Source: a virus (lineage: Duplodnaviria > Caudoviricetes). From it: a stretch of 64,000 bases of DNA. The position numbers and the translations under genes were made by a program. Where the stretch lies: positions 20,315-84,314 of the IMG/VR virus record IMGVR_UViG_3300033074_001499; one strand, given 5' to 3'. A model generated the notes under the pieces. It worked only from the letters and a program-made list of their open reading frames with translations. It made no database searches and had not been told where the DNA came from. Of the stretch, positions 1-64,000 are shown piece after piece (within the stretch, counting starts at the first letter, position 1; the number at the start of each line of letters is the position of its first letter).

Positions 1-236
1 TTAAATTTTATATTGCCATCCGAGTTGTTATCGTCGATGTAAACATAGTCGTATGCACAAGTTGAAAGATCAGCCAAAGAATGAGCTAGGTCAACAATGA
101 AACCTAGCTCGATATTTTCACCTACTACACGATTGTTACACCAAGCCAGGAGGTCAGACATGATATCAACTTCAAATTGAGATTCTAGTTTGATGATAAC
201 AGGTTTAAATCCATCTTGTTCTTGAATTACTTTCAT
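1..236 (-). CDS. Hypothetical protein (3'-truncated by window), paralog of 29939 and 30156 genes
   Basis: Hand-translated MKVIQEQDGFKPVIIKLESQFEVDIM...; not in ORF track because it runs off the window edge. Confidence 0.7.
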   Translation of the reverse strand, partial: MKVIQEQDGFKPVIIKLESQFEVDIMSDLLAWCNNRVVGENIELGFIVDLAHSLADLSTCAYDYVYIDDNNSDGNIKF

Positions 237-238
237 GT

Positions 239-457
239 TTATTTCCTCTTAAATTTAATTTTATTTAGAAGATTTACAATTTCTGGTACAACCATAAAGC
301 ACAGCAGGAAAGCAGCTACCCAGCTTGATGCTGTGACAACAGCAGTCCAGCGCAACACTTCTCCTACTTCAATCACAACTCCATCGTAATAATCCATGAT
401 TGTGAGTATCATTGCAAGTATAAAAGCTACTAAACAGCCTGTCAAGTAAATACTCAT
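239..457 (-). CDS. Hypothetical membrane protein
   Basis: Two hydrophobic segments; start 457 overlaps upstream stop (ATGA). Confidence 0.65.
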   Translation of the reverse strand: MSIYLTGCLVAFILAMILTIMDYYDGVVIEVGEVLRWTAVVTASSWVAAFLLCFMVVPEIVNLLNKIKFKRK

Positions 458-642
458 TTTACAACCTCCCATTCTCCAATTGGACGACGAATTTTAACAA
501 AAGCTCCTTTCTTTCCTCCACCTTCTTCCCACTCTTTGATCCAATCATCAGCTTGGTCTTCAGACATTCCGCCTTTATAATAACCTCTAACTTCAGATTC
601 AAAAGTATCTGAAATATGAGTAACACCATATTCGTAGCTCAT
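454..642 (-). CDS. Hypothetical protein
   Basis: ORF track, operon orientation, GGAG RBS. Confidence 0.7.
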   Translation of the reverse strand: MSYEYGVTHISDTFESEVRGYYKGGMSEDQADDWIKEWEEGGGKKGAFVKIRRPIGEWEVVK

Positions 643-664
643 TTAAAATTTCTCCAAAATTCAT

Positions 665-703
665 AAAAGAAAAACCCCACCAAAGCTTTTTGCTCTAGTG
701 GGG
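665..703 (-). terminator. Intrinsic terminator after nrdB
   Basis: CCCCACTAGAGC/GCTTTGGTGGGG stem followed by T-run on minus strand. Confidence 0.8.
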
Positions 704-709
704 CTGATA

Positions 710-1735
710 TTAGACTACTTTGAAACGCTTGTCAAGTAGATGTTGGTATTTTGAGTAATCAATCTCTCCAACCAATCCAAGATGGTTGTAACTGGTAACA
801 CGCTTCTCAAAGAAGTTATCATGTTTTTCACCACTAAGAAGCCATTCCATCCAAGGAAGAGGGTTCTTTCTTACTTCTTCAGCCGTTAAATAACCAAGCT
901 GAAATAGTCGAAGCTCTCCGAGAAAAGCAATGTAATTTTTTTGCTGATCTGTAGACATATCCTCATCTTCACCTTCTTTGCTTAAAAGGTTAATAAACTT
1001 ATGCTCAGCTTCAACATACCCTCTTACAAGCTTCTCAATAGCCTCTTTGAGAATTTCTTTTTCAACTTCGTCTAGCTCTTTTCGTCCCTCTTTGAATGTG
1101 CGAATGTTATTTGTCACATGTTCTTGTTCGTCTGCTAGGCTCCATTGGTTGATATCATTGAATCCAATTTGCCTCCCAAATCTTTTCAGATTCAAAAGTT
1201 TTGAAAATGCAGCAAATAAACCAATACCTTCACCAAGAAGAATTTGACCAAGACCAATTAGAGCATTGAGTTCATCACGATAGTGAGCTTTGGTTAAATC
1301 TTCTCCCATCACATCAAGCTTTTCTCTCATCTCAGCATATTCATGGAATGAGGACCAGTCAGCATCCATCAAACCATAAGTTTCACCAGCAAGAGCATAA
1401 GCCCTTTGATGCGTAACTTCACGAGCTGCGAAAGTCAGCATCATATTACTGATTTCATTATTCTTGAAATATGGGAGAATTTTCTTATATCCACCAGCAA
1501 CAGTTTTATCCATTTCAGTGAACAGAGGAAGAATCAAATCAATCTTTCGCTTGTTTACTTCATGGCTTACTGTCGGAGTTGCAAGACCATCTTTGCTGTT
1601 ATATTCACGAAGATCATCTTGGAGTTCAACTTGATGAACATCCCAAAACATACCAATTGAATGTAGCTTAGCAGCTTCAACAGCCCATGGATATAGAAAT
1701 GGTCGATAAGCTTTGCTTTCTTTAAAAACACTCAT
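710..1735 (-). CDS. nrdB: Ribonucleotide reductase class Ia beta subunit
   Basis: Di-iron ligands (FTEMD, E..H in REVTHQRAY, LGEG, DEQEH), FFEKRVTSY C-terminal motif; adjacent to nrdA. Confidence 0.95.
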   Translation of the reverse strand: MSVFKESKAYRPFLYPWAVEAAKLHSIGMFWDVHQVELQDDLREYNSKDGLATPTVSHEVNKRKIDLILPLFTEMDKTVAGGYKKILPYFKNNEISNMMLTFAAREVTHQRAYALAGETYGLMDADWSSFHEYAEMREKLDVMGEDLTKAHYRDELNALIGLGQILLGEGIGLFAAFSKLLNLKRFGRQIGFNDINQWSLADEQEHVTNNIRTFKEGRKELDEVEKEILKEAIEKLVRGYVEAEHKFINLLSKEGEDEDMSTDQQKNYIAFLGELRLFQLGYLTAEEVRKNPLPWMEWLLSGEKHDNFFEKRVTSYNHLGLVGEIDYSKYQHLLDKRFKVV

Positions 1736-1747
1736 TATTTCACTCCT

Positions 1748-3607
1748 TTAACCATGACAACTCAGACAACCATCTTTATCATATTCGATTCGTTTCTTAA
1801 CCTTCACAGCATTAAGAGGACGCTCTTTACCTGTTCCAACATCCGCTTTAACAGGCTCCTGTGCACGACAATAATAAAGACTTTTCAAGCCTTTTTCCCA
1901 AGCATAAATATGAACATCTGACATTTGTTGAGCAGTAGTAGTTGCCTGGAAGAAAAGATTTGTTGAAATTGATTGACAAACATGCTGTTGTGCATTGGAC
2001 GCTAGTTCTACAATCCACATAGGATCAATTTCACGAGCAGTAGCGAACACAGCTTTCTCATGATCTGATAGTTGTTCAATCCATTGGACGCTACCTTCTT
2101 CTTTTACAATCCTTGCCCACGTCTCTTCATTATCGATTCCATATTTTTGTAAAACTGGTTTAAGATATTTGTTCTTGATCAGAAAGCTCCCAGCCCGGCC
2201 CTGACTCACAAAACCGTTACTGGCCCAAGGCTCCCTGCTAGGAGATGCACCAAGAATACTGGCAGAAGAAGCATTCGGAGCAATTGCAGTAAGGTGACTA
2301 TTTCTAAAACCACTTCCACGACAATCAGGAGCCTCCCCCCGCAAAGCGCCAAGACGAAGACTTTCTTTCTCAGCTTTTTCTTTAATGTATGAGTGGATCA
2401 TTTGAGTATGAGACACTGCACTATTAAATCCACCAGATTCAAAAGGAATCATCTTGCTTTGCAAATAACTGTGCCAACCTAGTGTTCCAAGGCCAAGGGC
2501 TCGCTCTTTGGTTGCAGAATTAACTGCTCGACTGATACTTGGCGGAGCAAGACGAATAAAATACTCCAGAACATTATCAAGAAAACGAATCAAATCTGCA
2601 ACAATATTAGTATCTTTCCATTCATCAAATTTTTCAAGATTCAGACTACTCAAGCAACAAACAGCAGTTCGTGAAAAGCTTGTCATTAGTGTAATTTCAG
2701 AACAGAGATTACTTTGTCGAACTTTGTAAGTTGGTTTAGTAATTTGCTTAGGAAGATTTCGATTTACTGTATCAATGAAAAGAATGTAAGGCTCACCAGT
2801 TTCAAAACGAGTTTCCATTAAGTGTTTCCAAACATCACGAGCCTTTACTTTACGGCCAGTAGGTCCGTGTTTTGGATCGACAAACTCCAATTCTTCATCG
2901 GCGATAACAGCGAACATAAATTCATCAGGAATATTCAACCCATGGTTCAGGTTAAAACATTTCTTGTTTTCATCCCCACGAGTTGGATTTCGCATATCCA
3001 TAAACATTGCTAGTTCTGGGTGATTAATATCCAAATACATAGCCATACTACCACGACGAGAAGCTGTCTGACGGTAAGCAATAGTCATGTTATCATAGTC
3101 CCCAGCATGAGCCATTACACCAGTAGATTTTTCATCAGGGCTCCTATTACCAGCGTAGATACCAACACCACCTCCCATCATAGAAAGCTCTTTAGCTTCT
3201 GCTGAAGTTTTGGTTAATCCACTCTTACTGTCATCAATATAAGAAAGGAAGCAAGAAATCGGCATACCACTAGGCTCTACGTTTTCTTCCAACCAATCAC
3301 CAGCTTCTTCAAATTGTTCTTCAGTGAACGTCGGCCAATCAATCTCTACAGCGTTTGTTTGAACAGGGCTTGCATACATGAAATATCCCTGTGAAACATA
3401 GTCGTAAATACGTTGAGCAAAATCGTAATCACCAAAACTATAACAAACCGCAGCACGAGCAAAAGTTTCTTGAGGGCTGTTCTCTTTTTCTGTCTTATAG
3501 AAACCTTTTGCTGTGAGCATAACCAATCCTTGTTCTGGAAGGTTATTGTCTCGTGAGTAGTCAATAATAATTCCAAGGTGTTCTTTTACATCTTCTTTCA
3601 CTTTCAT
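1748..3607 (-). CDS. nrdA: Ribonucleotide reductase class Ia alpha subunit (no ATP cone)
   Basis: PISCFL, QSNLCSEI, AVCCLSSLNL, TAIAPNAS, KSLYY and C-terminal CLSC motifs. Confidence 0.97.
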   Translation of the reverse strand: MKVKEDVKEHLGIIIDYSRDNNLPEQGLVMLTAKGFYKTEKENSPQETFARAAVCYSFGDYDFAQRIYDYVSQGYFMYASPVQTNAVEIDWPTFTEEQFEEAGDWLEENVEPSGMPISCFLSYIDDSKSGLTKTSAEAKELSMMGGGVGIYAGNRSPDEKSTGVMAHAGDYDNMTIAYRQTASRRGSMAMYLDINHPELAMFMDMRNPTRGDENKKCFNLNHGLNIPDEFMFAVIADEELEFVDPKHGPTGRKVKARDVWKHLMETRFETGEPYILFIDTVNRNLPKQITKPTYKVRQSNLCSEITLMTSFSRTAVCCLSSLNLEKFDEWKDTNIVADLIRFLDNVLEYFIRLAPPSISRAVNSATKERALGLGTLGWHSYLQSKMIPFESGGFNSAVSHTQMIHSYIKEKAEKESLRLGALRGEAPDCRGSGFRNSHLTAIAPNASSASILGASPSREPWASNGFVSQGRAGSFLIKNKYLKPVLQKYGIDNEETWARIVKEEGSVQWIEQLSDHEKAVFATAREIDPMWIVELASNAQQHVCQSISTNLFFQATTTAQQMSDVHIYAWEKGLKSLYYCRAQEPVKADVGTGKERPLNAVKVKKRIEYDKDGCLSCHG

Positions 3608-3975
3608 TCCTTATTATTTTCGATATGTTTAAGAATATCTGCTGTAAAGTTACTCTGCTTACTCATAGCTTCAAGATCATCTTTAAGATATTCATCAATC
3701 TCTTCAATCTTGTTTTCCCACGAGCAATGTTCTGAATTAACCCACTGAGGGTCCTTTCGCTCCATGCCTACAATTCGCATACCATAAATAGGCTCTTTTG
3801 TTTTAGAAGTAAATGGCCGATGATAACATTCTTCAAATGTGTAGCCCATCTTAGTACAAAAACCAAGAGAATGCAGAAGAGCATCAACCTCTTCTTTGTT
3901 ATTTCGTTTCATAATACCAACAGCGCCCGGAACGCTGTTGGCTAGATCAATAATGCTTAGGTGACGTGGCGTCAT
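3604..3975 (-). CDS. Hypothetical protein
   Basis: ORF track, AAGGAGAAGA RBS, overlaps nrdA start. Confidence 0.75.
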   Translation of the reverse strand: MTPRHLSIIDLANSVPGAVGIMKRNNKEEVDALLHSLGFCTKMGYTFEECYHRPFTSKTKEPIYGMRIVGMERKDPQWVNSEHCSWENKIEEIDEYLKDDLEAMSKQSNFTADILKHIENNKE

Positions 3976-4194
3976 TTATTCTTCTCCTTCAAATTCTAGA
4001 TAACTTTCCATAGGCGACAGACCATCAGAGTAATCTTCCATAAATTCTGCACTATTTTCTACAAAAAGGAGAAAAGCATCTTCTTTCTTTGCAAGCCAAG
4101 CACGTCGTTTAATAATATTCAGAAGGTCATTGATCCAGGCTGAAAGAGCATAATCTTCTCGTTCTTTAAAAGGGAATACTTGATTGTTCATCAT
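3976..4194 (-). CDS. Hypothetical protein
   Basis: ORF track, tightly packed. Confidence 0.7.
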   Translation of the reverse strand: MMNNQVFPFKEREDYALSAWINDLLNIIKRRAWLAKKEDAFLLFVENSAEFMEDYSDGLSPMESYLEFEGEE

Positions 4195-5157
4195 TCAGCC
4201 TCGCTTTACATTGTTCGGAATGATTTGCCGATGTTGAATCCAACCCATGAAATTACCAGACCAGATTTTTTGATCTTGATCCATGTGCGTAGTTCCTTCT
4301 TGACAGAGTGCTTCCCAAATTGCATCAGTCCAGTAATCACATTCTGGAATTTTCATTGGTGTGGCTTGGTGCTCGAAAGGACTTGCATGAACAGGTTCAC
4401 TTTCTACCAGTTTTTTATAAATTATTTGAGCTTTTTCAAGACTATCATCCAAGGCACGATATGAAACTTGAGCACAGCAGCTAGCACTGGTAGCAAGAGC
4501 ATCTTTCAGTTTTACCCCATCAAAATCTTCACGGTCTTCTTTTTCCACAAGCCAACTGTGAGTTGCATATTTTTCAGAGTGACTATCATCTTTCCAATAG
4601 CCATCTGCGTAATAAGGTGTGTGCCAATCCCCAGGATTCAGAATAACAGGTTCACTATTTTCTTTAGCTTCAAGCATCACTTCAGCAAGACGTTTAATTT
4701 CTGGTTGAGCATCTTCATGATTGCGAAGCCAGAAGAAGTTTTCAAACTCTGTGCCTGTTAGAACGGTTTTCATCCATTGATATGGCTCAAGAATACGATT
4801 GACCACTTGCTTGTGCAGTCCAGCGGAAGCCATTGATTCAGCATACTCACTTGCAGCAATAGCTGCTTGATGCCAAAGCTCATCAACGTACATAGCATCA
4901 ACACTATTCAACTCTTCTTTAGCTTGCATCCCAGGTTGATTTTTACCCCAGTGAACAGGCATTGCTGGATCATTCCGTACTTGTTCAATCATTTTACCAA
5001 TTGGGATAGCACGACTACTTGCAGCATTACGGCTGAACATCCGATGCGTCATTAGTTCTGAGTGAATAAACCGAGGATACTGAAGTTCAAACGTAATAAT
5101 CTCTTTGCCATTAACACTTGATTTGGAATGAGCAATAATTTTAGCGCTAATTTCCAT
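4195..5157 (-). CDS. thyX: FAD-dependent thymidylate synthase ThyX (Thy1)
   Basis: RFIHSELMTHRMFSRNAASSRAIP ThyX motif; HASPFEHQA. Confidence 0.92.
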   Translation of the reverse strand: MEISAKIIAHSKSSVNGKEIITFELQYPRFIHSELMTHRMFSRNAASSRAIPIGKMIEQVRNDPAMPVHWGKNQPGMQAKEELNSVDAMYVDELWHQAAIAASEYAESMASAGLHKQVVNRILEPYQWMKTVLTGTEFENFFWLRNHEDAQPEIKRLAEVMLEAKENSEPVILNPGDWHTPYYADGYWKDDSHSEKYATHSWLVEKEDREDFDGVKLKDALATSASCCAQVSYRALDDSLEKAQIIYKKLVESEPVHASPFEHQATPMKIPECDYWTDAIWEALCQEGTTHMDQDQKIWSGNFMGWIQHRQIIPNNVKRG

Positions 5158-5384
5158 TAGACATATTCCTCCAGCTTACCAACACCACGAATAATCTTCA
5201 CTTCATCTCCTTCATAAATCAGAGTAGTTGGAAGAGATTTAATATTGTTCTCCATACAAAATTCCATGTTTTCATCAGCATCAATTACTTGATAAATCAC
5301 TCCATTTCGAGTGAGCATATCTTTGAGGACCCCACATTGTTTACACCAACTACTGCTTACAACTTTAATTGTACGATTTGACAT
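5157..5384 (-). CDS. Thioredoxin/glutaredoxin-like protein
   Basis: SSSWCKQC (CxxC), IKSLPT cis-Pro motif; next to RNR genes. Confidence 0.88.
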   Translation of the reverse strand: MSNRTIKVVSSSWCKQCGVLKDMLTRNGVIYQVIDADENMEFCMENNIKSLPTTLIYEGDEVKIIRGVGKLEEYV

Positions 5385-5529
5385 ATTCCTTTTCTCCTTC
5401 TTCTCTTTGTAATTCTTTTAGACATTCTTCCCAGGAAAGCGGGATATTAGGATGAAACTCAAACATCATACCACTTTCTTTCAAAGCTTTATAGTCTTTT
5501 TCTGTTTTAATATAGTCTTGCCATTTCAT
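5365..5529 (-). CDS. Small hypothetical protein (54 aa)
   Basis: Hand-translated MKWQDYIKTEKDYKALKESGMMFEFHP...; fills the gap. Confidence 0.6.
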   Translation of the reverse strand: MKWQDYIKTEKDYKALKESGMMFEFHPNIPLSWEECLKELQREEGEKEYVKSYN

Positions 5530-5531
5530 GA

Positions 5532-5591
5532 TTATGGGATAAATTCACTCAAATCTACTTTAGGATGATTGACGGGTTTTGCTATCTTGCC
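5532..5591 (-). pseudogene. Orphan 3' end of the dNTP pyrophosphatase gene displaced by HNH insertion
   Basis: Translates GKIAKPVNHPKVDLSEFIP*, 15/19 identical to the C-terminus of 6266..6754. Confidence 0.85.
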
Positions 5592-5592
5592 A

Positions 5593-6261
5593 TCAAACAT
5601 TGAAACCATATACCTCTACCTCCTTTTCTTTTCTAACCTCAGCAGCTTTATCAAAATCTTCAAAATATCCAGTGTAAACCCTCTTATTATACTTATTAAT
5701 ATAAGCACACCACTTATTCATAGCCTTGGACCAATAAACTCCAGTAACCCCCGATGTGTTTTTACTAGATGTTTTCCTATTATACGACTGAATTGTCCTG
5801 TCTGCCCACCTACAATTTTCTGGAAAATAACCAAGATTCGGGTCAATTCTGTCTAAAGAAGTTCCCTCAGGACGTTCTCCCATGTCAGCAAAGAAATTTT
5901 CGAAAAGAATCCATTCTTTACAAACTTCAATATTGCCATAATATAGTTTTTCACGTTCTGTTGGATTTAGGCATCTATGTAACATTGATTTCCAACTTTG
6001 CCAAGTGGGTGTTTCTGACATTCCGTGATTCTGTCTAGGAAGGCCGGTAATTGTTTGATAGATGCAACCACAAGATTTCGTGTGACCGTTCATCAGATTT
6101 GCAGAGTCGCAATCAAACACATTTCCACAAAAACATTCTACGACGAATCTTTTTCTACCATATTTCTTTTCAGGAGAGGTCTTTTTAAAATAAATATTTT
6201 TTATTTTAAGGTCATTGTAAACGTCCCCCTCTTTTAGTTGTGGATAGTTTATTTTCGGCAT
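5593..6261 (-). CDS. HNH homing endonuclease with AP2-like C-terminal domain
   Basis: GHTKSCGC, SLDRIDPN..Y.PENCRWA, NTSGVTGVYW..KW.AYI. Confidence 0.88.
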   Translation of the reverse strand: MPKINYPQLKEGDVYNDLKIKNIYFKKTSPEKKYGRKRFVVECFCGNVFDCDSANLMNGHTKSCGCIYQTITGLPRQNHGMSETPTWQSWKSMLHRCLNPTEREKLYYGNIEVCKEWILFENFFADMGERPEGTSLDRIDPNLGYFPENCRWADRTIQSYNRKTSSKNTSGVTGVYWSKAMNKWCAYINKYNKRVYTGYFEDFDKAAEVRKEKEVEVYGFNV

Positions 6262-6265
6262 ATTT

Positions 6266-6754
6266 TCAACCCCTCGGTATCATTTTTGAAAGATCAACTT
6301 TTGGAAAATCTACAGGCTTTGCGATTTTTCCAGAAAGAAGTCTAACCGAGTAGAAGGGAAGACCATTCAAAATAGAAGTTTCGATAGTGTATTCCATATC
6401 ATCTCGATTTTCTAGTTTTTCTTTTTCTTCTACAGCCTGATAATAACTATCAAACACTTTCTTTTCATTGTTATCAATGATTGCTTGCATTGCTCCAGAA
6501 ACATCAAATCCTGCTTTGTCTAGAATATCCATAAACTTAGACAAAATAATAAAAGTGTCCACAACGCCATCGATCAGTTCAACAGGATCACCATAATCCG
6601 ATGCTTCAACAGTTTCAGAAGCTTCTTCTACCAGTAATTTAGCTTGAAGAGTGACAGCCTGCCACCACTCTTGCGTATCATAAACACAATCCTTTACACC
6701 AGCTTTAGTGTTCCAATCATTAATTGCTTTGTAGAATTTTACGAGGTCTTTCAC
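6266..6754 (-). CDS. MazG/PRA-PH-like nucleoside triphosphate pyrophosphohydrolase
   Basis: LLVEEASET...ELIDGVVDT all-alpha NTP-PPase motif. Confidence 0.8.
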   Translation of the reverse strand: MKDLVKFYKAINDWNTKAGVKDCVYDTQEWWQAVTLQAKLLVEEASETVEASDYGDPVELIDGVVDTFIILSKFMDILDKAGFDVSGAMQAIIDNNEKKVFDSYYQAVEEKEKLENRDDMEYTIETSILNGLPFYSVRLLSGKIAKPVDFPKVDLSKMIPRG

Positions 6755-6766
6755 TTTTTCTCCTTA

Positions 6767-7303
6767 CTAATAATAAACACAGATTTCTTTTACAATTCGT
6801 TCATCCCACACACTAAACTGATGCATTACAGCACACTCATCAGATTGCGTGTAGGGAGTATTATACAGCACTCTTTTCTGAGGTTCAAACCCTTTCAACA
6901 CATCAAGCCTGTCATCAATCATGCATTCTACAGCTTTATTCATCACATGTTTTTTATGACAAGCAACATATTCATGCATGAAAGGGAAATGTTCTTTCAA
7001 CCAATAATATTTACTTTTTGTGTGATTACCTTTGATTCTTGAAATGAAAACAATTTGGAAATGTTTAGACAATTCTTTAAGGCATTCCACGCTCCCTTCG
7101 ATAGGTTGAAATTGAGAGTAATCAAGTTCTCGCCAATATTCATAGGGATCGTCAACACCAGCAAATTGTGTTCCAAGATTATAAGGAGGTGATTCGTAAT
7201 CTCCGAGAGGATATTCAACAGAACACCTCTTTTTGAGCCATTTCCTCCAACCTCTGTCAGAAGGACATACTGTCAGATCAACATCCACACCGATGATTCT
7301 CAT
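6767..7303 (-). CDS. 5'(3')-deoxyribonucleotidase (HAD, NT5C-like)
   Basis: MRIIGVDVDLT (DxD), MIDDR; true start 7303 with AGGAG RBS, not 7420. Confidence 0.85.
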   Translation of the reverse strand: MRIIGVDVDLTVCPSDRGWRKWLKKRCSVEYPLGDYESPPYNLGTQFAGVDDPYEYWRELDYSQFQPIEGSVECLKELSKHFQIVFISRIKGNHTKSKYYWLKEHFPFMHEYVACHKKHVMNKAVECMIDDRLDVLKGFEPQKRVLYNTPYTQSDECAVMHQFSVWDERIVKEICVYY

Positions 7304-7319
7304 TTTATTTATTCTCCTA

Positions 7320-7979
7320 TTAAGGTTTTTCTTTATATTGCAATTCAAGAATGAGTTCAAGATAATGAATAGCTTTTTTAATGTCCCCTGCTCCGTTTTT
7401 ATCTTTATGACGAGTGACATATTTCACGACATTACCCTGAAAATAATCCAAATTGTTTGCATGAATGTATTCAATAGGTTGAATCTTGCAACCTTTATAA
7501 TGCGTACCACTGATTTGTTTATCTAGAGCAGAACCTGAAACAATATCTACAATTTCTTTTGTTTGTTCAGTGTTGCGCAATGCGTCATATGTTTTTAACA
7601 CTTCAAACCGATTCTTACTCACTTTGCAATTGATAATGCTATCCGTAAGAAGCTCTCTCACTTGATAAACATATCCCCATTCTCCCTCATCCTCAAAAAG
7701 CACTTCGTATGCATAGCCAGGAATTAGTTTCCTGAATCCAACAGCGTTGTCGGAAAGTTTTACAAATTTCTGGGATTTGGGTTTGAATACTTCTTGAAGG
7801 GCTGGAGTTTCTACCCACCAGCGTTCTCTTTTATTACTCACAGAGCTTAGTTCATAAGAGCCATCTTCCGCATCACAAGCTTTGAGTAGACCGATTGTTC
7901 CAACCTCAAAATAGTGTTCCCCTAACTGTTCCTTATCATTATTTTGTCCAACAACTCTAAAATAGCGTTCTTCACTCAT
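7320..7979 (-). CDS. DUF3310-domain protein
   Basis: C-terminal QISGTHY..IQPIEYI...F.QGNVVKYVTR..KNG..DIKKAIHYL. Confidence 0.8.
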   Translation of the reverse strand: MSEERYFRVVGQNNDKEQLGEHYFEVGTIGLLKACDAEDGSYELSSVSNKRERWWVETPALQEVFKPKSQKFVKLSDNAVGFRKLIPGYAYEVLFEDEGEWGYVYQVRELLTDSIINCKVSKNRFEVLKTYDALRNTEQTKEIVDIVSGSALDKQISGTHYKGCKIQPIEYIHANNLDYFQGNVVKYVTRHKDKNGAGDIKKAIHYLELILELQYKEKP

Positions 7980-8014
7980 ATTATTTCTCCTGAAATTAAT
8001 TAGCTTGTAAGAAT

Positions 8015-8043
8015 ATTATCGCATGTATTTGTCTACTTGTCAA
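8015..8043 (-). promoter_or_regulatory. Sigma70-type promoter
   Basis: TTGACA-N17-GATAAT on minus strand. Confidence 0.75.
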
Positions 8044-8050
8044 ACAATAT

Positions 8051-8824
8051 TTAAAGATATTTATTCATTAAATAATCAAGAGATACTGGCATAGGAAGTC
8101 CAAAACCATCCTCAACCTCGTTGAGTACCATAATACCTCTGAAGTGGTTATTTCCCTGATAACCCTTATAATACTCGTCGAAAGGATAACAAGCGCCGTT
8201 GATAATACCAATCTGCATTTTACCGTCAAGGGTTGGATGAATAGCCATATCAAGTAATTGTTTATGCCCAACAACAAAAGAACGACCTACAGTTTTTAAT
8301 TGACTTAAAGCATTTCCCCCATAGGGTTTACCGCTGAAAGGGTTTGCTAAGTAATGGACGTAAAAGATGCCATCAATCTCTACAGGTTTAAGGAAAGGAG
8401 CAACTTCCCAACCATACTGCTCAAGGTTTAGTGTTTCTGTGCCAACAAAACCGCTAAGTTCTGGCATGTCATTGGCCAACCTATCAAAACGATGTTCGTG
8501 ATTTCCAGTGCAAAAGACCATTCTGGGAGAATACACTTTCTTTCTGAATCGACGTTGTTGCTGTTGGAGAATCCTTACTGGCTCAAGGAGAAGTTCCATA
8601 CCTTTGTTACCAGCTTCAATATCTGCAATCAAACGTCTACCTTCAAAAGATTTCTTACCTTTATCATAACTACTCAAAGACTCAAAATCATAATGATCAC
8701 CGATATGAATAATAACATCTGGACGTTTATCTGCAATGTATTTACCAATTGCTTTCATGTAACTCATATCATGATTTGGTTTACATTGTGTGTCTGCTAC
8801 AATTAAATGACGTTTACCGCTCAT
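8051..8824 (-). CDS. Calcineurin-like metallophosphoesterase
   Basis: IVADTQ, IHIGDH, TGNHEHR, YVH, VVGHKQ motifs. Confidence 0.88.
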   Translation of the reverse strand: MSGKRHLIVADTQCKPNHDMSYMKAIGKYIADKRPDVIIHIGDHYDFESLSSYDKGKKSFEGRRLIADIEAGNKGMELLLEPVRILQQQQRRFRKKVYSPRMVFCTGNHEHRFDRLANDMPELSGFVGTETLNLEQYGWEVAPFLKPVEIDGIFYVHYLANPFSGKPYGGNALSQLKTVGRSFVVGHKQLLDMAIHPTLDGKMQIGIINGACYPFDEYYKGYQGNNHFRGIMVLNEVEDGFGLPMPVSLDYLMNKYL

Positions 8825-8836
8825 TAATACTCCTTA

Positions 8837-9034
8837 TCATTCATAATGTGGATTTGAAAAACTGAATGCTGCTGGGGTGTCTTCCCTGTATCCTTCCCAT
8901 TTACTATTAAAATCACACCAATAATCTTCTTCTCCCTTTTCTAAATCATTGTAAAATTCTTCTTGATTTTCCAGAGGAATCAAATACCAATGACCATCAT
9001 CATCTCGCACAAAACACCAACGTTTTTCTTCCAT
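8837..9034 (-). CDS. Hypothetical protein
   Basis: ORF track, GGAG RBS. Confidence 0.7.
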   Translation of the reverse strand: MEEKRWCFVRDDDGHWYLIPLENQEEFYNDLEKGEEDYWCDFNSKWEGYREDTPAAFSFSNPHYE

Positions 9035-9259
9035 TTAATTCTCCAAATCATTATCAAAAATACATTCAAGAAGAGTGATGTAATGTTCTGCGATTGTGTC
9101 ATAAGCAATTTGTTTTTGATGGGCATTCAATGTATAAAACCCATTCTGCACTTGCCTTGTTAGTTCAACATGACGTTTCCAATCAAAAGGAACATTTTCT
9201 TCTTTCTCTTCTGTTTTCTTTTTAAATAGCTCTACAACATTTCCAGGATAATTAGACAA
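9035..9259 (-). CDS. Hypothetical protein
   Basis: ORF track, operon packing. Confidence 0.65.
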   Translation of the reverse strand: MSNYPGNVVELFKKKTEEKEENVPFDWKRHVELTRQVQNGFYTLNAHQKQIAYDTIAEHYITLLECIFDNDLEN

Positions 9260-9322
9260 TCTGATTCATCCATACAAGAGAAAACACACAAAGCTGTAGT
9301 AGTTCAGAATACAAATAATTAT

Positions 9323-9523
9323 TCATCGCACCCTTACCTTTCCAGAAATTACATCTTGGACAAGTTGGTCTAAATCAAAAACTTTAGCATCAGCTTGTAA
9401 ACTCTGACTGTATTCAATTGAGCTTTTCAGAATAATACGAATTGCATCCATCTGACCAGCAGTTAATTCAGAAATAGTCATTGTGAATTTTTCACCATCT
9501 TTTGAAGAGTATTCTACTTTCAT
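9323..9523 (-). CDS. Hypothetical protein
   Basis: ORF track, operon packing. Confidence 0.7.
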   Translation of the reverse strand: MKVEYSSKDGEKFTMTISELTAGQMDAIRIILKSSIEYSQSLQADAKVFDLDQLVQDVISGKVRVR

Positions 9524-9817
9524 CTATATTGTCTCCGTGATGTGGGCATTAAAAACAGGCAGAGGATTATCTACTGCGTCCAGAATTGATTTTGCAAGAT
9601 TTGGATTATTAAAAGCGTCTTCCAATTCCAGCAGAGTGTTTTTAATGCACTCTCTTCGCTCCAAACCTTGCGGAAAGGACAAAGTACCACTATCAATTGC
9701 TTTTGTGATTTTATCAAGTTCAAATGTGAAGTGTTCTTTTTCTAAAATTTTATCCACTTTAGCTTCAATACGAGCTAATTGAACAGAAAGCTCCGTATAC
9801 GCCTCTTCAGTTCTCAT
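9524..9817 (-). CDS. Hypothetical protein
   Basis: ORF track, AGGAGAAATAA RBS. Confidence 0.75.
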   Translation of the reverse strand: MRTEEAYTELSVQLARIEAKVDKILEKEHFTFELDKITKAIDSGTLSFPQGLERRECIKNTLLELEDAFNNPNLAKSILDAVDNPLPVFNAHITETI

Positions 9818-10341
9818 TTATTTCTCCTTAGAATTTCTCTCACTTGCTCTCGTCTTTGCGCTGCATTTGATTTTGGAATTTCATTATTCTCTTTAATGAA
9901 TACTCTGTCTTTCTTTGATTTACAAATCTCAATCACTTGTTTTTCAATAAAAGCATCTTCTAGAGGAATACTAAGTTTTTGGGATAATGTAACAGCAGCG
10001 TGACAATCTTTACACAATTCTCTCAAATCATCAAATGTAACCCAAAGAATCATTTTACTCCATTCAGTGAAAGATTGCCAATCTTTAAAACCATAACCAC
10101 CTTCAATGTGGTCCACCTCACAATCTCTTGATTGTTTTCCACACATCTCACAATCACTCACCCAAACATCCTTGTTATTACGGCCCACAGGGGCCTTATA
10201 TCGACGAGATTGTTTGTAGGCTATCTTGATAGGGTGGCGAGTCCAAACACGTCTAATTGAGCTTCTTAGCCAATTAAAATAGGCTTTTTCATCTTTCCAA
10301 ACGTGAGGAACATCGTCCCATGGATTTCTACTCATTTGCAA
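9814..10341 (-). CDS. HNH/EndoVII-like endonuclease (candidate resolvase)
   Basis: CEMCG...EVDHI...LCKDCH zinc-HNH; replication module location. Confidence 0.75.
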   Translation of the reverse strand: MQMSRNPWDDVPHVWKDEKAYFNWLRSSIRRVWTRHPIKIAYKQSRRYKAPVGRNNKDVWVSDCEMCGKQSRDCEVDHIEGGYGFKDWQSFTEWSKMILWVTFDDLRELCKDCHAAVTLSQKLSIPLEDAFIEKQVIEICKSKKDRVFIKENNEIPKSNAAQRREQVREILRRNK

Positions 10342-11074
10342 AATCTCTTGGAAAGTTCAGATTAGCAAATTCTCCAAAAATTTCAAACGCTCTTTTATCA
10401 TAGTCTATGGCGGCTTCAATTTCCGTGTCAAAAACTTTATCATAAGATATATCATTTATCGTCAAACTTGAAATCCACTTCCCTCTCTCGCACCAAACAC
10501 CTTTGTAAGGACTTCCACTTTTTGAAATCTTTTTAGAAGAATTTCTTGCGTTTTGTTGAGGTGTTACAACCCTTAAATTTTCAATTCTGTTATCATTGGG
10601 GTCATTGTTAATATGATCTAACATCCCCTCTGGGTCTTCGCCTGTAAGAAGTTTCCAAATTATTCTGTGACCTTTAAATAGCTTATTACCGAATCTAATT
10701 TCTAAATAACCGTTTCTACTATGATAATGACCGGCCACCTTCCCTTCAAATTTTGCATTAAATATTTTACAGCTTTTTTCATTTTTGAAATGTGCTAAAG
10801 GCCTGGAACGCCAAACCAACTCACCTGTTTTAAAAACATAATCAAAACACTCTCTCAAATAATCTTGTGACGGTAGGTTTTTACCTTTTGGGTTGAAATT
10901 TTGTTTTGCCTTACTTCCGTTCTGTCTCCATCTACTGGTCACGAGTCTTGCACATTCCACACAAGAACCACTCTCAACTTTCCTCTGTGCAATGTGTCCA
11001 TTTTTACATGGTTTACCAGTAAAATAACGAGTAAACCCAAGGTCTATAGCTGTTTTTCTGTCTATTATTTCCAT
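10328..11074 (-). CDS. HNH homing endonuclease
   Basis: GHRIIW...LDHINNDPNDNRIENLR; N-terminal Zn module; AP2-like C-terminus. Confidence 0.88.
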   Translation of the reverse strand: MEIIDRKTAIDLGFTRYFTGKPCKNGHIAQRKVESGSCVECARLVTSRWRQNGSKAKQNFNPKGKNLPSQDYLRECFDYVFKTGELVWRSRPLAHFKNEKSCKIFNAKFEGKVAGHYHSRNGYLEIRFGNKLFKGHRIIWKLLTGEDPEGMLDHINNDPNDNRIENLRVVTPQQNARNSSKKISKSGSPYKGVWCERGKWISSLTINDISYDKVFDTEIEAAIDYDKRAFEIFGEFANLNFPRDFANE

Positions 11075-12069
11075 TAGATAATCCCGTGGTTTAAGAGAAC
11101 ATCCTTCAGTTCAATTTTATTTTCAAGTTCTTTTTTAGTTCGTAACATTCTAGCAAGATGCCAATTTTCAGATGCAACGTAAAGCCAGTCGATTTCAAAC
11201 TTATCGCCTCGCCATCCTTCAATAATTTTAGGTGCGGGATAAAGCATCTTATACACGGCAACAATGGCCTCTAAAGCTTGCTTATCATTTGTACAGTTGA
11301 CCAAAGCATAGTATGCTTTTTTATCGCCCCATCGCTTATCACTTGCGGAGTTAGCAGCATATCCATCTGCTTTATCTGAAGCACAACATTGCCAGTAGAA
11401 AAATATACGTCCCTCTCCTCTGACTTTATTCTTCGAGTCTAAAAATAAATGCCCAAATTTATTACAGTTGACAATTCCACGATGTTGTTGATTACGATCC
11501 CAGACATTAATTGGACAACCCCAGAAATCTTTATCTTCAATAAGAGCAAAACGATCTGGACGTTTAAAACACTCAATAACTACACGATCATCGTTTTCAA
11601 TCTGAGTTACAATCTCTGCATTAAATTTTTTCTTTAAATAGTGAGACACTTCTTCCAAAAGTAAAGGCTTTAGAAGACTCTCTCTATCTTTATATTTCTG
11701 AATTGTGGACAAATCTACACGAAAAGATTCTCCTTCTCCAAGGAAAGCTAAATAATTTTCTGCACCAGAGAGCTTCAAATCTTTTTCTACCATAACCCTA
11801 GCTGTGTGCAAAACATTCTCAATAGGTTCAGCACGCTGGATATCTTCATATTCAAATTCATCCCAAAGAAAAGGGCTAGTACGATTTTTATTAATTTCTG
11901 CTAATTTCCCTCCTGATTTTTTTAAGTGGTGGCCGTAAAAATCCGTACGTGTTGGTAGCTCCAGTGTCCTGCCTGTGGTTTTGTGAGTAATCAGTACAGA
12001 TCGCGACTCTCCGGCAGCTGCTGCGTGGTACTTATACAGGTCAAGATCGACAATTGCTGTTTTAGTCAT
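11074..12069 (-). CDS. 5'-3' exonuclease (FEN/RNase H-like)
   Basis: IVDLD, FR..Y.D..KP, ENDD, EDKDF, DKADG acidic motifs. Confidence 0.85.
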   Translation of the reverse strand: MTKTAIVDLDLYKYHAAAAGESRSVLITHKTTGRTLELPTRTDFYGHHLKKSGGKLAEINKNRTSPFLWDEFEYEDIQRAEPIENVLHTARVMVEKDLKLSGAENYLAFLGEGESFRVDLSTIQKYKDRESLLKPLLLEEVSHYLKKKFNAEIVTQIENDDRVVIECFKRPDRFALIEDKDFWGCPINVWDRNQQHRGIVNCNKFGHLFLDSKNKVRGEGRIFFYWQCCASDKADGYAANSASDKRWGDKKAYYALVNCTNDKQALEAIVAVYKMLYPAPKIIEGWRGDKFEIDWLYVASENWHLARMLRTKKELENKIELKDVLLNHGII

Positions 12070-12180
12070 TGTTCTTCTTCATAAAGCTGAATCAAATCAT
12101 CAAGACAAGGGACATGATCTTGCAGAAAATCAATCAACCCTTCATACCATTCAATAATTTCATCTTTTGTCTCTGTATCA

Positions 12181-12483
12181 TTAAAATACATGTGCACCTC
12201 CTTTCACTACAGGAGTGATACCTGTAATTTTCTCAAACTTTTCTGAAGCTTCTTTAACGTTTTCAACCAACTCTTTAAGAGGTACTTCATTCATTATGTG
12301 AAAACCAATAAACCATTCTTCTTTAGGGCTGTCATAAGCTGGACTCATGTAATCAAAATAATATTCAATGACCTCATAAATATTACCAAAAACATCATCA
12401 GAATCACACTTTTCTTTTAGCCATGATTCCATATCTGAATAGTGGAGTCCAACCATCAGTTTGTCACGAATGTCTCTACTCAT
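12181..12483 (-). CDS. Hypothetical protein
   Basis: ORF track. Confidence 0.7.
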   Translation of the reverse strand: MSRDIRDKLMVGLHYSDMESWLKEKCDSDDVFGNIYEVIEYYFDYMSPAYDSPKEEWFIGFHIMNEVPLKELVENVKEASEKFEKITGITPVVKGGAHVF

Positions 12484-12734
12484 TATTCCTCTCCTGCAAG
12501 TTCTTCGTATTTCTTGAATACAGCAATCGCTAACTCTTTCTTTTCATTAAAATCTTGCTTTGCTTTTAATTTTGCAGCTTGCGCAATCACTTTAATCTCA
12601 TCACTGGCAATGCCACTTGGATTGTCTTCGGGATGATATTTAACATCAGCTTTCAGTTGACGAATATCTTCAGACAGAGTGAGTTTTTCAGCTTCTAGTT
12701 GTGCTAGACGATTAAATAGTTCTACTTCTTTCAT
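12483..12734 (-). CDS. GapR/T4 DsbA-like dsDNA-binding protein
   Basis: RLAQLEAEKLTLSEDIRQLK resembles the GapR (DUF2312) helix; recognised by eye. Confidence 0.55.
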   Translation of the reverse strand: MKEVELFNRLAQLEAEKLTLSEDIRQLKADVKYHPEDNPSGIASDEIKVIAQAAKLKAKQDFNEKKELAIAVFKKYEELAGEE

Positions 12735-12745
12735 ATTATTTCTCC

Positions 12746-12958
12746 TTAGAAATTAACGATTTCAAATTTAGTAATGTAACCACCTTGCCGATGTAGTTTT
12801 CTAACAGCATCAATAAAATCGTAGGGTGTCTCATAGGTTCGACCTTTACCAACTTTTTCGTATTCGCAAAATACATGAATGTTTTCAGGGCACATTTCTT
12901 TGTAAAACACCCCACTTACAAACACCGTTTGAGTTTTTCGTTTAAAGAAATCAAACAT
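12746..12958 (-). CDS. Hypothetical protein
   Basis: ORF track, AGGAG RBS. Confidence 0.7.
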   Translation of the reverse strand: MFDFFKRKTQTVFVSGVFYKEMCPENIHVFCEYEKVGKGRTYETPYDFIDAVRKLHRQGGYITKFEIVNF

Positions 12959-12973
12959 AATATTCTCCTTTAT

Positions 12974-13156
12974 TCAATCTATAATAATGTGACAGTTTTT
13001 AACTTCTACTTTGATTCCAAGCTCTCGAAGAAGAGCTGGAACATCTCTTACATAATCAAAGTCCCAAAAATTACCAAAAGCTATAGTACGACCATTAATC
13101 AGCACCTCAAGCATTTCAGTATTTTTATCCACCAAGAAATCAACTTTATCAGTCAT
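12974..13156 (-). CDS. Hypothetical protein
   Basis: ORF track. Confidence 0.65.
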   Translation of the reverse strand: MTDKVDFLVDKNTEMLEVLINGRTIAFGNFWDFDYVRDVPALLRELGIKVEVKNCHIIID

Positions 13157-13350
13157 TCCTTATCCTCCCAAAATCCAAAATTCATAAAACCATCTGAATC
13201 TTTTTGAAATTGGAGTTTAGCATAATCTACACAGTCTAGTTCCATGTCGAATTTCTCAAGGATAGACCATGTGTGATTGTTTGGGACAAGGTGGCCAAGA
13301 ATTACATTGAGAATATAATATTCACGCTCTGTTAGCTCTACATTAATCAT
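13153..13350 (-). CDS. Hypothetical protein
   Basis: ORF track. Confidence 0.65.
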   Translation of the reverse strand: MINVELTEREYYILNVILGHLVPNNHTWSILEKFDMELDCVDYAKLQFQKDSDGFMNFGFWEDKE

Positions 13351-13364
13351 TTAATTTTCCCCTT

Positions 13365-13392
13365 TAAAAGAAAGGGGAACAATGTTCCCCTT
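13365..13392 (-). terminator. Intrinsic terminator after SSB gene
   Basis: AAGGGGAAC-ATT-GTTCCCCTT plus T-rich tail. Confidence 0.8.
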
Positions 13393-13406
13393 ATTTACCT
13401 GTTACA

Positions 13407-14396
13407 TCAGAAAGGAATATCTTGATCGAAAGAATCAACATCCATAGCTTCCTTTTCTTGTTTTGACAGCTTTTCCTTAGCTACCGGAACGGAAGGTTCT
13501 TCTTTTTGATTATTAGATTTAAGGACGTCTAGAGCTTTTTGAAGATCACTGCCTTCAAAATTCTGAGCCATACGCATAGTGTTCACTACACTTTGACGAA
13601 GTTGTTTTAGAATTTTAGGGTCTTGAACTCCTTTAAAATTAACGCCATAAATATATTCCTGGGGCAGCTCTGGAATCATCGGCACCATCACATCGGGCAC
13701 TTGACCAGATAGTTTAATCTTCTCATTCAGGTAATGTTTACCACCTGACTCTTGCAGGAAGACCTGCACTTCAAAAAGAGCAGCTTTACCGAGAAGTTTA
13801 CCAATCATGTGTGGTTTAAAACGACCATTCTCATCAAGCACATCAGTAGCAGATGCCAGCTTATGAATCTGAGTGTTAGATTTAAAGCTCCATGAGCCGT
13901 CATCATTCCGAACTTCTTTTACATTATACGGCTTGCCAACAACTTTTCCGATTTCTTTAATGTAGAATTCTCCGTTCAATAGAAGACGCAGCGGATGCTC
14001 TTTTGAGTCTTCGTCTCCAAAAAATTGCCCTTGATTAATCATGACCCCTGGGAAATCCACAGTAAATGCTACCTGTTGACAAGGCTTTACTTTCCAGCGT
14101 TTGTAACGAGTAGGAACACCTTTGTCATTTGGCAGTGTTTCAAAGTATTGCTCTGGATTTTTCTCTAGCTCTGCTGCTTCATCAGCCTCATCCCCTTTGA
14201 ATTCCATTTTAGCATCTTCTTGAGCCTGGAGACCAAGATCAATTACACCACTGATGATACCGATCATCGCCTTAGCTTTTTTCTGAGTGCCAACTTTTTC
14301 AACAATGTATTTAGCACGAGCATCCCAGTCAACTTGAGGACGATCAGAATTATTAGCAGTGTTAGTGTTTACGTTTTCAACATTAAATTCAAACAT
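13407..14396 (-). CDS. Putative single-stranded DNA-binding protein
   Basis: Acidic tail ending DQDIPF; position near polymerase; own terminator. Confidence 0.65.
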   Translation of the reverse strand: MFEFNVENVNTNTANNSDRPQVDWDARAKYIVEKVGTQKKAKAMIGIISGVIDLGLQAQEDAKMEFKGDEADEAAELEKNPEQYFETLPNDKGVPTRYKRWKVKPCQQVAFTVDFPGVMINQGQFFGDEDSKEHPLRLLLNGEFYIKEIGKVVGKPYNVKEVRNDDGSWSFKSNTQIHKLASATDVLDENGRFKPHMIGKLLGKAALFEVQVFLQESGGKHYLNEKIKLSGQVPDVMVPMIPELPQEYIYGVNFKGVQDPKILKQLRQSVVNTMRMAQNFEGSDLQKALDVLKSNNQKEEPSVPVAKEKLSKQEKEAMDVDSFDQDIPF

Positions 14397-14481
14397 ATTA
14401 TTTCCTTTTTGCAGTTTTTAAGTTTTGAGACTTCGCTCAGTTTTGGTGTTGCAATAATCAAGTATTGCTACTTGAATTCTT

Positions 14482-14685
14482 TCAAAGCTTTTTAAGCTCG
14501 CGGTAGATTGATTTTTCACAATTAGCAACTAGACCAATTGTGTGCACATAATAAGGTTTCACATTACCAGTCAGATCAGTGAAAGCACGAACATTTTTAT
14601 ACACCACTTCGTATTGTTCATAAGGAAGACCAACAGAAGCCTTCTGAGCGATTTTACGTAGAGCTTTAGATTTACGAGCATTCAT
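14482..14685 (-). CDS. Hypothetical protein
   Basis: ORF track, AGGAG RBS. Confidence 0.7.
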   Translation of the reverse strand: MNARKSKALRKIAQKASVGLPYEQYEVVYKNVRAFTDLTGNVKPYYVHTIGLVANCEKSIYRELKKL

Positions 14686-14700
14686 TATTTATTTTCTCCT

Positions 14701-14901
14701 TTATTTAAGATTACGATTTGTAATCACACCAATAGTGACAGCAATGAGAATCAGAGTTAAAGCAATTGTAAGAGGAATCCAAAAAGGAGACAGTACCCAT
14801 ACCCAACTCCAAGTTGCAACAACACCAATACCAGCAAGTTTTAGCGTTACAAAAATCAGACCAAGAATTCCAAAGATAGGAAATTGAGTAGATTTATTCA
14901 T
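14701..14901 (-). CDS. Two-helix membrane protein
   Basis: LIFVTLKL.G...WSWVWVLSPFWIP, a common phage membrane family. Confidence 0.75.
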   Translation of the reverse strand: MNKSTQFPIFGILGLIFVTLKLAGIGVVATWSWVWVLSPFWIPLTIALTLILIAVTIGVITNRNLK

Positions 14902-15095
14902 TTTATCGCACCACACTATCAAAAGCTAGACGAACAATCACTTGTTTGTGACCATGTTGTTTTGCATATCGTACGTTATGACGAGCAGATTCACGAGTGG
15001 TGAAAATATCAATCAAACCCACGTCTTCATCAATAACAGCCCAACCCTTTACATTATTTACGTCACGTTTAAATTGTTTCATTTACTTTCTCCAA

Positions 15096-15299
15096 TCAAA
15101 TCACATTATCAATTAAACGTTTATAACGGTCTAAATCTTCATCGTCTTCTTCCAAAGTCTGGTCAATATACATTTCATCAATTTCAAAAGGACTAAGACT
15201 GATTTCATCACTTACAAGATCGAAAGCGTGTTCTTCCGACTCAGCATTAGTAACAAGAAATTCCGAATAAGCTTTTACCCTCACAACATAATTAGTCAT
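15096..15299 (-). CDS. Acidic hypothetical protein
   Basis: 19 D/E versus 5 K/R in 67 aa. Confidence 0.7.
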   Translation of the reverse strand: MTNYVVRVKAYSEFLVTNAESEEHAFDLVSDEISLSPFEIDEMYIDQTLEEDDEDLDRYKRLIDNVI

Positions 15300-15508
15300 T
15301 GTAGTTTCTCCAGTTTATCTTGCAGTTCTTTAATTTGACGTTCAAGAGATTTCTTTACAAACTCTTTGTCAGCCTTCTCCACTTCAAGCTTTAGGTCTTC
15401 TTCTGCAATCCAATATTCATAGCCTGAGCTGGTCGTTAAATTTACACCCTCGTCGCACAAGTCATTCACAATCACTTCAATCTTAAATTTATCACCAATT
15501 TTAAACAT
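15296..15508 (-). CDS. Hypothetical protein with C-terminal coiled coil
   Basis: ORF track, AGGAG RBS. Confidence 0.7.
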   Translation of the reverse strand: MFKIGDKFKIEVIVNDLCDEGVNLTTSSGYEYWIAEEDLKLEVEKADKEFVKKSLERQIKELQDKLEKLQ

Positions 15509-15542
15509 TTATTTTCTCCTTTGTTTTCAACACATGGCATCT

Positions 15543-15570
15543 ATTGTACACTAAAACAAAAAGATGTCAA
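15543..15570 (-). promoter_or_regulatory. Sigma70-type promoter
   Basis: TTGACA-N16-TACAAT with TG upstream of -10. Confidence 0.7.
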
Positions 15571-15586
15571 GCTTTATTTTACACCA

Positions 15587-18139
15587 TCAATGGCAATTTT
15601 CCCAATTTCTTCCTAGCATATATCCTGCCGTCAGATCAATAACCATATTGTAATCCTTACCTGATTGATTAACAGCTTCGATAGCTAGTTGCCCTGCCTT
15701 ACAATACGCTACATAAAATCCTCCTTTTGGGGATGGTTTAACATCACTCCAAATTTCACCGAACTCTGTAAAACGCAGATTCTTGAATTCTTCTGTTTCC
15801 TCTTTAGTTTGAAACATTTTAAATTTTACAGATTTCTTGTTCACCTCTAATTGTGCTTCGTCATGGTAAGCAATTAGTTGTTGACAAAAATCTTGAGTGG
15901 TCAAATTGTCAGAAAAGAAATCTACAAGAAGATTATTCTCTTTCAACTTACGATCATGAATCACCATAGCTCTTTTAGCACAAATAACACCAGCACTTTG
16001 AAATTTACTGTTAAGAATTGCGTGAGCTGATCGCGTAGGAACAAGTCGGCCATCAATCCCTACAATACGTTTCTTATCAAAAGAAGTCCATTCTTTGTTC
16101 AACGCATCTTTTAGTTTTTTCAAAGGAGCGGCAGCTTCCCAAAAAGCTTCAAAAATCTGATTACCTGTCTCTACATCACAACCAATAGTCTTGGCAATTT
16201 TTGGACCCTGCGCACCGTAGGTTGCTCCATATTTTACAGCTTTTGCAGGAGAACGTCCAAACTCCCTGGCAATAATTGCAGAAATCTTCTCAGCCATCTT
16301 AGTATGCACGTCATTTGGTTTATCCAAAAGCAGAGAATTACAATATTCTTTCTGATTACCTTGCTCGTATGGCCAACAGAAATTAGCCTCCTCTCGTGCT
16401 TCTAGACTATCAAAATCGTAACCAATTTGATAACAATCGTCGTCTACCCCAAACATAGCTCGCATGTTAGCACCATAAAGAGATGTTACACGAGGAATGT
16501 TTGTTACTAACCGATGTTTGAAACGAGATGTTGCAGCGCCGCAGGTATCAGCAGGAGTTGGAATACGTCCATCTTCTCTTACAGCAGCTAAATAACCCTT
16601 CTCTGGTTCTTCGTCATCCTCCCAATCAGCACCGCCGCCTAGAATACTGTTACGGCGGTGCCTGTAAGTTAGATATTCTGTAATATCAGTGATACAATTT
16701 AATTCTTCTTTAGAATTGGCAAGTTCTTGTAGATTAGGGCAAATTTCTTTTTCTTGTCCTACGGTAAAACTAGGATTTGTTAGTACACGAATTCCCCCAC
16801 GGCGTTCGGTACGTTTGACAAGCTCGTGTTTTAGCTTGTTTGCAATACTTTCTTTGCTCATTCTAGGGCCTACACTGATACCCAGATGTTCACAACGATC
16901 TTTACAAAAATTACTATCTACTGTTTGCTCTACGTAGCGTTCAATAGCCGCTTTGAGTTTTTCAGGAGGTAGTCTGTTCTTTTTAACATCTACAGTCAAA
17001 TCTTTTTCCTTATATTCAGAAGGAGCCCAACCCAGGCCAACCAACCATTCTTTAATGTGTGTTGTATCATTAATTGTGGCTTCCATACTGTTAACTAAAG
17101 GTTCTAATGGTAGAGGAAGACTGTACTCTTTACCTTCAAACAAAAACAGATTCTCTTTAATCTCTGCCCCAATTTTTTCTGCAAATTTAATAAGGTTTGA
17201 AGATATATCACCATTCTTTTTAAACTGAATTTTTGGGGGAGTAAAATCAGACTGAACTTTCTTTGTGGCGGTGCGGGGAGGAAGAATTTTCTCAATCTTC
17301 TCTTTACGTTCCTGCATTAATTTATCAAGTTCATCCAAATTTCTTTGTGCCAAACCCATATCAAACTTGAAGCCTCGGTGCTCTTGTCGAGTAACCAACT
17401 CAGCAACAGCTTTTTCTAATTTGATTGCTTTATTCCATTTATCGTTCCATCCGTATAATTTCATCTCTTCATCAAGCTGCTTAGCTACAGCTTTATTAGC
17501 CTTAACGTCCCAAATGTTGTAATAAAGCATATCTGGACCGAAATGTTTAAATCGTTCCTCTTGTGGGATATGTTTACGGAATTGTATTTTTTGTGCTTCT
17601 CCTTTTTGTGACAAATTGTCCAGAGAGTGACCACCAAAACGATCAGGATTCAAAGTTTTTGAACGCACCAACGTATCATCAAAAATTACTTTCTTACCGT
17701 CCCAATAGTCATCACCCAATTCTTTATCAATATTCATATCCACTTCTACAGAATAAGGAATATTCCAGTAAAGTTTTACAGCTAGTAGGTCATAATTAAT
17801 TTGGTTGTGAGCAATAACTTTACTATTTTCCGGTATTGCTTTAACAAAATTAGGGAATTCCTCCAATTTTTTATGAATGTAATTTACAGGTATATACCCT
17901 GCCTCAAGTTTGTAAGTAATCCCTTCTACAGTATGAATATACTCACGACCATCGAAATTATATTTTTCTCCGTCGTGAAAACCATACAAATACTCTTTAC
18001 CATTAATCTCTACAGACACAACAATACAGTGAATTTTAAAGCTATCCTTGAGCTTGTAAGGAACGCTTGTATAATCAATACTCTCACTATTCAAAAGATT
18101 GTTGGCTTCGATATCCCAAACAATTTCCCAAGGTTGCAT
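15587..18139 (-). CDS. DNA polymerase, family A, with 3'-5' exonuclease
   Basis: WDIEAN, AHNQINYD, DTLVRS (exo); GYDFDSLEAR (A), AKAVKYGATYG (B), YHDEAQ (C). Confidence 0.97.
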   Translation of the reverse strand: MQPWEIVWDIEANNLLNSESIDYTSVPYKLKDSFKIHCIVVSVEINGKEYLYGFHDGEKYNFDGREYIHTVEGITYKLEAGYIPVNYIHKKLEEFPNFVKAIPENSKVIAHNQINYDLLAVKLYWNIPYSVEVDMNIDKELGDDYWDGKKVIFDDTLVRSKTLNPDRFGGHSLDNLSQKGEAQKIQFRKHIPQEERFKHFGPDMLYYNIWDVKANKAVAKQLDEEMKLYGWNDKWNKAIKLEKAVAELVTRQEHRGFKFDMGLAQRNLDELDKLMQERKEKIEKILPPRTATKKVQSDFTPPKIQFKKNGDISSNLIKFAEKIGAEIKENLFLFEGKEYSLPLPLEPLVNSMEATINDTTHIKEWLVGLGWAPSEYKEKDLTVDVKKNRLPPEKLKAAIERYVEQTVDSNFCKDRCEHLGISVGPRMSKESIANKLKHELVKRTERRGGIRVLTNPSFTVGQEKEICPNLQELANSKEELNCITDITEYLTYRHRRNSILGGGADWEDDEEPEKGYLAAVREDGRIPTPADTCGAATSRFKHRLVTNIPRVTSLYGANMRAMFGVDDDCYQIGYDFDSLEAREEANFCWPYEQGNQKEYCNSLLLDKPNDVHTKMAEKISAIIAREFGRSPAKAVKYGATYGAQGPKIAKTIGCDVETGNQIFEAFWEAAAPLKKLKDALNKEWTSFDKKRIVGIDGRLVPTRSAHAILNSKFQSAGVICAKRAMVIHDRKLKENNLLVDFFSDNLTTQDFCQQLIAYHDEAQLEVNKKSVKFKMFQTKEETEEFKNLRFTEFGEIWSDVKPSPKGGFYVAYCKAGQLAIEAVNQSGKDYNMVIDLTAGYMLGRNWENCH

Positions 18140-18148
18140 AATTTCTCC

Positions 18149-19990
18149 TTAAAAATCAATTTCCTCGTCAATTTGACGAGGATTTTTGTCTAGCCAGTCT
18201 TCCAAATCGTAAAGACGATGGCTTTCATTGCAATAGTAGTAACGACCAGCATCAGGTGCAGTACGCCCAGACCAGCGACATTTAGTGATTTTCATCCGTG
18301 TAGTATTTCGTTCCACAGGGTCTTCAGCTTCTTTATTTCGCATGAAAAGCATATTACAAGAAGCACTTTTAAAGATTGATGATGAGCCTAAAAAATCTTC
18401 CTCATATAGTTCTGCTCCAGTAGAATTAGCTTGTGCACCGCCACTATTTTTACGAACATGGTTAATATTCACAAAAGTAACCTTGTGACTCTTAGTGAAA
18501 CCTTTCATCCATTTCATAAAAACAGCCTGACCTTCAGTTGAAAGACCATCCAATACATCTTGAAGCGGGTCAAGAATAATAATCTTACACTCACACTCAA
18601 TAACAAGACGACTGACTTGCTCTTGAAGGTCTTCTACACTACCGTCGCGTTCATCTACCAGTTTAAACCGATCAGAGCCATCAGAGTGACAGAACAACTC
18701 AAACTCTTTCTTCTGTACATGCTCTTGTAGTAGGAAATCACGTTTTTCTTCTACTGTTTCAATTAGATCAATTTTATACCCAACATGACGCGATAGAAGC
18801 TTAATCCCATATTCACCACTTTCAGATTCAAGACTTACAACACCAATTTTGTAAGGACTATTAAAAATCCAGTAGTAAATACACTCATCAATAATTGTAC
18901 TTTTACCGGCACCGCTCATTGACCCAAGATTTACAATCCTTCCAAGTGGTATACCCCCTGCCATAAGTTTCTGTGCTTTGTGCATAAATGGCGGAAGAGG
19001 AATTTTCTCAACAAGAGCACTTTCCATGATTTTATCGGGAAGTTCAGAACTCCCAACAATACCCACAGGTGAATATTCCCGAGCTTTATAATAGGCGTTG
19101 ATTACTTCTTTCTCTTTACCGGCTCCAAGAGCATCATTAGCATCTTTTTCGGAAATGTTCATAACAAATAGCTTCCGCTTAGGAACTACCTTAGAAACTT
19201 CTTCAAGAGCTTTCATACCCGCCTTATCTTGATCTGGCAGAAAGATGATCTTGTTAAACCGATTTAACCACTCATACTGCATTTGTAGCTGCTTATGTAG
19301 ACCACCCTCACCAATAGTAGAAGAAACTACAGGAACTTCTTTATAGCCTTTCGAAGTCATGTAATCATTCAGCATTTGGTAAGTTGCCATAGCGTCATGC
19401 TCGCCGGAAGTCACAACAACTGTATCAGACTGAGTATTCATGAATTTAAATTGCATAAACAAATCACAATCCTTACCAGTCTCCCCGTAAGGGCTAGTGA
19501 AGTCTTTTGGGTGTTTCCTCACTTTATAACCTGTTAGTTTACCTTCCTTAGTACAAGGATAGTAAGTGGCAGAAACATTCCCGTCTTCCTCGTTATATTC
19601 ATAACGAACGCCGAAAGGTTTACTCGTATCTGTACGAATCCCACGGTAACCTTTACTTTCTACACCAGTAGATGCTTTGATCTTAGCATGAACTTCATCA
19701 TTAAATTCTTTACCCACTAAATCCTCCCAATTAAACACTTCTTCTCGTTTATAACGCTCTGTATCACCAGTTATTGATTCGTAAATCTGCACAGCTTTTG
19801 GAAAGCTACAATTCTCCATTTCCATGATAAATTTAGCAGCATCCCCACCATCGTTACACGCCCCATAACACCAATAACTATCTTCATACACGTGAAGGGA
19901 TGGTGTAGCTTCTCCATGAATAGCACAACACGCTTTGTTATTAGAATTAACATGTCCGCAGTAGTGCTCGATGATCAATTTTATACTCAT
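18149..19990 (-). CDS. DNA primase-helicase (T7 gp4-like)
   Basis: N-terminal Cys/His Zn finger, TOPRIM (TSGEHDA, PDQDKAG), Walker A GSMSGAGKST, IILDPLQ, NHVRK. Confidence 0.95.
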   Translation of the reverse strand: MSIKLIIEHYCGHVNSNNKACCAIHGEATPSLHVYEDSYWCYGACNDGGDAAKFIMEMENCSFPKAVQIYESITGDTERYKREEVFNWEDLVGKEFNDEVHAKIKASTGVESKGYRGIRTDTSKPFGVRYEYNEEDGNVSATYYPCTKEGKLTGYKVRKHPKDFTSPYGETGKDCDLFMQFKFMNTQSDTVVVTSGEHDAMATYQMLNDYMTSKGYKEVPVVSSTIGEGGLHKQLQMQYEWLNRFNKIIFLPDQDKAGMKALEEVSKVVPKRKLFVMNISEKDANDALGAGKEKEVINAYYKAREYSPVGIVGSSELPDKIMESALVEKIPLPPFMHKAQKLMAGGIPLGRIVNLGSMSGAGKSTIIDECIYYWIFNSPYKIGVVSLESESGEYGIKLLSRHVGYKIDLIETVEEKRDFLLQEHVQKKEFELFCHSDGSDRFKLVDERDGSVEDLQEQVSRLVIECECKIIILDPLQDVLDGLSTEGQAVFMKWMKGFTKSHKVTFVNINHVRKNSGGAQANSTGAELYEEDFLGSSSIFKSASCNMLFMRNKEAEDPVERNTTRMKITKCRWSGRTAPDAGRYYYCNESHRLYDLEDWLDKNPRQIDEEIDF

Positions 19991-20221
19991 TTAATCACAA
20001 AGTTCCTTATACATATATTCATATTCTTTAAGACGAATAATTTCATCGAGCATCAAATGAAATAATTTATCACCCAAAACATTTGATGTACCTGCATACC
20101 AGTGTTCTCCATTTCGATATAAAATCGTTTTATAAGTATTTCCATCACGAACAACCTTATATTTACCATTATCAAACTCAAAAACTTCTTCCATGTTTAA
20201 TCCTCTCTTGTTTATTTGCAA
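19991..20221 (-). CDS. Hypothetical protein (start uncertain)
   Basis: ORF track. Confidence 0.65.
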   Translation of the reverse strand: MQINKRGLNMEEVFEFDNGKYKVVRDGNTYKTILYRNGEHWYAGTSNVLGDKLFHLMLDEIIRLKEYEYMYKELCD

Positions 20222-20384
20222 TTACACAGGCATGATTTGTTTTTGTATCAAAGCCCATAACAACAGTTGTTTTCCAACCATCCTCAATTGAACTCTCTAC
20301 TTTGATAAAGAGTGTCTTATTGTTTAAGACTTCCCAATCAAATTCTAGAGCAGGCGGGAAAGTTTTTGATAGCTTATTAATCAT
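20178..20384 (-). CDS. Hypothetical protein
   Basis: ORF track, GGAG RBS. Confidence 0.6.
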   Translation of the reverse strand: MINKLSKTFPPALEFDWEVLNNKTLFIKVESSIEDGWKTTVVMGFDTKTNHACVIANKQERIKHGRSF

Positions 20385-20948
20385 TTACTTATACTCCTTA
20401 CGATATCCCGCATCGTATAGGCCAATCATGGCTTGCTTGAGGACGCTATAAAGACCTTTCATGATGACTGAATTTATATCGCCTGGAGGGATTACATGCA
20501 TCATTTCCTCAATCGCCTTTTCCCGCTCTTCCTCTGCGACCTGCTCGGGGGTGCGGATAGGGCGGAACTGGCAACTACGAACAGGACATGCGAATTCGTC
20601 AGATTCATCGCCCTCGAACACAACAATTCCTGAGCCCATGTAGTTGATTTTGTGGATTACCCAGTTGTTATGCCCGCTGTGCATCACTTCACACAGCGTC
20701 CCAACCGGAGGAAGACCCTTACCATCCCATTCAATTTGTTTTTCTTCTTCTAGGTCTTCACCAGATTTACTAATGAATTCATTTTCATACCAATGAATAT
20801 CATAACTCTCATTCCAATCCCCATCGTACCAAACAAACCAGTCTTTTCCAGATTTTTTAATCCAAGTATTATAATAATCTGCATTCTCAGGTAGGAAGTG
20901 TGTAGTTCCTTCTGGAGCAAGTTCCCAATTTACAGAAACTGTAGTCAT
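20385..20948 (-). CDS. Mosaic hypothetical protein (NWELAPEG.TH and WDGKGLPPVG modules)
   Basis: ORF track; 3' half GC-rich. Confidence 0.8.
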   Translation of the reverse strand: MTTVSVNWELAPEGTTHFLPENADYYNTWIKKSGKDWFVWYDGDWNESYDIHWYENEFISKSGEDLEEEKQIEWDGKGLPPVGTLCEVMHSGHNNWVIHKINYMGSGIVVFEGDESDEFACPVRSCQFRPIRTPEQVAEEEREKAIEEMMHVIPPGDINSVIMKGLYSVLKQAMIGLYDAGYRKEYK

Positions 20949-20958
20949 TTAAATCCTC

Positions 20959-21165
20959 CTAATCAATAGAAATTGTAGAACAACCAATGTCGTTGTCATC
21001 ACATTCATTATCGTACAAATATTCATCTCTGTCAATAAGAGAATATTTCTTATTTTCTTCTGCGATTTCTTTATCAAGAAGTTTCAAATATTCTTTTTCA
21101 TATGAATGGTCAATAACAGAGGACTTGTTAAAGAAGTCCATATTCTTCTTCACTGGATTTTTCAT
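20959..21165 (-). CDS. Hypothetical protein
   Basis: ORF track. Confidence 0.6.
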   Translation of the reverse strand: MKNPVKKNMDFFNKSSVIDHSYEKEYLKLLDKEIAEENKKYSLIDRDEYLYDNECDDNDIGCSTISID

Positions 21166-21166
21166 T

Positions 21167-22249
21167 TTACCCTCTTTTAAATTTACGAATGAATTCTGAT
21201 TTTGTGTAAGCGTTCACCACTTTAACATCACCCATCAATTGATATTGAGATTTATACAATTGATGTTCTGGGGGAATGTCTTTGCATTCAAGCTCAAGAA
21301 TACAATCATTTTCATTATAGATGGCAGAAAGAACATCGTGTCCATAACATGCATAAACACCTCTCTTACCACCGTTCACAAATTCACCAACCACATATTT
21401 AAAATTATTGTCATATGAAGATTGATAAATCCCTTCTTGATTGGTCCTTTCCACATTCTTAAAGAAAATATTGTCAGAAACAATCCGATCATCTTTCTCT
21501 TTACCATATAGAGCAGAGATATCATAGAGTTTATCAAAAGTGAAGTTGTTTTCTGGATAATCTACGGCAGATGCTTCAATTTCATGTAGAATTGAAATAG
21601 CTTTATCTAGTGAAAACTCTTCAGATTCTGGGAAAATCTTATCGAGATTCAAGCCATACATTCCTCCAACATGGTCTTTAAGCTTTTCCCAACTATCAAT
21701 TCCAACTCCAGCAACAGTGAGCATAATTTTAAGAAATTGGGGTTTAGAGATTTTATAGCCTTTATCTGTGTATTTTTGAACACGAATAGCAGAGATAATG
21801 GGATAAGCTGTTTTCTCATTAAATTCTAGATATTTCTGACTGTTGTGCTTCATGAAATCATCATGGAATACAAACTGTTCCGTTGAAAACTCAAAAGCTC
21901 CCATATTACAGGTGAAATCAAAGTCATTGAAAATGTCTTCTACAGTTGGGAAGAATTTGTACACAATTACTTGTACATCCTGTCCAGTTCCATTGTCGCG
22001 GAAAAGAACAGATTTATTTGTAATATTATGCCCAAACAGAGAATATTCGTATTCATGCTCTAGAAGTTCAATGAGCAATTGGAAATCACTAACACTTCGG
22101 AAATAAACATCTACATCATTTACTTCACGATTGCAAAAAAGAGAAGTGATAGCCCCACCTGCAATAATAGCATTAGATTCTTTCAAAAGATCATAAACGT
22201 TATTGGAAATAAGTTTTTTCAGTTTAATTAGTTCTGATTTATGTTGCAT
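21167..22249 (-). CDS. Nucleotidyltransferase (class II, poly(A) polymerase/CCA-adding head-like)
   Basis: IAGGAI...NDVDVYF and DFDFTCN motifs. Confidence 0.75.
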   Translation of the reverse strand: MQHKSELIKLKKLISNNVYDLLKESNAIIAGGAITSLFCNREVNDVDVYFRSVSDFQLLIELLEHEYEYSLFGHNITNKSVLFRDNGTGQDVQVIVYKFFPTVEDIFNDFDFTCNMGAFEFSTEQFVFHDDFMKHNSQKYLEFNEKTAYPIISAIRVQKYTDKGYKISKPQFLKIMLTVAGVGIDSWEKLKDHVGGMYGLNLDKIFPESEEFSLDKAISILHEIEASAVDYPENNFTFDKLYDISALYGKEKDDRIVSDNIFFKNVERTNQEGIYQSSYDNNFKYVVGEFVNGGKRGVYACYGHDVLSAIYNENDCILELECKDIPPEHQLYKSQYQLMGDVKVVNAYTKSEFIRKFKRG

Positions 22250-22267
22250 AATTATTCTCCTTTAAAA

Positions 22268-22498
22268 TTAAATTTTATTTTTATATTCTTCAATAACTTT
22301 CTGAAGAACAATAGACAATTCATCATGATAAGCGCTTATCATTCTTGCCCTACCTAGAAACTCTTTAGGAACATCCCTGCCACAATCATCACAACGAACA
22401 AAATGTCCAAATCCAATATCATAGTGATTGTCATGAGGACAAGGACCATTTTTATTAAATTCCTTTACGATATCATTTAGAATTTCTTCGCTAATCAT
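22268..22498 (-). CDS. Hypothetical protein (Cys/His-rich)
   Basis: ORF track, CPH...CDDC. Confidence 0.7.
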   Translation of the reverse strand: MISEEILNDIVKEFNKNGPCPHDNHYDIGFGHFVRCDDCGRDVPKEFLGRARMISAYHDELSIVLQKVIEEYKNKI

Positions 22499-22510
22499 TT
22501 TTAATCTCCA

Positions 22511-22831
22511 TTAAAAGTCATATTCTTTAAAAATCTTATTAAATTCTAATTCATGTTTCAACGAATCAATTTTCTTTTTAACTTCTTTTTGTTTATTTTG
22601 CTCTGTTTTAGAAACTTTCTTGTTATTGTAGTAATTCTTTTCAATCTTGCAGTTACGACAATCCCCACAGGAAGTATAGCGGTATTCTCCACCACATTTT
22701 ACACAAGGATTGTAATAGAACATCAGTCTATGGGTCACTGCATCTTGCTTTGTCACAAATGCATTACCTGTAAGTTGAATAGCTTTTTTAATAAAATTAG
22801 AAAAAACTTCGGATTTATCTTTTCTTTTCAT
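22511..22831 (-). CDS. Zinc-binding hypothetical protein
   Basis: PCVKCG...CGDCRNC; first gene after minus-strand promoter. Confidence 0.7.
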   Translation of the reverse strand: MKRKDKSEVFSNFIKKAIQLTGNAFVTKQDAVTHRLMFYYNPCVKCGGEYRYTSCGDCRNCKIEKNYYNNKKVSKTEQNKQKEVKKKIDSLKHELEFNKIFKEYDF

Positions 22832-22874
22832 TACGTTTTCCTCTGAGACTCATTAAAATCACTTGATACACCCT

Positions 22875-22902
22875 ATCATACAGCAAAATTTCAGCTTGTC
22901 AA
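22875..22902 (-). promoter_or_regulatory. Sigma70-type promoter, leftward of divergent pair
   Basis: TTGACA-N16-TATGAT with TG. Confidence 0.75.
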
Positions 22903-22927
22903 CAGAAAATATTTCTATCACAGCTTG

Positions 22928-22955
22928 TTGACAAATAGATAAAATGTGGTACAAT
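22928..22955 (+). promoter_or_regulatory. Sigma70-type promoter, rightward of divergent pair
   Basis: TTGACA-N16-TACAAT with TGn extension. Confidence 0.75.
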
Positions 22956-22961
22956 GGTGGC

Positions 22962-23335
22962 TATGAATGTCTTGTTTACATTCTCGGGATAGGAAATTGT
23001 GGGTAAACCTGTTCGTCTTTATCCTTAAAGAGCTGAATCAAAGCATGGCTCGACGTGAGAGATTGCCTGTAAAGGTTGGTAGCACACGGCTAGGACTCCA
23101 GCTATTGGGAGGAAAGCTACCACGGAAAATAGTACAATGCAAGCTATTTTCTACCTCGCACCTTTGATTGGTGTGCCTCATGAATGAGGGGAATATTGTG
23201 GCTCCGAGGGGAATATGATTCTCTTGTTGACAGATTCTGAAGGGTAATCTATAGTCTGTTCTAGGCGCATTAGTGCGTATGGATGGGCTAGGGAGATTGC
23301 TACCTAGAATTTGTTCACCAAGGGGAATATTATTA
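22962..23335 (+). ncRNA. Candidate large structured RNA or leader
   Basis: At least eight short stems in a non-coding stretch directly after a promoter. Confidence 0.55.
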
Positions 23336-23348
23336 GGAGATATAAGAT

Positions 23349-23732
23349 ATGATTAAAGGTAAACGTAACCAATTAGCAAATGTTGGTAATAAATTCCAAA
23401 CAGAAGTGAAGAAGGTTGTCTGTGTCTGTTCTGCTGGACTTCTTCGTTCTCCAACAGCAGCTAATGTTTTGCATATTAAATACGGTTTTAATACTCGGGC
23501 TGTAGGAGCAGATAAAGAATTTGCACTGATCCCTCTAACACAAGCTTTGATTTGGTGGGCTGATGAAATTGTTTTTGTAAATCGGGATGCATTCGATATG
23601 CTAGATGAAGAAGAAAAACAAGAAATTGAAGATGTTGGTGTAAGAGTGACAATCCTTTCAATCGAGGATGATTTTGATTGGATGGATGCAAATCTACGGT
23701 GTGAAATTCTAGAGCAATATGAGAATAAATAA
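23349..23732 (+). CDS. Protein tyrosine phosphatase-like (CX5R)
   Basis: VCVCSAGLLRSPTAA P-loop; C-terminal IEDDF. Confidence 0.82.
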   Translation: MIKGKRNQLANVGNKFQTEVKKVVCVCSAGLLRSPTAANVLHIKYGFNTRAVGADKEFALIPLTQALIWWADEIVFVNRDAFDMLDEEEKQEIEDVGVRVTILSIEDDFDWMDANLRCEILEQYENK

Positions 23733-23734
23733 AA

Positions 23735-24004
23735 ATGATTCTCACGAGATATAAGGGAAATTTCAAGCTAGAAATGCATTTCACAGGATGGTGGCATGTT
23801 TGTGTACATATCTATCAAAAGAAGAAATTACTATGGATTTTCCCCTATTATTCTCGTGTTTGGACAACATATAGACAAGAGCTTGGAACACTCCTTTCTC
23901 TGGAGCATTCTCCTAAATGGGGATTGACAGATGAAGAGAAGGGGTTTAATGTAGCTATGCAAGAATATGAATATTTTCTTAAACAGTGGGAGAAATGGAA
24001 ATGA
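23735..24004 (+). CDS. Hypothetical protein
   Basis: ORF track. Confidence 0.65.
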   Translation: MILTRYKGNFKLEMHFTGWWHVCVHIYQKKKLLWIFPYYSRVWTTYRQELGTLLSLEHSPKWGLTDEEKGFNVAMQEYEYFLKQWEKWK

Positions 24005-24354
24005 ATATTAAAGAATTTCTTGAAAATAAAGGTTATGTCTTCTGGAAAGAAGATAGGGAAAATGAAGGTTCATACCGATCACAATCTATGAAATTTCAAA
24101 AAAGGATTAATAACCCTGATATTCCTGTGTGTGAATGTAATGAAAAACTTTTTATCAATGTTGGATATCACTTGTTCGATATTGGGAGTGGTGTTAATGA
24201 AACGTGTACAATCAGTATTTGTGCTGAGAATGAATCTTCTGATTGGTGTGATCTGAATATTTATAGTATTTCTGTGGACAAATTTAAACAAAACATTAAT
24301 TATTATGAAAATAGTCTTATTACAATGTGGGAAGTATTTTATGATGGGGCTTGA
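24001..24354 (+). CDS. Hypothetical protein
   Basis: ORF track; start moved to 24001. Confidence 0.7.
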   Translation: MNIKEFLENKGYVFWKEDRENEGSYRSQSMKFQKRINNPDIPVCECNEKLFINVGYHLFDIGSGVNETCTISICAENESSDWCDLNIYSISVDKFKQNINYYENSLITMWEVFYDGA

Positions 24355-24379
24355 CAGCCCCTTTTATTTTTTCTAAAGT
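24346..24379 (+). promoter_or_regulatory. Fused terminator/promoter 1
   Basis: GGGGC-TTGACA-GCCCC-TTTT; TTGACA-N17-TAAAGT. Confidence 0.75.
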
Positions 24380-24410
24380 ATTTACATCAAGCCACACAGA
24401 GGAGATAAAA

Positions 24411-24587
24411 ATGATTTACGAAATTCAGAAGAATAATGGTGAAAGTTTTCAAGTTAGAACTGAAGCATATCCAAATATTGACAGTAATGGAATTATTTAT
24501 TTCTATGAATCCACAGAGGAAGGTCCTAGGGCTTCATTGATCTATAAACTAGCCGAGGGTGATTCAGTAGTTTTTGTTTGCGATTAA
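24411..24587 (+). CDS. Hypothetical protein
   Basis: GAGGAG RBS; start 24411 rather than 24351. Confidence 0.7.
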   Translation: MIYEIQKNNGESFQVRTEAYPNIDSNGIIYFYESTEEGPRASLIYKLAEGDSVVFVCD

Positions 24588-24598
24588 GGAGAAATAAA

Positions 24599-25024
24599 AT
24601 GAGTGTTTGCACTAAAGGTTGTATTGTCACTGATAATAAAAATGCATTCTTTTTCAAAGATGTTTTTGAAAGCTGGTGGAAAAATGTTCTAGAGTGGAAG
24701 AATATTCAAGGATGGCATGAAATGCGAGAAAGAGGATTTTCCACTTCCCCAACTATAGAACTTGTATATAGTTGCCATGCGCTGAAAATCTTCTTCAAAT
24801 ACGAAAATGAAGACAGGCAAATGTTTGTCATTTTCGATTGTGATTGTGATCTTCGTATTTATGAAGAAACTGAATCAGAATGTATTTGGATTAGTCTAGG
24901 TAAATGGGGACACAACGAAGAAATTATTCAAAGCCTTCTTGAAGAATTCAAAAAACATTCTGAAGTGGAGAAAGTTTATATTGACAGGGATGATAGTGAT
25001 GATGTAGGATTTGAACAGCTTTAA
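24599..25024 (+). CDS. Hypothetical protein
   Basis: AGGAGAAATAA RBS. Confidence 0.75.
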   Translation: MSVCTKGCIVTDNKNAFFFKDVFESWWKNVLEWKNIQGWHEMRERGFSTSPTIELVYSCHALKIFFKYENEDRQMFVIFDCDCDLRIYEETESECIWISLGKWGHNEEIIQSLLEEFKKHSEVEKVYIDRDDSDDVGFEQL

Positions 25025-25042
25025 CAATCTGAGGAATTTCCT

Positions 25043-25540
25043 ATGAACATCTTTGCCACTAACGAATGCCCTGTAAAATCTGCTCAGGACCATTGCAATC
25101 GCCATAACGTCAAAATGATTCTTGAACTCGCACAGATGCTTTCTACAGCTCATTTCGAGCTTGATGGAAATATTGTTGGGTACAAGCCTACACATAAAAA
25201 CCATCCGTGCTCTATATGGATTCGGCAGTGTTCAGGTAATTACAAATGGGGTTATGAGCATTTCAAAGCTTTGTGCGATGAATACAGCTTTCGCAGTGGT
25301 AAGATTCACAAGACGTCAGAATTACTAGAATTACTGGGGAAAATACCCTCTAAAATCGCTTTTGGTGACAGGACACCGTTTGCTATGGCTATGCCTGAAA
25401 ACTACAAGAAACTGGGTATTTTTGATCAGACAAAAGCATATCAAGCCTATCTAAATGCTAAATTCAAAGAATGGGCTTGCAGAGAAAAGCCGCTTGCTGT
25501 AGAGTGGACCAAACGAAACAAACCGGAGTGGGTAAAATAA
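25043..25540 (+). CDS. Pyrimidine-dimer DNA glycosylase-like (DenV/Pyr_excise family)
   Basis: MNIF...A..HC..H.VKMILE.AQMLSTAH, YKPTHKNHPCSIW. Confidence 0.75.
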   Translation: MNIFATNECPVKSAQDHCNRHNVKMILELAQMLSTAHFELDGNIVGYKPTHKNHPCSIWIRQCSGNYKWGYEHFKALCDEYSFRSGKIHKTSELLELLGKIPSKIAFGDRTPFAMAMPENYKKLGIFDQTKAYQAYLNAKFKEWACREKPLAVEWTKRNKPEWVK

Positions 25541-25700
25541 TGTACACATATCAAGACATGAAGTCTGCACTAAGATGGTGGGTGCAATTAAGTGATGAAC
25601 ATAAAAATTCTATCAAAAAAGAAAGAAACATTAAAATTATGCGGGATATTGTCTGTTATTGGGTTGATAATGTGAAATTTTGCAAATAGGAGAAAATAGA

Positions 25701-25928
25701 ATGTCTATGTATGGTGAAGGTGTTGTAGAAATTGATCTTGCTGATTTCTGGAAATATGTCCATGAACAGCATCCATTTATTGGGGAAGTTCAATATGGAG
25801 TTCCTCGTGTAAATATTTCAAACAACACTATTGAAATTGATGTAGCTTTTGATACTCTGAATCACCCTACCGACTGGGCTGTGAAAAGTAAGGTTTTCCT
25901 TCAATGGAAGGAATTACGGGAGAAATAA
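25701..25928 (+). CDS. Hypothetical protein
   Basis: AGGAG RBS. Confidence 0.7.
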   Translation: MSMYGEGVVEIDLADFWKYVHEQHPFIGEVQYGVPRVNISNNTIEIDVAFDTLNHPTDWAVKSKVFLQWKELREK

Positions 25929-25930
25929 AA

Positions 25931-26122
25931 ATGAAACTAGACAATTATCAAATTGTATTAATTCTTTTAATCTTGGCTTGCATTGGTATTCTATTGAAAT
26001 GTTATTCAGTTGATGTAAGGGGGTATAAATCTGTCTTTGAGCAATGTAAGCAGTTGTCAGGAATTGTTGTAAAAGATGAAAATGACAAATATATTTGTAT
26101 TCGTGAGAATTGGAGGAAATAA
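25931..26122 (+). CDS. Hypothetical membrane-anchored protein
   Basis: N-terminal hydrophobic helix. Confidence 0.65.
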   Translation: MKLDNYQIVLILLILACIGILLKCYSVDVRGYKSVFEQCKQLSGIVVKDENDKYICIRENWRK

Positions 26123-26124
26123 AA

Positions 26125-26352
26125 ATGGGAATGTCTGACATTGAGAATTTGGATTTTATTATTTCCAGTAAAAAAACTCAAATTGAAAATGGAATTGTTG
26201 AAATTCAACGACAAACAATCGAAGCACAGAAGATTAATATTAAAGCTTTAGAAATCTTGATTGAAGATTTAAAAGAAAAGCTTGATAAAGAGAAAGAATA
26301 CAGGGAAACTCTTGAGCAAATCATCTATGAATTTGCAGTGAACGGGAATTAA
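26125..26352 (+). CDS. Hypothetical coiled-coil protein
   Basis: GGAGG RBS. Confidence 0.65.
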   Translation: MGMSDIENLDFIISSKKTQIENGIVEIQRQTIEAQKINIKALEILIEDLKEKLDKEKEYRETLEQIIYEFAVNGN

Positions 26353-26354
26353 AT

Positions 26355-26546
26355 ATGAATATTCTAGATTTTAAAGAATGGCTTGAACAATTTCCAGATG
26401 ATACAGAGATTGTAATTACTGTTAGTAAAAATGAATATTCCTATGGGGAATATTATGAATTTGTGTCATATGAAATTTTTGATTCTGAAGATTTTCATCA
26501 TTGGACTTTTATTAAAAAAGACAAAGAACTCCTCTTTGGGAATTAA
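26355..26546 (+). CDS. Hypothetical protein
   Basis: ORF track. Confidence 0.65.
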   Translation: MNILDFKEWLEQFPDDTEIVITVSKNEYSYGEYYEFVSYEIFDSEDFHHWTFIKKDKELLFGN

Positions 26547-26547
26547 A

Positions 26548-26721
26548 ATGCAAACACATTACGCTGTTTTCCAAAAGCAATTGATTGAAGCTGGATATGA
26601 ATTCAAGAAAGACAACAATGATGATTGGATTTGTGTTGACAAAGCTTCTAAATGTGTTGTAGCATTGCATCGTCAGCTTGGAAATCTTCTTAAGCATCTT
26701 GAAAAAGAATTCGGAGAATAA
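26548..26721 (+). CDS. Hypothetical protein
   Basis: In-frame internal ATG of track ORF 26431. Confidence 0.6.
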   Translation: MQTHYAVFQKQLIEAGYEFKKDNNDDWICVDKASKCVVALHRQLGNLLKHLEKEFGE

Positions 26722-26725
26722 GATT

Positions 26726-26929
26726 ATGGAAATTATTCACAAAACAAAAGTATTTTATCGTGAAAGTACTTCCGAATGGATCATTGAAAATGATATTGTC
26801 ATAGAAAGTGTGGGTGATTTTCTTTTTAGAGTTCCTTTAAAATACATGCCAAATATTGAAACTGTGATGCAAGAAAAGAACAGGACAATGCAAGAAATTT
26901 ATATTGGCTATATGCTTAAGGGAGAATAG
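26726..26929 (+). CDS. Hypothetical protein
   Basis: GGAG RBS. Confidence 0.65.
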   Translation: MEIIHKTKVFYRESTSEWIIENDIVIESVGDFLFRVPLKYMPNIETVMQEKNRTMQEIYIGYMLKGE

Positions 26930-26931
26930 AA

Positions 26932-27168
26932 ATGCTTCATAGAAATTCAAAATTGCTTTACAGCTATTTCTATGAATTGGCTGTAACTATTGTAAATGCA
27001 GACAGTGAATACATGATTGGATATACGTATGGGAAAGCATCTACATCAGCTTCATGGGCTAATTTTAAAACAAAAGAAATTTCAGAAAAAGAATTTTATA
27101 ATTATAATAAATTTATAGCTCAAATTCATGATATACGATTGAAAGAACTTGGTTATGAACTTGATTGA
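26932..27168 (+). CDS. Hypothetical protein
   Basis: GGAG RBS. Confidence 0.65.
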   Translation: MLHRNSKLLYSYFYELAVTIVNADSEYMIGYTYGKASTSASWANFKTKEISEKEFYNYNKFIAQIHDIRLKELGYELD

Positions 27169-27517
27169 TTATTGTATTGAAAAAGCAAAAGAAATCCCAT
27201 ATGTGAAAGGACAATACAGACTCTATTCTGTGATTACAGATAAGAGAGGAAGAATTGTATCTGAGAGTGCGAATTCTTATTGCACTACGCACCCTAAGCA
27301 ATTCTATGCAGCTAAGAGAGTAGGGAAGCCTCTGAAACAATTCCTCCACGCAGAGTCGAGTGCGCTAATTAAAAGCAAAGGAAGGGGTTGTAAACTTTAC
27401 GTTGCTCGTGTATTGTCAGATGGAACACCAGCAGATGCGATGCCTTGCCTTGTTTGCCAGATGATGGTAAAATTGCATGGTGGAATTAAATCTATAGAGT
27501 ATACAACAGGAGAATAA
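27155..27517 (+). CDS. Zinc-dependent cytidine/adenosine deaminase-fold protein
   Basis: HAE (FLHAESSAL) and PCxxC (MPCLVCQ). Confidence 0.82.
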   Translation: MNLIDYCIEKAKEIPYVKGQYRLYSVITDKRGRIVSESANSYCTTHPKQFYAAKRVGKPLKQFLHAESSALIKSKGRGCKLYVARVLSDGTPADAMPCLVCQMMVKLHGGIKSIEYTTGE

Positions 27518-27519
27518 TC

Positions 27520-27813
27520 ATGTGGAATTGGCCTAAATCTGATTTCTTTAAAAAAGAATTGTTTTCTATTATTGAAGAAATGAAAAAACAAGATAAATTG
27601 AAAGAAGGGTATTCTTCAAATTATGCTATTGATGCGATTGAAGATTTACAATACGCTATTTTGCTTAGTGTGATTGCTACTGAGCAACATTGTCAGACTT
27701 GGCTTGACTTTGTAGCAAAAGAAGATTGTGATATTGAATATCAAGATACAATTTATGAATTTGTAAAGAAAGTGAATAAAATTCTTTCAGAAGAACAATG
27801 GAGTTTTGAATAA
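27520..27813 (+). CDS. Hypothetical protein
   Basis: AGGAG RBS. Confidence 0.7.
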   Translation: MWNWPKSDFFKKELFSIIEEMKKQDKLKEGYSSNYAIDAIEDLQYAILLSVIATEQHCQTWLDFVAKEDCDIEYQDTIYEFVKKVNKILSEEQWSFE

Positions 27814-28049
27814 TGTTCACCGTCTTTTTACTTACATTTGCCGTTGCCTTGAGTGTTATTGCAACTGGTCTTATTTCAGTCTTAGTTTCGTCTTTTATTT
27901 TAGAAATGAAAATTAATTGGATTGTAAAAATCATCCTAACTGCTCTCGTGTTCTCTTTTAGTGTTTCAATTAGCACTGTTACTGCAATTTCAGTTGCTGA
28001 TTATTTCTTTGAAGCACCAGAAAAACAGCTTGACAACAAAGAAAAATAG
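27813..28049 (+). CDS. Hypothetical membrane protein
   Basis: Two hydrophobic segments. Confidence 0.7.
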   Translation: MFTVFLLTFAVALSVIATGLISVLVSSFILEMKINWIVKIILTALVFSFSVSISTVTAISVADYFFEAPEKQLDNKEK

Positions 28050-28057
28050 TGTAAAAT
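28030..28057 (+). promoter_or_regulatory. Sigma70 promoter for tRNA-Arg-like RNA
   Basis: TTGACA-N16-TAAAAT with TG. Confidence 0.7.
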
Positions 28058-28075
28058 AGGTGGTATAAAGAATTT

Positions 28076-28155
28076 GCGGGTATATCGGCTCTGCCTTCTA
28101 AGCAGTTGAAACCGTAACTGGACACATGTAGATTCGAGTTCTACTGCCCGCGCCA
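28076..28155 (+). tRNA. Atypical tRNA-Arg(UCU)-like RNA with no canonical D-arm
   Basis: Acceptor GCGGGTA/TGCCCGC, G73, CCA; T-arm GTAGA-TTCGAGT-TCTAC; anticodon hairpin CTGC-CTTCTAA-GCAG. Confidence 0.75.
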
Positions 28156-28200
28156 AACCTAACCCACTTAATTGTGGGTTTCCATTTTATAAGGAAAAAC

Positions 28201-28383
28201 ATGAATTGCTTGAATTGTGGTAAAGAAAGCTCTAATCCTAAATTTTGTAGTAGGTCTTGTTCAGCTTCTTTTAATAATAAAATAGCCCCTAAAAGAAAAA
28301 GGGTTTGTAAAATCAAGGGCTGTCAAGAAATTGTTAAAAGTTACAGGTGGGAAGAGGTTGACAAACGTAAAAGTACACACTAA
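28201..28383 (+). pseudogene. Truncated homing-endonuclease-like zinc finger ORF
   Basis: CLNCGKE...KFCSRSCSA N-terminal module, no nuclease domain. Confidence 0.55.
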
Positions 28384-28386
28384 AAT
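28358..28386 (+). promoter_or_regulatory. Sigma70 promoter for tRNA(CAU)
   Basis: TTGACA-N17-TAAAAT. Confidence 0.8.
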
Positions 28387-28417
28387 GTATTTGTATTAAC
28401 TCATAGGAACCAAATTA

Positions 28418-28492
28418 GGGCCTATAGCTTAAAGTAAAGCAGCCTGGCTCATAACCGGGAGGACTTAGGAGCGTTACCTATTGGGCCCACCA
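28418..28492 (+). tRNA. tRNA(CAU): Ile2 favoured over Met; atypical T-loop
   Basis: GGGCCTA/TGGGCCC-A-CCA; CCTGG-CTCATAA-CCGGG; C4:G69 and C5:G68 as in TilS substrates; T-loop AGCGTTA. Confidence 0.8.
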
Positions 28493-28516
28493 AACAAAAA
28501 TAGGAGAAATATTAAA

Positions 28517-29161
28517 ATGAAAGTAGAAATTGTTAGTTGTAGTAATCCGAGGTATTGGTATTTTTACAATGTGGGTCAAGTTCTTAATGTTGAAGAACAT
28601 CCATATTTTTCTGATTTGTACAAAGTTCCTGATGGAACCGTACTTTACAATTCAATCAGAATTGATGATTGTAGAGAAGTATTTGAAGTAATTCATAAAA
28701 CAAAAGGGAAAATTGAAGTTATTGAAAGCACCGAACTATGTTATCAAATTGCTGGAAAAGCTGAACTAGTTTGGAAAGGCTATTGTCAACCAATTAAACA
28801 GGAGAAAGAGATGAAACAAGAATTTATTAAATCCGATCTTAAGAATTTTATGCGTGTTAAATATCGTGATGGATCAATGCGGGTCTTCATTGAAGGAAGA
28901 TTCTATGCTCAAACCGCATGTTTGAATCATGTAGACAAATACACCCAAGAATTGTATAGGGACGACGGTATAGAAGATCCAACCGATATTATTGCTGTTT
29001 ATGATGAGCCTATTACGCGGGTTCTGAGTGAAGATGTGTACGGGAAATTAATTTGGGAACGAAAAGAGAAATCACAGCAAGAAATTGAACTAGAAAAACT
29101 TCAACAACAAATTAAAGAGCTTGAGAAACAAGCTCAGAAACTTAAGGAGACTCTTAAATGA
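28517..29161 (+). CDS. Hypothetical multi-module protein with C-terminal coiled coil
   Basis: AGGAGAAATAT RBS; start 28517. Confidence 0.75.
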   Translation: MKVEIVSCSNPRYWYFYNVGQVLNVEEHPYFSDLYKVPDGTVLYNSIRIDDCREVFEVIHKTKGKIEVIESTELCYQIAGKAELVWKGYCQPIKQEKEMKQEFIKSDLKNFMRVKYRDGSMRVFIEGRFYAQTACLNHVDKYTQELYRDDGIEDPTDIIAVYDEPITRVLSEDVYGKLIWERKEKSQQEIELEKLQQQIKELEKQAQKLKETLK

Positions 29162-29499
29162 AAATTAATCCTGATGAAGTTGTAAGTGTACATCTCACTT
29201 ATCGTCAAATTGCCAAACTTTATGCAATTATGGGCAGAGCCAGTGGTTGTGGTGCAAGTTCAGCTTGGGGTTTATTCAAAGAAATTCTAAAAGATTCTAA
29301 ACAAGAAAAATATAATAATTTTATTTATCCAAGATGCAATGATGATGTTGTGGAGTATTCAAAATATCAAGATGAGTGGGAAAAAATTATCTTTGGCTCT
29401 CCTAAGTCTGAAGCTGAAATTCAACTAGAAAAACTTGAAGATAAAATTAAAGAGCTACAAGAAGAAGCTCAAAAATTGAAAGAAACAATGCAAAAATAA
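29158..29499 (+). CDS. Hypothetical protein sharing the C-terminal coiled coil
   Basis: ORF track. Confidence 0.75.
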   Translation: MKINPDEVVSVHLTYRQIAKLYAIMGRASGCGASSAWGLFKEILKDSKQEKYNNFIYPRCNDDVVEYSKYQDEWEKIIFGSPKSEAEIQLEKLEDKIKELQEEAQKLKETMQK

Positions 29500-29505
29500 T
29501 TTCAT

Positions 29506-29540
29506 AGGGGCTTGACAGCCCCTTTTCTTTTGTCTAGAAT
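29506..29540 (+). promoter_or_regulatory. Fused terminator/promoter 2
   Basis: AGGGGC-TTGACA-GCCCCT-TTT; TTGACA-N17-TAGAAT. Confidence 0.8.
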
Positions 29541-29724
29541 TTAGCTATCAGAGACAAACAGAGGAAATTCAAATGAAAGGTTATGAGATTGTAAAGAAAA
29601 ATCCCGATGGATGGACAAGAGCTTATGTTGTTTTGTGGGGAGGGAAAGAAGTAGCACAATTCCGCTATAAAGATAGCGCTGAGTATTACATTAAAGAGGA
29701 TCGAATGAATAGGAATAGAACAAA

Positions 29725-29937
29725 ATGATTTTTCATCAGTGGCTGACAGATTTCTATCAGAATCGGAAAGAGCAACAATGCATGAGGCTTGGACAAGCTT
29801 TCTGTAATGATTTTATTTACAAACCCTTTCCTGAATTATATTATGAAAAAGATGAGCAAAAAGCTGTTGACACAATCAGTAAATGGCTTTATGATCACAA
29901 CTACCTAACCACACTTCCTCGTAAAATAGGAGAATAA
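29725..29937 (+). CDS. Hypothetical protein
   Basis: RLGQAF...PELYYEKD, a common phage early family. Confidence 0.75.
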   Translation: MIFHQWLTDFYQNRKEQQCMRLGQAFCNDFIYKPFPELYYEKDEQKAVDTISKWLYDHNYLTTLPRKIGE

Positions 29938-29938
29938 A

Positions 29939-30166
29939 ATGAAAATTAAATTTGAAAACTCTAGTTTTAAACCTATCACTATCATCATCGAAACACAAAA
30001 AGAACTTGACCAGCTTGTTGCTATGTGCAATCATTGCAATTTCGCTCATGAACATGAAAGTAACATTTCAACTGATATTTACTATGAGCTTGAAAGTTTT
30101 GTAAAAACTAAATATCGTGCCGATAATGCTATCGCTCTTTATGAGGTAACTGAAGATAAAAATTGA
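29939..30166 (+). CDS. Hypothetical protein (FKP-ETQ family)
   Basis: AGGAG RBS. Confidence 0.75.
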   Translation: MKIKFENSSFKPITIIIETQKELDQLVAMCNHCNFAHEHESNISTDIYYELESFVKTKYRADNAIALYEVTEDKN

Positions 30167-30395
30167 ACAAAAAGAAGCTGTATTTAGTCCTGTAGTTATC
30201 ACTCTGGAAACTCAAGAGGAAGTAGATCAAATGTATTCAATCATGTATTGGAATTGTATTGTCAGTGAGAGTACACAAGTTGAAATTGATACTTCAATTG
30301 AAGGCTACTTGTCTGGTAAAGCATCTAGTATCTCGCCTAAATACTTTCCTGAAGAAGGTAAAGTGGTGTATTTGAAAGAAAAGGAGGTGAATTAA
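30156..30395 (+). CDS. Hypothetical protein (FKP-ETQ family), ATA in the start position
   Basis: Open 79-codon frame with no upstream ATG; aligns with paralogs. Confidence 0.55.
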   Translation: MKIEQKEAVFSPVVITLETQEEVDQMYSIMYWNCIVSESTQVEIDTSIEGYLSGKASSISPKYFPEEGKVVYLKEKEVN

Positions 30396-30650
30396 ATGTC
30401 TTATATTAATATTGCAATGGATCAAGAAGAGTTTCTTAATTCTGTAGATTTTAGTTCTCTAACGCACGATCAAAGTTATCAGATTATTAAATCCATTGAT
30501 GACAGCGTGGGAGATTATGATTTTACAAAATACATTGCTAAAAATGCTTTGGAAATTTGCATTAATTGTGTGAAAGCTGATAATGCAGATGAAGAAGATT
30601 TTGAACTTCTTAAAAATGAAATCATGAGTCTTTTTGAGAAAGAATTTTAA
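30396..30650 (+). CDS. Acidic hypothetical protein
   Basis: AAGGAGGT RBS. Confidence 0.75.
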   Translation: MSYINIAMDQEEFLNSVDFSSLTHDQSYQIIKSIDDSVGDYDFTKYIAKNALEICINCVKADNADEEDFELLKNEIMSLFEKEF

Positions 30651-30749
30651 AGGAGAAATAAAAATGGAACTAGCTTCAGATGGCGTAGATGTTCTTAAGG
30701 CGCTGATGAGTAAAGCTAAAAAAGAACTAGAAAAAGAAGAAAAATAAGC

Positions 30750-30801
30750 TTGACAATACACTACCGCTTATGTACGATGTTTGTACGTAGGCGGTATTTT
30801 T
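30750..30801 (+). promoter_or_regulatory. Promoter overlapping a 14-bp terminator hairpin
   Basis: TTGACA-N17-TACGAT; stem 30762-30775/30783-30796 then TTTTT. Confidence 0.75.
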
Positions 30802-30835
30802 ATTTGGGTTTATTTTAAGTGGAGAAAATAGTAAA

Positions 30836-31198
30836 ATGAATAGAGCATTTTACAGGGTTTGGGGCAAATACTTTGGCTATCCTGAGTGCTGTACACAAGA
30901 AATGATTTCTTTCTATAAAAGAAATCCGAATAAATTTTATGGTCAGTTTGTTTTTGAATCGGAAAATGGTAGAAAATTTGATGGAACAGGGTTTATTCCT
31001 TGTAAAAAATGCAATAAAAAGAGTTTAAAAGAGCTAGAATCCACAATAAATAGAAATAGAATTTGTTTAAAGAAATTTCCTCAAGAAGAGAGCATAGACA
31101 TTTCTTTAAATTTCATAGAAAAATCAAGTAAATTTTCTAAAGTTGAAAAGAAATTAATAATGAGTGTTTATTTGGAGAAAATAAATGAAACCAACTAA
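30836..31198 (+). CDS. Hypothetical protein
   Basis: WGKYFGYPECC...GTGFIPCKKC, a recurrent phage family. Confidence 0.75.
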   Translation: MNRAFYRVWGKYFGYPECCTQEMISFYKRNPNKFYGQFVFESENGRKFDGTGFIPCKKCNKKSLKELESTINRNRICLKKFPQEESIDISLNFIEKSSKFSKVEKKLIMSVYLEKINETN

Positions 31199-31466
31199 GC
31201 TTTTCCATTGCACAACGCCAAAGAAGGCAAAGCTTTATTCAGGAACTGGACACATCTGCCTTCCTGTAAGAGGTTTTGAAACATTTGAGGGTGCTCTTGC
31301 TTGGTGTGTAAAAACAGGGAGGACAGTGGTTTTAGAGGTTAGTGGTTGGGAACAAGAGGAAATTCATAAGCTACCTGACCACCACAATAAATTTTCTAAT
31401 GCATTTTGGGTTGACAAAAATGTAACCGTGTGGCACTGTGTATTCAGTGCAGATAAAGACGCTTGA
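31185..31466 (+). CDS. Hypothetical protein
   Basis: LFHCTTPKK..Y..TG.I..PVRGF. Confidence 0.75.
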   Translation: MKPTKLFHCTTPKKAKLYSGTGHICLPVRGFETFEGALAWCVKTGRTVVLEVSGWEQEEIHKLPDHHNKFSNAFWVDKNVTVWHCVFSADKDA

Positions 31467-31475
31467 GGATACAAA

Positions 31476-32054
31476 ATGAGACAGTATCTTATAGGTTCGT
31501 GGAACAGCGCGGATGAATATGATTATTCTGGTGAGCAATTGATGGGAGCCAGGAATGGGAAATCAGTGTGTGCTGACCACATGCTACCTAATGGCATGGC
31601 TAACATCTCTCGTTATGGGGATGCCCCTAAAGCAAAGCCTAAGAGGCGTGCCATTGGTGATAGAATCGACTTGGCTAATGCTCATTATGAGCGTATGGAA
31701 GCTATGAGCAATGAGCTAGACAATGCTTATTTTGCTGGCGAGATGGACGATGAACGTTATGCATTGCTCCGTATGAAAATGAATGAAAGGCTTTCTAAAG
31801 CCTGGAAACGTCTTTCCAAGGAAAATGGGTGGAATGAAGAAAAGAAATCTTCTATCAATCCTGAAAAACCAATAGAAAATCACAATAAAAAGAAATCCTT
31901 GACAAACATCCTAGCACAAGCTATTCTCTTCGTAACAAAACAGCTAATTACTAGGGCTACAGTAGACAAAAATGGATTTATTCTTTCAACCATATCTACC
32001 CTACGTCCTGATAACAGCGTGCGTAAAATGTGTGAGAAACTACAATTAATTTAG
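31476..32054 (+). CDS. Hypothetical early protein
   Basis: ORF track; contains internal promoter TTGACA-N17-TATTCT at 31899-31927. Confidence 0.75.
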   Translation: MRQYLIGSWNSADEYDYSGEQLMGARNGKSVCADHMLPNGMANISRYGDAPKAKPKRRAIGDRIDLANAHYERMEAMSNELDNAYFAGEMDDERYALLRMKMNERLSKAWKRLSKENGWNEEKKSSINPEKPIENHNKKKSLTNILAQAILFVTKQLITRATVDKNGFILSTISTLRPDNSVRKMCEKLQLI

Positions 32055-32063
32055 GAGATTGAA

Positions 32064-32282
32064 ATGAAAGATTTTACTGCTGTAGTTCTTGGTCTTGTCG
32101 GTGGAATTGGAATTTTCTTAATTGGCGCTACCATTAATACATTTGGCGACCCTACGCAAGAACAGATTGGGCACACTTATGGTGATCTTGTCAATATGAA
32201 AAAAGAATGTGAAGAAGACTTGCCAAGAAATCAACAATGCACTGTCCTTGTTCAATATCTCCCTCAACAGGAAGGAAAATAA
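32064..32282 (+). CDS. Hypothetical membrane-anchored protein
   Basis: N-terminal TM helix; CE..LPRNQ.C. Confidence 0.7.
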   Translation: MKDFTAVVLGLVGGIGIFLIGATINTFGDPTQEQIGHTYGDLVNMKKECEEDLPRNQQCTVLVQYLPQQEGK

Positions 32283-32283
32283 A

Positions 32284-32478
32284 ATGCAAAAAGCAACTGT
32301 TTACATTTATGAATCTCTGAAAGATTATGCCAACAGCAAGTGTGTTGTAGAACTCTCAGGTGTTACTAATGTTGGTAGCACTGTGGCTGGAGGCTATTTC
32401 TTTGCAATTGGCGAAGAACAAGAAGAACAACACGCTTTTCCTCCAGACACTATTTTTGTCATCATTGCTCAGGAATAA
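32284..32478 (+). CDS. Hypothetical protein
   Basis: Internal ATG (MQKATVYIY) with GGAAGG RBS. Confidence 0.65.
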   Translation: MQKATVYIYESLKDYANSKCVVELSGVTNVGSTVAGGYFFAIGEEQEEQHAFPPDTIFVIIAQE

Positions 32479-33347
32479 TTAAAATGAAAAAACAATCTCA
32501 CAAAGAATCTAATTCTTGGATGTTTGAAGAAGAAAAGAAAATCTCCAAGAAACAGCATAAAGCTTTCCGGGATCATCGCAAAGCAAAGCGTAATGTGTGG
32601 GAGAGTAATTAAATGGGTATTATTAATTTTCTTGCGTGTGTTTTCATGTGGTACACGTTGTCTGGTATGTGGAAACACATTAGGAAACAAGAAAAATTCA
32701 TTATCGGAGTGATTTTCCTTGTAAATGCTGGTTATGTGCTGTATGATCTTTTCAAATTACTAAACTAGTGGTGAATAAAATGCGTTATCTTGAGCAATTT
32801 TACATTGACAAAGCAATGGAATGCAAAGACAATAACGATATGTTTGGATATGCATATTGGATGCAATGTGCCTTCGATGTTTCATCTATTGAAGAGGATA
32901 TGTAAAATGAGCAATGAAATGTATGTTGTGATTGGTGAAGACAAAGAAAGCGGAGAAACTTGGATTTGTGAAACTGGGGACTATATTAATCCGAAGCAAC
33001 TAGTGAGTAAAGAAGAAGCAGAGGAATTCGTTAAAGCTTTTAGTGAAATTTTCGATTACGCAACATATCGCATTGCAAAGCTTTCTTGGCTTGATTAATT
33101 ATGATTAATTAATAGGAGAAAATTAAAATGAATGTAGATGACGTTAAATACAAAATTGAAGTGATGCAAGCTTATGTTGAAGGGAGACAAATTCAATTTG
33201 CCATGAGATATGGCGAGGACTGGGATCATGTTTCAGATAAATTTAATTATCTTAGTGTAGATACTAACTTGGTTGTATCTTTGCAAAAATAAACCTTATT
33301 GGGATGACGACCACGCCCAGTCTCCTGGGCATTACTGAGGAAAGGAC

Positions 33348-33539
33348 ATGAGCAACAAAGTCAAGATCAACCTTTATATAGGCACCGGCTTCTCCGGGCG
33401 CAAATACGAAGATCACGAATATGTAGATCGTAATGAGTGGGAAGCGATGAGCGAGAAAGAACAGCAAGATTATCTTGATCGAGCGGCGTTGGACTTTCTT
33501 GCAAACCACATTGAGTGGTCGGCTTACGTGGATGAGTAA
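33348..33539 (+). CDS. Hypothetical protein in GC-richer cassette
   Basis: ORF track; GAGGAAAGGA RBS. Confidence 0.75.
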   Translation: MSNKVKINLYIGTGFSGRKYEDHEYVDRNEWEAMSEKEQQDYLDRAALDFLANHIEWSAYVDE

Positions 33540-33685
33540 CCCGGCGCTCTGGCTGTAGCGGGGCTATGTATGAGGAAATGAGATAAGTAAGTACGCAACA
33601 GAAGACAGCCTTATGCCGGCCTGGTTTTGAATAGAAATTCTATCGAATTTCTCTTTTCAATTAAAACAATCAATGAATAATTTTT

Positions 33686-33725
33686 AGCCTCCTTGCTTGA
33701 CAGCTTGGGGGCTTTTTGTTTTAAT
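33686..33725 (+). promoter_or_regulatory. Fused terminator/promoter 3
   Basis: AGCCTCCTTGC-TTGACA-GCTTGGGGGCT-TTTT; TTGACA-N17-TTTAAT. Confidence 0.7.
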
Positions 33726-33762
33726 TAGCTCAACAGCAAACGAAACCCCGGAGAACAAAGAC

Positions 33763-33966
33763 ATGTTAAATAAAGACCAAGTTGTCAAGGAACTTGAGAA
33801 ATTCGAGATAAACGGGATATCCAAGGTTGTTTTCAAAGTGATTGATTACAGCGATAATCGTTTTGCACCTGAGAAAATAGCCTACCGTGTTTTCTACACT
33901 GATTGGTTTGGCAACCGCAGAAAAGTTACATATTACCCGAATACTCTAGGTTTTCAATGGAGCTAA
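33763..33966 (+). CDS. Hypothetical early protein
   Basis: GGAG RBS; start 33763. Confidence 0.7.
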   Translation: MLNKDQVVKELEKFEINGISKVVFKVIDYSDNRFAPEKIAYRVFYTDWFGNRRKVTYYPNTLGFQWS

Positions 33967-33982
33967 GAATTAACAAAAAAGC

Positions 33983-34011
33983 TTGACACCCTCTGCAACA
34001 CACATTAATAT
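33983..34011 (+). promoter_or_regulatory. Early sigma70 promoter
   Basis: A-tract UP element, TTGACA-N17-TAATAT. Confidence 0.75.
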
Positions 34012-34051
34012 GAAGCTGTAAACAAAACATACGTCCCAGGAGGACAAGAAA

Positions 34052-34423
34052 ATGAACGCTAATGTAATTGCTCTGATTGCTTCTTTCGCCAAAGCTAACA
34101 AAATCGGCAAAGCTAAAGTGGAAGCCTTCGTCTCTGAGTTGGTAGAGATGATGCCTCAAGCTTCTAGTAATAAAGTGGGTCGTAAAGCTTCTGTTGAGAC
34201 TGTCGAGCTTCGCAATAGCGTGATGACTGCTCTTGATGAACTGAAAGACGAAGCTTTCACTGTCAAGGAAGTGGCTGAAAAGCTTCAAGCTGAGCCCATC
34301 CATATCCACAACGCTCTGAAATTCTTGAAAGAAAATAACAAAATCTCTCTTGACGTTGTTGGGAAAGCTGAGGTAGAATCTGGAAAACGTGGTAAGAAAC
34401 CTGTTCTTTACAAGGTAGCATGA
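34052..34423 (+). CDS. Putative winged-helix DNA-binding early protein
   Basis: FTVKEVAEKL...IHNALKFL...VVGK...GKRGKKPVLYKV wHTH-like pattern; AGGAGG RBS. Confidence 0.6.
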   Translation: MNANVIALIASFAKANKIGKAKVEAFVSELVEMMPQASSNKVGRKASVETVELRNSVMTALDELKDEAFTVKEVAEKLQAEPIHIHNALKFLKENNKISLDVVGKAEVESGKRGKKPVLYKVA

Positions 34424-34550
34424 TGACAGAAGACCAAGCTAGATTGCAAAAAGCCTGTAAGATGTTAGAGCAGGCTTTAGCAGCGCTAAATCCCAATAAA
34501 AGACTTGCGCTTGAAATCAAACAATTTCTAAACTCAGTAAGGAATTTGAA

Positions 34551-34739
34551 ATGAAATATGAATTAGAAATTATCCCAATCAGTGGATTTCAGGATGAACA
34601 TTTGGAAGTTTTCCACAATGAGCTTGAATTGAAAAACTGGCTTGTTGACAATGGTTTCAAATCTCATGTAAAATTCACTGACTATCAAGGGTTTATTTCA
34701 CCTACTGGTGATATAGCTATCTGGAGAACTCAACAATGA
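34551..34739 (+). CDS. Hypothetical protein
   Basis: ORF track. Confidence 0.65.
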   Translation: MKYELEIIPISGFQDEHLEVFHNELELKNWLVDNGFKSHVKFTDYQGFISPTGDIAIWRTQQ

Positions 34740-34875
34740 ATAGTCACTTGCAAGCCATGATTGAACGTGCTAGCATCTCTGAAATTGAGAATGCAATGCG
34801 AATAGCTTTTCTGTTTTCTCCTAGCTTCTATAGGGCTCTTGAGAAAGAAAAACAAAAGAAAATGCAAAATAGTAA

Positions 34876-34904
34876 TTGACAGCAAGACAGACAAGGCTTA
34901 GAAT
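34876..34904 (+). promoter_or_regulatory. Early sigma70 promoter
   Basis: TTGACA-N17-TAGAAT. Confidence 0.85.
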
Positions 34905-34942
34905 TACTCCATCAAGACAACAAACGTAATCGGAGATTCATC

Positions 34943-35185
34943 ATGCAAACTCTCATCACTAAATACTATAGCCCCACTAACACCAAGCCTTCTCGTATCA
35001 AGGTGACTAGCTGGAAAGGCAGTAAATTTTATAGCCGGGATTACAGCTTAGGTGTTAATGACAATCATGTTTTTGCAGCAGCCCTTTATATCGGGAATCA
35101 GCTCAACACTCAGGATCACGAATGGAAGATTGTAGCGAAAGGCGAAATGCCTGATAACACTGGTAAAGCATTCATCATCGAATAA
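34943..35185 (+). CDS. Hypothetical early protein
   Basis: ITKYYSPTNTKPSRIKVT, a recurrent phage family. Confidence 0.8.
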   Translation: MQTLITKYYSPTNTKPSRIKVTSWKGSKFYSRDYSLGVNDNHVFAAALYIGNQLNTQDHEWKIVAKGEMPDNTGKAFIIE

Positions 35186-35199
35186 AGGAGAATAAACAA

Positions 35200-35382
35200 A
35201 TGGTATATCAAGGCATTAAAGCTACGGAGCTTATCAAGAAACTTAAAGATATGGTTGATAAGCATGGTGATCGTGAGGTTATTGTAAACGGAGGAGATTA
35301 TCCCGAACCTTGTTCTGGTGTGATTCTACAAAAGGATGACAATAACCCGTATGTCCCTAAAGGCACGTTCAAGATTTACTAA
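35200..35382 (+). CDS. Hypothetical protein
   Basis: AAGGAG RBS. Confidence 0.7.
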   Translation: MVYQGIKATELIKKLKDMVDKHGDREVIVNGGDYPEPCSGVILQKDDNNPYVPKGTFKIY

Positions 35383-35389
35383 TAAGCAT

Positions 35390-35413
35390 AAGCCCCTACC
35401 CTTGGGGCTTTTT
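35390..35413 (+). terminator. Intrinsic terminator
   Basis: AAGCCCC-N7-GGGGCTT-TTT. Confidence 0.8.
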
Positions 35414-35449
35414 AATATCTAAAATTTATAAAAATCTTTCAAAAATAGC

Positions 35450-35478
35450 TTGCATGTCCTCGAAAACCTGGCTAGAAT
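35450..35478 (+). promoter_or_regulatory. Early sigma70 promoter
   Basis: TTGCAT-N17-TAGAAT with AT-rich UP element. Confidence 0.7.
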
Positions 35479-35700
35479 GAGCACAACAAAGCAAGAAAGC
35501 TTCCTCAAACACTAAAACAAGGTAATTCAAAATGACTCTTACCCAAGCTGTGATGAAGAAAAACGCACTTAAGAAACAAGGCATTCGCTGCCAAATAAAA
35601 TGTCTGCATGGCTCTAATGATTCTGCCTTGTGGACTGTACTGGTAAAAGACATAGACTACTGTGATGCATAAAATTTACAGGAATTTTTAGAAAAATTAG

Positions 35701-35729
35701 TTGACGCGCAGCGTAGCTTCAATTAAAAT
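35701..35729 (+). promoter_or_regulatory. Early sigma70 promoter
   Basis: TTGACG-N17-TAAAAT with UP element. Confidence 0.8.
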
Positions 35730-35766
35730 CTAATCATCAAAAGCAAAAACCCAAAGGACACCAATC

Positions 35767-36003
35767 ATGAAAGTTTCCAAAGGTTATAACGGCTACAAAA
35801 ATTACAACCAGTGGAATATCTCTCTATGGATAAACAATGATGAAGGGTTGTATCGGATGGCTAAGGAATATGTGTCTGTGTACAATCGCAAAGAAGCAGC
35901 ACAAGCAATGCTTGATGATCTGAAAGAGTATGGAATCACTCACACACAAGATGGTGTTAAATTCTCCAAAACTGGTATCCTGGCTGCAATGGTGGGAATG
36001 TAA
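35767..36003 (+). CDS. Hypothetical early protein
   Basis: YNGYKNYNQWNISLWINNDEGLY, a recurrent phage family. Confidence 0.8.
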   Translation: MKVSKGYNGYKNYNQWNISLWINNDEGLYRMAKEYVSVYNRKEAAQAMLDDLKEYGITHTQDGVKFSKTGILAAMVGM

Positions 36004-36019
36004 AACATACACCCTTTAC

Positions 36020-36113
36020 GAGGTTGTAGCTTAATTTAAAAGCAGCGAGGAACACAGAGGCTTCATAAAAGCCAATGCATCCGTCAATGCAGGTGCAAAT
36101 CCTGCCGACCTCA
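36020..36113 (+). ncRNA. tRNA-like RNA with enlarged central domain, no CCA
   Basis: Acceptor GAGGTTG/CGACCTC, D-stem GCTT/AAGC, T-arm GCAGG-TGCAAAT-CCTGC. Confidence 0.7.
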
Positions 36114-36123
36114 CTCTATTCTG

Positions 36124-36149
36124 AAGCCTCCTTGATTGGAGGCTTTTTT
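36124..36149 (+). terminator. Intrinsic terminator
   Basis: AAGCCTCC-N6-GGAGGCTT-TTTT. Confidence 0.85.
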
Positions 36150-36186
36150 ATTCCTAAATTCTAATAAATTTTTCTACAGAAAAGGC

Positions 36187-36214
36187 TTGCATCTGATTCC
36201 TCAAGCTGTATAAT
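36187..36214 (+). promoter_or_regulatory. Early sigma70 promoter
   Basis: TTGCAT-N16-TATAAT with TG. Confidence 0.75.
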
Positions 36215-36256
36215 GAACCCATAGAAAGCAAAAACATCAACACAAGGAATACTGAA

Positions 36257-36448
36257 ATGACCATCTACTTGAACCTGAAAACCTCTCAAGGTCGTGAAAC
36301 TGTAGACCAGATCGACAAGCAAGACGGACAATCTAACAAGGAACATCGTGCGTATATTCGTAACATGGTGAAAGAATATCACTTGGCTGGAATGAATGTT
36401 TACACTAGCTCCCGCTGCTGTGCCAACTGGAATAGCAAAAATGATTGA
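36257..36448 (+). CDS. Hypothetical early protein
   Basis: ORF track, AAGGA RBS. Confidence 0.75.
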   Translation: MTIYLNLKTSQGRETVDQIDKQDGQSNKEHRAYIRNMVKEYHLAGMNVYTSSRCCANWNSKND

Positions 36449-36605
36449 TTGGACTAAGGCACCAAAAGAAGCCACACACTGGGCTGATGACAGATGGTAC
36501 AGTAATTTGCACGGTGGGTGGTATCATTGGAACAATGTAGGATTGTGGATCATGTGCAGTCCTAGCGCATCTAGAATATCTGAAATGATTGAAAGAAAAG
36601 CTTGA
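36441..36605 (+). CDS. Hypothetical protein (DWTKAPKEATH module)
   Basis: Module related to N-terminus of 20385..20948. Confidence 0.65.
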   Translation: MIDWTKAPKEATHWADDRWYSNLHGGWYHWNNVGLWIMCSPSASRISEMIERKA

Positions 36606-36630
36606 TAGCCTAGAGCCTAGTCTGTAAGAT
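36602..36630 (+). promoter_or_regulatory. Early sigma70 promoter
   Basis: TTGATA-N17-TAAGAT with TG. Confidence 0.7.
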
Positions 36631-36864
36631 AGACCCATCTTAAACAGAAAGCCCTACAGGAAAACACAAAATGCGTACAGAATGGCAAGCTGCAATCTCT
36701 CTGATCAAAGATGCTATGTCTTCCTCTCGTTCTGTAAGCAAGCAAGTTATAAAAACTTCTTTGCAAGACAAAGCTTCGATGGTAGAATACGCTAAAGCTC
36801 AAGGGAGCTACGGCAAGAAAGCAATGTTCACTGTTCAATAACCAGACAATCAGAGGATGACGTC

Positions 36865-37050
36865 ATGCTAGCTTGGGCTCTTGTAATTGGATTGAACATT
36901 AATGGAGATGTTTACGAGTCTATCCCTTACAGCTTCACTACGGAGCAAGAATGCTGGAAAGCAGCAGAGAAATACACTCCGATGATGGATGAACAAGGAG
37001 ACTTTGCTCTGTGTTCCCACATGTATCTGAAAGAGAAAGACAGCAAATAG
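36865..37050 (+). CDS. Hypothetical secreted/membrane small protein
   Basis: Hydrophobic N-terminus; FTTEQECWKA. Confidence 0.7.
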   Translation: MLAWALVIGLNINGDVYESIPYSFTTEQECWKAAEKYTPMMDEQGDFALCSHMYLKEKDSK

Positions 37051-37158
37051 CTTATTTGCATCAAATAGCCTACAGCCAATAGAAAAATTCAATTAGACGC
37101 CCCTTCACTGGGGCATTATTATTTACCCATACAAAGCAAACACAGCGGAGTAACTCAA

Positions 37159-37305
37159 ATGTCCTACGTAGCCAAGAATCCTAAGAACCAATCTCTGGTA
37201 GACGAATTTGTTATGCGTCTTGAACGTGAAAAGCATGTCATCTCCAAACGTCTTGTTTGGGAATCTCTGATTAAGCAAGCTGTAAACAGCGAGAAAGTGA
37301 TCTAA
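37159..37305 (+). CDS. Small hypothetical protein (48 aa)
   Basis: Hand-translated MSYVAKNPKNQSLVDEFVMRLE...; GGAG RBS; followed by terminator. Confidence 0.65.
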   Translation: MSYVAKNPKNQSLVDEFVMRLEREKHVISKRLVWESLIKQAVNSEKVI

Positions 37306-37326
37306 AGATTTAAACAACATTAAACG

Positions 37327-37357
37327 AAAGCCCTGTAATGCTCTTACAGGGCTTTTT
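37327..37357 (+). terminator. Strong intrinsic terminator ending early region
   Basis: AAAGCCCTGTAA-N5-TTACAGGGCTTT-TT. Confidence 0.88.
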
Positions 37358-37359
37358 CT

Positions 37360-38150
37360 TTGTCTTGAATAATGTATATGTTGTCATGCAATGCATGACA
37401 GCTTAATACAACACAATGCTATGCATTGAATATGTTCTCAACACAAAGCAAAGCTTTGTAGTGTCTATTCTTCAATACATAGTATTGAATGTCCAATACG
37501 AAGAATAATTCAATAAAATATCTTGTTTTTATTTGTATTGTTCTTCTTTATTTAGCAATGATTTATCATTAATTTTATTAGTTAATGTTAAGCCTACTCT
37601 TTCTTTTCTGTCAAGAAAAGGAATTAATATCTAATATTGTTTACAATAAAGCTTAATTATTCCTATATTATTTATAATATATCTTTATTCTTGTTCTATA
37701 ATTTATTTATAGAATGTATCCATCCATAGCGTAGCTATACACTGTCCCCATCTCATGTGTGTACACACATATTATATACAACTATCTATTATTTAATAAT
37801 GCTACCGTAATTAAATACAATCAATTATGTAGTTCTATTATGTTCTAATTAGTGCATTTAACATATAACAGCTTAAGGACAATCAGTGGTGTATGTATAT
37901 CCTGAGATAGAACTAATCAATGAGTGTCATTGCATTGAGTGCTCTGTATGTTAACGATATGTCCATTGGCAAGCCAATGATTAGTGTACAAGACGATATT
38001 TTAAAATTTTAGTTGACAGATGAATGGAGGTGGGGTAGAGTGTTAAGCTACTCAGAGATCAATCTTAAAATTTTACTATCGATCTTATAGGATACCCATA
38101 TATGAATCCTACTGCTGATATTTCCTATCATTGATATTTCAACAGATATA
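37360..38150. other. AT-rich, palindrome-rich non-coding region; candidate genome terminus or origin
   Basis: No ORF of 60 aa or more; several perfect inverted repeats; lies between convergent terminators. Confidence 0.6.
38013..38041 (+). promoter_or_regulatory. Sigma70 promoter with no downstream gene
   Basis: UP element, TTGACA-N17-TAGAGT. Confidence 0.65.
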
Positions 38151-38178
38151 AAAATACCCCTGTATTTCTACAGGGGGT
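38150..38178 (-). terminator. Intrinsic terminator ending the leftward block
   Basis: CCCCTGTA-N4-TACAGGGG with T-run on minus strand. Confidence 0.8.
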
Positions 38179-38240
38179 TTGGGACATTTTGACTGGAATG
38201 AATTATTGCACTTCGCACTCATATATAATATAGGGGTAAA

Positions 38241-38298
38241 AAAGTGCACTTGTATGTTTTACAGGGTGCACCAAGTTTTATACGAAATAAAGTGCACT
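38241..38298. repeat. Repeated GTGCAC palindromes (iteron-like)
   Basis: AAAGTGCACT at 38241 and 38289; GGTGCACC at 38265. Confidence 0.6.
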
Positions 38299-38857
38299 AC
38301 TTGTTTATACGCTCATCCATGATTTCTGTCAAAAGCTCTATTCTATCCATTCTACGTTTAAGAGTTTCACCTTCCACGTTAGGTTTTAGATATTCTAATA
38401 ATTCGTATTTAACAGAAGACGGAGATGTTTCAGGGAATGTATCACAATACCACCTTATCAGATTGTCCAACTCATCCTGCATGTGCAGGACATATGCACA
38501 GAAAGCTTGATAGGATTCTTTAGGCTTTGTGGTTGAAAGCCAATCTGGTCTAAACAAACAATCAGGATTTTTAGATTTTGCTTTGTTTCTAATATATCGT
38601 ATTTGATCTTTGGAGAGTTTCTTGTCTTTGTTGTATTTCATGATCACTCCATTGGCTTCATATACACTCACCCCTTCTGGTATTGTTGCTAGACGTATAA
38701 GTTCATTAAGACATTCATCATCTTGCTCTGATTTGAGCACTCCTTTTAGATTTCTCTTACACCAATCAACAGAAACAGCCCCATTTAAGGAGCTGGATAT
38801 TTCTGCATACGTCATACCACTCTGTCTTAAGGCGATGGCTTGTTCTCTAATATTCAC
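38297..38857 (-). CDS. N-terminal HTH DNA-binding protein
   Basis: REQAIALRQSGMTYAEISSSL HTH pattern. Confidence 0.7.
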   Translation of the reverse strand: MNIREQAIALRQSGMTYAEISSSLNGAVSVDWCKRNLKGVLKSEQDDECLNELIRLATIPEGVSVYEANGVIMKYNKDKKLSKDQIRYIRNKAKSKNPDCLFRPDWLSTTKPKESYQAFCAYVLHMQDELDNLIRWYCDTFPETSPSSVKYELLEYLKPNVEGETLKRRMDRIELLTEIMDERINK

Positions 38858-39026
38858 ATTTAAATTTCCTCTTCTTCAAATTCAAAATGAACTAATTCCC
38901 AAACAGCCTTGGATATGGCTTTATATTGTTTTGTATTAGCAAAAACATCCCAATCAACTCCCATAGAGTTAGATAGGCTCCAATCCAGGCAATTCATAAT
39001 ACTATCGTGTTCTTTGTATTTATCGT

Positions 39027-39317
39027 TCATAGTCTTACACTCCCAGGACCATCCCAATTATGTACCACTTTAATTAGTTTGTTATTGCAAAACAATACAG
39101 CTTCTTTTCCATGCACCCAAGCTTCAATTGTGAATGTACAAAATGCTCGTCCTGAAATCCTCCCAGGACAGTTGAATGGACCTGCTGTATTACTGACTGT
39201 TTGAGGGTATGCCCAATATTCCATTTCATGATAGTTCACATTATCTTTTCCAAACACTTCCACCAGTTGTTCGTAGGCTTGTTCCTGAGTGTATTCAACA
39301 CTCTTTTGTTTATTCAT
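39027..39317 (-). CDS. Hypothetical protein
   Basis: ORF track. Confidence 0.7.
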   Translation of the reverse strand: MNKQKSVEYTQEQAYEQLVEVFGKDNVNYHEMEYWAYPQTVSNTAGPFNCPGRISGRAFCTFTIEAWVHGKEAVLFCNNKLIKVVHNWDGPGSVRL

Positions 39318-39502
39318 TTATATTCTCCTTCGTTTCTGTAGCTTTCAAAAACCCCTTTCCCATCACAATTGATACAACATTCTGATTGAAATACTTTTTC
39401 TCCTTCGCAAGCAGGGCAAAACCATCCACTGATCCATCTGGGATTGATTTTATATTTTGTTTCTTTCATTACAACAGATACAGCTTCTCCCATGTTTTCC
39501 AT
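39314..39502 (-). CDS. Small zinc-finger protein (DnaJ-like CxxCxGxG)
   Basis: CPACEGEK...CINCDGKG. Confidence 0.65.
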   Translation of the reverse strand: MENMGEAVSVVMKETKYKINPRWISGWFCPACEGEKVFQSECCINCDGKGVFESYRNEGEYK

Positions 39503-39584
39503 TCATTTTGTTTAATTCTCCACCCCACCCAAGTCATCCAGTCAGATGCATACGTGTTTTCATGTAAAGCAGTGTTTGGTTTAT

Positions 39585-39848
39585 TCATACAATCTCCACT
39601 TCAATTCCAAATTCTTTTGTTAGCTTCTTTAGCTCTTCCAGGGTCATGCAATACAGATAGCTATCTCCATAGGACATATCTCCTTGATGTTGTTTTATTG
39701 CATGGATGTAGTAATCTTCTTCATCCAAGGCTGGTCCTAAAAGAGCATTAACATCTTCACTTCTATAGAATGAAAGCCATGAGGGTAGACAGCAATCACA
39801 CTCAGGTTCATAAAGATACCCCTCATCGTAGAACGTATATTTAGTCAT
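39585..39848 (-). CDS. Hypothetical protein
   Basis: ORF track. Confidence 0.7.
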   Translation of the reverse strand: MTKYTFYDEGYLYEPECDCCLPSWLSFYRSEDVNALLGPALDEEDYYIHAIKQHQGDMSYGDSYLYCMTLEELKKLTKEFGIEVEIV

Positions 39849-40383
39849 TTTTCCATCCCATCTTATTCCAATAATTGAATTTATCAGCTACAGCATTAGC
39901 GTGTTTCTTGTCAAAACATCTAGACAACGTGTAGCCATCCCTAATACGAGCAACAATCCATTTCTTGTTCTTACATTCTACTTTACAATACATAGAATTT
40001 TCCTACTTTCTAAAACCTCTTCGATTTCTATTTGAAAAATATCTGAACATTTTTCATAGATTGAGGGAATATCTTCATTTGGTTCTGTAGTGGCACACAT
40101 AATGGAGTTTGGAAGATCGAGGCGCTCATACCAAAAATATTCTCCAGCCATTTTAACCTAATATAAAATACAAAAATCTGTTGTATTTTTCATTTTAACT
40201 TCACAAACCCAACATTTATACTTCATAAATTTCACCACCAATAATTATTGTATTGTGTAAAAACATAAGGGATTGGTTTTCTCTCTACAACCCCTGTGTC
40301 TTTTTGAATAAACATTCTATATCCAAATTCAAAATAGCCGACACACTCCCAATTCATATTATCCTCCACAAACAATTGAAGCC

Positions 40384-40677
40384 TCAATCAAGAGGCTTGT
40401 CTATTGTACCGTACAATCTCATATTTTCCATCATCTGTTCCGCATCTTCACAAGCACGCTGAATTTCTTCATCAGATGGTTGATAGTGATTTTCTGAAGA
40501 AGTTGAACATTCCAGCCACTCTTTTAGAGTGATGGACTTTTCCTTATTTTCCTGAAGCCTTTCAATTGCCTCTTCAATTGAGTATTTGTCTAGTCTCTCT
40601 TCAACAGTTTTAAAATATTCTTCATCAGTCATCACTTTTATCCTCCATATTCGATTCCACAATCTTATCTCTCCCAC
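40384..40677 (-). CDS. Hypothetical protein (start uncertain)
   Basis: ORF track. Confidence 0.65.
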   Translation of the reverse strand: MGEIRLWNRIWRIKVMTDEEYFKTVEERLDKYSIEEAIERLQENKEKSITLKEWLECSTSSENHYQPSDEEIQRACEDAEQMMENMRLYGTIDKPLD

Positions 40678-40972
40678 GCTTAGTCATTGCTTTTGATTTG
40701 TCTTTTGAAACATTCATAACAGAATAACACACCTTCACGTATTCTCCAAGAAGAACATCATCATGCTTTATTTCATTAGGAATCTCAATCTCTTTCCTAG
40801 CTGTAGCACAGATATACCACCTCATTTCCTCTCGTGTCAAGGAAGATGGAATTAGAATATGTTCTCCTGAAAGAGCTTTCTCCATCCTTTCCATGTCGAA
40901 ATTGATTTCATCAGTCATCTTCTTCCCATTCTCCGATAGCCTGATAAAGCTCACACAAAGCAGATGTAGCAT
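40625..40972 (-). CDS. Hypothetical protein (start probably MTDEIN)
   Basis: ORF track. Confidence 0.65.
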   Translation of the reverse strand: MLHLLCVSFIRLSENGKKMTDEINFDMERMEKALSGEHILIPSSLTREEMRWYICATARKEIEIPNEIKHDDVLLGEYVKVCYSVMNVSKDKSKAMTKRGRDKIVESNMEDKSDD

Positions 40973-41144
40973 CCATTAATGCTTTTGCACAACGTTGATT
41001 CCAGATAGCAGGATGTGGTGGACGATCTGTGAATTCCTGATCTGGATCAACAAAACCAAGACTTTGTTCAAGCATAACAAGCATCATGTGTGTGCGATCG
41101 AGGCCTTCATGTTGAAACCACTTATCAATCTTTTCTTGAGTCAT
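40911..41144 (-). CDS. Hypothetical protein
   Basis: AAGGAGAAGA RBS; HEGLDR...ELYQAIG. Confidence 0.75.
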   Translation of the reverse strand: MTQEKIDKWFQHEGLDRTHMMLVMLEQSLGFVDPDQEFTDRPPHPAIWNQRCAKALMDATSALCELYQAIGEWEEDD

Positions 41145-41316
41145 TCTTCTTCTCCTTTAACATCCCCGAACTCACCTACATATTTGTAGTAATGTGTAGT
41201 AGAGAGGTCAATATCAAAAACATTGCACATATCTAGACACTGCTTGCATGGGTTGTTATCTGTACAACCCTGAGGATTGTTTTCTTCACAATAAGAAGTA
41301 ATAGCTAGAAATCTGG

Positions 41317-41547
41317 TCATTTTTCTTCCTCCAAAGCTTTATACAGTTTTTCATAATTCTCATCAACAATAGCTTGCTCTTCTTTTGTTAGAGATGACCA
41401 AGGAATTTCCCCTTCATAATCCATTATCTCATCAAAAGAGGCTTTTGGGAAGCCAACAACCCATCCATAATCAGACAGCTTTGAGAATTGCATTTCCATC
41501 CCTGTCTTTAAGTTTTTGTAATAGTAATGTACAGGATCAATTTTCAT
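41317..41547 (-). CDS. Hypothetical protein
   Basis: ORF track. Confidence 0.7.
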   Translation of the reverse strand: MKIDPVHYYYKNLKTGMEMQFSKLSDYGWVVGFPKASFDEIMDYEGEIPWSSLTKEEQAIVDENYEKLYKALEEEK

Positions 41548-41858
41548 TTATCTATTTCCATCCAATCAATAAATTCTTGTCTTTGTTTAAAATACTCTTT
41601 TTCTCTATCCCTCTCAATTTTATTTTTTACGGCCAAACCTACAGCATTATTTTCATCAGGATTCATCCAATAGACATTGCAGGTAAAACCATAATGAGGG
41701 TCTAAATAAATTTCAATTTTAAGGTATTCTTTGCTCGACTCATTCTTAAAAATTTTAAGATTGTACCACTGAGGATCGTTTTCTCTTTCTAGGTAAATCG
41801 TAGGATGATCTTCATCAATTCTTTTAATGATTTCAATTACAGGTTGTGAAATTTTCAT
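41544..41858 (-). CDS. Hypothetical protein, ISEPV family
   Basis: ISQPV motif. Confidence 0.75.
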   Translation of the reverse strand: MKISQPVIEIIKRIDEDHPTIYLERENDPQWYNLKIFKNESSKEYLKIEIYLDPHYGFTCNVYWMNPDENNAVGLAVKNKIERDREKEYFKQRQEFIDWMEIDK

Positions 41859-42238
41859 GCAACACCATCCACAAACATTCTAATTAAAATATTATCTACA
41901 GCTTTCAAAATATTATGTCTAGTTTCAAAATCTTCTACATCAAACGCGAGCTGTGTAATTTCATTTAGCATTGGACGAAATTCTCCGAACACAGCCTCAG
42001 CCATAGATTTTCTTGTTTGATATTTCACCATCCCCAGCATTTCTTTATCGTGTTGAGTGACGATTACTTTCTGAGAAAGAGCTACACTAATATCATAGCT
42101 GATGTTATATGAAGATGGATTCTGAGGATAGCGTTGCTCAGTCCAACTATCTTTGACATTCACGAATTTAGACAACACAGGTACATAATATCGATTTTCA
42201 TCTTGTTTAGCTTGTACGAGACGAATTAGTTCACTCAT
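41855..42238 (-). CDS. Hypothetical protein
   Basis: ORF track; EAVFGEFR. Confidence 0.75.
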   Translation of the reverse strand: MSELIRLVQAKQDENRYYVPVLSKFVNVKDSWTEQRYPQNPSSYNISYDISVALSQKVIVTQHDKEMLGMVKYQTRKSMAEAVFGEFRPMLNEITQLAFDVEDFETRHNILKAVDNILIRMFVDGVA

Positions 42239-42684
42239 TTACAATACACTCCCATAACACGTTGACGTTCTTTAGTTTGTTCAATTTTAGATTTAGCTTC
42301 ACTTTTCTTTTTACGTCTATCTTCCACTCTTGCAATTCTTTCTGCAAGAACTTTCATTCTTTTATTCACTTCTGAAATTACATATTCCTTTTCTTCTTCA
42401 GTCATCCATGTTGGAAGAGGACTGTCATTTTTAAATGATAAGGGCATAGGTTGAGCAAATTTACCAAATTCACTACACCAGTAAGTTCGTGCTACAAGCA
42501 AAAAACATTTTTCCCCTGTTTCATTATCAGTAAAATGAAATGCATAAGAACCCCACACACCACTTTCATGCCATTTCATACTCCATCTTCCTTTTTCATC
42601 AAAAGTTTTTACAATTGAATAAACAGGCTCTGAGATATTGGCAGGCGGTGGGTTCTTTGATTTAAACCAATTAAACATCGTCAA
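42235..42684 (-). CDS. Hypothetical protein, ISEPV family
   Basis: ISEPV motif. Confidence 0.75.
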   Translation of the reverse strand: MTMFNWFKSKNPPPANISEPVYSIVKTFDEKGRWSMKWHESGVWGSYAFHFTDNETGEKCFLLVARTYWCSEFGKFAQPMPLSFKNDSPLPTWMTEEEKEYVISEVNKRMKVLAERIARVEDRRKKKSEAKSKIEQTKERQRVMGVYCK

Positions 42685-43294
42685 TCCCCATTTTATAAAT
42701 TTCTGTTAGTCGAATACGTTCTTTCTGATTGTTTCTCTTTGTACGAACATCTTTTAAATATTTTAAACGCTCAACTCTCTCTTTTACAATCTTCTCCACT
42801 TCTTCTACCAGATACGCAAGCTCATCTTCAGTAGCCCACAGCAAATTTTTAGTGTTGACACGGTACTTGGTGGAATGACTGAATTCATATGCATCAACTT
42901 CATATTTTTCTTGTGAAACTAAATCCAAAAGTTCCAATCGAACACGGGTATATGTACCACGATCTTCTTCAGGATAACTTCTTTCAGTCTTAAATCGCCT
43001 TGGAGTTTGTTTAAAGCATTTAAGAAATGAAATAACAGGCTCAGAAATATGCTCATTGAAAACTGGTTCTTTAATCGGCTCTTGTTTTGATATAAAATCC
43101 CTAGCATCTCGTTCTGTTTTAAATCCCGATTTGTATAGATTATAATCTACAGTAAATATGTGTTTATTATCCCTTGTCCTCTCTTCTTTATAACATTTCA
43201 CATAAACATCGTAGATAGTGTTTTTAAAGATAAATCCTTTCACAGCTTCTCGAATTGTATAATCAAGCAGGCCGTTCATTTCTTCCACCTCCAA
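42671..43294 (-). CDS. Hypothetical protein, ISEPV family with N-terminal extension
   Basis: ISEPV motif. Confidence 0.75.
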   Translation of the reverse strand: MEVEEMNGLLDYTIREAVKGFIFKNTIYDVYVKCYKEERTRDNKHIFTVDYNLYKSGFKTERDARDFISKQEPIKEPVFNEHISEPVISFLKCFKQTPRRFKTERSYPEEDRGTYTRVRLELLDLVSQEKYEVDAYEFSHSTKYRVNTKNLLWATEDELAYLVEEVEKIVKERVERLKYLKDVRTKRNNQKERIRLTEIYKMGIDDV

Positions 43295-43674
43295 AGATCA
43301 TTCATTTCTTTAAAAACTGGCTGCATAATTTCTTGTGCAAGCTGTTCACACAGATTTTTGTACACTTTATCAAGATGTTCTTTCTTATCCTCCAATAAAT
43401 TATCAAGTTTTGTTTTCACTTGATATTCTTTACCATTCAAAACAAACTTGACAATGTAAACTGTCTCATAGTTTACAGGATTTTCAAAAGCAATACAAGC
43501 AGCACTGAGTGTATTATTGGTTGTGGAGACACTTCCTACAATACTTTTTAAAGATTTCTCCCTCATTTCTTCCAAAAGCTTCAAACTTTCATCTGTTGGA
43601 GCACGTTTTTCTGTAATATTCACATTTTTAGTAATTTCACGAGTAATATGCTGGTCATAATAAGTATCAAACAT
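43276..43674 (-). CDS. Hypothetical protein
   Basis: ITEKRAPTDES..LL.EM, a recurrent phage family. Confidence 0.75.
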   Translation of the reverse strand: MFDTYYDQHITREITKNVNITEKRAPTDESLKLLEEMREKSLKSIVGSVSTTNNTLSAACIAFENPVNYETVYIVKFVLNGKEYQVKTKLDNLLEDKKEHLDKVYKNLCEQLAQEIMQPVFKEMNDLWRWKK

Positions 43675-43686
43675 TAATATTTTCTC

Positions 43687-43947
43687 CTAAATTGCAGCAT
43701 TATTTTCAATAAAACATTTATCACGCAATGTTTTGTAGATTGTAGAGTTTTTTATAGCAGATTTATCTATTCCTTGCAAGTTGAAAATCCACACCACCTT
43801 GTAATAAGCATCATGTTCACATTGAATCACTTGTATTTCTTTAACATCCTGAGCCCAAACATCATAATACACAATGTCTGTCTTGTGTTCAACAGAACAT
43901 CCGAATAAAAACATGCAAAGCAGGAGGGAATATTTCATTCTTTCCAC
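43687..43947 (-). CDS. Putative lipoprotein
   Basis: Signal peptide ending LFGC. Confidence 0.6.
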   Translation of the reverse strand: MERMKYSLLLCMFLFGCSVEHKTDIVYYDVWAQDVKEIQVIQCEHDAYYKVVWIFNLQGIDKSAIKNSTIYKTLRDKCFIENNAAI

Positions 43948-44132
43948 ACCACTTCTTGTTTTGGCTTAGTGAAAATTCTTTTATGTCGTTCAAGAGATTC
44001 CATTGCTTCCTCTAGCGTGCCTTCAGAGCCAGGATTGCCATGGTTATCTTCAAAAGAGTACACCCAAAACAACCAAAGCACTTTATGTTGCACATAAAAC
44101 ATATAATCTTTCTTAATAATTCGATATTTCAT
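43935..44132 (-). CDS. Hypothetical protein
   Basis: ORF track. Confidence 0.7.
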   Translation of the reverse strand: MKYRIIKKDYMFYVQHKVLWLFWVYSFEDNHGNPGSEGTLEEAMESLERHKRIFTKPKQEVVWKE

Positions 44133-44323
44133 TAATATTTACCTTCTCTGTAAAGAACTCCGTCAATTTGACATTGTACGTAGAAAACATCCCCTTCCCG
44201 CCCCGTACCGCGTGCTGGAATACCACCTAAAGACTTACATTTCTGCTCAAGTTTACTCACTTCCTCAAAACTCATCGAACAACCACCTAGAAAAACCATT
44301 AGAATCAAAACATATTTCATCAA
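44132..44323 (-). CDS. Putative lipoprotein
   Basis: Signal peptide ending LGGC. Confidence 0.65.
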   Translation of the reverse strand: MMKYVLILMVFLGGCSMSFEEVSKLEQKCKSLGGIPARGTGREGDVFYVQCQIDGVLYREGKY

Positions 44324-44605
44324 TTAATCCTCTTTTCTTGAAAAACACACTTTAATTTTAGAATTGAATAATTCTACTTCTCTGCAATGTTCACCAATTA
44401 AGTGAATTCCTAGTGGTTTTGTCAGAGCTAAAGTTTTAAAAATTTCATCATCTTTCCCGCCCACCACATTTACAGCTATACAGAAATTATCAAGAGTTTC
44501 AATTTTTACATATTCTACTCCATCTATCTCATATAGACATTTTTCTATAGATTTGAAATTTGCATGTCTCTTGAAATTGTCATTTAATTCTTTAAAATCT
44601 AACAT
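44324..44605 (-). CDS. Hypothetical protein
   Basis: ORF track. Confidence 0.65.
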   Translation of the reverse strand: MLDFKELNDNFKRHANFKSIEKCLYEIDGVEYVKIETLDNFCIAVNVVGGKDDEIFKTLALTKPLGIHLIGEHCREVELFNSKIKVCFSRKED

Positions 44606-44826
44606 TCCATCATCCTCGCTTTCCGAACAATTTCATTAAGAGCCTCGTTCCACCCTTTATCATAACTTTCTTCTTCAATAGTTTTGTTAAGTTTGTCAAT
44701 TTCTTCTGCAAATTTTAAAACAATAAAGGCAGGGATAGAATCAACCACCCCTGCCTCAATATACTGTACAATTTCTTCCACTGTCAAGTGTTCAAGATTC
44801 ATTTTTATTCTCCTTAAATAAAACAA
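44599..44826 (-). CDS. Hypothetical protein (start probably MNLEHL)
   Basis: AAGGAG RBS. Confidence 0.65.
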   Translation of the reverse strand: MFYLRRIKMNLEHLTVEEIVQYIEAGVVDSIPAFIVLKFAEEIDKLNKTIEEESYDKGWNEALNEIVRKARMMEC

Positions 44827-44940
44827 TAGGGATATTTCACCCCATTTTAAACAAAATATATTATACCCGTTAAGACTTGTTTAAAAATAGCATTTAAACG
44901 GCCTACAAGGCCCCTAGAATCGTTTTTCTGTTTGGGCCCG

Positions 44941-45636
44941 TTAAATGGTATTCCTTTGCTCTTCTACCTCTTTAACATCGTCTAAGACGGCTTTCATTTG
45001 ATGTTGATTTTTAACTGGATTGGAACTGCAAATTTTTATAGCATATTCCGCTCTTCGAATTCCTAAAATCTCTATCATAGCTTCAAGATATTTTGGTGGA
45101 ATTTTGTAAATCTTTTTTGCATACTCTAAAACATGATCTAAAGATTTAAAATTTTTACCATCTATTTTTATAGGAGAATTTTCAGACTTCTCAATTTCAA
45201 TACCGTCAAAACTTACACACCACGGTTTCCAATCCATCCTTTGTTGTGCAATTTCTGCTAAATGTGAAACACCTTTTGCGAAAATTTCAAACCTCCCCGT
45301 AAACTGTGCATACTCTAACCCATCTTCATCCCAAACTTGACTATATCTTATAATCCTATTAAGTTTTATAGACAATTTAATTTTACACTCATCTGCTCTG
45401 TCAAAAATATCTTTTTGTAAACTGTCGGACAATAGATTGTTACATTCAGAACAAGCGGGTACTGTGAGTGGTCTATGCGTGTTATACAAACTCATGTAGT
45501 CGTGATACCTGCTTACAGGAGGAACATGATCTTGCGTGTTTGATATTTCTCCACAATAAAAACATCTACCCTTGTAAGCATAAGGTACATCAATTGGCGT
45601 ATATAAATAACCTATTTGATCTCTATTTAATTTCAT
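44941..45636 (-). CDS. HNH-like zinc nuclease-domain protein
   Basis: CFYCGE...QDHVPP...VPACSECNNL. Confidence 0.72.
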   Translation of the reverse strand: MKLNRDQIGYLYTPIDVPYAYKGRCFYCGEISNTQDHVPPVSRYHDYMSLYNTHRPLTVPACSECNNLLSDSLQKDIFDRADECKIKLSIKLNRIIRYSQVWDEDGLEYAQFTGRFEIFAKGVSHLAEIAQQRMDWKPWCVSFDGIEIEKSENSPIKIDGKNFKSLDHVLEYAKKIYKIPPKYLEAMIEILGIRRAEYAIKICSSNPVKNQHQMKAVLDDVKEVEEQRNTI

Positions 45637-46195
45637 CTATATGTTTTAATCTCTTTTCCAAATTTCCTCAAGAAGCTTTTCTTTCTGATTATCATTAAGA
45701 TAATCTGCTGTGTTAATGATTCTTGTGACAGATTGTAGAGTTTTTGTGTGAATCAAATCCATTTCTTCCTTCAATTGTCGAATCTTATTATTAAATTCTT
45801 TCTTTTCTGAATTTAACATCAATCTTCTCTCCAATATTCTACTTGAACAACTGGATTCCCATAAACATATCCAGATTTGATTTGAAAATTCTTGATCCCG
45901 AAGCTCAAACAAAAATCACTAGCACTCTGAAGATTACGAAAAAGCTTCACATGACGTTGTTGTTCTTCGTATTCACCTTCAATAATGTTATTTTCTTGTT
46001 CAATCTTTTCCATTAATTTCCCCTCAATCAAACATCTCAGCACAATATTCTGATACGAATAGACAAATATCAATATCTGACATATTACTATCCACTTTAT
46101 ATTTCAAATAATCTTTACCAAGATAACCAAATCCTTCTTCATTATATTCAGATTCTTCTACCCACTGACCATCTTCCCAAATGATAATAGTTTTC

Positions 46196-46576
46196 TTAGA
46201 CATAATCGTCTCCTAGAAATTCTTTTACATAATCCTCAAATTTAAATTTTACCACATGTGATTGTGTAAGGATAATTCGATTTTTCTTGGAGTATTGCAG
46301 TTTTACGTTATACACAATCTTTGAAGCAAAGGCAACATGTAATTGGTATGGTGTAAATTTATTAAAAGGATACTTGAAATATTTATGACCACTCCAATCA
46401 CGAAGAGTTCCGTTATGTAATTTTACAGCAGTGTTGAAAGAGATATTAGCGATTTCTTTCAGATTAGGATGATTCGTATAGAAGAATTTCTCTGTTGGAT
46501 GAGCTGAATATTCATACCCAAGAGCTTTCATGAAATTCATCAAACTTTTCAGTTGAATACGACTAGTATCAATCAT
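46196..46576 (-). CDS. Hypothetical protein
   Basis: ORF track. Confidence 0.7.
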   Translation of the reverse strand: MIDTSRIQLKSLMNFMKALGYEYSAHPTEKFFYTNHPNLKEIANISFNTAVKLHNGTLRDWSGHKYFKYPFNKFTPYQLHVAFASKIVYNVKLQYSKKNRIILTQSHVVKFKFEDYVKEFLGDDYV

Positions 46577-46585
46577 AATTTTTCC

Positions 46586-46780
46586 TTAAACGCCATCTGG
46601 AAGGCAAATAAATGTGTTGTGTTGTTTTAGTCCTTCGATGTGGGGAATCTTAACACGTTCTCCAGCATTGATGCAAGCTTGTTCTGTAGTAAATCCAGGG
46701 ATAACAATTGAAGATTGCGAACTTTGATTATCCCAAGGGCTTACATTTAAGCTGATAATCAAAAGAGTGTAACTAATCAT
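46586..46780 (-). CDS. Small secreted/membrane protein
   Basis: GFTTEQACINAG, similar to 36865 gene motif. Confidence 0.65.
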   Translation of the reverse strand: MISYTLLIISLNVSPWDNQSSQSSIVIPGFTTEQACINAGERVKIPHIEGLKQHNTFICLPDGV

Positions 46781-47201
46781 TGTATTTCTCCACTTTCAAG
46801 TTTAATTTTTTAAGATTTTGCACACCATCAGTAAGTCTATATTCGTTTTTATAAACCACTTTGTCAATACCCGATGCAGCAATCATTTCAGAGCATTTCA
46901 AACATGGACTCAATGTAACGTAAAGTGTTCCTCCCACAACACTAACCCCTTCTTTAGCTGATTTCAAGATAGCATTGAGTTCTGCATGTAGTACATGTTC
47001 TTTGCTTACAAGATTACCATGCTCATCCACATATTCAAGCTCATTTTCACTCCGAGGGGCCATACCATTGCACCCACCAATCAAAACACCATGTTTTGTA
47101 ACAATGCAAGCACCAACTTTAGCTCTGACGCCTTTGCTTAGCTTTGAAAATGATTCTGCTACTTCCATGTATACTTTGTCAAGCTCTTTTTGACTGGCCA
47201 T
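46773..47201 (-). CDS. dCMP deaminase
   Basis: KVGACIV, LHAELNAIL, TLSPCLKC, VVYKNEY. Confidence 0.9.
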   Translation of the reverse strand: MASQKELDKVYMEVAESFSKLSKGVRAKVGACIVTKHGVLIGGCNGMAPRSENELEYVDEHGNLVSKEHVLHAELNAILKSAKEGVSVVGGTLYVTLSPCLKCSEMIAASGIDKVVYKNEYRLTDGVQNLKKLNLKVEKYND

Positions 47202-47420
47202 TTAAAAATCTACCAGATTTCCGTTGAAATCTTCAAGATTCACAACAATACTATTTTCTTTTAGAATACTCAAGGCGTGACTTTCTGACCAAACATCATG
47301 TGTAGAGATTTTATTTTCGTTCATAATTTCAAACAAATGATTTTCTACAAAACGTTTCGGAACTTCATTCAAAAACCACAGATCAGAAATTTCATCCCAT
47401 TTAATTGTATAAGTTTTCAT
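47202..47420 (-). CDS. Hypothetical protein
   Basis: ORF track. Confidence 0.65.
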   Translation of the reverse strand: MKTYTIKWDEISDLWFLNEVPKRFVENHLFEIMNENKISTHDVWSESHALSILKENSIVVNLEDFNGNLVDF

Positions 47421-47698
47421 TCAAAATCCTCCTGCTGAATGACATCATTTTTAAGAATATTCATCAAATCTTTAAAACTCACATTACTACTTGTATGAAT
47501 CTTTTTCAGATCACTCTCTTTAATCCAGAACTCTCCGTTGTGAGAGATAGCTTTGTCTTCTGTCAGGAAAGATACTTGATAACTCTTTACAACAGCTCCA
47601 CTAGGAAATGAAGATGTTTTTGAACGAATGATTTTCACTGGTGAATCCGATAGAAGAGCAATTTCATTGTAAGAAAAATAATGTTCAGACATTTTCAT
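47417..47698 (-). CDS. Hypothetical protein
   Basis: ORF track. Confidence 0.65.
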   Translation of the reverse strand: MKMSEHYFSYNEIALLSDSPVKIIRSKTSSFPSGAVVKSYQVSFLTEDKAISHNGEFWIKESDLKKIHTSSNVSFKDLMNILKNDVIQQEDFE

Positions 47699-48113
47699 CT
47701 CCTTTACTTGGAATATCTTTTTCTAAATAAACTCTGACAGCATAAGTTATTTGTCGTCTTGGACCATCATAGTAATCATGCACAATTCCGTCAATTATAG
47801 CAAAAGCATGCCCCCTGACAAGAACATAATACCTCCCCTTTGGATGATTTTTACAGAAATGGCTTACACAGATTCTGTTTGATGCTGAATAAGGTCCTTC
47901 TTTTACTTTAGCTTTTTTAACAGAATCAAAAGCTTTTTTAATTTGTTTTCGTGTCATGCCTTTTCTGTCGTATCTTCCAAATCGTTTCATGTAGAAATGT
48001 GCTTTTGCATATGGACAATCAAATACTCTAGCCCACGCTGTGACAGTACAATCATTGGTTTCACCAAATTGCTTTCTGACGCTATCGTATTCTGTATTTG
48101 CTATCCATTCCAT
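47685..48113 (-). CDS. Putative papain-fold (C39-like) peptidase
   Basis: NDCTV.A Cys and GHAFAIIDG..HD His/Asp pattern. Confidence 0.5.
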   Translation of the reverse strand: MEWIANTEYDSVRKQFGETNDCTVTAWARVFDCPYAKAHFYMKRFGRYDRKGMTRKQIKKAFDSVKKAKVKEGPYSASNRICVSHFCKNHPKGRYYVLVRGHAFAIIDGIVHDYYDGPRRQITYAVRVYLEKDIPSKGDENV

Positions 48114-48116
48114 ATT

Positions 48117-48389
48117 TTACCTCTTCTGTCCTCGTCTAGTGGAAGTTCCTTTACACGTGTAATTTCCAGACCCTTGACTTTGTTTAGCTGTTCTTACAGT
48201 GTATTTACCGTCGTAATATTCTTTTATATAATCAATAACTTTTTGCCTATCTTTTGTATTAAAAAACAAATAGTCTCCTGTAGCCAATTGAATATAGAAT
48301 TTTCCTTTCGCATTAAAAAGAAACGACCCACTTTCTTCATCATAGTATTCAATTTCATTTTCAGGTACAAGCGTGGTTTTGACTGTCAT
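48117..48389 (-). CDS. Hypothetical protein
   Basis: ORF track. Confidence 0.75.
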   Translation of the reverse strand: MTVKTTLVPENEIEYYDEESGSFLFNAKGKFYIQLATGDYLFFNTKDRQKVIDYIKEYYDGKYTVRTAKQSQGSGNYTCKGTSTRRGQKR

Positions 48390-48391
48390 AT

Positions 48392-49504
48392 TTATTCCTT
48401 AATAAATCCATAGTGAGTTAACTCAGCCTCTTCTCTCACAAACACAGCAAGTTCAAAATCTGTAGTAACAAAAATCCTTTTCTTTTTAATGCGCACATCC
48501 CAAACACCCGGTTTAATTTGATATACGCCAGTCCTTCCTGATTTATTTGTAACTCTTTTATTTTGATTAAACGCTTGGGTTACCCTGTCTGCCCAACAAC
48601 AATTTTCTTTGCAGTAATTACCATTCGGGTCTTTTCTTTCAAGAGTATATTCTGATGAAGGTTTAGGTCCCATATCAGCATAGAAAGCCATAAAATCTTC
48701 TTCCCACTCTTTGCTCATAGATATTCCTCTTCCGCCATATCTATCATATGAGCCTGAATTAGAATTTTTTACTCGCGTTTTAGCGGCCTGCCAAGAAATA
48801 TATTCGGGTGTTCCTGTCATCTCATGTTTTAAGTTTCTCTCAGCCGAGTTTTCGGCGTGGAAACAACCACAACTTTGAGTATGTCCTGTGGACAATTCAT
48901 TGTAGGATGTTTCAACAACATTACCGCAATCACATTTGCATACCCATCGGATTCTAGAGTCCCCATGTTTATCTTTGATTCTTTTCTTGTCTACAACGAG
49001 AAGTCTATTGAATTTTTGACCAAAAATATTATTACTTTCAGCGTAAACCCATTCTAGATTTTCAGCTTTATTGTTATTCTTATCTCCATCCTTGTGTATG
49101 ACGTAGGGCTTATTTTCAGGATTTGGAATAAACTTTTCTGCAACCAGCCTGTGAAGTTTAGATGTTTTACCAATCATCCCACATTTCACCATCAAAAATC
49201 CTTGAGCATCTGGCACAGCTTTTAATTCTTTACCCCAACGCATGCTTAAGATTGAACCTTGGTCTGAAATACAATACTTCTTCTCTTCGTCCAACCACTC
49301 CCAATTACCAGAAGGTAACTTAATATTTTTATTGTAGCAAGTTTCACAGTGGAAAGATTTTGATGCTCCTTTCAAAACAATAGGAATTTGTCTCTTATCT
49401 ATATCAAAAGATTTACCGCAATCGCAGTGACCCTCTACACGGTATTTTCTTCCCCTGAGATATTTTCTTGAAACTGTCAACCATTGAAATTTTTCCTCAT
49501 TCAT
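48392..49504 (-). CDS. Tandem two-nuclease-domain HNH homing endonuclease
   Basis: HRLVAEKFIPNP..KPYVIHKDGDKNNN..NLEW plus second LERKDPNGNYCKENCCWA domain. Confidence 0.85.
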   Translation of the reverse strand: MNEEKFQWLTVSRKYLRGRKYRVEGHCDCGKSFDIDKRQIPIVLKGASKSFHCETCYNKNIKLPSGNWEWLDEEKKYCISDQGSILSMRWGKELKAVPDAQGFLMVKCGMIGKTSKLHRLVAEKFIPNPENKPYVIHKDGDKNNNKAENLEWVYAESNNIFGQKFNRLLVVDKKRIKDKHGDSRIRWVCKCDCGNVVETSYNELSTGHTQSCGCFHAENSAERNLKHEMTGTPEYISWQAAKTRVKNSNSGSYDRYGGRGISMSKEWEEDFMAFYADMGPKPSSEYTLERKDPNGNYCKENCCWADRVTQAFNQNKRVTNKSGRTGVYQIKPGVWDVRIKKKRIFVTTDFELAVFVREEAELTHYGFIKE

Positions 49505-49658
49505 ATTCCAGTTCTTCTTTAATTGCCCAGTAAGTTTCGCCTAGCATTGCTTCTTGTTGTGTATTGTTCCAGCTTTTAATTTCATCAAAATCATCCATCA
49601 CTTCAACAATCTCCGCTTCAATATAACTTTCTAGTCGTTTACCAATCATTTCATCTCC

Positions 49659-49967
49659 TTATAGCACAGGAATAGGGAATGGAGCAAAACTAACAAAATC
49701 TTCTGAATACCCTTCTTCAATTTTGTAGCGAATGTAATAGGATTCTAGACGATTCTCTTTTGGTTTGCAAGAAAATTGTGCATAAATGAAATCTCCAATC
49801 TTCACAGCAGCAAGAGAACGAGATGTTTCCCAATTACGAGTAATATAACAGAAACCAGCTTTGTCCAGATTTTGATCTAAAATACGATTGAATTTATTTG
49901 GCGAAATAACATGTTTGTATTGATGATTTTTATTCTTACGTTTCATTGATTTTCCTCCATTACTCAT
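49659..49967 (-). CDS. Hypothetical protein
   Basis: ORF track. Confidence 0.65.
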   Translation of the reverse strand: MSNGGKSMKRKNKNHQYKHVISPNKFNRILDQNLDKAGFCYITRNWETSRSLAAVKIGDFIYAQFSCKPKENRLESYYIRYKIEEGYSEDFVSFAPFPIPVL

Positions 49968-51262
49968 CGGTCGTTCTCCCGAGGAAATGACTTACACGGA
50001 CCGAAGAGCCCGCAGACAGCACAGGTACGCGGATAGGGCTTTCCCTCAGCCATGAGCACGCGCTGACACGTTTTGCCCACAAACTCAACTGTGTGCGGTT
50101 GCTGGACAGTCTGCTGCTGTTCGGATGCAGGCGGGACTGGTGCGATCAACACTTTATCTTCATCAGAGAGCAGCGGGCCAATGCATCGCCAGCCGTGCAT
50201 CTTGACGGACTGCAAGCTGCCGATCTTCAGAGGGCCTGGCTGCCCCACTTCGAAATCGACAGGTGAAGAGCCGTCGGCATTCTTGCCGATGAAAACGCAG
50301 TGCTGAATGTCGATTCTTGGGACGGCCAGTTCGTTGGTGCGCGAGACTGTTTTTAGCATTGCAGCTACTCGATCCCGCATCGACTCACCGTTGACCACAA
50401 CGCAGTTCATCCCGCAGCGCAGAAGGTCAGATAGAAGCTCTTCCAGCCCATGCGGCACCCCAGCAGCAGGCGGGGCTGCAGTTGCGTGATCGGCAAACGT
50501 CATAGGCATGCCGAGTGACACGGCGATGCTGCGCTCTAGCAGGGCGCCTTTGCTTTTTTCCCAACCAGGCAGGAAGTGGACGGATTCGCACCGCGAGAGT
50601 TGAGCGATGTCATAACGCAAGTAATCGCACCACCCTGCGCCATCTACGATGCCATGATCTGCGGGATTGACTACATCAAAGCCAACGCTACGAAGCCGTG
50701 CAGCCTCTGCATTAAATGCAGGAAAATTGAACTCAGCGTATCCAGTCATTGGGCCCGCCAGATAAACGCGATTGCGACGGCTATCTGCAAGTTGAATCTG
50801 TTGTGCAGCAGCAGGCGGGGCGGAGAGCGCGGCGTCACGCTCTTGCTCGGCCGTGGCACACGCAACAGCAACTTCGTGCAGGCGGCTATTAGCGCAGGAG
50901 ACTTCAGTGCGCAGGCCGGCCACGATGCGCTGATGCTGGGCGACGGTCATCAGGGGTTCACTGCAGCACACATCCTGGGCTGCCTTCACTACGCAGGATG
51001 TGTGGCCGTGGCGACGCATGAGGTTCAGATCGCTGGGGTCAGCCCACGCCACCACCTCCACCTCTTCCCCATCCACGATATGGGCAGGGGATTTGAATAG
51101 TGGATCAGAATCAATAAAAACTTCATCAGGAATATTTTCCCAATTTCGTCGTAGAACCTCAAACTCACCTTCATTCCATAGATTCAGAAACAAAATTGAA
51201 TCAGAGTCATCATCACATTTCTCAAGTGCATATTTAATTGCTGCTACTGCTGAATCATTCAT
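49964..51262 (-). CDS. Mosaic protein with DUF4406 (nucleoside deoxyribosyltransferase-like) domain, GC-rich
   Basis: RVYLAGPMTG...NFPAFN.EA...NPA...DI..L..C....LPGWEKSKGA.LE; start 51262 (AAGGAG RBS). Confidence 0.82.
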   Translation of the reverse strand: MNDSAVAAIKYALEKCDDDSDSILFLNLWNEGEFEVLRRNWENIPDEVFIDSDPLFKSPAHIVDGEEVEVVAWADPSDLNLMRRHGHTSCVVKAAQDVCCSEPLMTVAQHQRIVAGLRTEVSCANSRLHEVAVACATAEQERDAALSAPPAAAQQIQLADSRRNRVYLAGPMTGYAEFNFPAFNAEAARLRSVGFDVVNPADHGIVDGAGWCDYLRYDIAQLSRCESVHFLPGWEKSKGALLERSIAVSLGMPMTFADHATAAPPAAGVPHGLEELLSDLLRCGMNCVVVNGESMRDRVAAMLKTVSRTNELAVPRIDIQHCVFIGKNADGSSPVDFEVGQPGPLKIGSLQSVKMHGWRCIGPLLSDEDKVLIAPVPPASEQQQTVQQPHTVEFVGKTCQRVLMAEGKPYPRTCAVCGLFGPCKSFPRENDR

Positions 51263-51986
51263 TTGTAATCTCCTTTTTACATTGTTTCGGGATAAGATCA
51301 TATTTCTTTTTAATTTCAGCTACACCTTTCTTGATTCCATTTTGCACAGCTTGTTCGATTTCGTCAAGCAGATTAAATTGTTCTTCTGGTTCTTCATTCT
51401 CTTCTTGGCTACTTTCAACCAAAGCTTGTCGATAATCATACATTTTCTCAAGACGTTCTGCAAGCTGGTCAGCATCAAAATAAAACGGAGTGCCTTTGAT
51501 AACGTCCTCCAGATCATCTTGACTCAGGAAACCACTATACACATCTTCATACAATTTACGAAGCTGTTTTCGTGAGAAATTGGCATGTTCATAAATATCT
51601 GTATCTTTTGCCATCAAACCATATGTGCTCGTGTGGATCATCAGATTTGATGTGTCATCTAGGACATGTTCCCGACACGACAAAGCAAGAATACTGCCAG
51701 CAGAGCTACAAGCAGGTCCAATAATTGCTACAGTGTGGGCGGGAGTATTGAACAATGCACGTTTAAAAAGCATTGCCGTATCTAGCACACCACCATCTGT
51801 ACAAATATCAAGCACAATTGTGTCCATTTCCGATGCAGTATTAATCAAATTCAGTTCATCAAGATAATCCCCAGGATTACCAATATCTTCATAAATCTGA
51901 ATAACATGCGTATTTGCTACTGTTTGATTAGTTGAAATACGTGATGGTTTTTGCATCAGGGGAATTAGGTTATCATCATTTCGCAT
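51255..51986 (-). CDS. ClpP-family serine protease
   Basis: ICTDGG, ACSAGS (Ser), LMIH (His). Confidence 0.85.
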   Translation of the reverse strand: MRNDDNLIPLMQKPSRISTNQTVANTHVIQIYEDIGNPGDYLDELNLINTASEMDTIVLDICTDGGVLDTAMLFKRALFNTPAHTVAIIGPACSSAGSILALSCREHVLDDTSNLMIHTSTYGLMAKDTDIYEHANFSRKQLRKLYEDVYSGFLSQDDLEDVIKGTPFYFDADQLAERLEKMYDYRQALVESSQEENEEPEEQFNLLDEIEQAVQNGIKKGVAEIKKKYDLIPKQCKKEITNE

Positions 51987-52811
51987 TTAAATCTCCTTAA
52001 TATTTTCAGCAGAACCTTCTTTTTCAAAAATCTCAACAAATGCTCTCGTCAAACCTGATCGTACAATGTCTGCTGGGGTAAATTCAATCACAGAGCAGTT
52101 TGGAAGACTGTGTTTTTTAATGAGATTTGCAAGGTATACAATACCAGAAACACCTTTCACGTCTCGTTGTTTATCATCCCCGCAAAATGCTACCTGACTT
52201 CCTTCTTCCAGTCGAGTGACAATTGAACGAACCTCTTCAACTGACAAATTTTGTGATTCATCAAGAATCAAAAATGTTCCTGAAGGGAAAGACATACCAC
52301 GAATAGCCTCTAGTGGTTGGATTTTAATTGTTTTACTAAATTCTGCTTGATATCGATGATCCCCAATTCGTTCTTTAATTACATTGAGAATTGGTGCAAC
52401 ATACGGAGCGAGTTTTTCTTCAACGCTCCCAGGCCAGAAGCCTGTGCTTTTTCCCATCGGTACATAAGCCCTGGCAACAATGATTTGTTTAATTTCACCT
52501 TTCAAATACTTATTTGCAGCTACAGCCGCTGCACACCAAGTTTTTCCGCTTCCGGCACTTCCTTTCCCAACACTAACAGTATCGAATTGAAGACTGTGTA
52601 GATATTTTTTCTGATTTTCATTCTTCGCAATAATTGGTTTTGCTTTATGTTCTTCTGCAAATTTCTCTTTAACTTCAGGTTTCACCCCACCATTACGAGT
52701 TTTACGAGTGCGTTTACGTGGCACTTCAACTTCCATGCCATCTACTTCAAGCTTGATCATTCGTTGCCGAGCACCCATATTAAATTCCTTCTGCTTTTTT
52801 AATAATTTCAA
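51987..52811 (-). CDS. phoH: PhoH-like ATPase
   Basis: GSAGSGKT, IRGMSF, LILDESQN, GDDKQRD, IVRSGL. Confidence 0.93.
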   Translation of the reverse strand: MKLLKKQKEFNMGARQRMIKLEVDGMEVEVPRKRTRKTRNGGVKPEVKEKFAEEHKAKPIIAKNENQKKYLHSLQFDTVSVGKGSAGSGKTWCAAAVAANKYLKGEIKQIIVARAYVPMGKSTGFWPGSVEEKLAPYVAPILNVIKERIGDHRYQAEFSKTIKIQPLEAIRGMSFPSGTFLILDESQNLSVEEVRSIVTRLEEGSQVAFCGDDKQRDVKGVSGIVYLANLIKKHSLPNCSVIEFTPADIVRSGLTRAFVEIFEKEGSAENIKEI

Positions 52812-52977
52812 AAACTTGCTTCACATAATCAGGAACATCATATTCTTCAATTTCAAAAATTTCTGATGCCGTATCATTAATAACATTTTTATCATAGTAT
52901 TTAAGTGTAACGAGGTCTTGAATATATCCCGAAGTGACAAAACCAGTAGTTACAAAAAACTCAATTTTATTTTTCAA
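52780..52977 (-). CDS. Hypothetical protein
   Basis: ORF track. Confidence 0.65.
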   Translation of the reverse strand: MKNKIEFFVTTGFVTSGYIQDLVTLKYYDKNVINDTASEIFEIEEYDVPDYVKQVFEIIKKAEGI

Positions 52978-53291
52978 TTCAAAACTCCTTTTTCTATAGA
53001 AAACATTTCAATGTAAGGGAGAATCACTTCGCTCATATTGAAATACAGATTTTCAACAGCTTTTTGATATTTCTTATAATCTTCAGAATTATAAAAATCA
53101 TCCACAGCTTTCATACTCTCTTCTGTAGCTTCTTTCTTAAAATTCTTCAGAAGTTTTTCGGCTTCTTTTTCAAAACTCTTTCCATCCACCAAAGCTACAG
53201 CTTGATTATATTCTTCATCATCTTGCACTACAACAGCCGCTGCATGTTTAAGGGCATTTTTAATGGCCAACTCTACCTGTTCAGAATTCAT
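52974..53291 (-). CDS. Hypothetical protein
   Basis: ORF track. Confidence 0.7.
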   Translation of the reverse strand: MNSEQVELAIKNALKHAAAVVVQDDEEYNQAVALVDGKSFEKEAEKLLKNFKKEATEESMKAVDDFYNSEDYKKYQKAVENLYFNMSEVILPYIEMFSIEKGVLN

Positions 53292-53779
53292 TAGTTTTCT
53301 CCATTAGTTTTTAAGATAGCTTGAGTCATCACTTCACGGGAGCGATTGAAACAATCAAGAGATTTTCCAACTTCTTTCAATTCTTCATAGCTCATGTTCT
53401 CTAGCTGTTCACGAGTGTACTTGATATTTGAAGGATGGTCAAGATTGACAAATTCACAGGTTTTAAAATTCATAAAATTATAATTCAAGCTATCATAATC
53501 TGGTGAATAACCCTGAACAACAAACTGTTGAAATTTCTTTACAAAATCATATTTATCTCGTTCGGAAATAACCACTGTAACTTCTTTGTTATAATCAATT
53601 GTATCAAGTTGCTCTACAGAGTATACATCCAGTTGTAGCATCCCTGTTGACCATTCTGTGATGTCTGATTTTTTATCAATAAAACGATAACCTTGTTTGA
53701 TAGCATTTTCAAACTCTGAAAACACATTAACAGGGTTGGACCCAATAATTAATTTTTCCATTTCACTTCTCCTTATCAC
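53291..53779 (-). CDS. Hypothetical protein with C-terminal HeH/Rho-N-like motif
   Basis: YTREQLENMSYEELKEVGKSL. Confidence 0.7.
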   Translation of the reverse strand: MIRRSEMEKLIIGSNPVNVFSEFENAIKQGYRFIDKKSDITEWSTGMLQLDVYSVEQLDTIDYNKEVTVVISERDKYDFVKKFQQFVVQGYSPDYDSLNYNFMNFKTCEFVNLDHPSNIKYTREQLENMSYEELKEVGKSLDCFNRSREVMTQAILKTNGEN

Positions 53780-53969
53780 TCAGTAGAAAATCTGCAATCC
53801 CAACCATTAGCCAAACAGGCCAAAATAGTGAAACAACCCATACAATTATCGAAGCAATAGCACCCTGTTTATCTGTTTTTCGTTTAACCATATCTGCAAC
53901 CACAGCTTTACTAAATTTATGCGTAATCAGTAGATACAAAGCCGTTAAAACGATGTATACTATAGTCAT
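53763..53969 (-). CDS. Two-helix membrane protein
   Basis: Hydrophobic segments, SLFWPVWL. Confidence 0.7.
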   Translation of the reverse strand: MTIVYIVLTALYLLITHKFSKAVVADMVKRKTDKQGAIASIIVWVVSLFWPVWLMVGIADFLLSDKEK

Positions 53970-53975
53970 TATTTA

Positions 53976-54188
53976 CTATTCCTTATTTATCATTAGAAGA
54001 TATTCAAGATATTCACAATGAGCTTTGTAAGCTACATTCTCTTCTTCCAACTCTTCAATATATTCTTTTAGAGATTTAATTTCTAGTTCCATAGCTGCAC
54101 ATTTCAAACGAGCTTTATCTCCTTTCTCTGCTGCGTCAAGAGCTAGTGCCAATTCGTTTTCTAGAATTTGCTTTTCAATATCATTCAT
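53976..54188 (-). CDS. Coiled-coil hypothetical protein
   Basis: AGGAG RBS. Confidence 0.7.
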   Translation of the reverse strand: MNDIEKQILENELALALDAAEKGDKARLKCAAMELEIKSLKEYIEELEEENVAYKAHCEYLEYLLMINKE

Positions 54189-54337
54189 TTAAAATCTCCT
54201 TTCAATTTATCAATCGCTTCTTCAACAACCACACCAGCAATGTACAGCTTCATAATATGCTTCGATTGTTGATCAGTCAAGGTGTGAACAGAAAAATGTG
54301 TCTTCACTTCATCACAATATTTTTGGAAAGAAATCAT
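54185..54337 (-). CDS. Small hypothetical protein (50 aa)
   Basis: Hand-translated MISFQKYCDEVKTHFSVHTLTDQQSKHIMKLY... Confidence 0.6.
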   Translation of the reverse strand: MISFQKYCDEVKTHFSVHTLTDQQSKHIMKLYIAGVVVEEAIDKLKGDFK

Positions 54338-54553
54338 TTTTGTAGCCATTTTGGATTCCTCCTTTGTTTACGTTCTCTCATTGTACCACAAATTTCTACA
54401 AGGTCAACACACCATATCAAAAATATTTTTAACGAAGAGCTTGCAAAATTTTCAATACATGATATAATATGGCACATATGTAGAGAAATCTCTACTCGGG
54501 ATGTGTTGGGGGCTAACTGTAACGGGCGATTCATCCTTAAAGCAAACCAGGAA

Positions 54554-54836
54554 GTCAGTATATTGCAAACACCAGTCGAAAGAAAGGGGTGTTTCTGACA
54601 GCGAGTAAGATCGTATAAAAGCCTTTCAAGTAGAGTAATCTTACCAAACCTCTACCCGCCACAAGCTGTACCTACCAGACTTGTGTGAATCTTCTTGTCT
54701 CAATCGGAATGGCCTTTTGGTTTTTGTAGGTTGATGAGGTTGGAGATTCAGGATAAGACCGAATCCTTCGTCTTAGGCACAATTCTGTGTATGGCGAGGG
54801 CTTAGGAGTAATCTATCCTGAATTTCTGAACTCATC
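54554..54836 (+). ncRNA. Candidate pseudoknotted structured RNA
   Basis: Nested stems, GNRA loop, two 6-bp loop-distal pairings, 13-bp stem with G-U pairs favouring + strand. Confidence 0.6.
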
Positions 54837-54874
54837 GGAATGTATAACTATTAGATACTAAATTAGGAGAAAGT

Positions 54875-55420
54875 ATGAAATTTAAAGAGTACATGGAAAA
54901 CAGAGGTAACAATGGAATTTCTATTTTCGAATGTAAAGTGTTCGGTATAGAGAAGAGTAAAGGTTGGAAAGAGAGATATGCTGATCTAGAAATTACACAA
55001 AGTCAAATTAACAAAATAGTAACTTTTATGGATAAAAAGATCACAGCAAGTCCAAAAGTAAAAGGCAATATACGTTCTCTTCAAAAAAGAGAATACGTTG
55101 AGTGGGAAGGTAAATACTTATATCTGATGAAAAATGAAATTGGTAGGTTGAAAATTGGAATAAGTGAAGACCCGATTAAAAGATCAAGAGATATTACAAA
55201 TGCTGGTGGCATTTTAACTCAGTGTATTGCTTATTGGAAAGTCTCTAAATTAACCAAGGATGTAGAATCTTTCTTGCTTAAAAAATGGTATGAACATAAA
55301 ACTTATGGTGAATGGTTTGTATCAAATGCTTTCTCTATAAAAGACATAGAGTCGTCAATGCCTTGTGATTTTGAGAGATTGTTCTATAACGAAGAATGGG
55401 ATTGTTCCGTTTTTTACTAG
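54875..55420 (+). CDS. GIY-YIG (T5orf172-like) nuclease-domain protein
   Basis: YLYLM...LKIGISEDP.KR...E...GEWF. Confidence 0.8.
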   Translation: MKFKEYMENRGNNGISIFECKVFGIEKSKGWKERYADLEITQSQINKIVTFMDKKITASPKVKGNIRSLQKREYVEWEGKYLYLMKNEIGRLKIGISEDPIKRSRDITNAGGILTQCIAYWKVSKLTKDVESFLLKKWYEHKTYGEWFVSNAFSIKDIESSMPCDFERLFYNEEWDCSVFY

Positions 55421-55525
55421 ATATTATCAATAAATAATTTCAACACATATTGACTTTCACTAATATAAATATGTAATAATACACTTAATGACCAGAAAAA
55501 CAATAACAAACAGGAATTTAAGTGT

Positions 55526-55735
55526 ATGAAATGTTTAGCTTGTGACTGCTTCCTTAGAGAATCAGAATTGAATATGAAAAAAGAAGATGGTAGTTTTGAA
55601 GATATGTGTACGGATTGTCGTAGAATTTCATACGGATATGAGTACATGGAAATCAAAGAATATCAATTCCAACATCTAACAGAGATGATCCAAAACTACT
55701 TTTATATGAAAAATATTCAATCAGAATACGATTAA
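55526..55735 (+). CDS. Small zinc-finger protein
   Basis: MKCLACD...DMCTDC. Confidence 0.75.
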   Translation: MKCLACDCFLRESELNMKKEDGSFEDMCTDCRRISYGYEYMEIKEYQFQHLTEMIQNYFYMKNIQSEYD

Positions 55736-55737
55736 AC

Positions 55738-55767
55738 TTGACAAATACTAATAATATAGTATATACT
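55738..55767 (+). promoter_or_regulatory. Sigma70 promoter
   Basis: TTGACA-N18-TATACT. Confidence 0.7.
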
Positions 55768-55773
55768 ATAGCT

Positions 55774-55877
55774 TATATAGTGAATAAAAATATTTCTCCT
55801 AAATCACATGTCTTCTCCTTCATGTGATCCTCCAATAACCCTTGGTTATTTCTCCTAGCCAGGGGTTATTTCTTTTT
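55774..55877 (+). ncRNA. Candidate anti-Shine-Dalgarno sRNA
   Basis: Two hairpins with UCUCCU loops, last followed by a U-rich tail; own promoter. Confidence 0.7.
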
Positions 55878-55895
55878 CTAAGAAGGATTGTCAAT

Positions 55896-56276
55896 ATGGC
55901 ATTCGATCATAGTAGTCATGCTAAGAAGATTGGCATGAAAAAAGGTGAAACCAGAAATCCAAATGGTTCTCCTACAAAAGTGCGTATCACTAAAAGTCCT
56001 CTTCGTAAAACTGCTGAATCACTCCGTGAAGTGGAAGAGGATGCTCTTAAAGCTATCAAGCTTGCTGTGAAAGGTCAAGAGGTTGATAAGACACAGCTTG
56101 AAACAGCTAAGTGGTTGATTGGCATGATTCAAACAATAGATAAATCTGCTTCTCAAGAAGAAGTAGCAGCAGCTAAGATTCGACTAGAAGCTAAAAAAGC
56201 ACAAGAGAATGGTGCTGGTGTTGAAGACGTACACCAAGCGGATATAGTTGAATTTACTTTAGATATTGTCCAATAA
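55896..56276 (+). CDS. Putative terminase small subunit
   Basis: GMKKGETRNPNG motif typical of TerS; upstream of terL; start 55896. Confidence 0.65.
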   Translation: MAFDHSSHAKKIGMKKGETRNPNGSPTKVRITKSPLRKTAESLREVEEDALKAIKLAVKGQEVDKTQLETAKWLIGMIQTIDKSASQEEVAAAKIRLEAKKAQENGAGVEDVHQADIVEFTLDIVQ

Positions 56277-56436
56277 TTCAGGGCGACCTGATATCTTCGA
56301 CTATTGCCTAGTCCCGAAGAAACTAATACATAAAACCAACTTATGTATTTTTATTGTGGAGAGGGAAGACATTTTGGTCTTTCAGTGTCAGAAGACAGGA
56401 AGCGTGGTCTCTGACAATTATTCTTATTTTCTATAT

Positions 56437-56511
56437 GCTCGGTTAGCTGGAAGGTCTAGCAATCCTCTTGTAAGGGAAAGATGGTATAGGGTTCGATTCC
56501 CCCACTGAGCA
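56437..56511 (+). tRNA. tRNA-Thr(UGU), possibly degenerate, no encoded CCA
   Basis: GCTCGGT/ACTGAGC; TCCT-CTTGTAA-GGGA; T-loop TTCGATT but only 3 clean T-stem pairs. Confidence 0.65.
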
Positions 56512-56560
56512 AAGAATAACAGGCTGCGCAACAGCCTTTAAAAAACAAGTGACAGTAAGA

Positions 56561-56635
56561 CTTTTATAGCAAATTACTCTTTGTAGGGTTTGTTGCATGT
56601 CCCTGTTGCGACATTGAGTAATTTGACTATAGGAG
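56561..56635 (+). promoter_or_regulatory. RBS-sequestering hairpin upstream of HNH gene
   Basis: 19-bp stem 56561-56579/56616-56635 includes AGGAG. Confidence 0.75.
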
Positions 56636-56646
56636 TTTTAAATTTT

Positions 56647-57198
56647 ATGCAAAAAGAAATCTGGAAAGATGTTGTTGGTTACGAAGAATACTTCATGGTG
56701 AGTAGCACAGGTAGGGTTTGGTCTAAGAGAACTGAAAAATTGTTAGCTCCTACACAGTTAAAAAGTGGCTATCTTGTTATAAATTCTAAGATAGGTGGTA
56801 GAAATGGCAAAGCTGTTTCTCTAAGAATTCATAGATTGGTTGCAGAGGCTTTTTTATCTGAGCCAGAAAAATCAATAAGTCAAGCTTGTTCAGAAACCCT
56901 CTACGGTAAAGTTCCTGTTAACCACAAAGACGGGGACAAAAAGAATAATTGTGTAGAAAATTTAGAATGGTGCACTTATTCTTATAATACTCGCCATGCT
57001 ATACAAAACGGCTTTCTTGTACACAAGAAGGGTTTTGAAAACAGTTTATCCAAACTGACAGAAGAACAGGTTTTGGAAATAAAAAGTTGTTATGTAGCCA
57101 ATCATAAAATTTTTGGCACCAGAGCTTTAGCAAAGAAATACAATGTGCATCACACGACAATAAGTAGAATTGTCAGAAACAATGCTCCGCGTTCATAG
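56647..57198 (+). CDS. NUMOD4-HNH homing endonuclease
   Basis: EIWKDVVGYE..FMVSSTGRV (NUMOD4); HRLVAEAF...VNHKDGDKKNN..NLEW; start 56647. Confidence 0.9.
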   Translation: MQKEIWKDVVGYEEYFMVSSTGRVWSKRTEKLLAPTQLKSGYLVINSKIGGRNGKAVSLRIHRLVAEAFLSEPEKSISQACSETLYGKVPVNHKDGDKKNNCVENLEWCTYSYNTRHAIQNGFLVHKKGFENSLSKLTEEQVLEIKSCYVANHKIFGTRALAKKYNVHHTTISRIVRNNAPRS

Positions 57199-57263
57199 TT
57201 TAATTGGCAAAACCCTAGACTTCCAATCTAGTGTTCCCAGATCGTGGCTGGGTGGACGCTCCA
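57189..57263 (+). tRNA. tRNA-Gly(UCC), atypical T-loop
   Basis: GCGTTCA/TGGACGC-T-CCA; CTAGA-CTTCCAA-TCTAG; CCCAG-ATCGTGG-CTGGG. Confidence 0.88.
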
Positions 57264-57300
57264 ATCACCCCCTATATGAAAATTATAAAAGGAAGGGGTT

Positions 57301-58137
57301 ATGCAGCAAATAATAACAATTCCAAGTTCTACAGCTTACAGTGATCTTTATGTTCTAGCTGGTATTGCAAACACTAGAAGTTTAATGATTACCAATAATA
57401 CTTCTGATCCTATTTTTGTAAATCAATCAACTTCAAGTCCTCCTGACGAATCTCAAGCATTTGTTATATACGAAAACCAAACAGTGTTGATTCAAGCAAC
57501 TGGAAAGGCTTTGTGGGTTAGGGGTAATACCGGTCCAGTAATTGTTCAAACTTTCACAGACACTATTATTCCTGTTTCTGGAATCGATCCTAGAGTTTAT
57601 TCAGGTGATCAAGCTTTCACTGTTCAAAGCTTCACAGAAGCCAACTGCAAAAATGGAACTCAATACGAACTCACTACATATGATGCAGCTTTTGCGGCTG
57701 GTGTAAATAGGGATTTCATTGTAATAACTGGGAATAAACCTATCCTCATTAAGAATAGATTTTTTCAGTTTACTGGTTCACAAATAACAACCAATATTTA
57801 TAAAAATCCAACTTATACAGGTGGAACACCAGTTACATATTTCAATCTTTCAGATAGAAACCCTGTTGCCGGTACTGTGCAAATTTTATCCACTCCTACA
57901 GTGACTAATACGGGAACTCAAATTTCTCCAACAACAGTTATATTAGGAAACATCCCTCAAACAGGTCAGGCAATTGTAGCATCTAATGCTGAAAATTCTG
58001 TGTCAGGTTTAGAGAGAGTTTTAAACTCAAATAGCGTTTATCTTTTTAGAGTTACAAATTCCTCTGCAAACTCAATGTTCTATTCTACAAGAACCACATG
58101 GTATGAGGGTGGGTTGAGTGTGAATCAACAGATTTAA
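57301..58137 (+). CDS. Hypothetical beta-rich protein, possibly virion-associated
   Basis: T/N/S/I-rich, 278 aa, before terminase. Confidence 0.75.
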   Translation: MQQIITIPSSTAYSDLYVLAGIANTRSLMITNNTSDPIFVNQSTSSPPDESQAFVIYENQTVLIQATGKALWVRGNTGPVIVQTFTDTIIPVSGIDPRVYSGDQAFTVQSFTEANCKNGTQYELTTYDAAFAAGVNRDFIVITGNKPILIKNRFFQFTGSQITTNIYKNPTYTGGTPVTYFNLSDRNPVAGTVQILSTPTVTNTGTQISPTTVILGNIPQTGQAIVASNAENSVSGLERVLNSNSVYLFRVTNSSANSMFYSTRTTWYEGGLSVNQQI

Positions 58138-58277
58138 TATTAAAACACTCAAGTAGTTTTATAGATGATCTTCTTTTTGAGGATCATCACTTAAAATTAT
58201 TTAATAATATATTGACTTACAATCAGTTAATTATGATACAATTCATTTATAAATAAAAATTCTAATGGAACTAACTA

Positions 58278-59762
58278 ATGCAAAAGAAAAAAAAGTTAGG
58301 TCCTGCCAGTAAAAAACAAGAGATGTTTTTGAAAAGCAATGCTAACATCATTGTCTATGGTGGGGCAATGGGTGGTGGTAAATCTTTTTGTGGACTACTT
58401 CGCCATTTAAGATGGGTGAATGATCCTAATTATCGTGGATATATTGTTCGTAAAAACCAAACCACGATTATGAAAAGTGGTGGTCTTTTTGATGAAGCTA
58501 CTACCCTTTATAGAACTTTTGATCCAAGAGTAAAAGTAAATAAAAAAGCAATGACTTTTACTTTCCCAAGTGGTGCAATTATTGCTGCTGGTCACTTGGA
58601 AACAGATAATGATGCTGAAAAATGGCGTGGTCTTCAAGTATCTGCTGCGATGCTCGACGAAGCCACTCAAATCTCAGAAGACCATACTCTGGTTATTCTT
58701 TCCCGTTTGCGTTCTAAAGCAAACATGATTCCAAACCTTTTCCTTACATGTAACCCATCTCCAGATTCATTTCTGAGGCGCTGGATTGATTGGTGGATTA
58801 TCCCTAAAGGTGAGGAAAATGCCGGACGTCCTAATCCAGAAAGAGATGGTAAAATTCGATGGTTCATTCGTCTAAACAATGAAATGATTTGGGCAGATAC
58901 CAAAGAAGAATTGATGGAGATTTATGGAAGTAGAGACCAAGACGGAGTTCTTTATCCAGACGATAGCGAAGATCAACATTGTCGTCCACTGTCTTTACAA
59001 TTCATCAGCGCCACAATCTATGATAACCCCCCACTGATTAAATCTAATCCAGGCTATCTTGCAAACCTTCAAGGTTTGAAGCGTGTTAAAAAAGAACGTG
59101 ATTTGTATGGTAACTGGGATATTAGGGAAGACGCTGCTGGTTTCTGGAAATCAGAATGGCTAGGTGAACCAGTAAATGAACATGAACTAGAAATTGTTCA
59201 GTATTGTAGAGCTTGGGATATTGCAGGTTCGTTACCTTGTGAAGCTCTTCCTAATCCTGACTGGACTGCCGGAGTTCTTATTGGTAAAACCAAACAAGGA
59301 ATTTATGTAGTTTTGGATGTTATTAGATTCCGAGCAAGATTTGGTGAAGTTATTCAAAGAATTGTACAAACTGGTTTAGGAGACCCTGACGGAACAACAA
59401 TCATTCTTCCACAAGAGCCAGGACAAGCTGGTAAAGCTGCTGGTCAGATGATGATCAGAGAGTTAGTTAGTGAAGGTTTGTACGCTCGTATGCGTCCTTC
59501 TAATAAATCTAAAATTGTCCGTTTTCAACCATTCGTTGCAGCCTCTGAAGCTGGCTTAGTTCGATATGTTCGTGGTGAATGGAATGACATGTATTTTTCA
59601 GAACTAGAAAGTTTCGATGGTAGTCGTTCTGTTAAGGATGACATGGTGGATGCAACAAGCGATGCTTTTATCACTCTTGCTCAGAAAATTCAACTTCCCA
59701 ATTTCTTGAGTGGATTGCAATCTGCATCCGCATCCCTTGTTTCACATAATCCTTTCAATTAA
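58278..59762 (+). CDS. terL: Terminase large subunit
   Basis: GGAMGGGKS Walker A, MLDEAT Walker B, TCNP, AWDIAGS and KDDMVDA nuclease motifs. Confidence 0.96.
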   Translation: MQKKKKLGPASKKQEMFLKSNANIIVYGGAMGGGKSFCGLLRHLRWVNDPNYRGYIVRKNQTTIMKSGGLFDEATTLYRTFDPRVKVNKKAMTFTFPSGAIIAAGHLETDNDAEKWRGLQVSAAMLDEATQISEDHTLVILSRLRSKANMIPNLFLTCNPSPDSFLRRWIDWWIIPKGEENAGRPNPERDGKIRWFIRLNNEMIWADTKEELMEIYGSRDQDGVLYPDDSEDQHCRPLSLQFISATIYDNPPLIKSNPGYLANLQGLKRVKKERDLYGNWDIREDAAGFWKSEWLGEPVNEHELEIVQYCRAWDIAGSLPCEALPNPDWTAGVLIGKTKQGIYVVLDVIRFRARFGEVIQRIVQTGLGDPDGTTIILPQEPGQAGKAAGQMMIRELVSEGLYARMRPSNKSKIVRFQPFVAASEAGLVRYVRGEWNDMYFSELESFDGSRSVKDDMVDATSDAFITLAQKIQLPNFLSGLQSASASLVSHNPFN

Positions 59763-59782
59763 TTTTATAAAAAGGAACAAAA

Positions 59783-61261
59783 ATGGCAGAAGAACAGATT
59801 GTTCCTCTTACTCAAGGGGAAGATTCGCCTATTCCCTCTATTCGTTTAAGCCAAGTTTCATTCAACGGTCTTAATGTTTTTGCTGGAAATGTTTACGAAG
59901 ATTGTAATCATGAGCTTCGCTGGCCTAATGCGATTTTTACTTATAAAAAAATGGCTAAAGATGCAACTATTGCTCCAGCATTATCCCTTGTCGAAATGGC
60001 AATTGCAAGAGTTCCGTGGAGTGTGAAAATTCCAGAAGGTTACGAAGACAAGTTAAAAGATAAAGCTGAATTTCTACGTCAAGTAATGAATGATATGGAA
60101 CACAGTTGGGGACACTTTATTCGTCAATGTGTTACTTTCAACCGTTATGGTTTTTCTGTGCACGAGAAAGTATACAGAAAACGATATAAGGAAAAAGGAA
60201 GTAAATACAATGACGGTTTGATTGGTTTGCATTCTCTCCCGCTTATTACACAAGACTCGATTGAATCTTGGGATTGGGATAGTTCGGGAAGAAAACTAAT
60301 CGGTCTTTATCAATATAAAAATAAACCTACAGGTAAAAATAAAGCACAATATATTCTTGTAGATGAAGATCAATGGATTCCTCGTAAAAAGTTCTTACAT
60401 TTCCGTAACAATGCTTTGAAAGATGACCCTGTGGGGATTAGCCCTTTGGCTAGTTGCTATGTTGCTTGGAAGTACAAAACAGAGCTTGAGAAGTTTGAAG
60501 GCACCGCCGTCGCCAATGATGCCAGAGGCCTTAAACATCTAAAATTAAATCCGAGATATATGGACCCTAACGCATCCCCTGAAGATAAAGCTGTTTATGC
60601 TTATTATCAGAATATGATGCGTAATCTTCATATGGGAGAACAAAGCGGTATTATCACTCCTTCCTTAAAGGATGATAATGGTGCTGAAATGATTGCTGAA
60701 TTTGAACTTCTTGGTGTCAGTGGCAGTAAAGCTTATGATGTTAGTAAAATTATTTCTCGTTATCAGAAAGAAATTATTACTTCACTGATGGCTTCTCAAT
60801 TGATTCTTGGACAAGACGGTGGTGGTAGTTTTTCACTTGCCGAATCTCTCCAAGGTATTTCTGATATGGCTATTGAAGCCAAGCTAATCGAAATTCAAGA
60901 ACAGCTAAATCACGATCTAATCCCACAGTTGTTTGCTTTGAATGGGTTTGATACAAAGGTTACGCCATTCTTTGAATACGGAAAAGTGAAAGATACCGAT
61001 CTAGATGTTCTGTCTAAATTTGTACAACGTGTGGCTAGCGTTGGTCTAATGCCTAAGACACCTGATGTTGTGAACTTCCTTACCGAAGAGATGGGTGTTA
61101 ATTCACAGTTCACACCCGATGAAAAGCCAGAGGTCATGCAGACTTTATTGACCGGTAATGACTCAAGAGCTGGCGATGGTATGGCAACTGCTGGGGAAGG
61201 TACATCAAAATCTCCAATGGGGTCAGATGATGCTTCAATCGGCAACACAGAGAATGTCTGA
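59783..61261 (+). CDS. Portal protein (DUF935-like)
   Basis: Size and position after terL; YGFSVHEKVY, GSFSLAE, LNHDLIPQLFALNG. Confidence 0.9.
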   Translation: MAEEQIVPLTQGEDSPIPSIRLSQVSFNGLNVFAGNVYEDCNHELRWPNAIFTYKKMAKDATIAPALSLVEMAIARVPWSVKIPEGYEDKLKDKAEFLRQVMNDMEHSWGHFIRQCVTFNRYGFSVHEKVYRKRYKEKGSKYNDGLIGLHSLPLITQDSIESWDWDSSGRKLIGLYQYKNKPTGKNKAQYILVDEDQWIPRKKFLHFRNNALKDDPVGISPLASCYVAWKYKTELEKFEGTAVANDARGLKHLKLNPRYMDPNASPEDKAVYAYYQNMMRNLHMGEQSGIITPSLKDDNGAEMIAEFELLGVSGSKAYDVSKIISRYQKEIITSLMASQLILGQDGGGSFSLAESLQGISDMAIEAKLIEIQEQLNHDLIPQLFALNGFDTKVTPFFEYGKVKDTDLDVLSKFVQRVASVGLMPKTPDVVNFLTEEMGVNSQFTPDEKPEVMQTLLTGNDSRAGDGMATAGEGTSKSPMGSDDASIGNTENV

Positions 61262-62058
61262 TGGCTATCGTTTATTGGATCAGAAAACCAGAACACTCAG
61301 ATATGTTTACAGAGGGCTATATTGGTGTTTCATCAAGAAGTTTAGATGAGCGTGTAGCAGAGCATATTAAAGTATCTGGAGAAAACCACGACAAAGTTTA
61401 CGCTGTACATAAAGCAATTCGTTCAATTGGAATTGAAAACTTAGTTTATTCTGTAGTCATAATTGCCGATGAAGATTATTGCTACGATGTAGAGCGTAAA
61501 CTTAGACCGACAAGAAATATTGGATGGAATATCTCAGAAGGTGGAAGCAAACCCCCATCTAAACAAGGATTCAAACATTCGGAAGAGTCTAAGGAGAAGA
61601 TTTCAAAAATCTGGAAAGGTAAGAAGCGTTCTCCTGAGAGTATTGCTAAATCCGCGGAGTCCCGTAAAGGTTTCAAGCACACTGAAGAATCTTTAGATAA
61701 AATGAGAGCTGCCAGCACAGGCAGAAAATATTCTACAGAATCTATAGAGAAGAGAGTTTCTAAAATACGTGGCAGGGAATACTCCGAGGAACATCGCAAT
61801 AAAATATCTAAATCTAGACTCTCTAAAAATCCTTGGGATATAAAACCAGCCAATATAGAAACTTGGAAGATTGCCGATATTTATTATGAGTATTGGCTAG
61901 AAGAAAAATCACCTTATAAAATTGCAAGAATGCTTGGGCTAAAACATAAAACATTAGCTGCAATGTGGAGGTGGTTTGACAGAGGTTATATTCCCCTAGA
62001 GAACACTATATGGCTTGAAACTTTCAAAGGAGAGCACAATGCCTTGGTCAAAAGATAA
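61261..62058 (+). CDS. GIY-YIG homing endonuclease with NUMOD3 repeats
   Basis: IVYWI...GYIGVS...R..H...E...GWN; about five 17-aa G.KHSEESK.K repeats. Confidence 0.88.
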   Translation: MAIVYWIRKPEHSDMFTEGYIGVSSRSLDERVAEHIKVSGENHDKVYAVHKAIRSIGIENLVYSVVIIADEDYCYDVERKLRPTRNIGWNISEGGSKPPSKQGFKHSEESKEKISKIWKGKKRSPESIAKSAESRKGFKHTEESLDKMRAASTGRKYSTESIEKRVSKIRGREYSEEHRNKISKSRLSKNPWDIKPANIETWKIADIYYEYWLEEKSPYKIARMLGLKHKTLAAMWRWFDRGYIPLENTIWLETFKGEHNALVKR

Positions 62059-63046
62059 CTTACCAGCCGCTGCCAGTAAACTAAAAGGTCACGCTGTTGA
62101 TGTATTTGTAGCGGCTGCTAACGCAGCCCTCAAAGAATATGATGGGGATGAAGGTAGAGCAATCGCCACAGGATTAGCTGCTGCTAAAAATGCAAAAGAT
62201 AGTGTAAAAAAAGCTGAATACACAAGAAACTCAGACGGCACAATTGAATATCGCGGGGAGAAGTTCCCAGGCTTTGGAAAACCTAAGAAAGATTCTGGTG
62301 ATAAACAAGGAGCTGTTCTAGTCAAACGTGGAGATGAAGTCAAGATTGTTAGATTTGGCGACCCCTCTCTTTCAGACAATACAAGTGTAGAAGCGAATAA
62401 TGCTTTTTATGCAAGATTCGGAGGACAAGAAGGAATTAATGACCCTTTTTCTCCTTTGTACTGGTCAGCTAGATGGTTGTGGCCTAGGGGTAAAATGAAA
62501 GGTAAAGGACCAAAGGAATTTTTTAGTGTGAACAAATCTGTGAAAATTGACATGGATGTTGAAGATTTAATTGATGAAGGTCGAAGTGGTTTTCTTCACG
62601 ATCTTGTTTCTCTTTTTGATAAGTGGTTTGGTTCTCCATCTGAAGAAGGTGGGGACAATTACGAAATTGAGATGATGAAGTCTGTTGATAATGAACAACG
62701 CAGAGCGCTTTTCGTAGTTCTTGAACCTAATGTTGTTGATCTACACGGGGATACATATTCAGAGGAAGAAGTTGAAAAAGCTTGTATTTCTTTCAATACA
62801 CATTCCATGAAGGCAAATCTTTTCCATAAAGTTGAAACAGAAAAAGCTAAGATTGAACAGTCTTTTATCACTCCTGCCTCTTTCACATTAGACGATGGAA
62901 GAGAAATTGTCAAAGGTACTTGGCTTCAGTGGTGGTCGTTTCCAGAAAATGATCCAACAAGCGAACAACTTTGGTCTTTGGTTAAGTCTGGTGAAATTAA
63001 TGGTGTCTCCATTGGAGCACGAGCAAAGGTGGAGAATATTGAATGA
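62039..63046 (+). CDS. Prohead protease (XkdF-like) with ChaB-like and extra N-terminal modules
   Basis: VVLEPNVVDLHGD, ANLFH, GTWL, INGVSIG; start 62039 (AAGGAG RBS). Confidence 0.82.
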   Translation: MPWSKDNLPAAASKLKGHAVDVFVAAANAALKEYDGDEGRAIATGLAAAKNAKDSVKKAEYTRNSDGTIEYRGEKFPGFGKPKKDSGDKQGAVLVKRGDEVKIVRFGDPSLSDNTSVEANNAFYARFGGQEGINDPFSPLYWSARWLWPRGKMKGKGPKEFFSVNKSVKIDMDVEDLIDEGRSGFLHDLVSLFDKWFGSPSEEGGDNYEIEMMKSVDNEQRRALFVVLEPNVVDLHGDTYSEEEVEKACISFNTHSMKANLFHKVETEKAKIEQSFITPASFTLDDGREIVKGTWLQWWSFPENDPTSEQLWSLVKSGEINGVSIGARAKVENIE

Positions 63047-63663
63047 CTCAAAAAGCTAAACGACGTCTGACCGATATTAGTTTTGACCATGAAGGCGCGC
63101 ATGTAGCCCTTGTAGGTAAATTTCAGGGTGGTCCTGCCAATGGTATGACAACTCTAATCACTAAAGCAACTGATGATATTTCTGAAGAAGCTTTAGATAA
63201 AGCAATGTCCTCGATTCACGAGGGCGAATCTACTGTAGAAACACCCTCCATAGAAACAGAGGAAATTATGCAAGAAGAAATTCAAAAAGCAGTTGCCGCT
63301 GCTGAAGAAACTCTGAAAGCTCAGTTCAAAGTTGAATTAGAAAACAAAGAGATGGAACTTCAAAAGGCACTCGAATTGGTTTCTCAATTCCAACAAAAAG
63401 AAAAAGACTCTATTGTTAAACAGCGTAAAGAAGCAATTACTTCCGTTGAAACTGACGCTGCAAAAGCTGAAATTCTTTTCAAATCTCTTGAAACTCTAGA
63501 TTCAGAATCTTTTGAAGCTGTAATTAAAGCTCTTCATGAGAAAAATAAGCTTGTAGAAGAAACTGATCTTTTCGTACAAAAAAGCAAACAAATGGAAGTT
63601 GAAGAGCCTGTTGGTGAAAACGCCACTGCTGTACTTCTGAAACAAAAATATGCAAAACAATAA
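63043..63663 (+). CDS. Capsid scaffold protein
   Basis: Acidic/helical, between protease and head proteins. Confidence 0.75.
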   Translation: MTQKAKRRLTDISFDHEGAHVALVGKFQGGPANGMTTLITKATDDISEEALDKAMSSIHEGESTVETPSIETEEIMQEEIQKAVAAAEETLKAQFKVELENKEMELQKALELVSQFQQKEKDSIVKQRKEAITSVETDAAKAEILFKSLETLDSESFEAVIKALHEKNKLVEETDLFVQKSKQMEVEEPVGENATAVLLKQKYAKQ

Positions 63664-63682
63664 TCTCCGGAGATAATTTATT

Positions 63683-64000
63683 ATGGCAATTGTGCAAACT
63701 GACACCGCTCGCATTTCTAATCTAGTAAAACACGAACTGTGGCCTGAAACTGGTTTCTGCCGCAAAGAAGTAGTTGTTAACGAAGCTGCTGCTAAAACTT
63801 ATGCAGTTGGTACTGTACTAGGTAAAGTTACTGCTACTGGTAAATACAAAATCGCTGTAGAAACTGCTGTTGATGGTTCTAAAGTACCAGCAGCTCTTGT
63901 TATTGCAGATCGTAGCATTGCTGCTACCACTGATACCAAAGTTGTTGTTCTTGTTAAAGGTCCCGCTGAAGTTAGCAAGGATGCCCTCGTTCTGGATGCC
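63683..64000 (+). CDS. Head decoration/stabilisation protein (partial)
   Basis: YAVGTVLGKVTATGKY...DGS..PAALVIAD, lambda gpD-like pattern; runs off window. Confidence 0.8.
   Translation, partial: MAIVQTDTARISNLVKHELWPETGFCRKEVVVNEAAAKTYAVGTVLGKVTATGKYKIAVETAVDGSKVPAALVIADRSIAATTDTKVVVLVKGPAEVSKDALVLDA

Follow-up and report, generated by a model that had tools for sequence, protein, structure and literature searches.

Gene hybrids formed by mobile endonuclease ORFs (mORFs) have been described in fungal mitochondria, for atp6, atp9, cox2 and nad3 of Glomus (PMC3630166) and for atp6 of Allomyces macrogynus (Paquin et al. 1994, cited in PMC3630166). For Allomyces, the account given in PMC3630166 reports that the endonuclease was biochemically shown to drive mobility of the element. 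Reviews and surveys of phages cover free-standing endonucleases located between genes, cases of split genes, and endonucleases found at recombination boundaries (PMC2988022, PMC10448857). A related phage case is intronless homing of the T4 type (SegF, SegG, SegB, MobE), and a term search of the text of the review covering it found no carried duplicate gene end (PMC2988022). T4 mobA together with the 50-nt bypass element of gene 60 has been called a 'mobile DNA cassette' (Bonocora et al. 2011, cited in PMC8300805; bioRxiv 10.1101/2022.08.31.505936). Phage HNH-AP2 endonucleases are known as IPA-HNH (Barth et al. 2023, PMC10448857; see also Magnani et al. 2004, as cited in PMC10448857); carried gene ends or orphan gene fragments were not mentioned there according to a term search of the text. 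In the part of the full-text literature that was covered, gene-end duplication by endonuclease ORFs was found for mitochondria and chloroplasts only, and no phage description was encountered.

The window analysed here, a stretch of 64,000 nucleotides forming the final 64 kb of an IMG/VR virus record of 84,314 nt, contains a well-supported gene-end-replacement homing cassette, which is a phage HNH-AP2 variant of the mitochondrial phenomenon. The nearest named or cultured relative is Pseudomonas phage vB_PsaM_M1 (Ounavirinae; M1 in the following), with a MazG protein of 54% identity. A megablast search with positions 5000-7500 against 50,697 phage records retrieved no near-identical phage, and the phage of the window is so far known from metagenomes only. 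The relevant features, in which L004 and L005 denote IMG/VR sibling contigs without the endonuclease, are the following.

7420..6767, minus strand: 5'-nucleotidase-like gene (Pfam NT5C)
6266..6754, minus strand: MazG-like nucleoside triphosphate pyrophosphohydrolase gene, 162 aa, a hybrid of native body and foreign tail
6345..6388, minus strand: left crossover zone, 44 nt identical to L004 directly before identity collapses (alignment to L004)
6266..6344, minus strand: foreign replacement tail, codons 138-162 (RLLSGKIAKPVDFPKVDLSKMIPRG) plus stop, 60-70% nucleotide identity to L004
5598..6344, minus strand: whole foreign tract of 747 bp, consisting of replacement tail, 4-nt spacer and endonuclease gene, with limits set where homology to L004 breaks off
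5593..6261, minus strand: free-standing HNH-AP2 homing endonuclease gene, intact, 222 aa (phrog_374 'HNH endonuclease', E 3e-58)
5532..5597, minus strand: orphan native MazG tail, codons 140-160 plus stop (FDGKIAKPVNHPKVDLSEFIP), with the amino acids of the L004/L005 tail
5365..5529, minus strand: 54-aa gene, its ATG 2 nt past the orphan TAA, as it is past the intact MazG gene of L004

In the direction of transcription, the MazG-like gene, the endonuclease gene and the orphan tail thus follow each other (6754..6266, 6261..5593 and 5597..5532). They belong to a larger group of genes on the minus strand in the order NT5C-like, MazG-like, endonuclease, 54-aa, glutaredoxin/thioredoxin-like, ThyX-like, and ribonucleotide-reductase-like. 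The glutaredoxin/thioredoxin-like gene downstream of the 54-aa gene is small, a 320-aa ORF further downstream resembles ThyX (Thy1) as encoded at related loci, and ribonucleotide-reductase-like motifs are seen in an ORF of 619 aa, which occupies the position of the ribonucleotide reductase genes at those loci. Assignment of the 162-aa protein as MazG-like was based on matches to phrog_671 (E 6e-16) and phrog_2144 'MazG-like' (E 2e-11), and relatives of the gene in GenBank carry the same annotation; the score against Pfam PRA-PH, 20.6 bits, was slightly below the cut-off of 21.3.

A reading of the letters alone, referred to below as the sequence-only reading, had noticed a second copy of the pyrophosphatase end behind the endonuclease stop. 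This duplication is real. Minus-strand translation of 5529-5600 yields MFDGKIAKPVNHPKVDLSEFIP followed by a stop, the 162-aa MazG-like protein terminates with FYSVRLLSGKIAKPVDFPKVDLSKMIPRG, and both agree with what had been read. The orphan and the carried tail agree at 15 of 19 residues from G142 on. The recoding claimed for this region was confirmed as well, 12 of the 15 conserved residues being specified by another codon (CTT/TTG for Leu or TCA/AGT for Ser, for example) at a nucleotide identity of 36/57. Upstream and downstream flanks were compared at 78 loci with endonuclease relatives. The window locus ranked third with a BLOSUM62 flank-to-flank score of 88. As a chance level, 400 pairings of non-matching flanks drawn from 80 endonuclease loci gave a mean of 28 and a maximum of 51. 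The similarity of the two ends is therefore not due to chance. Scores exceeding all 400 null pairs were also obtained for two further loci, L087 and L058.

Which of the two ends is native became evident from relatives lacking the endonuclease. The first 137 MazG residues of L004 and L005 are 96% identical to those of the window. At the site in question, both contigs have no endonuclease; their MazG ends with KRFDGKIAKPVNHPKVDLSEFIP, which is the orphan type, and neither has the ...SKMIPRG end. The tail is joined directly to the 54-aa gene also present in the window, and the TAATCATG overlap is that seen for the orphan there. At the DNA level, identity between the window and L004 is mostly about 83-100% (30-nt windows) up to MazG nt 410 and 60-70% over the last 79 nt; at the amino acid level, it is 96% for the body and 65% for the tail. 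On the orphan side (5597-5154), the window matches the 3' end of the L004 MazG gene and the downstream genes with 94.6% DNA identity, and the orphan differs from the functional L004 tail at two positions, both synonymous. Since identity to L004 drops in the functional tail and remains high in the orphan, it is the functional tail that is foreign and the orphan that is native. The proposal that the element brought a recoded 3' end and displaced the original one is thus borne out by the break in identity at nt 410/411, and its interpretation as gene-end replacement by an endonuclease element is supported by the tails of L004 and L005 together with the L004 identity profile.

These data also bear on a local origin of the duplication, i.e. 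a tandem duplication of the MazG 3' end, followed by divergence of the copies and chance arrival of an endonuclease gene between them. Two copies of the same 20-odd codons about 700 bp apart are what such an event would leave behind. Under this scenario, however, one copy would have had to accumulate about 35% substitutions while the other copy and the flanks stayed nearly unchanged, as the orphan is two synonymous changes away from the sibling tail and the functional tail is just 60-70% identical. The recoding of 12 out of 15 conserved residues indicates that the copies evolved as coding sequences in separate lineages and not by local duplication, which we regard as scarcely credible.

The insertion could be delimited almost to the base. 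MazG nt 367-410 are identical to L004, and nt 411 is the first foreign-type difference in the pairwise alignment, which puts the left crossover no later than codon 137. The orphan starts to match native MazG at F140 (TTT, 5597-5595), two codons before G142, and the stop of the endonuclease gene (TGA, 5595-5593) sits within the native TTTGATGG. The insertion in MazG postulated by the sequence-only reading therefore stands; its position, near codon 142, has to be corrected, the right junction lying between codons 139 and 140. Seven native bases are missing (CAAACGA, nt 411-417), so that the event is effectively a clean insertion between these codons. The carried tail is in frame and retains the family pattern G-K-[IV]-x-K-P-[VI]-[DN]-F ... 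V-D-L ... P, and the endonuclease gene begins four bases past the MazG stop. Very probably, the element is a composite mobile cassette residing between MazG codons 139 and 140, in which about 25 MazG codons of foreign origin are followed by a 4-nt spacer and an HNH-AP2 gene.

Its architecture is that of the mORF hybrids: host core, inserted foreign C-terminus, endonuclease ORF, and native C*-terminus. Even the identities to an element-less relative are comparable, with 91-98% for the native and 64-81% for the inserted end in mORFs (PMC3630166) and about 97% and 63%, respectively, in the window. The differences concern the genome, mitochondrial DNA versus a phage, and the enzyme, LAGLIDADG or GIY-YIG in mORFs and HNH-AP2 here. 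Moreover, the mORF endonuclease is fused in frame, whereas that of the window is a separate cistron with a putative ribosome-binding site built into the carried tail, and window-type cassettes occur, unlike mORFs, in a mirror-image version at the 5' end of the same gene (see below). With T4-type intronless homing the locus shares a free-standing gene beside or within a conserved gene, presence/absence polymorphism, co-conversion of flanks, and the logic of double-strand-break repair (PMC2988022). In contrast to the window, the T4 cases are intergenic or split a gene into two working polypeptides, as mobE in nrdA and mobA in the topoisomerase gene. As described in the papers citing it, the mobA/gene 60 system resembles the window in that a phage homing endonuclease travels with extra sequence in its target gene; the passenger is a translational-bypass insert in T4 and a recoded duplicate gene end here. 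IPA-HNH genes are free-standing, near nucleotide-metabolism and replication genes, and at boundaries of genetic exchange (PMC10448857), as is the gene in the window.

To find related loci, 5.8 billion proteins were searched for homologues of the endonuclease. The four closest ones (72, 68, 62, and 54% identity) are all encoded directly after MazG in other Felix-O1-like (Ounavirinae-like) phages, and gene order corresponds to that of the window, with nucleotidase (NT5C), MazG, endonuclease and, further downstream, ThyX and ribonucleotide reductase. The layout of tail, endonuclease and orphan is present in three of these four loci, and each orphan matches the clade of its own host. In L089, L090 and L091, the MazG body is M1-like (78-91% amino acid identity) and its tail is RNYYGKISKPVNFKGVDLKPFIPRS; the endonuclease stop is followed by MFDGKIMK(K/R)VGFVPVSLDEFVP, the native tail of the M1 type. 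Phage M1 itself has no endonuclease and the native CGATTTGATGG. Presence/absence polymorphism is thus seen twice, between the window and L004/L005 (MazG body 96% identical at the amino acid level) and between L089 and M1 (91% identical). A third tail (KTMFGKVSKPVNF...PKG) with a third orphan (...QDNKIMKSVDFVPVNLEDYVPKE) was detected in L094/L095, and L096/L097 combine an L089-type tail and an intact orphan with a frameshifted endonuclease gene. In L092/L093, the endonuclease gene is located between MazG and thyX, with no orphan.

The junction falls on the codon equivalent to F140 in all three orphan-bearing lineages, with offsets of no more than a few nucleotides. According to a second interpretation, the layout arose separately in each lineage when the endonuclease gene following MazG in a donor was copied by one-sided end-joining, the orphan then not serving as a homing arm. 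The L094 junction, at the equivalent codon and offset by a few bases, would fit, as would the junction of L096 (AATGTTTGA/TTTGATGG), in which both copies of a 5-nt microhomology, TTTGA, are kept. L092, with an endonuclease gene right after MazG and no orphan, would represent the presumed precursor state, and one-sided illegitimate repair at microhomologies has been documented for T4 intron homing (PMC2988022). Yet the window and L089 share the right junction AATG/TTTGATGG despite only 72% identity of the endonucleases, and the identical cassette shared by L089 and L090 ends exactly at the junction, which fits homologous transfer of a ready-made unit. We consider separate origins unlikely and prefer transfer of the composite cassette. 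The three lineages of cassette tails are 44-56% identical in amino acids, no closer to each other than native tails and not demonstrably one clade, a comparison in which 25 residues provide little power. Long-term co-inheritance of tail and endonuclease is apparent from these sequences within the L089/L090/L096 group only.

Comparison of L089 with L090 revealed a block of about 800 bp, from the last ~125 nt of MazG to the endonuclease stop, that is 100% identical. In the flanks identity is 45-97% (40-nt windows); for MazG, it is 83% in the body and 100% in the tail at the amino acid level. Directly past the block, in the orphan, identity decays. As judged from the sequences, the block is the footprint to be expected if homing was accompanied by co-conversion over a short tract on the left, and the presence of an identical cassette in diverged backgrounds speaks for very recent movement. 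L089-L091 are Logan metagenome contigs from one study, in which assembly chimeras at shared sequence are possible; L096, from an unrelated ENA assembly, carries the same cassette type in a third background.

The two loci ranking above the window in the flank scan showed that the design is not restricted to the MazG 3' end. Rank 1 was L017, located on a sibling contig without the MazG insertion. It consists of a deaminase gene with a foreign C-terminal section, a gene for an HNH-AP2 protein of 232 aa, and an orphan of about 53 codons. The corresponding gene of the window is uninterrupted:

27149-27514, plus strand: deaminase gene, 89% amino acid identity to the L017 orphan and 64% to the L017 hybrid gene

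DNA identity between L017 and the window deaminase collapses past nt 147. As MazG is interrupted in the window only and the deaminase in the sibling only, the two phages act as reciprocal controls. Rank 2, L006, is a mirror image at the 5' end of MazG, with an orphan 5' MazG fragment followed by the endonuclease gene and a MazG gene with recoded start; the orphan fragment is 99% identical to L008, where the insertion is absent.

The endonuclease itself is atypical. With the 222-aa protein, a Pfam search detected no family at E <=0.01 and no HNH domain, and AP2 appeared only at E 0.02. The AP2 domain corresponds to the C-terminal 55 residues, as indicated by the match of the family profile to the plant WRI1 AP2 domain in a comparison with PDB (E 1.8e-8) and by structural matches over residues 168-222 (2gcc, Z 7.2; 7wq5, Z 7.0). 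A small beta domain containing four conserved cysteines (C43, C45, C64, C66) makes up the N-terminal part. Between them lies the nuclease core (residues ~77-163, model pLDDT 87), which includes a strand-strand-helix unit at residues 135-160 (pLDDT about 90). Domain order is shared with IPA-HNH proteins, which combine an atypical HNH module missed by Pfam HNH_3 with a C-terminal AP2 domain. A whole-protein Foldseek search against PDB matched the AP2 domain alone; an all-against-all structural search with the domain-only model revealed PacI as the best match to the core (Z 6.0, 81/99 residues, rmsd 4.1, 17% sequence identity). Other HNH nucleases, GVE2, I-HmuI and Gme, reached Z values of 2.0-2.3, and only 13 chains had Z >=2.

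The canonical catalytic His is missing in the endonuclease family, D137-R138 being found at the end of the first strand. R138, Y145 and N161 are invariant in the family and N149 nearly so, and Y145 lies in the loop after the first strand. In PacI (PDB 3m7k/3ldy; His-Me finger group 20), which likewise has no catalytic His, a loop Tyr replaces it (PMC5714182). This Tyr and Y145 are in the same loop between two strands and are likened by loop position only. From the best match to PacI, the missing His and the invariant loop Tyr, the modelled core is read as a PacI-like His-Me finger, which would possess nuclease activity. Z and identity are modest, and PacI differs in being a dimeric restriction enzyme and in having no AP2 domain.

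The missing His, the lack of a Pfam HNH domain and the frameshifted copy in L096/L097 could also be taken to mean that the endonuclease is a fossil, inactive or co-opted, e.g. for AP2-mediated regulation, and that the mosaic reflects ordinary phage recombination. Against this stand the full-length copy in the window with all family-invariant residues, including Y145, N149 and N161, the precedent set by PacI, and the identical cassette in diverged backgrounds. Moreover, at a minimum of five independent loci, the borders of the mosaic fall exactly at the endonuclease gene. An enzyme without function in mobility appears highly improbable to us.

Three elements of the window may have a role in translation of the inserted gene and of the gene behind it.

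6270..6275, minus strand: GAGGGG, Shine-Dalgarno-like, 8 nt before the endonuclease ATG, made by two extra tail codons (R-G)
5619..5625, minus strand: AAGGAGG in the 3' end of the endonuclease gene, 9 nt upstream of the mini-ORF ATG, also present in L089, a putative ribosome-binding site by position
5532..5609, minus strand: putative mini-ORF of 25 codons (MVSMFDGK...) through the orphan, ATG at 5609-5607 (translation)

The Shine-Dalgarno equivalent is AAGGAG in L089 and AAGGG in L094, and the two extra codons are missing from the native tails of L004 and M1. In all three cassette tails, the extra codons (RG, RS, KG) appear to form the Shine-Dalgarno sequence of the endonuclease gene. The mini-ORF stops 2 nt before the 54-aa gene, for which no obvious ribosome-binding site is present, and may keep that gene translationally coupled.

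A scheme for mobility can be drawn from these observations. Upon co-infection, the endonuclease would cut a cassette-less MazG gene near ...CGA^TTTGATGG..., and the break would be repaired from the cassette-bearing genome. The MazG body would provide the left homology arm, and the orphan tail together with the downstream genes the right one. In this way the cassette would be copied in and the recipient's own tail would become the new orphan. The host gene would stay intact, as the cassette supplies an in-frame, presumably functional and strongly recoded tail. Around the insertion point, 9 of 24 bases are not shared by the carried tail and the native target (hand count), and the orphan keeps only the right half-site, so that neither copy should be cut again. 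Immunity of the carried end to cleavage and the position of the cleavage target at the junction, as proposed by the sequence-only reading, are likewise inferences. The bypass insert of T4 gene 60 reportedly protects against self-cleavage, a result credited to Bonocora and co-workers. The founding event was probably a one-sided, microhomology-mediated repair as mentioned above for T4, starting from a donor in which the endonuclease gene would have followed MazG directly. Cleavage by free-standing phage endonucleases can occur at some distance from the site at which they are inserted (PMC2988022).

A donor of the carried tail was sought among 76 MazG homologues of 141-167 aa. None of them ends in ...SKMIPRG, and the nearest tails are those of P0026, P0041, and P0054. 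A tail without the native R-x-D motif did not predict an adjacent endonuclease gene in any of the four alleles of this kind (P0026, P0041, P0019, P0021). Since these alleles lack the endonuclease, cassette carriers are not the only ones to vary at this site. The four alleles may be naturally resistant or may have supplied the carried tails, and their existence weakens the claim that recoding serves immunity.

A more general proposal is offered tentatively, as plausible if somewhat short of probable. HNH-AP2 endonucleases with a PacI-like Tyr core would constitute long-lived, site-specific cassette lineages of phages, which routinely invade coding sequence at either gene end by means of a recoded spare end, with no intron or intein. 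The tail would double as a ribosome-binding site, and the orphan mini-ORF would preserve translational coupling.

Besides introns and inteins, the cassette represents a third way into phage genes, in which the endonuclease brings a substitute gene end and the host gene survives. Short orphan fragments and chimeric gene ends, a source of confusion in the annotation and gene phylogenies of phages, are explained by it. The homing site of an endonuclease family so far uncharacterised can be predicted from it at the level of single bases, around CGA^TTTGATGG at MazG codons 139/140, and Pseudomonas phage vB_PsaM_M1, which is in culture and lacks the endonuclease, contains the predicted target. Through such cassettes, parts of coding sequences pass between phages whose MazG genes share only about 55% identity.

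The deaminase site in the sibling phage that lacks an endonuclease at MazG, and a second record in which the 5' end of MazG is affected, offer the following arrangements:

L017:2558-3764 (IMGVR_UViG_3300049050_000056): deaminase gene with a foreign C-terminal section, then an HNH-AP2 endonuclease gene, then an orphan gene end
window 27149-27514, (+): deaminase gene, uninterrupted
L006:3153-4100 (IMGVR_UViG_3300014667_000001): mirror-image arrangement at the MazG 5' end

The orphan at the sibling's deaminase locus is about 53 codons long, and the window's deaminase matches it at 89% of the amino acids. In the mirror-image case, the first ~24 MazG codons stand as an orphan, an HNH-AP2-like ORF comes next, and the MazG gene after it has a recoded start. 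This 5' orphan is 99% identical to L008, a locus without an insertion at this position. The stop of the HNH-AP2-like ORF falls within the AP2 domain.

At two loci, L096 (3001-3800) and L097, the gene for the MazG-site endonuclease is frameshifted: its product has 181 aa, and the AP2 part lies in a different frame. Both the carried tail, the foreign MazG end brought with the endonuclease, and the orphan are intact, and the element looks to be at a decaying stage in these loci.

The sibling contig without the MazG insertion encodes a 227-aa ThyX with a 179-aa HNH ORF upstream (L004:4944-6153), whereas the window harbors a different, 320-aa ThyX-like gene (4195..5157) at the same place. The difference is a gene swap beside a nuclease gene.

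Two other ORFs of the window were also considered:

window 48392..49504, (-): 370-aa ORF, apparent fusion of two endonuclease modules
window 49964..51301, (-): 445-aa ORF containing a GC island

The C-terminal HNH-AP2 module of the 370-aa ORF shows 42% identity to the MazG-site endonuclease, and the N-terminal part looks HNH_3-like as judged by eye. Flank comparison revealed no gene-end duplication around this ORF. As a separate observation, GC content reaches 58% at 50000-51000, compared with 34-40% in the rest of the phage. The 445-aa ORF combines this island with a low-GC N-terminal part and looks like a chimeric or recently acquired gene.

Short peptide matches between endonuclease flanks were detected at two further IMG/VR loci with related endonucleases, L087 and L058. 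Their scores, 64 and 54, exceed those of all 400 mismatched flank pairs drawn from 80 endonuclease loci. These loci are likely to represent additional gene-end duplications, in unrelated phages.

Follow-up and report, generated by a model that had tools for sequence, protein, structure and literature searches.

The locus analysed here raises the question of what is produced from the almost 400 nt that separate an early phage promoter from the first gene behind it, and of what this stretch does. The window, i.e., the whole stretch of DNA that was analysed, comprises 64 kb out of an 84.3-kb IMG/VR phage record and exhibits the layout of the Felix-O1-like myovirus type. The genes of the primase-helicase and of the family-A DNA polymerase are on the minus strand, up to about 3 kb leftward from a pair of divergent promoters at 22.9 kb, and small early genes run rightward from this pair. 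Elsewhere in the window, positions 50001-51000, within a 445-codon minus-strand ORF (49964-51301), have a G+C content of 0.58 in a genome of about 0.36, a possible sign of inserted foreign DNA or of an unusual domain. The rightward promoter, P1 (22928-22955, plus strand), exhibits a TTGACA box, a 16-bp spacer, a TACAAT box, and a TG extension. It is among the best sigma-70 matches of the region, and its transcript probably starts near 22962. The leftward promoter, back to back with P1 (22875-22902, minus strand), has a leader of only about 40 nt. After P1, the first good ribosome-binding site (RBS) with an ATG is found only at 23335-23349. Structured leaders such as nut and put have been the source of much of the knowledge on transcription control and, to our knowledge, few phage leader RNAs have been described since. 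An initial sequence-only reading had proposed that this locus and a second operon start at 54.5 kb carry a multi-hairpin non-coding leader, being either a large ncRNA or an antiterminator resembling put of phage HK022.

Based on folding, blastn, alignments, and ORF comparison, the stretch 22962-23348 (plus strand), referred to as leader A, is a real, conserved, strand-specific, and structured non-coding RNA. Its 387 nt fold with a predicted energy of -121.5 kcal/mol, versus -104.9 +/- 5.2 kcal/mol for dinucleotide shuffles (z -3.2), and none of the 100 shuffles folds as well. A blastn search of 50,697 phage records returned a sole hit, in Pseudomonas phage vB_PsaM_M1 (M1, Ounavirinae), with 73% identity over 305 nt. 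This copy is at the equivalent site, behind a divergent promoter pair. The proteins of M1 and of the window phage share 23% identity for the helicase, 29-31% for the polymerase, 41% for the large terminase, and 64% for the portal, and the leader is the sole non-coding segment among the 11 that blastn aligns between the two genomes. In the IMG/VR contig L003, promoter and leader are about 97% identical to those of A. Additional loci were fetched through the neighbouring pyrimidine-dimer glycosylase and the portal protein, and the whole records were scanned with two covariance models of the 3' part of the leader, R1, built from A, L003, and M1 only, and R3, its refined version. Four members were added in this way: L040, a full-length A-type leader; L140, at the second leader position of a sister contig to L003; L141, which is of the type of the second leader of the window (B-type); and L097, a third type (C) with a 500-nt leader. 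Including the window paralogue, leader B, the family consists of 8 copies from 6 phages, which is a small sample, and each copy is located at a divergent junction behind a promoter of the P1 type with a sigma-70 consensus.

The family is restricted in its distribution. About 120 other viral records were scanned with the models of the 3' domain without any match, including those of G003, G055, and PAK_P3, which indicates that the family is sporadic and the model specific. G003, whose helicase is 91% identical, and G055 are close relatives of the window phage, and both are devoid of the 3' domain. In blastn searches of cultured phages, the M1 leader retrieved only its own record, and the B, L141, and C leaders retrieved nothing. 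Exact-pattern scans of IMG/VR yielded only L003 and three chance matches, which were rejected by the model, and a degenerate core pattern yielded nothing in metagenome contigs. No second copy of the leader was found in M1. Other long non-coding leaders are present at the same junction in relatives with 54-91% identical helicases (L006, around 3545-3110 on the minus strand; L007, 5150-5330; L008, 5320-5870). By eye, the L006 leader has short motifs in common with the central domain of A, and neither model scores it.

With regard to coding capacity, the 66-codon ORF of leader A (22967-23167) shrinks to 22 codons in L003, whose copy is 97% identical, and neither L040 nor M1 has it. The conserved ORF that a small protein-coding gene would have is not found among the members, and the indels between leader A and the M1 copy have lengths that are not multiples of three. 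The proposal of a non-coding leader behind the 22928-22955 promoter is thus confirmed, with an extent of 22962-23348. The possibility of small peptides encoded behind Shine-Dalgarno-like repeats was rejected, as their start codons and frames are not retained in L003 or M1. In the M1 record (L001, OP714164.2), an annotated hypothetical protein of 57 codons, UZS00817.1 (3441-3614), spans the conserved 3' RNA domain. This CDS has no counterpart in the other members and is probably a miscall.

The 3' domain (23216-23332, plus strand), as described by models R1 and R3 and by pair counts, is a long irregular hairpin comprising helices P10, P11, P11a, P11b, P12, and P13 and an invariant internal-loop core. 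In the alignment of the eight sequences, 94.9% of the cells are paired by standard pairs and 27 of the 36 pairs show compensatory changes on both sides. The underlying alignments were fitted to the model, a procedure biased towards structure, against which stands the detection of B by a model that had not seen it. The covariation score of 0.727 compares with 0.264 +/- 0.030 in shuffles, none of 500 being as high, and the pairing falls to 30-49% when the partner columns are slid by 1-3 positions. Several G-U pairs and the internal loop are invariant in all eight sequences, and the model scores 13.7 bits on the reverse strand versus 108 bits on the forward strand. The constraint therefore acts on the plus-strand RNA. 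In every member, P10 and P11 add up to a quasi-continuous helix of about 17-22 base pairs. P11 (23232-23239 with 23305-23312) and P12 (23257-23263 with 23284-23290) are retained in the relatives and in the paralogue. Two helices of the sequence-only reading, AGATT/AATCT and TTCTAGG/CCTAGAA, clash with P11 and P12 and were abandoned, whereas its CGCA-TTAG-TGCG hairpin, which corresponds to P13, is present and retained in the relatives.

The remainder of leader A consists of smaller helices, all on the plus strand, and here the pairings that had been read from the letters are found again. The P1 hairpin (22965-22983; GAATGT/ACATTC, 22965/22978), identified by folding, is at the extreme 5' end, and a hairpin of other sequence and length occupies the same site in L040, M1, B, L140, and L141. 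The P2 helix (22986-23030; GGATAG/TTATCC) exhibits a conserved inner loop, is followed by a conserved UUAAAG, and is replaced by different complementary pairs in M1 and L040; in the paralogue B, the P2 layout is the same, with an identical 30-nt spacing. P4 (23065-23076) is a small hairpin capped by a GNRA tetraloop, GUAA here and GCAA in M1. P5 with its inner P5a (23078-23121; GGTAGC/GCTACC, 23078/23116, enclosing CTCCA/TGGGAG, 23096/23108) is retained, and P5 shows two compensatory pairs, from G:C to C:G in L040 and from C:G to G:U in M1. P6 (23124-23152; helix 23125/23144) carries a conserved UGCAAG loop on stems of three different sequences in A, L040, and M1. P9 (CCTCG/CGAGG, 23154-23158 with 23205-23209; 23154-23209 as a whole) encloses P7 (GCACC/GGTGT, 23157-23175) and P8 (CCTCA-TGAA-TGAGG, 23176-23189), all three being retained in the relatives. 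The complementary strands of P8 differ in sequence between A, L040, and M1, giving three versions, and P9 shows a U:A to C:G change in L040 and a C-A mismatch in M1. In A, L040, and M1, the helices P1, P2, P4, P6, and P8 thus recur at equivalent positions, with complementary strands that differ in sequence.

On a fixed alignment, the covariation of the central domain is weak (2 of 26 pairs), many pairs being invariant. P5a and P7 are invariant and therefore uninformative either way, and the register of P6 shifts between members, so that column counts give it no credit. Model R2, built for the central domain, does not match B, L140, L141, or C, even with the filters off. The homology of the A and B central domains is therefore without support, and their alignment by hand is to be read as an analogy only. 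Two further features were observed in this part of the leader. The P6 loop contains a palindrome, UGCA in the window (23133-23143) and UUGCAA in M1 (around 3376-3385) and L040 (around 3427-3436), which could form a loop-loop dimer. A second internal repeat of 22 nt, 73% identical (23045-23066 and 23279-23300), exhibits copies that change in step in M1 and L040.

The paralogue, leader B (54475-54874, plus strand), is located at the second divergent operon head of the window, behind a promoter at 54441-54468 (plus strand). It comprises a 5' hairpin, a P2 with UUAAAG, a pseudoknotted central domain, and a 3' domain (54727-54845), and aligns with A along its length. The presence of such an element at 54.5 kb, already proposed from the sequence, was verified with the covariance model of the 3' domain built without B, which finds it with 29.6 bits and an E-value of 1.7e-5 in 207 kb. 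Single sequences are sufficient for nhmmer to find B, with E-values of 0.004 for A and 0.022 for M1 as queries. B and L141 are homologous over their whole length. The two pseudoknots of the B type (54630/54650 and 54670/54726 in the window; 1386/1404 and 1427/1499 in L141) are both retained in L141 at co-linear positions through fully different sequences.

An 11-nt motif is present in three copies in leader A (plus strand): copy #1 at 23186-23196, copy #2 at 23206-23216, directly 5' of the 3' domain, and copy #3 at 23320-23330, directly 3' of it, where the conserved module ends. Copies #2 and #3 thus flank the 3' hairpin. In seven of the seven independent lineages, the flank after the hairpin best matches the flank before the hairpin of the same leader, with local scores of 9-13 within a leader, whereas comparisons of unrelated leaders mostly score 4-8 and, in one pair, 9. 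The sequence of the motif varies from leader to leader, even between A and B in one genome. As it differs between leaders and matches within each leader, recognition by a shared sequence-specific protein is unlikely. The duplication of a target site by a mobile hairpin was also considered and found insufficient, as orthologues differ in the repeat while both copies in each leader stay identical.

The 5' side of the basal helix P10 is formed by segment X (23218-23231, plus strand), whose sequence is complementary to that of #2 as well as to that of #3. In the A, L040, and M1 leaders, pairing of X with #2 would form a local hairpin and pairing with #3 would extend the basal helix, and X changes together with the motif in L040 and M1. 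These two mutually exclusive pairings could explain the concerted change of the repeats in A, L040, and M1, and the competition suggests a two-state switch in A-type leaders. In B-type leaders, #2 always has one extra A. No common intramolecular partner of the repeats was found across all leaders, and the variable half of the repeat in B, L141, and C is not accounted for by any one partner. We therefore regard the switch as a hypothesis. No trans partner of the repeats stands out within the window.

Such competition is reminiscent of riboswitches, in which a conserved core is enclosed by a basal helix, one strand has an alternative partner, and the domain ends at the RBS. The 3' core could accordingly be an aptamer or a protein site, with the X/#3 closing helix stabilized by a host metabolite or factor and #2 acting as the competitor. 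The internal-loop core and the flanking G-U pairs are indeed invariant in all eight sequences, the closing helix has a co-evolving upstream competitor, and the 3' domain ends beside the RBS. However, the downstream genes are mutually unrelated, with no common pathway, so that the gene context gives no clue to a ligand. Moreover, the competitor is found upstream and not downstream of the domain, the latter forms a simple rod instead of a multi-helix junction, no known class is matched, and the X/#2/#3 scheme, which holds in A-type leaders, is unclear in B-type leaders. A riboswitch-like or protein-sensing element is thus improbable. A related and speculative idea, which we consider doubtful, is that of a conformational sensor, in which the RNA would adopt a tertiary fold and its invariant core would bind a host metabolite or factor, thereby choosing between X/#3 and X/#2.

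An internal promoter-like site, P2 (23227-23255, plus strand; TTGACA, 17 bp, TATAGT), is located within the 5' strand of P10 and P11. M1 and L040 retain this site and L141 has a good version of it, whereas in B and C (L097) it is poor or missing. It is probably real in the A-type leaders and not a feature of the whole family. It would yield a shorter second transcript without most of the fold, which would count against a leader acting in cis. A third promoter, at the repeated TACAAT at 23133, was rejected, as it lacks a -35 box and M1 does not have it. The two consensus promoters, 299 bp apart with a common extended -35 box, could also mean that the locus is only a DNA-level element, i.e., tandem promoters with operators or a replication origin, the RNA fold being incidental. 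The junction adjoins the replication genes, the G-over-C strand bias reverses here, at 22-24 kb, and the short direct repeats could pass for iterons. Nevertheless, the compensatory changes keep pairing on one strand only, the many G-U pairs being A-C mismatches on the opposite strand, the internal promoter is not retained in B and C, and the repeat differs between the two leaders of one genome, which is at odds with a common DNA-binding protein. We regard a role restricted to the DNA as very improbable.

The conserved module extends from the divergent promoters to just past the last repeat copy, and the copies diverge beyond it. The first gene of the leader-A unit (23335-23732 with its RBS, plus strand) encodes a 127-aa protein similar to low-molecular-weight phosphotyrosine phosphatases and is not conserved behind the other leaders. 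Leader B is followed by a gene for a GIY-YIG-like protein, L097 by one for a CapR-domain protein, and L003, M1, and L040 by others again. In L003, promoter and leader are kept and the genes differ on both sides. The distance to the portal gene is about 37 kb for A and about 5 kb for B, and the B-type leader of L141, about 33 kb upstream of the portal gene, resembles A in this respect. Promoter and leader thus behave as a portable cassette placed before varying genes in this Felix-O1-like group.

The leader-A unit consists of the leader and three genes and ends at a terminator at 24346-24379 (plus strand), which is fused to the next promoter. The leader-B unit consists of the leader and one gene, after which a new promoter and a terminated small RNA (55738-55870) follow. 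There is no terminator between leader A and its first gene, so the two are predicted to be co-transcribed. The terminators at 24346-24379 and 29506-29540 each have, as their hairpin loop, the TTGACA (-35) box of the promoter that follows, and a further TTGACA promoter starts at 30750, shortly ahead of the terminator at 30762. The predicted TTGACA-loop terminators thus cut the early region into separately promoted units.

This arrangement bears on the proposal of a put-like processive antiterminator, in which the nascent leader would bind its own RNA polymerase and let it pass the downstream terminators, namely 24346, 29506, and 30762 for A and 55870 for B. The put RNA of HK022 has about 70-74 nt and two stem-loops in a V shape, and grips the beta' zinc-binding domain (PMC9378689). 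putL and putR are located behind early promoters, and a sigma-dependent pause that aids folding has been proposed for putL (PMC9378689). The leaders resemble them in being cis-encoded RNAs without an encoded protein, directly behind early sigma-70 promoters (22928-22955 and 54441-54468), and in occurring as two paralogous copies, A and B, at two operon heads, like putL and putR (PMC9378689). Terminators are found within 1 to 1.4 kb downstream, and a -10-like element in the leader could give a sigma-dependent pause comparable to that of putL (PMC9378689). In contrast to put, with its approximately 70 nt and two stems, leader A comprises about 390 nt and at least 12 helices without recognizable similarity, and its 3' domain is a single 117-nt rod. 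Furthermore, as the terminators of the A operon are fused to or preceded by fresh promoters, downstream expression needs no read-through, and the leader is missing from close relatives whose operons are laid out in the same way. A lambda-type nut site, with boxA and boxB, was not recognized by eye either: no boxA-like sequence is conserved, and the nearest candidate, around 23013-23020, is changed in the 97%-identical L003 and absent in M1. Of the two options given by the sequence-only reading, the large ncRNA is therefore supported by conservation, strand specificity, covariation, and the absence of a conserved ORF, whereas the put-like antiterminator found no positive support in size, Rfam matches, or terminator arrangement, and has little likelihood.

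Comparison with Rfam, also suggested by that reading, did not assign leader A or its homologues to any family. At the gathering thresholds, Rfam 15 identified only three tRNAs in the whole window. Leader A gave only chance matches of the microRNA type at E-values up to 10, and leader B and the L140, L141, L097, and M1 leaders gave nothing relevant at E-values up to 1, the classes without a match including ROOL, GOLLD, EAR, riboswitches, ribozymes, and r-protein leaders. Judged from these sequence comparisons, the leaders constitute an undescribed family of large (350-500 nt) and highly structured 5' leader RNAs. Two observations concern the tRNA genes of the window: the HNH/NUMOD4 endonuclease ORF at 56590-57198 ends 10 nt inside the tRNA gene at 57189-57260, and in a tRNA-like gene at 36020-36113 a 34-nt insert replaces the anticodon loop.

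The main alternative to a control element is that the leader is itself the product, i.e., a stable and abundant ncRNA that acts in trans early in infection. Processing at the 3' domain base might set it free, and its role could be that of a decoy that captures a host RNA-binding factor or a defence protein, or of an ornate RNA that assembles with itself. ROOL and GOLLD are precedents for large, conserved, tertiary-looking RNAs carried by phages (PMC5737381, PMC12286853). The leader shares with them its large size, conservation, phage carriage, tertiary look, and unassigned role, although they are stand-alone genes of 500-800 nt, often near tRNAs, and the leader is joined to coding genes as a 5' leader. 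The promoter is of the strongest type, and the leader accounts for 28-40% of its own transcription unit, or about one third, which suits an RNA as product and counts against a leader acting in cis. Its conservation is independent of the downstream gene. The GNRA tetraloops and the two covarying pseudoknots of the B type are hallmarks of a tertiary fold, and the palindromic P6 loop might engage in a kissing interaction with a second copy, which is known from oligomeric ornate RNAs (PMC12286853). The cultured Pseudomonas phage PAK_P3, which has the same divergent-promoter-to-terminase layout, makes abundant processed ncRNAs (PMC10914365), although it has no match to the 3' domain model. The ncRNA candidates derived from 5' UTRs of Pseudomonas phages by ONT-cappable-seq are likewise structured RNAs under host-type promoters, but they are short and defined by premature termination (PMC10914365). 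Against a product acting in trans, there is neither a terminator nor a recognizable processing signal between the leader and the gene, no complementary target was found in the window, and ROOL, GOLLD, and the other Rfam models do not match. A sponge of the CsrA/RsmA type was rejected: GGA motifs, which it needs, are enriched by eye in the leader but lost from the L040 repeats. A trans-acting product therefore seems rather unlikely, although it is the most serious of the alternatives.

We favour, with moderate confidence, a cis-acting leader that would control stability, processing, or translation, possibly as a switch. The absence of a terminator before the gene, the 5'-terminal hairpin, and the long helix ending at the RBS point in this direction. 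The early PL-N leader of phage lambda, with nutL and an RNase III-sensitive hairpin before the N ribosome-binding site, and the RNase III site R0.3 of T7 are comparable in having a long untranslated early leader, tandem strong promoters, and a long imperfect helix before the first RBS. In contrast to these, the present leader is larger, has a conserved multi-domain fold, and exhibits no conserved boxA or boxB. P10 and P11 provide imperfect double-stranded RNA of roughly two helical turns beside the message and are a candidate RNase III site. In the mechanism that we propose for cis control, the host sigma-70 RNA polymerase would transcribe the leader at the head of a short early unit, and the 5'-terminal hairpin and the compact, G-rich fold would protect the long untranslated RNA. 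The 3' domain, with its quasi-continuous helix of about 20 bp and its invariant core, would be the control module and, ending a few bases before the RBS, would set the processing or translation of the first gene. In the A types, pairing of X (23218-23231) with #2 would form the local hairpin and pairing with #3 would close the domain, giving the two states of the putative switch.

The leader is more conserved than the replication proteins of its carriers, is duplicated in one genome, and is exchanged as a promoter-plus-leader cassette. Conservation, duplication, and exchange together imply a strong function in early infection that would not depend on the gene behind the leader. Short repeats that evolve in concert on either side of a conserved hairpin are an uncommon mark of alternative pairing, and one that is open to testing. 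Should the conformational sensor be correct, the phage would adjust the expression of its early genes to the condition of the cell that it has infected, and the repeats would be the footprint of the switch. The cassette may also be of use as an expression part, provided that it boosts or gates the expression of whichever gene follows it. Since M1 is cultured, the function of the leader is directly testable.

What the first reader, a model, noticed from the sequence alone, without database searches (positions are those of the whole stretch)
28076..28155. Rearranged tRNA-Arg(UCU): anticodon hairpin sits where the D-arm should be
Seen: perfect acceptor stem, discriminator, CCA and T-arm, with its own promoter. 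After U8-A9 there is no D-arm. CGG (28086-88) can pair with CCG (28112-14) and encloses the anticodon hairpin CTGC-CTTCTAA-GCAG. A D-loop-like string AACTGGACA (28116-24, with the GG normally at 18-19) comes after the anticodon arm. The arm order looks permuted. Inference: either an alternative fold that still decodes AGA (frequent in this AT-rich phage) or a decoy for anticodon nucleases or synthetases.
Basis: partly seen in the sequence, partly recalled or inferred. Interest (0 to 1): 0.8.

Follow-up and report, generated by a model that had tools for sequence, protein, structure and literature searches.

The report
Phage arginine tRNA with permuted core
This 80-base phage gene is very probably a working arginine tRNA (anticodon UCU) whose D-arm halves lie on either side of the anticodon arm; at least 141 phage DNA stretches share this non-cloverleaf layout, tRNA finders miss it, and I found it in no paper.

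Summary
Window 28076-28155 has a 7-bp acceptor stem, U8-A9, discriminator G, encoded CCA and a T arm, but no D hairpin. A short helix (CGG 28086-88 with CCG 28112-14) encloses the anticodon hairpin, and a D-loop-like AACUGGACACAU follows it. It has its own promoter and terminator. ARAGORN and the Rfam tRNA model do not call it.

It is not a decayed copy. Pattern scans and a covariance model found 155 instances (134 distinct sequences) in 141 phage DNA stretches, mostly inside tRNA clusters. They include cultured Streptomyces, Vibrio and crAss-like phages. In 185,579 prokaryote genomes one pattern scan found a single hit, apparently a mis-binned jumbo phage.

All helices covary, including the enclosing helix. 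The 15-48 tertiary pair covaries (A-U or G-C). Anticodons are only Arg, Ile, CAU and Val. The base after GG (position 20) is A in 36 of 37 Arg members and U in 95 of 97 others, matching the bacterial ArgRS determinant A20. Tandem copies always carry different anticodons.

Best reading: a functional tRNA-Arg(UCU) for AGA, with a circularly permuted D/anticodon domain. A pure decoy is unlikely. Charging, decoding and 3D fold are untested. This scan had already noted the same family on other genomes.

The parts
28030..28057 (+). Sigma-70-type promoter: TTGACA (28030-35), 16-nt spacer, TAAAAT (28052-57)
   Evidence: 11 of 12 matches
28076..28082 (+). Acceptor stem 5' strand GCGGGUA (positions 1-7)
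   Evidence: all 7 pairs covary in the family
28083..28084 (+). U8-A9, invariant in all 123 members tabulated
   Evidence: UA in 123 of 123
28085..28088 (+). 5' strand of the enclosing helix H2 (U + CGG). By strand polarity it takes the place of D-stem positions 22-25.
   Evidence: the three inner pairs are paired in essentially all members, with CG/GC/UA/AU swaps. The outer pair is U-U.
28089..28089 (+). Single C between H2 and the anticodon stem (equivalent of position 26)
   Evidence: C in 112 of 123
28090..28106 (+). Anticodon arm UCUGC-CUUCUAA-GCAGU: 4 pairs plus U27-U43; loop has C32, U33, anticodon UCU at 28097-28099, A37, A38
   Evidence: The stem covaries in members found independently of it.
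28107..28111 (+). Linker UGAAA (NGAAA in most members; 12 nt in the Vibrio phages)
28112..28115 (+). 3' strand of H2 (CCG + U), in the place of D-stem positions 10-13
28116..28127 (+). D-loop-like segment AACUGGACACAU: A14 (28116), A15 (28117), G18-G19 (28120-21), A20 (28122), U48 (28127)
   Evidence: A20 tracks Arg anticodons (36 of 37 against 2 of 97). Positions 15 and 48 covary: A-U 112, G-C 17.
28128..28144 (+). T arm GUAGA-UUCGAGU-UCUAC. The A53-U61 pair here is unusual; most members have G53-C61.
   Evidence: all 5 pairs covary
28145..28155 (+). Acceptor stem 3' strand UGCCCGC, discriminator G (28152), encoded CCA (28153-55)
28161..28190 (+). Intrinsic terminator: hairpin AACCCAC-UUAAUU-GUGGGUU, then a U-rich tail

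Best explanation
Window 28076-28155 encodes a functional elongator tRNA-Arg(UCU) that reads AGA (and probably AGG). Its D/anticodon domain is circularly permuted relative to the cloverleaf.

The acceptor stem, T arm, anticodon arm, U8, a D-loop-like A14-R15-Y-Y-G18-G19-A20 string and U48 are all present, but joined in a different order. After U8-A9 the chain enters the D-stem strand that normally is 22-25. It runs through position 26 into the anticodon arm and returns through an NGAAA linker into the strand that normally is 10-13. Only then does it form the D loop, which leads straight into the T stem.

Inferred consequences:
- The D-like helix still stacks on the anticodon stem.
- The GG still docks on the T loop.
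- The L shape and the ArgRS determinants (A20, C35, U36, G73) are kept.
- The RNA is made from its own promoter, trimmed by RNase P and 3' exonucleases to the encoded CCA, charged by the host ArgRS and used on the ribosome for the phage's frequent AGA codons.

Shown here: the sequence anatomy, the secondary structure by covariation, the identity-element correlations and the phage-wide distribution. Inferred: the 3D fold, processing, charging and decoding.
For: 1. Anatomy, promoter and terminator are as stated.

2. It belongs to a family. Covariance model R1 scores the window at 91.4 bits, other members at 39.8-97 bits (all but two at 52 or more) and canonical tRNAs at 29 bits or less. There are 155 instances, 134 distinct, in 141 phage DNA stretches.

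3. Covariation supports the fold.
- Set A1 (27 sequences; the search pattern left H2 free): H2 is paired in every comparable cell, with CG/GC/UA/AU swaps, and 0 of 500 shuffles reach the score.
- RNAalifold predicts the same fold on its own.
- Set A3 (91 distinct sequences, found without constraining H2, the anticodon stem or the acceptor stem): 89.6% of cells paired against 58% when shuffled, and all helices covary.
- The single-sequence minimum-energy alternative fold is not conserved.

4. The tertiary core is kept. U8-A9 is invariant in all 123 members tabulated. The 15-48 pair is A-U in 112, G-C in 17 and other in 5 members (Fisher p 1.6e-17).

5. Identity rules are kept.
- Anticodons are only UCU, CCU, UCG, ACG (Arg), GAU and UAU (Ile), CAU, and UAC (Val).
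- Position 20 is A in 36 of 37 Arg members and U in 95 of 97 others (Fisher p 4.5e-29).
- The discriminator is G, A or U for Arg and A for 95 of 96 Ile, CAU and Val members.
- These match the bacterial rules for ArgRS (A20, C35, U/G36, A/G/U73) and for Ile, Met and Val (A73), as tabulated in PMC9976931.

6. It behaves like a decoder gene.
- 110 of 155 instances lie within 500 nt of a canonical tRNA.
- Tandem copies always carry different anticodons. L034, for example, has UCU, UCG and CCU.
- Only 14 of 155 have a canonical tRNA with the same anticodon in the held stretch.
- In L031 and L026, ARAGORN calls no canonical Arg(UCU) tRNA in the held stretch, which holds other tRNAs.

7. In this phage no other Arg tRNA is found, and AGA is 31% of Arg codons (14.7 per 1000).
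Against: - No expression, processing, aminoacylation or decoding data exist for any member.
- The 3D fold is inferred from connectivity and conserved positions only.
- The proposed secondary structure is not the nearest-neighbour minimum: -20.6 against -24.9 kcal/mol for the window, and a median of 3 kcal/mol above the minimum across the family.
- The window's T stem has A53-U61 where nearly all tRNAs have G53-C61.
- The Fisher tests ignore shared ancestry, so the p-values are overstated.
- The search patterns fixed parts of the D-like segment and the T loop, so the apparent limit to Arg, Ile, Met and Val may be partly an ascertainment effect.
Confidence: 0.8

Rival explanations
1. A tRNA mimic that is not used in translation. 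It would act as a decoy or sponge that draws host anticodon nucleases, other tRNA-targeting defences or synthetases away from real tRNAs.
For: It has a tRNA-like shape with an intact anticodon loop. The family is confined to phages: one pattern scan of 185,579 prokaryote genomes gave a single hit, apparently a mis-binned jumbo phage. The unusual core could serve to escape or trap host enzymes. No expression or charging data exclude this reading.
Against: - A decoy would not need the ArgRS determinant A20 to switch to U exactly when the anticodon switches to Ile, Met or Val, nor discriminators that follow identity rules.
- Tandem copies never repeat an anticodon, and in the held stretches of some large tRNA clusters no canonical tRNA with the same anticodon is called.
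- The commonest anticodons (UAU, UCU) read AUA and AGA, codons that from general knowledge are often rare in bacterial hosts.
- An encoded CCA and acceptor/T arms of the standard 7/5 length fit charging and EF-Tu binding.
Confidence: 0.1
2. A working tRNA whose permuted core was selected mainly as counter-defence. It decodes normally, but host anticodon nucleases or tRNA-modifying and tRNA-degrading defence enzymes that read the D-arm or variable-loop face fail to recognise it. This refines the best explanation rather than replacing it.
For: The family is confined to phages. It occurs in phages of three host phyla. In 14 of 155 instances it sits alongside a canonical tRNA with the same anticodon in the held stretch.
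Against: No defence system is linked to it here, and no nuclease specific for Arg, Ile, Met or Val tRNAs was tested. The pattern is equally explained by a single origin followed by horizontal spread.
Confidence: 0.25
3. A decayed or rearranged tRNA pseudogene, or a canonical tRNA that was simply misread.
For: tRNA finders do not call it. The window's T stem has an unusual A53-U61 pair.
Against: There are 134 distinct sequences with the same layout and compensatory changes in every helix. It has its own strong promoter and terminator. The Rfam tRNA model gives no match even at E<=10.
Confidence: 0.02

Closest known systems
Canonical bacterial and phage elongator tRNA-Arg(UCU) (Rfam RF00005), for example E. 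coli argU
   Same: 7-bp acceptor stem, 5-bp T stem with a UUCRANY loop, anticodon loop CUUCUAA, U8, a D-loop string A14-R15-Y-Y-G18-G19-A20, the R15-Y48 pair, discriminator G and CCA. The bacterial ArgRS determinants A20, C35, U36 and A/G73 are all present.
   Different: There is no D hairpin between A9 and position 26. The two D-stem strands flank the anticodon arm, and the D loop leads directly into the T stem. There is no ordinary variable loop; an NGAAA linker lies after the anticodon stem instead. The Rfam model and ARAGORN do not match.
D-armless mitochondrial tRNAs, for example animal mt tRNA-Ser(AGY) and Ascaris mt tRNA-Ser(UCU) (review PMC7609411)
   Same: No D hairpin after position 9, and the anticodon arm is effectively lengthened.
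   Different: The mitochondrial forms are shortened and have lost the conserved D-loop/T-loop elbow (per PMC7609411 and, for the absent G18-G19, my own knowledge). This RNA is full length (77 nt plus CCA). It keeps U8, A14, R15-Y48, G18-G19 and a canonical T loop, and it is encoded by phages of bacteria.
Circularly permuted tRNA genes of Cyanidioschyzon merolae, and split tRNAs of Nanoarchaeum (from my own knowledge)
   Same: The parts of a tRNA are encoded in a non-standard order.
   Different: In those cases the permutation is at gene level and is undone by processing, so the mature tRNA is a normal cloverleaf. Here the 5' and 3' ends are the normal acceptor ends, and the permutation is internal to the mature RNA.
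allo-tRNAs and (8/4) tRNAs from bacteria and phages (Mukai et al. 2017, PMC5389517)
   Same: Non-canonical tRNAs found by mining genomes and metagenomes, some of them in phage tRNA clusters.
   Different: Those keep the cloverleaf arm order and change the acceptor/T stem lengths (8/4 or 9/3) and the V arm. This family keeps 7/5 and changes the connectivity of the core.

Membership tests
Canonical cloverleaf tRNA (Rfam RF00005) | Scores above the family's gathering threshold (29 bits), or is called by a tRNA finder | tested here: not met
   No RF00005 match at 28076-28155 even at E<=10. ARAGORN gives no call. Only 4 of 155 family instances overlap any ARAGORN call, and those calls are 85-97 nt.
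Canonical cloverleaf tRNA (Rfam RF00005) | D-arm hairpin (10-13 paired with 22-25, enclosing the D loop) between position 9 and position 26 | tested here: not met
   The strands that pair (28086-88 with 28112-14) enclose the anticodon arm, not the D loop.
Canonical cloverleaf tRNA (Rfam RF00005) | 7-bp acceptor stem, discriminator, 5-bp T stem, 7-nt T loop UUCRANY | tested here: met
   All 12 pairs covary in the family.
Canonical cloverleaf tRNA (Rfam RF00005) | Anticodon arm with a 7-nt loop, U33 and a purine at 37 | tested here: met
   Loop CUUCUAA at 28095-28101. The family has Y32-U33 and A37 throughout.
Canonical cloverleaf tRNA (Rfam RF00005) | Core tertiary set: U8-A14, R15-Y48, G18-G19 with the T loop | tested here: inconclusive
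   The residues are present and conserved, and 15-48 covaries (A-U 112, G-C 17). The contacts themselves were not shown.
Functional tRNA-Arg (bacterial ArgRS substrate) | Identity determinants A20, C35, U/G36 and A/G73 (PMC9976931) | tested here: met
   A at 28122, C35 and U36 within UCU (28097-99), and G at 28152. A20 tracks Arg anticodons across the family, 36 of 37 against 2 of 97.
Functional tRNA-Arg (bacterial ArgRS substrate) | Is aminoacylated with arginine and decodes AGA | not testable with these tools
   91.4 bits, E 3e-22, model positions 1-77. The window sequence was part of the seed, but 107 matches in stretches retrieved after the model was built score 40-92 bits.
D-armless mitochondrial tRNA | Shortened tRNA that has lost the D loop and the G18-G19 elbow contacts | tested here: not met
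   77 nt plus CCA, with a conserved AAYYGG segment and a canonical T loop.
Permuted tRNA gene (Cyanidioschyzon type) | The 3' half is encoded upstream of the 5' half, and the acceptor ends are created by processing of a circular intermediate | tested here: not met
   The acceptor 5' and 3' strands are at the two ends of the gene in normal order, followed by CCA and a terminator.

The most novel reading that the evidence does not exclude
Phages carry a second, non-cloverleaf solution to the tRNA fold. The D/anticodon domain is circularly permuted, yet the RNA still forms the L shape, is charged by class Ia synthetases (Arg, Ile, Met, Val) and decodes. The rewired core would be kept because it makes the tRNA invisible to host tRNA-targeting defences, or independent of host core-modifying enzymes.
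Probability: 0.25. Interest if true: 0.95.

Novelty: new variant of a known kind. Interest (0 to 1): 0.85.

Why it matters
The cloverleaf arm order is treated as universal for cytoplasmic tRNAs. If these RNAs are charged and used, one large phage family shows that the L-shaped adaptor can be built with a different chain connectivity. Three consequences follow.

- **Structure.** It gives structural biology a natural circular permutant of the tRNA core.
- **Annotation.** Phage genome annotation is missing many tRNA genes. 151 of 155 instances here are not called by ARAGORN, and in one GenBank record the gene is labelled with the wrong amino acid. The missed genes are mostly decoders of AUA and AGA.
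- **Phage biology.** It raises the question of why only phages keep this form. Possible answers are escape from tRNA-targeting defences, or portability between hosts.

It could also offer a new scaffold for engineered tRNAs.

Tried and rejected
- **Near-identical phage relatives.** Megablast of 2.5 kb around the gene against the phage collection found nothing. The phage is only distantly related (45% terminase identity) to 95-100 kb Pseudomonas and Pectobacterium phages.
- **Canonical cloverleaf.** Rejected.
- **The minimum-energy fold of the single sequence.** Rejected. Its non-acceptor helices break in most relatives and show almost no compensatory change.
- **A small hairpin within the D-like segment (GUA...UAC).** Considered by eye and rejected, because it is not kept across members.
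- **Pattern-scan false hits.** L027/L032 and L033 from the second scan are chance matches and were left out.
- **A weak model hit first parsed as anticodon UUC (L147 4235-4314).** It more likely has a one-base offset and reads UCU with A20. It is not evidence for a Glu member.
- **Literature.** Eight full-text searches and two reviews of non-canonical tRNAs (PMC7609411, PMC5389517) gave no description of this layout.
- **One Pfam call failed** on wrong coordinates and was not repeated.

Full report
**What is in the window.** The window is bases 20315-84314 of an 84.3-kb IMG/VR virus record, about 36% G+C. It encodes DNA polymerase I, a primase-helicase, ribonucleotide reductase, terminase and portal. 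Its terminase is 45% identical to those of 95-100 kb Pseudomonas and Pectobacterium phages.

At 28076-28155 (+) the sequence reads, in order:
- GCGGGUA, the acceptor 5' strand;
- UA;
- U-CGG;
- C;
- UCUGC-CUUCUAA-GCAGU;
- UGAAA;
- CCG-U;
- AACUGGACACAU;
- GUAGA-UUCGAGU-UCUAC;
- UGCCCGC;
- G;
- CCA.

A promoter lies upstream (TTGACA, 16-nt spacer, TAAAAT; 28030-28057; 11 of 12 matches). An intrinsic terminator follows at 28161-28180. The gene is therefore a free-standing transcription unit. ARAGORN and the Rfam tRNA model (the latter at E<=10) do not report it.

**It is a member of a large phage family.** A sensitive blastn of the gene against cultured phages hit unannotated gaps inside the tRNA clusters of unrelated phages:
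- Streptomyces phages Stanimal and Yaboi;
- Vibrio phages K406 and F100;
- the crAss-like Kehishuvirus tikkala.

A covariance model, R1, was built from 27 sequences. Together they gave 155 instances, 134 of them distinct, in 141 DNA stretches. All but two members score 52-97 bits and the two most divergent score 39.8; canonical tRNAs in the same stretches score 29 bits or less. The window scores 91.4 bits and is the only copy in its genome.

One pattern scan of one genome from each of 185,579 prokaryote species gave a single hit. It is a 362,763-bp contig labelled as a Paceibacterota MAG, with the same length as the IMG/VR jumbo-phage contig behind L010. The sequence type searched for is therefore essentially confined to phages.

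Annotation misses the family. ARAGORN overlaps only 4 of 155 instances, with calls of 85-97 nt. Of 37 Streptomyces phage records matched by one member, 35 leave the site unannotated. The two EGole records label it tRNA-Leu (codon UUA), although the anticodon loop reads CUGAUAA, that is GAU.

**The secondary structure is supported by covariation.**
- *Set A1* (27 sequences; the search pattern left the enclosing helix free). The three inner pairs of helix H2 are paired wherever both sides carry a base, in CG, GC, UA and AU forms. All acceptor and T-stem pairs covary. No shuffle out of 500 reaches the observed score, and sliding the partners destroys the signal.
- *RNAalifold* finds the same four helices unaided.
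- *Set A3* (91 distinct sequences). These were retrieved with a pattern that fixed only the linker, the D-like segment and the T loop. 89.6% of cells are paired, against 58% after shuffling. The anticodon stem also covaries at all five positions.
- *The alternative minimum-energy fold* of the window sequence is not conserved. The proposed fold does lie about 3 kcal/mol above the single-sequence minimum across the family, and 4.3 kcal/mol above it for the window. Nearest-neighbour models ignore tertiary contacts, so I count this as weak evidence against.

**The tRNA core elements are present in a new order.** U8-A9 is invariant in all 123 members tabulated. After the 3' strand of H2 comes A-R-Y-Y-G-G-N, the consensus of D-loop positions 14-20. 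The last base before the T stem pairs with position 15 by the usual rule: A-U in 112 members, G-C in 17 and other combinations in 5.

The 5' strand of H2 continues into the 5' strand of the anticodon stem through a single nucleotide. By polarity it must therefore occupy the place of D-stem strand 22-25, and the 3' strand of H2 the place of 10-13.

The simplest description is a circular permutation of the D/anticodon domain:
- the old ends (10 and about 44-45, neighbours in the canonical fold) are joined by NGAAA;
- new ends are opened between 21 and 22;
- position 9 now joins 22;
- the D loop now runs into 48 and the T stem.

Duplication of that domain followed by loss of its outer parts would produce this order. 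This paragraph is inference from connectivity and from textbook tRNA geometry. No 3D model was made.

**Evidence that the RNAs are charged and decode.** Anticodons in the 134 distinct members are:

| Anticodon | Amino acid | Members |
|---|---|---|
| UAU | Ile | 64 |
| UCU | Arg | 24, plus one offset case |
| GAU | Ile | 21 |
| CAU | Met or Ile | 10 |
| ACG | Arg | 8 |
| CCU | Arg | 3 |
| UCG | Arg | 2 |
| UAC | Val | 1 |

- *Position 20.* The base after GG is A in 36 of 37 Arg members and U in 95 of 97 others (Fisher p 4.5e-29, not corrected for ancestry).
- *Discriminator.* It is G, A or U in Arg members and A in 95 of 96 Ile, CAU and Val members.
- *Match to known rules.* These are the bacterial identity rules: A20, C35, U/G36 and A/G/U73 for ArgRS, and A73 for Ile, Met and Val (PMC9976931).
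- *Quick identity switches.* The window (UCU) and L008 (CAU) share almost the same core sequence. They differ mainly at the anticodon, position 20 and the discriminator.
- *Tandem copies.* Thirteen stretches hold two or three members, and these never repeat an anticodon.
- *Filling gaps.* In L031 and L026, ARAGORN calls no canonical Arg(UCU) tRNA in the held stretch, which holds other tRNAs.
- *Codon demand here.* In this window no other Arg tRNA is detected, and AGA is 31% of Arg codons.

All four amino acids are served by subclass Ia synthetases, for which the anticodon is a main determinant. That may reflect easy identity switching, a structural limit of the permuted core, or my search patterns. 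I cannot tell which.

**Verdict on function.** The most likely reading (about 0.8) is a working tRNA-Arg(UCU). A pure decoy (about 0.1) does not explain the identity-element correlations. A pseudogene is excluded by the conservation. Why phages keep this form is open. Escape from tRNA-targeting host defences is attractive but untested.

**Novelty.** Eight full-text searches and two reviews of non-canonical tRNAs found no description of this layout. Most subscription journals are not covered, so prior description cannot be excluded. Earlier notes of this same scan describe the same family on other genomes and reach the same reading. They are not independent evidence, and I re-derived the points above myself.

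Noticed in passing
window 36020-36113 (+): A tRNA-shaped RNA (Rfam tRNA, 41 bits) with a normal acceptor stem, D arm and T arm. Its 'anticodon' arm is about 39 nt long and ends in a 5-nt loop, CAUAA, instead of a 7-nt anticodon loop. It folds well (z -3.3) and has no blastn match in cultured phages.
   Followed up: partly
window 28358-28492 (+): A second stand-alone tRNA unit 260 nt downstream: promoter TTGACA/TAAAAT (28358-86), then a cloverleaf tRNA(CAU) at 28418-28489 with encoded CCA and an odd T loop, AGCGUUA. Rfam calls it (41 bits); ARAGORN does not.
   Followed up: partly
window 56437-56511 (+): A weak tRNA match (34.6 bits in the whole-genome search), probably tRNA-Thr(UGU). It lies just upstream of tRNA-Gly(UCC) at 57189-57263 and is not called by ARAGORN.
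   Followed up: no
L150 595-671 (Streptomyces phage EGole, MK494112.1 75265-75341): A permuted-core family member whose anticodon loop is CUGAUAA (GAU, Ile). GenBank annotates it as tRNA-Leu recognising UUA. The same site is unannotated in the other 35 Streptomyces phage records matched.
   Followed up: yes
L037 (JBAZIW010000001.1, 362,763 bp): A contig deposited as a Candidatus Paceibacterota MAG carries the family. It has exactly the length of the IMG/VR jumbo-phage contig behind L010, so it is probably a phage genome binned as a bacterium.
   Followed up: partly
window 28202-28384 (+): A short ORF right after the tRNA terminator. By eye it starts MNCLNCGKE... and has CxxC and C..C motifs, which suggests a small zinc-ribbon protein or a homing-endonuclease remnant. 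HNH endonuclease genes also sit next to the family member in the Vibrio phages.
   Followed up: no
window 21167-22249 (-): A 360-aa ORF with a weak nucleotidyltransferase match (phrog_1614), possibly a tRNA CCA-adding enzyme. In Streptomyces phage EGole a nucleotidyltransferase gene lies directly upstream of a family member.
   Followed up: no

Follow-up and report, generated by a model that had tools for sequence, protein, structure and literature searches.

A tRNA-shaped RNA, probably without decoding ability, carrying an exchangeable module in a narrow clade of uncultured phages

Phage tRNA genes are usually read as helpers of codon usage and, lately, as replacements for host tRNAs cut by defence nucleases. 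Phage T4 also produces small stable RNAs, species 1 and 2 (rnaC and rnaD), which are tied to tRNA genes and to tRNA processing. At the 3' end of MALAT1, the tRNA-like cloverleaf mascRNA is cut by RNase P and can leave a stable small RNA.

In plant mitochondria, t-elements are non-decoding cloverleaves located downstream of an mRNA, and RNase P, by cutting at their 5' side, generates the end of that mRNA (Forner et al. 2007, PMC1920247). In the engineered tRNA scaffolds of Ponchon and Dardel the anticodon stem-loop is the insertion site for a structured hairpin and the acceptor, T and D arms are retained; such RNAs are recognised by cellular factors of E. coli and accumulate as stable processed RNA (PMC3753655). 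The tRNA genes of Lak megaphages contain short, highly conserved inserts in the anticodon region, described as "enigmatic introns" (Devoto et al. 2019, PMC6784885).

Here we describe a phage element of 94 nt for which we observed a tRNA-shaped structure, compensatory conservation among homologues, a missing anticodon loop, a small transcription unit of defined anatomy and a second type of central module. The reading that we favour, to which we give about an even chance of being right, is that the element is a natural "tRNA scaffold" RNA: tRNA-derived, non-decoding, and with a module replacing the anticodon loop.

A cloverleaf with an extended anticodon arm

The window, the whole stretch of 64 kb that was analysed, corresponds to bases 20315-84314 of an 84.3-kb IMG/VR virus record which is 91% complete. 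The record encodes DNA polymerase I, primase-helicase, ribonucleotide reductase, ThyX, PhoH, large terminase and portal; the identity of its terminase to the nearest cultured phages is only about 45%.

The Rfam tRNA model RF00005 aligned end to end to positions 36020-36113 with a score of 41.4 bits, the gathering cut-off being 29 bits, and an E-value of 2e-5 over the whole window. The cloverleaf with an elongated anticodon arm was also the minimum free energy fold (-29.6 kcal/mol, z = -3.3), and none of 200 shuffled sequences was as stable; folding in the context of the transcript gave the identical cloverleaf together with the terminator hairpin. These results agree with an earlier sequence-only reading, which had proposed a tRNA-shaped RNA at this place, and every acceptor, D-stem, T-arm and inner-hairpin motif that it had listed was recovered.

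The element lies on the plus strand and is built as follows: a 7-bp acceptor stem (GAGGTTG, 36020-36026, with CGACCTC, 36106-36112) which includes one U-G pair; a 5' segment (36020-36044) which comprises the acceptor 5' strand, U8, A9, the D arm (stem GCTT/AAGC, loop AATTTAA) and position 26; an extended anticodon arm (36045-36084) made up of a 5-bp stem (36045-36049 with 36080-36084) and, enclosed by it, an insert of 30 nt (36050-36079); a T arm (36089-36105) with the 5-bp stem GCAGG/CCTGC and the 7-nt loop TGCAAAT; and the acceptor 3' strand CGACCTC followed by the discriminator A (36106-36113), as placed by the sequence and the cmscan alignment. The spacing is that of a tRNA, with a 1-nt spacer after the D stem, the anticodon stem at its canonical position and a variable loop of 4 nt. 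The G-U pairs 6:88, 26:65 and 30:61 would be C-A mismatches on the opposite strand, which places the RNA on the plus strand.

The departures from a tRNA at the elbow and at the 3' end had in part been pointed out before. The D loop AAUUUAA does contain no G, as had been said of its missing GG, and the T loop has G at position 55; the elbow contacts of G18/G19 with Psi55/C56 are therefore not available. Among the homologues described below the T loop is UGCAAAU, UGAAACC or UGAGACC, compared with the consensus T-Psi-C-R-A, and C56 is lost in L123 and L210. With a D loop lacking G18/G19 and a T loop off consensus, the tRNA elbow may not form, so the structure that is normally read by RNase P and by the CCA-adding enzyme may be missing in this element. 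The lack of an encoded CCA had likewise been seen: the discriminator A36113 is followed by CTC. The window copy reads ACUC at its 3' end and several relatives read ACC-U/C, none of which encodes CCA.

The only departure from the model in the cmscan alignment was in the anticodon arm, where 34 nt are found and RF00005 expects 11. The insert holds a 2-bp helix and a hairpin (36059-36073) formed by the 5-bp stem GGCTT/AAGCC and the pentaloop CATAA. The anticodon stem itself is a clean 5-bp helix in most relatives and contains one A-C mismatch in the window copy. The central domain had been described as doubled; what was found instead is an anticodon stem of normal length closed by the insert. A duplicated anticodon arm was rejected, as only short direct repeats could be found (CAATGCA twice and GAGG twice).

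A decoding tRNA has a 7-nt anticodon loop, U33, an anticodon and a purine at position 37, and the element departs from this pattern: with a structured insert of 30 nt in place of the 7-nt loop, it has neither U33 nor an anticodon. ARAGORN at default settings called no tRNA at the element, even with introns allowed. The apical CAU, taken as Met-like in the sequence-only reading, is CAC in relatives and is not conserved.

Other candidate assignments were tried and rejected. For a tmRNA, the ARAGORN tmRNA search was empty, no Rfam tmRNA match was obtained at E up to 10 and a tag ORF is absent; YrlA also gave no match at E up to 10, and other Rfam families gave none. An antiterminator was considered because the module sequence GAGGCTTC (36057-36071) is complementary at 13 of 15 positions to the trailer and the 5' arm of the terminator (36116-36130). 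This pairing is not kept in relatives: their terminators, GCCCTC/GAGGGC, break it, and the complementarity is probably due to chance.

The transcription unit and its surroundings

A putative sigma-70-like early promoter (35701-35729, plus strand; TTGACG, 17-nt spacer, TAAAAT) was identified by a consensus scan, with 10 of 12 matches. It is followed by a 78-aa ORF of the ORF list (35767-36003, plus strand), assigned to DUF7249 (Pfam PF23907, 53.5 bits) and to phrog_871 (PHROG 871), for which 99 homologues were found. The stop codon of this ORF and the first nucleotide of the 94-nt RNA gene, which is supported by the Rfam match, the fold and covariation, are separated by 16 nt. An intrinsic terminator (36123-36146, plus strand), recognised by scan and fold as a 9-bp stem and a T run, closes the unit 9 nt past the RNA. 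Because the ORF and the element lie between one promoter and one terminator, the RNA would be the 3' part of an early monocistronic mRNA.

The scan thus recovered the promoter and the terminator which had been placed at 35701 and at 36124 from the letters alone. The description of the RNA as lying alone in an early cassette has to be corrected, since the DUF7249 ORF stands between promoter and RNA. A promoter-like site is likewise present upstream of the homologous gene in L123, and the terminator stem covaries among relatives, CCTCC/GGAGG being replaced by CCCTC/GAGGG. The larger ORFs of the record that were scanned included no CCA-adding enzyme, no RNA ligase and no protein of a similar kind.

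The whole record contains three other tRNA genes: one with anticodon CAU (28418-28489), tRNA-Thr(UGU) (56437-56511) and tRNA-Gly(UCC) (57189-57263). The element is indeed far from other tRNAs, as had been remarked, the nearest beginning at 28418 and 56437. The CAU tRNA (plus strand) has the loop CUCAUAA and an encoded CCA, scores 41.4 bits with Rfam and is missed by ARAGORN; its D loop is short and without GG, its T loop AGCGUUA is aberrant and its T stem contains a U-U pair. A TTGACA-type promoter lies just upstream of it, and a homologue is found in a close relative (G001:820-891). The Thr(UGU) gene (plus strand; Rfam, 34.6 bits), also missed by ARAGORN, shows an A-A mismatch atop the anticodon stem; its variable region is enlarged, and it does not encode CCA. 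The Gly(UCC) gene is regular, with CCA encoded.

Viral contigs of IMG/VR frequently contain the 17-mer of the T arm, GCAGGTGCAAATCCTGC, with its G at position 55 (loci L005-L122). ARAGORN called tRNA genes at 41 of 119 places with this sequence, the window copy being among the 119, and 25 of the calls were tRNA-Met(CAU). These tRNAs typically have the D loop AGUAG or AGCAG, and not GG, which suggests a class of phage tRNAs with a non-canonical elbow. At several uncalled places (e.g. L012, L017 and L050-L053) the acceptor strands match, and these may be further tRNA-like RNAs.

Past the terminator lies the next early promoter (TTGCAT, 16-nt spacer, TATAAT), followed by GAACCCAT. The block formed by terminator and promoter (36114-36256) is conserved in L123, L210, L268, L270, L272, L211 and L265, and the ORFs that border it differ: upstream, inserted ORFs of 67 aa and 75 aa are found, and downstream the genes alternate. 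By its appearance the block could be a joint at which early-gene cassettes recombine; T4-type phages have something comparable in their promoter-early stem-loops. An ORF of 370 aa resembling HNH homing endonucleases (phrog_374) lies at 48392-49504 on the minus strand of the window, and in L266 an HNH/NUMOD4 gene is located near the homologous early region. Mobile endonucleases may add to the mosaicism of this region.

Homologues, covariation and exchangeable parts

Seven distinct full-length homologues were found, all within a narrow clade of uncultured phages. IMG/VR contained a single one (L123/L125), and the others were reached through the flanking proteins in a large assembly collection. 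Full-length copies are located at 3245-3338 in L123, L207 and L208, which are identical in sequence in all three; at 672-765 in L209; at 3247-3340 in L210, with a G-G mismatch at acceptor pair 7; in L270 (1719-1812) and L271, where DUF7249 and the element are separated by a 75-aa ORF; at 189-288 in L272; and in L268 (1445-1546) and L269, which carry a different central module. Stubs of 25 nt joined to the terminator are present in L211 (1648-1672) and L265 (1246-1270), and the element is absent at the corresponding site of L212, L124, L266 and L267.

The distribution of the element is narrow. A covariance model built from four copies (R1) matched in one of 24 related phage records, a relative with 98% identity in terminase (TerL); the other 23, which are more distant, do not have the element. 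Carriers are limited to phages whose flanking DUF7249 protein is at least about 77% identical. Neither blastn against cultured phages nor exact-pattern scans of metagenome and genome collections gave a homologue. In IMG/VR, the other 20 matches of the D-arm 17-mer were all unrelated sequences, and among 62 matches of the central 15-mer L125 was the sole homologue, the remainder being taken as chance. Independent lineages number only about four.

The pairing is well preserved in this small sample. Standard pairs fill 97.9% of pair cells across the seven distinct sequences, and double compensatory changes occur in five pairs: four of the five pairs of the T stem, and C27-G64 of the anticodon stem, which is U-A in L268. 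None of 500 column shuffles reached the observed covariation score, and slid partners gave 29-48% paired cells. The alignment used for this analysis was fitted to the model; an independent one (MAFFT and RNAalifold) arrived at this structure again, with covariation in the same five pairs. In the acceptor stem the changes are restricted to U-A replaced by U-G, apart from the mismatch in L210. The sequence-only reading had named a lack of compensatory changes in the acceptor and T stems of homologues as evidence against itself; the T stem is compensated in four of five pairs, and the acceptor stem shows wobble changes only, so that the reading was not refuted by its own criterion.

The window copy and that of L123 differ by 12 substitutions. 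In the T stem, four of these combine into two double compensatory changes, which turn C-G into U-A and A-U into G-C. Two more exchange a wobble pair for a Watson-Crick pair or the reverse, one restores pairing at the A-C mismatch, and five fall in loops. In the 94-nt copies as a whole about 15 substitutions are found, of which only two break a pair. Between L123 and L210 the 5' two-thirds of the element are identical (69 of 69 positions), in contrast to a flanking gene which is only 82.7% identical.

The first 25 nt (36020-36044) are invariant in all 25 columns among nine distinct relatives aligned (ten loci), stubs included, compared with 59 of 92 columns in the adjoining terminator-promoter block. 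In L265 the same 25 nt encode the C-terminus and the stop codon of the inserted 67-aa ORF. The invariance of this segment in stubs that are unable to fold as tRNA fits no explanation so far. As the conserved terminator-promoter block adjoins the element, part of the conservation may reflect recombination of cassettes and not the function of an RNA.

Two copies show that parts of the element can be exchanged. L268, whose flanking protein falls in the same 90% cluster as that of the window, retains the acceptor stem, the D arm, the base of the anticodon stem and the T arm, pairing in the anticodon and T stems being kept up by compensatory changes, and its insert is an unrelated module of 38 nt which folds into two hairpins and has no match in IMG/VR. 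In L272 the frame and the common module are kept, and a 7-bp stem with a UUAU tetraloop replaces the T arm; the acceptor strand is displaced downstream and the stem still closes. Copies of the common type agree in every internal-loop base of the module and differ in the apical loop and the T arm.

Taken as a whole, the comparison of sequences indicates that the element is probably a selected, structured, tRNA-shaped RNA without decoding ability. The retention of only the first 25 nt in L211 and L265 indicates that the full RNA is dispensable; the flanking gene of L265 is the closest to that of the window (92.8%), yet only the stub was kept. The tiny clade, the stubs, the G-G mismatch of L210, the elbow contacts that are not available and the position in the tail of an mRNA, instead of in a gene of its own, speak against an important role.

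Explanations weighed and known systems compared

If the element is a natural scaffold, transcription from the early sigma-70-type promoter would yield it as the tail of the DUF7249 mRNA, just before the intrinsic terminator. [quoted passage not shown] By analogy with the engineered scaffolds, the tRNA frame would supply processing and stability, and the exchangeable central module would be the working part, binding some partner in trans. On a more speculative level, this partner could be a host factor which binds or targets tRNA.

A wider proposal, which we consider unlikely, is that phages use the tRNA frame as a display scaffold for modules acting in trans, an undescribed class of small RNAs, possibly including an uncleavable mimic of the substrates of immune nucleases; host tRNA enzymes would excise and stabilise the RNA by way of the frame. 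Possible targets of such a mimic are the tRNA-targeting enzymes PrrC, RloC, PARIS, retron-linked PtuAB and Schlafen-type enzymes. The narrow distribution, the swapping of modules and the fast change of the T arm are compatible with an anti-defence decoy, which the sequence-only reading had suggested as a possibility, and are not specific to a decoy.

The element could instead act only in cis, as an RNase P signal comparable to a t-element, which cuts the early mRNA after the stop codon and releases an RNA without function; the cut would remove the protective terminator hairpin and set the 3' end and the half-life of the mRNA. The anatomy of the unit is as expected for such a signal, a tRNA-like fold that abuts the end of an mRNA with 16 nt to the stop codon and 9 nt to the terminator. 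The element is always directly upstream of the terminator, even where an ORF is inserted before it (L270 and L265), and the exchange of the module in L268 is expected if the module is irrelevant. RNase P cleavage directed by t-elements downstream of mRNAs is on record (PMC1920247). The pattern of variation is, however, the opposite of what a pure RNase P signal predicts: in the common type the D arm and the module vary least, whereas the T arm and the acceptor 3' strand, the parts usually read by RNase P, vary most. In addition, the relatives with a 25-nt stub manage without the signal. We regard a purely cis-acting signal with a functionless excised RNA as rather unlikely.

Several features recall a decaying pseudo-tRNA, possibly of the Met(CAU) type, on its way to being lost after an insertion in the anticodon loop had inactivated it: the narrow distribution, the deletion derivatives L211 and L265, the G-G mismatch in L210 and the A-C mismatch in the window copy, the degenerate elbow, and a T-arm 17-mer typical of phage tRNA-Met(CAU) genes. 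Decay would not account for double compensatory changes in five pairs with 98% of cells paired, nor for a 5' part of 69 nt which is better conserved than the flanking coding and intergenic DNA, nor for a second, well-folded module in the same frame (L268); this origin of the present sequence is quite unlikely.

Constraint at the level of DNA, with the element and the terminator-promoter block serving as a recombination joint or as a protein-binding site and the fold being a relic, appears very doubtful. It would agree with the persistence of the block while the genes on both sides differ among relatives, and with the invariance of the first 25 nt even in truncated copies unable to fold as tRNA, but it predicts neither compensatory changes that preserve pairing nor G-U pairing specific to the plus strand.

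An intron-bearing tRNA, from which the insert is removed to give a working tRNA as for the Lak "enigmatic introns", is almost certainly the wrong explanation: conserved inserts have been described in phage tRNA genes (PMC6784885), and when introns were allowed and the threshold was lowered to 90%, ARAGORN called a tRNA-His(AUG) with a 23-nt intron, but this solution has A33 and C37, the default search was empty, and the apical CAU changes to CAC in relatives. By inspection, no single excision that leaves a 7-nt loop yields U33. The insert is flanked by G...UGCA in the common type and by G...CACA in L268; as the L268 insert leaves different bases beside the stem, the two module types share no mature exon loop, and no one excision restores a canonical loop in all homologues. 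A bulge-helix-bulge motif is absent from the element, and an insert of 23-38 nt is too small to hold a ribozyme. From these sequence features splicing is very unlikely.

If the scaffold reading is true, the element would mirror, in nature, the engineered tRNA scaffold. A selected, non-decoding tRNA shape with a swappable module would, if true, represent a third use of the tRNA fold, as a frame through which small regulatory or counter-defence RNAs are processed and kept stable. If the element is only an RNase P-dependent signal for an mRNA 3' end, it would be a parallel, in a bacterial virus, to the t-elements of plant mitochondria. The system is compact, with a gene of 94 nt in a cassette with a standard promoter and terminator.

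The dimensions of the acceptor, D, anticodon, variable and T-arm regions and the discriminator match those of canonical tRNA (RF00005). The element differs from it by the insert of 30 nt (38 nt in L268), the aberrant D and T loops and the lack of an encoded CCA, and L272 carries a non-tRNA hairpin at the T position. T4 species 1 and 2 belong to the T4 tRNA cluster, and drawings of them show no full cloverleaf with an insert in the anticodon arm. The removal of the Lak inserts gives an assignable tRNA type and anticodon, whereas no excision does so here.

In tmRNA and YrlA, a tRNA-like domain has a long helix replacing the anticodon arm, as in the element; the two ends of YrlA RNA lie in the long stem, whereas those of the element lie in its acceptor stem. 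The t-elements are likewise located directly downstream of an mRNA, the cleavage being only inferred for the phage element. They belong to another kingdom, show no sequence relationship to it and usually keep the T-arm motif GGTTCRANYCC, which the element lacks.

The architecture of the engineered tRNA scaffold is equal to that of the element, and in E. coli this architecture gives precise processing and stability. The engineered RNAs were built by design on human tRNA-Lys3 or E. coli tRNA-Met and have a canonical elbow, whereas the element, whose processing is predicted, is natural and phage-encoded and has a degenerate elbow.
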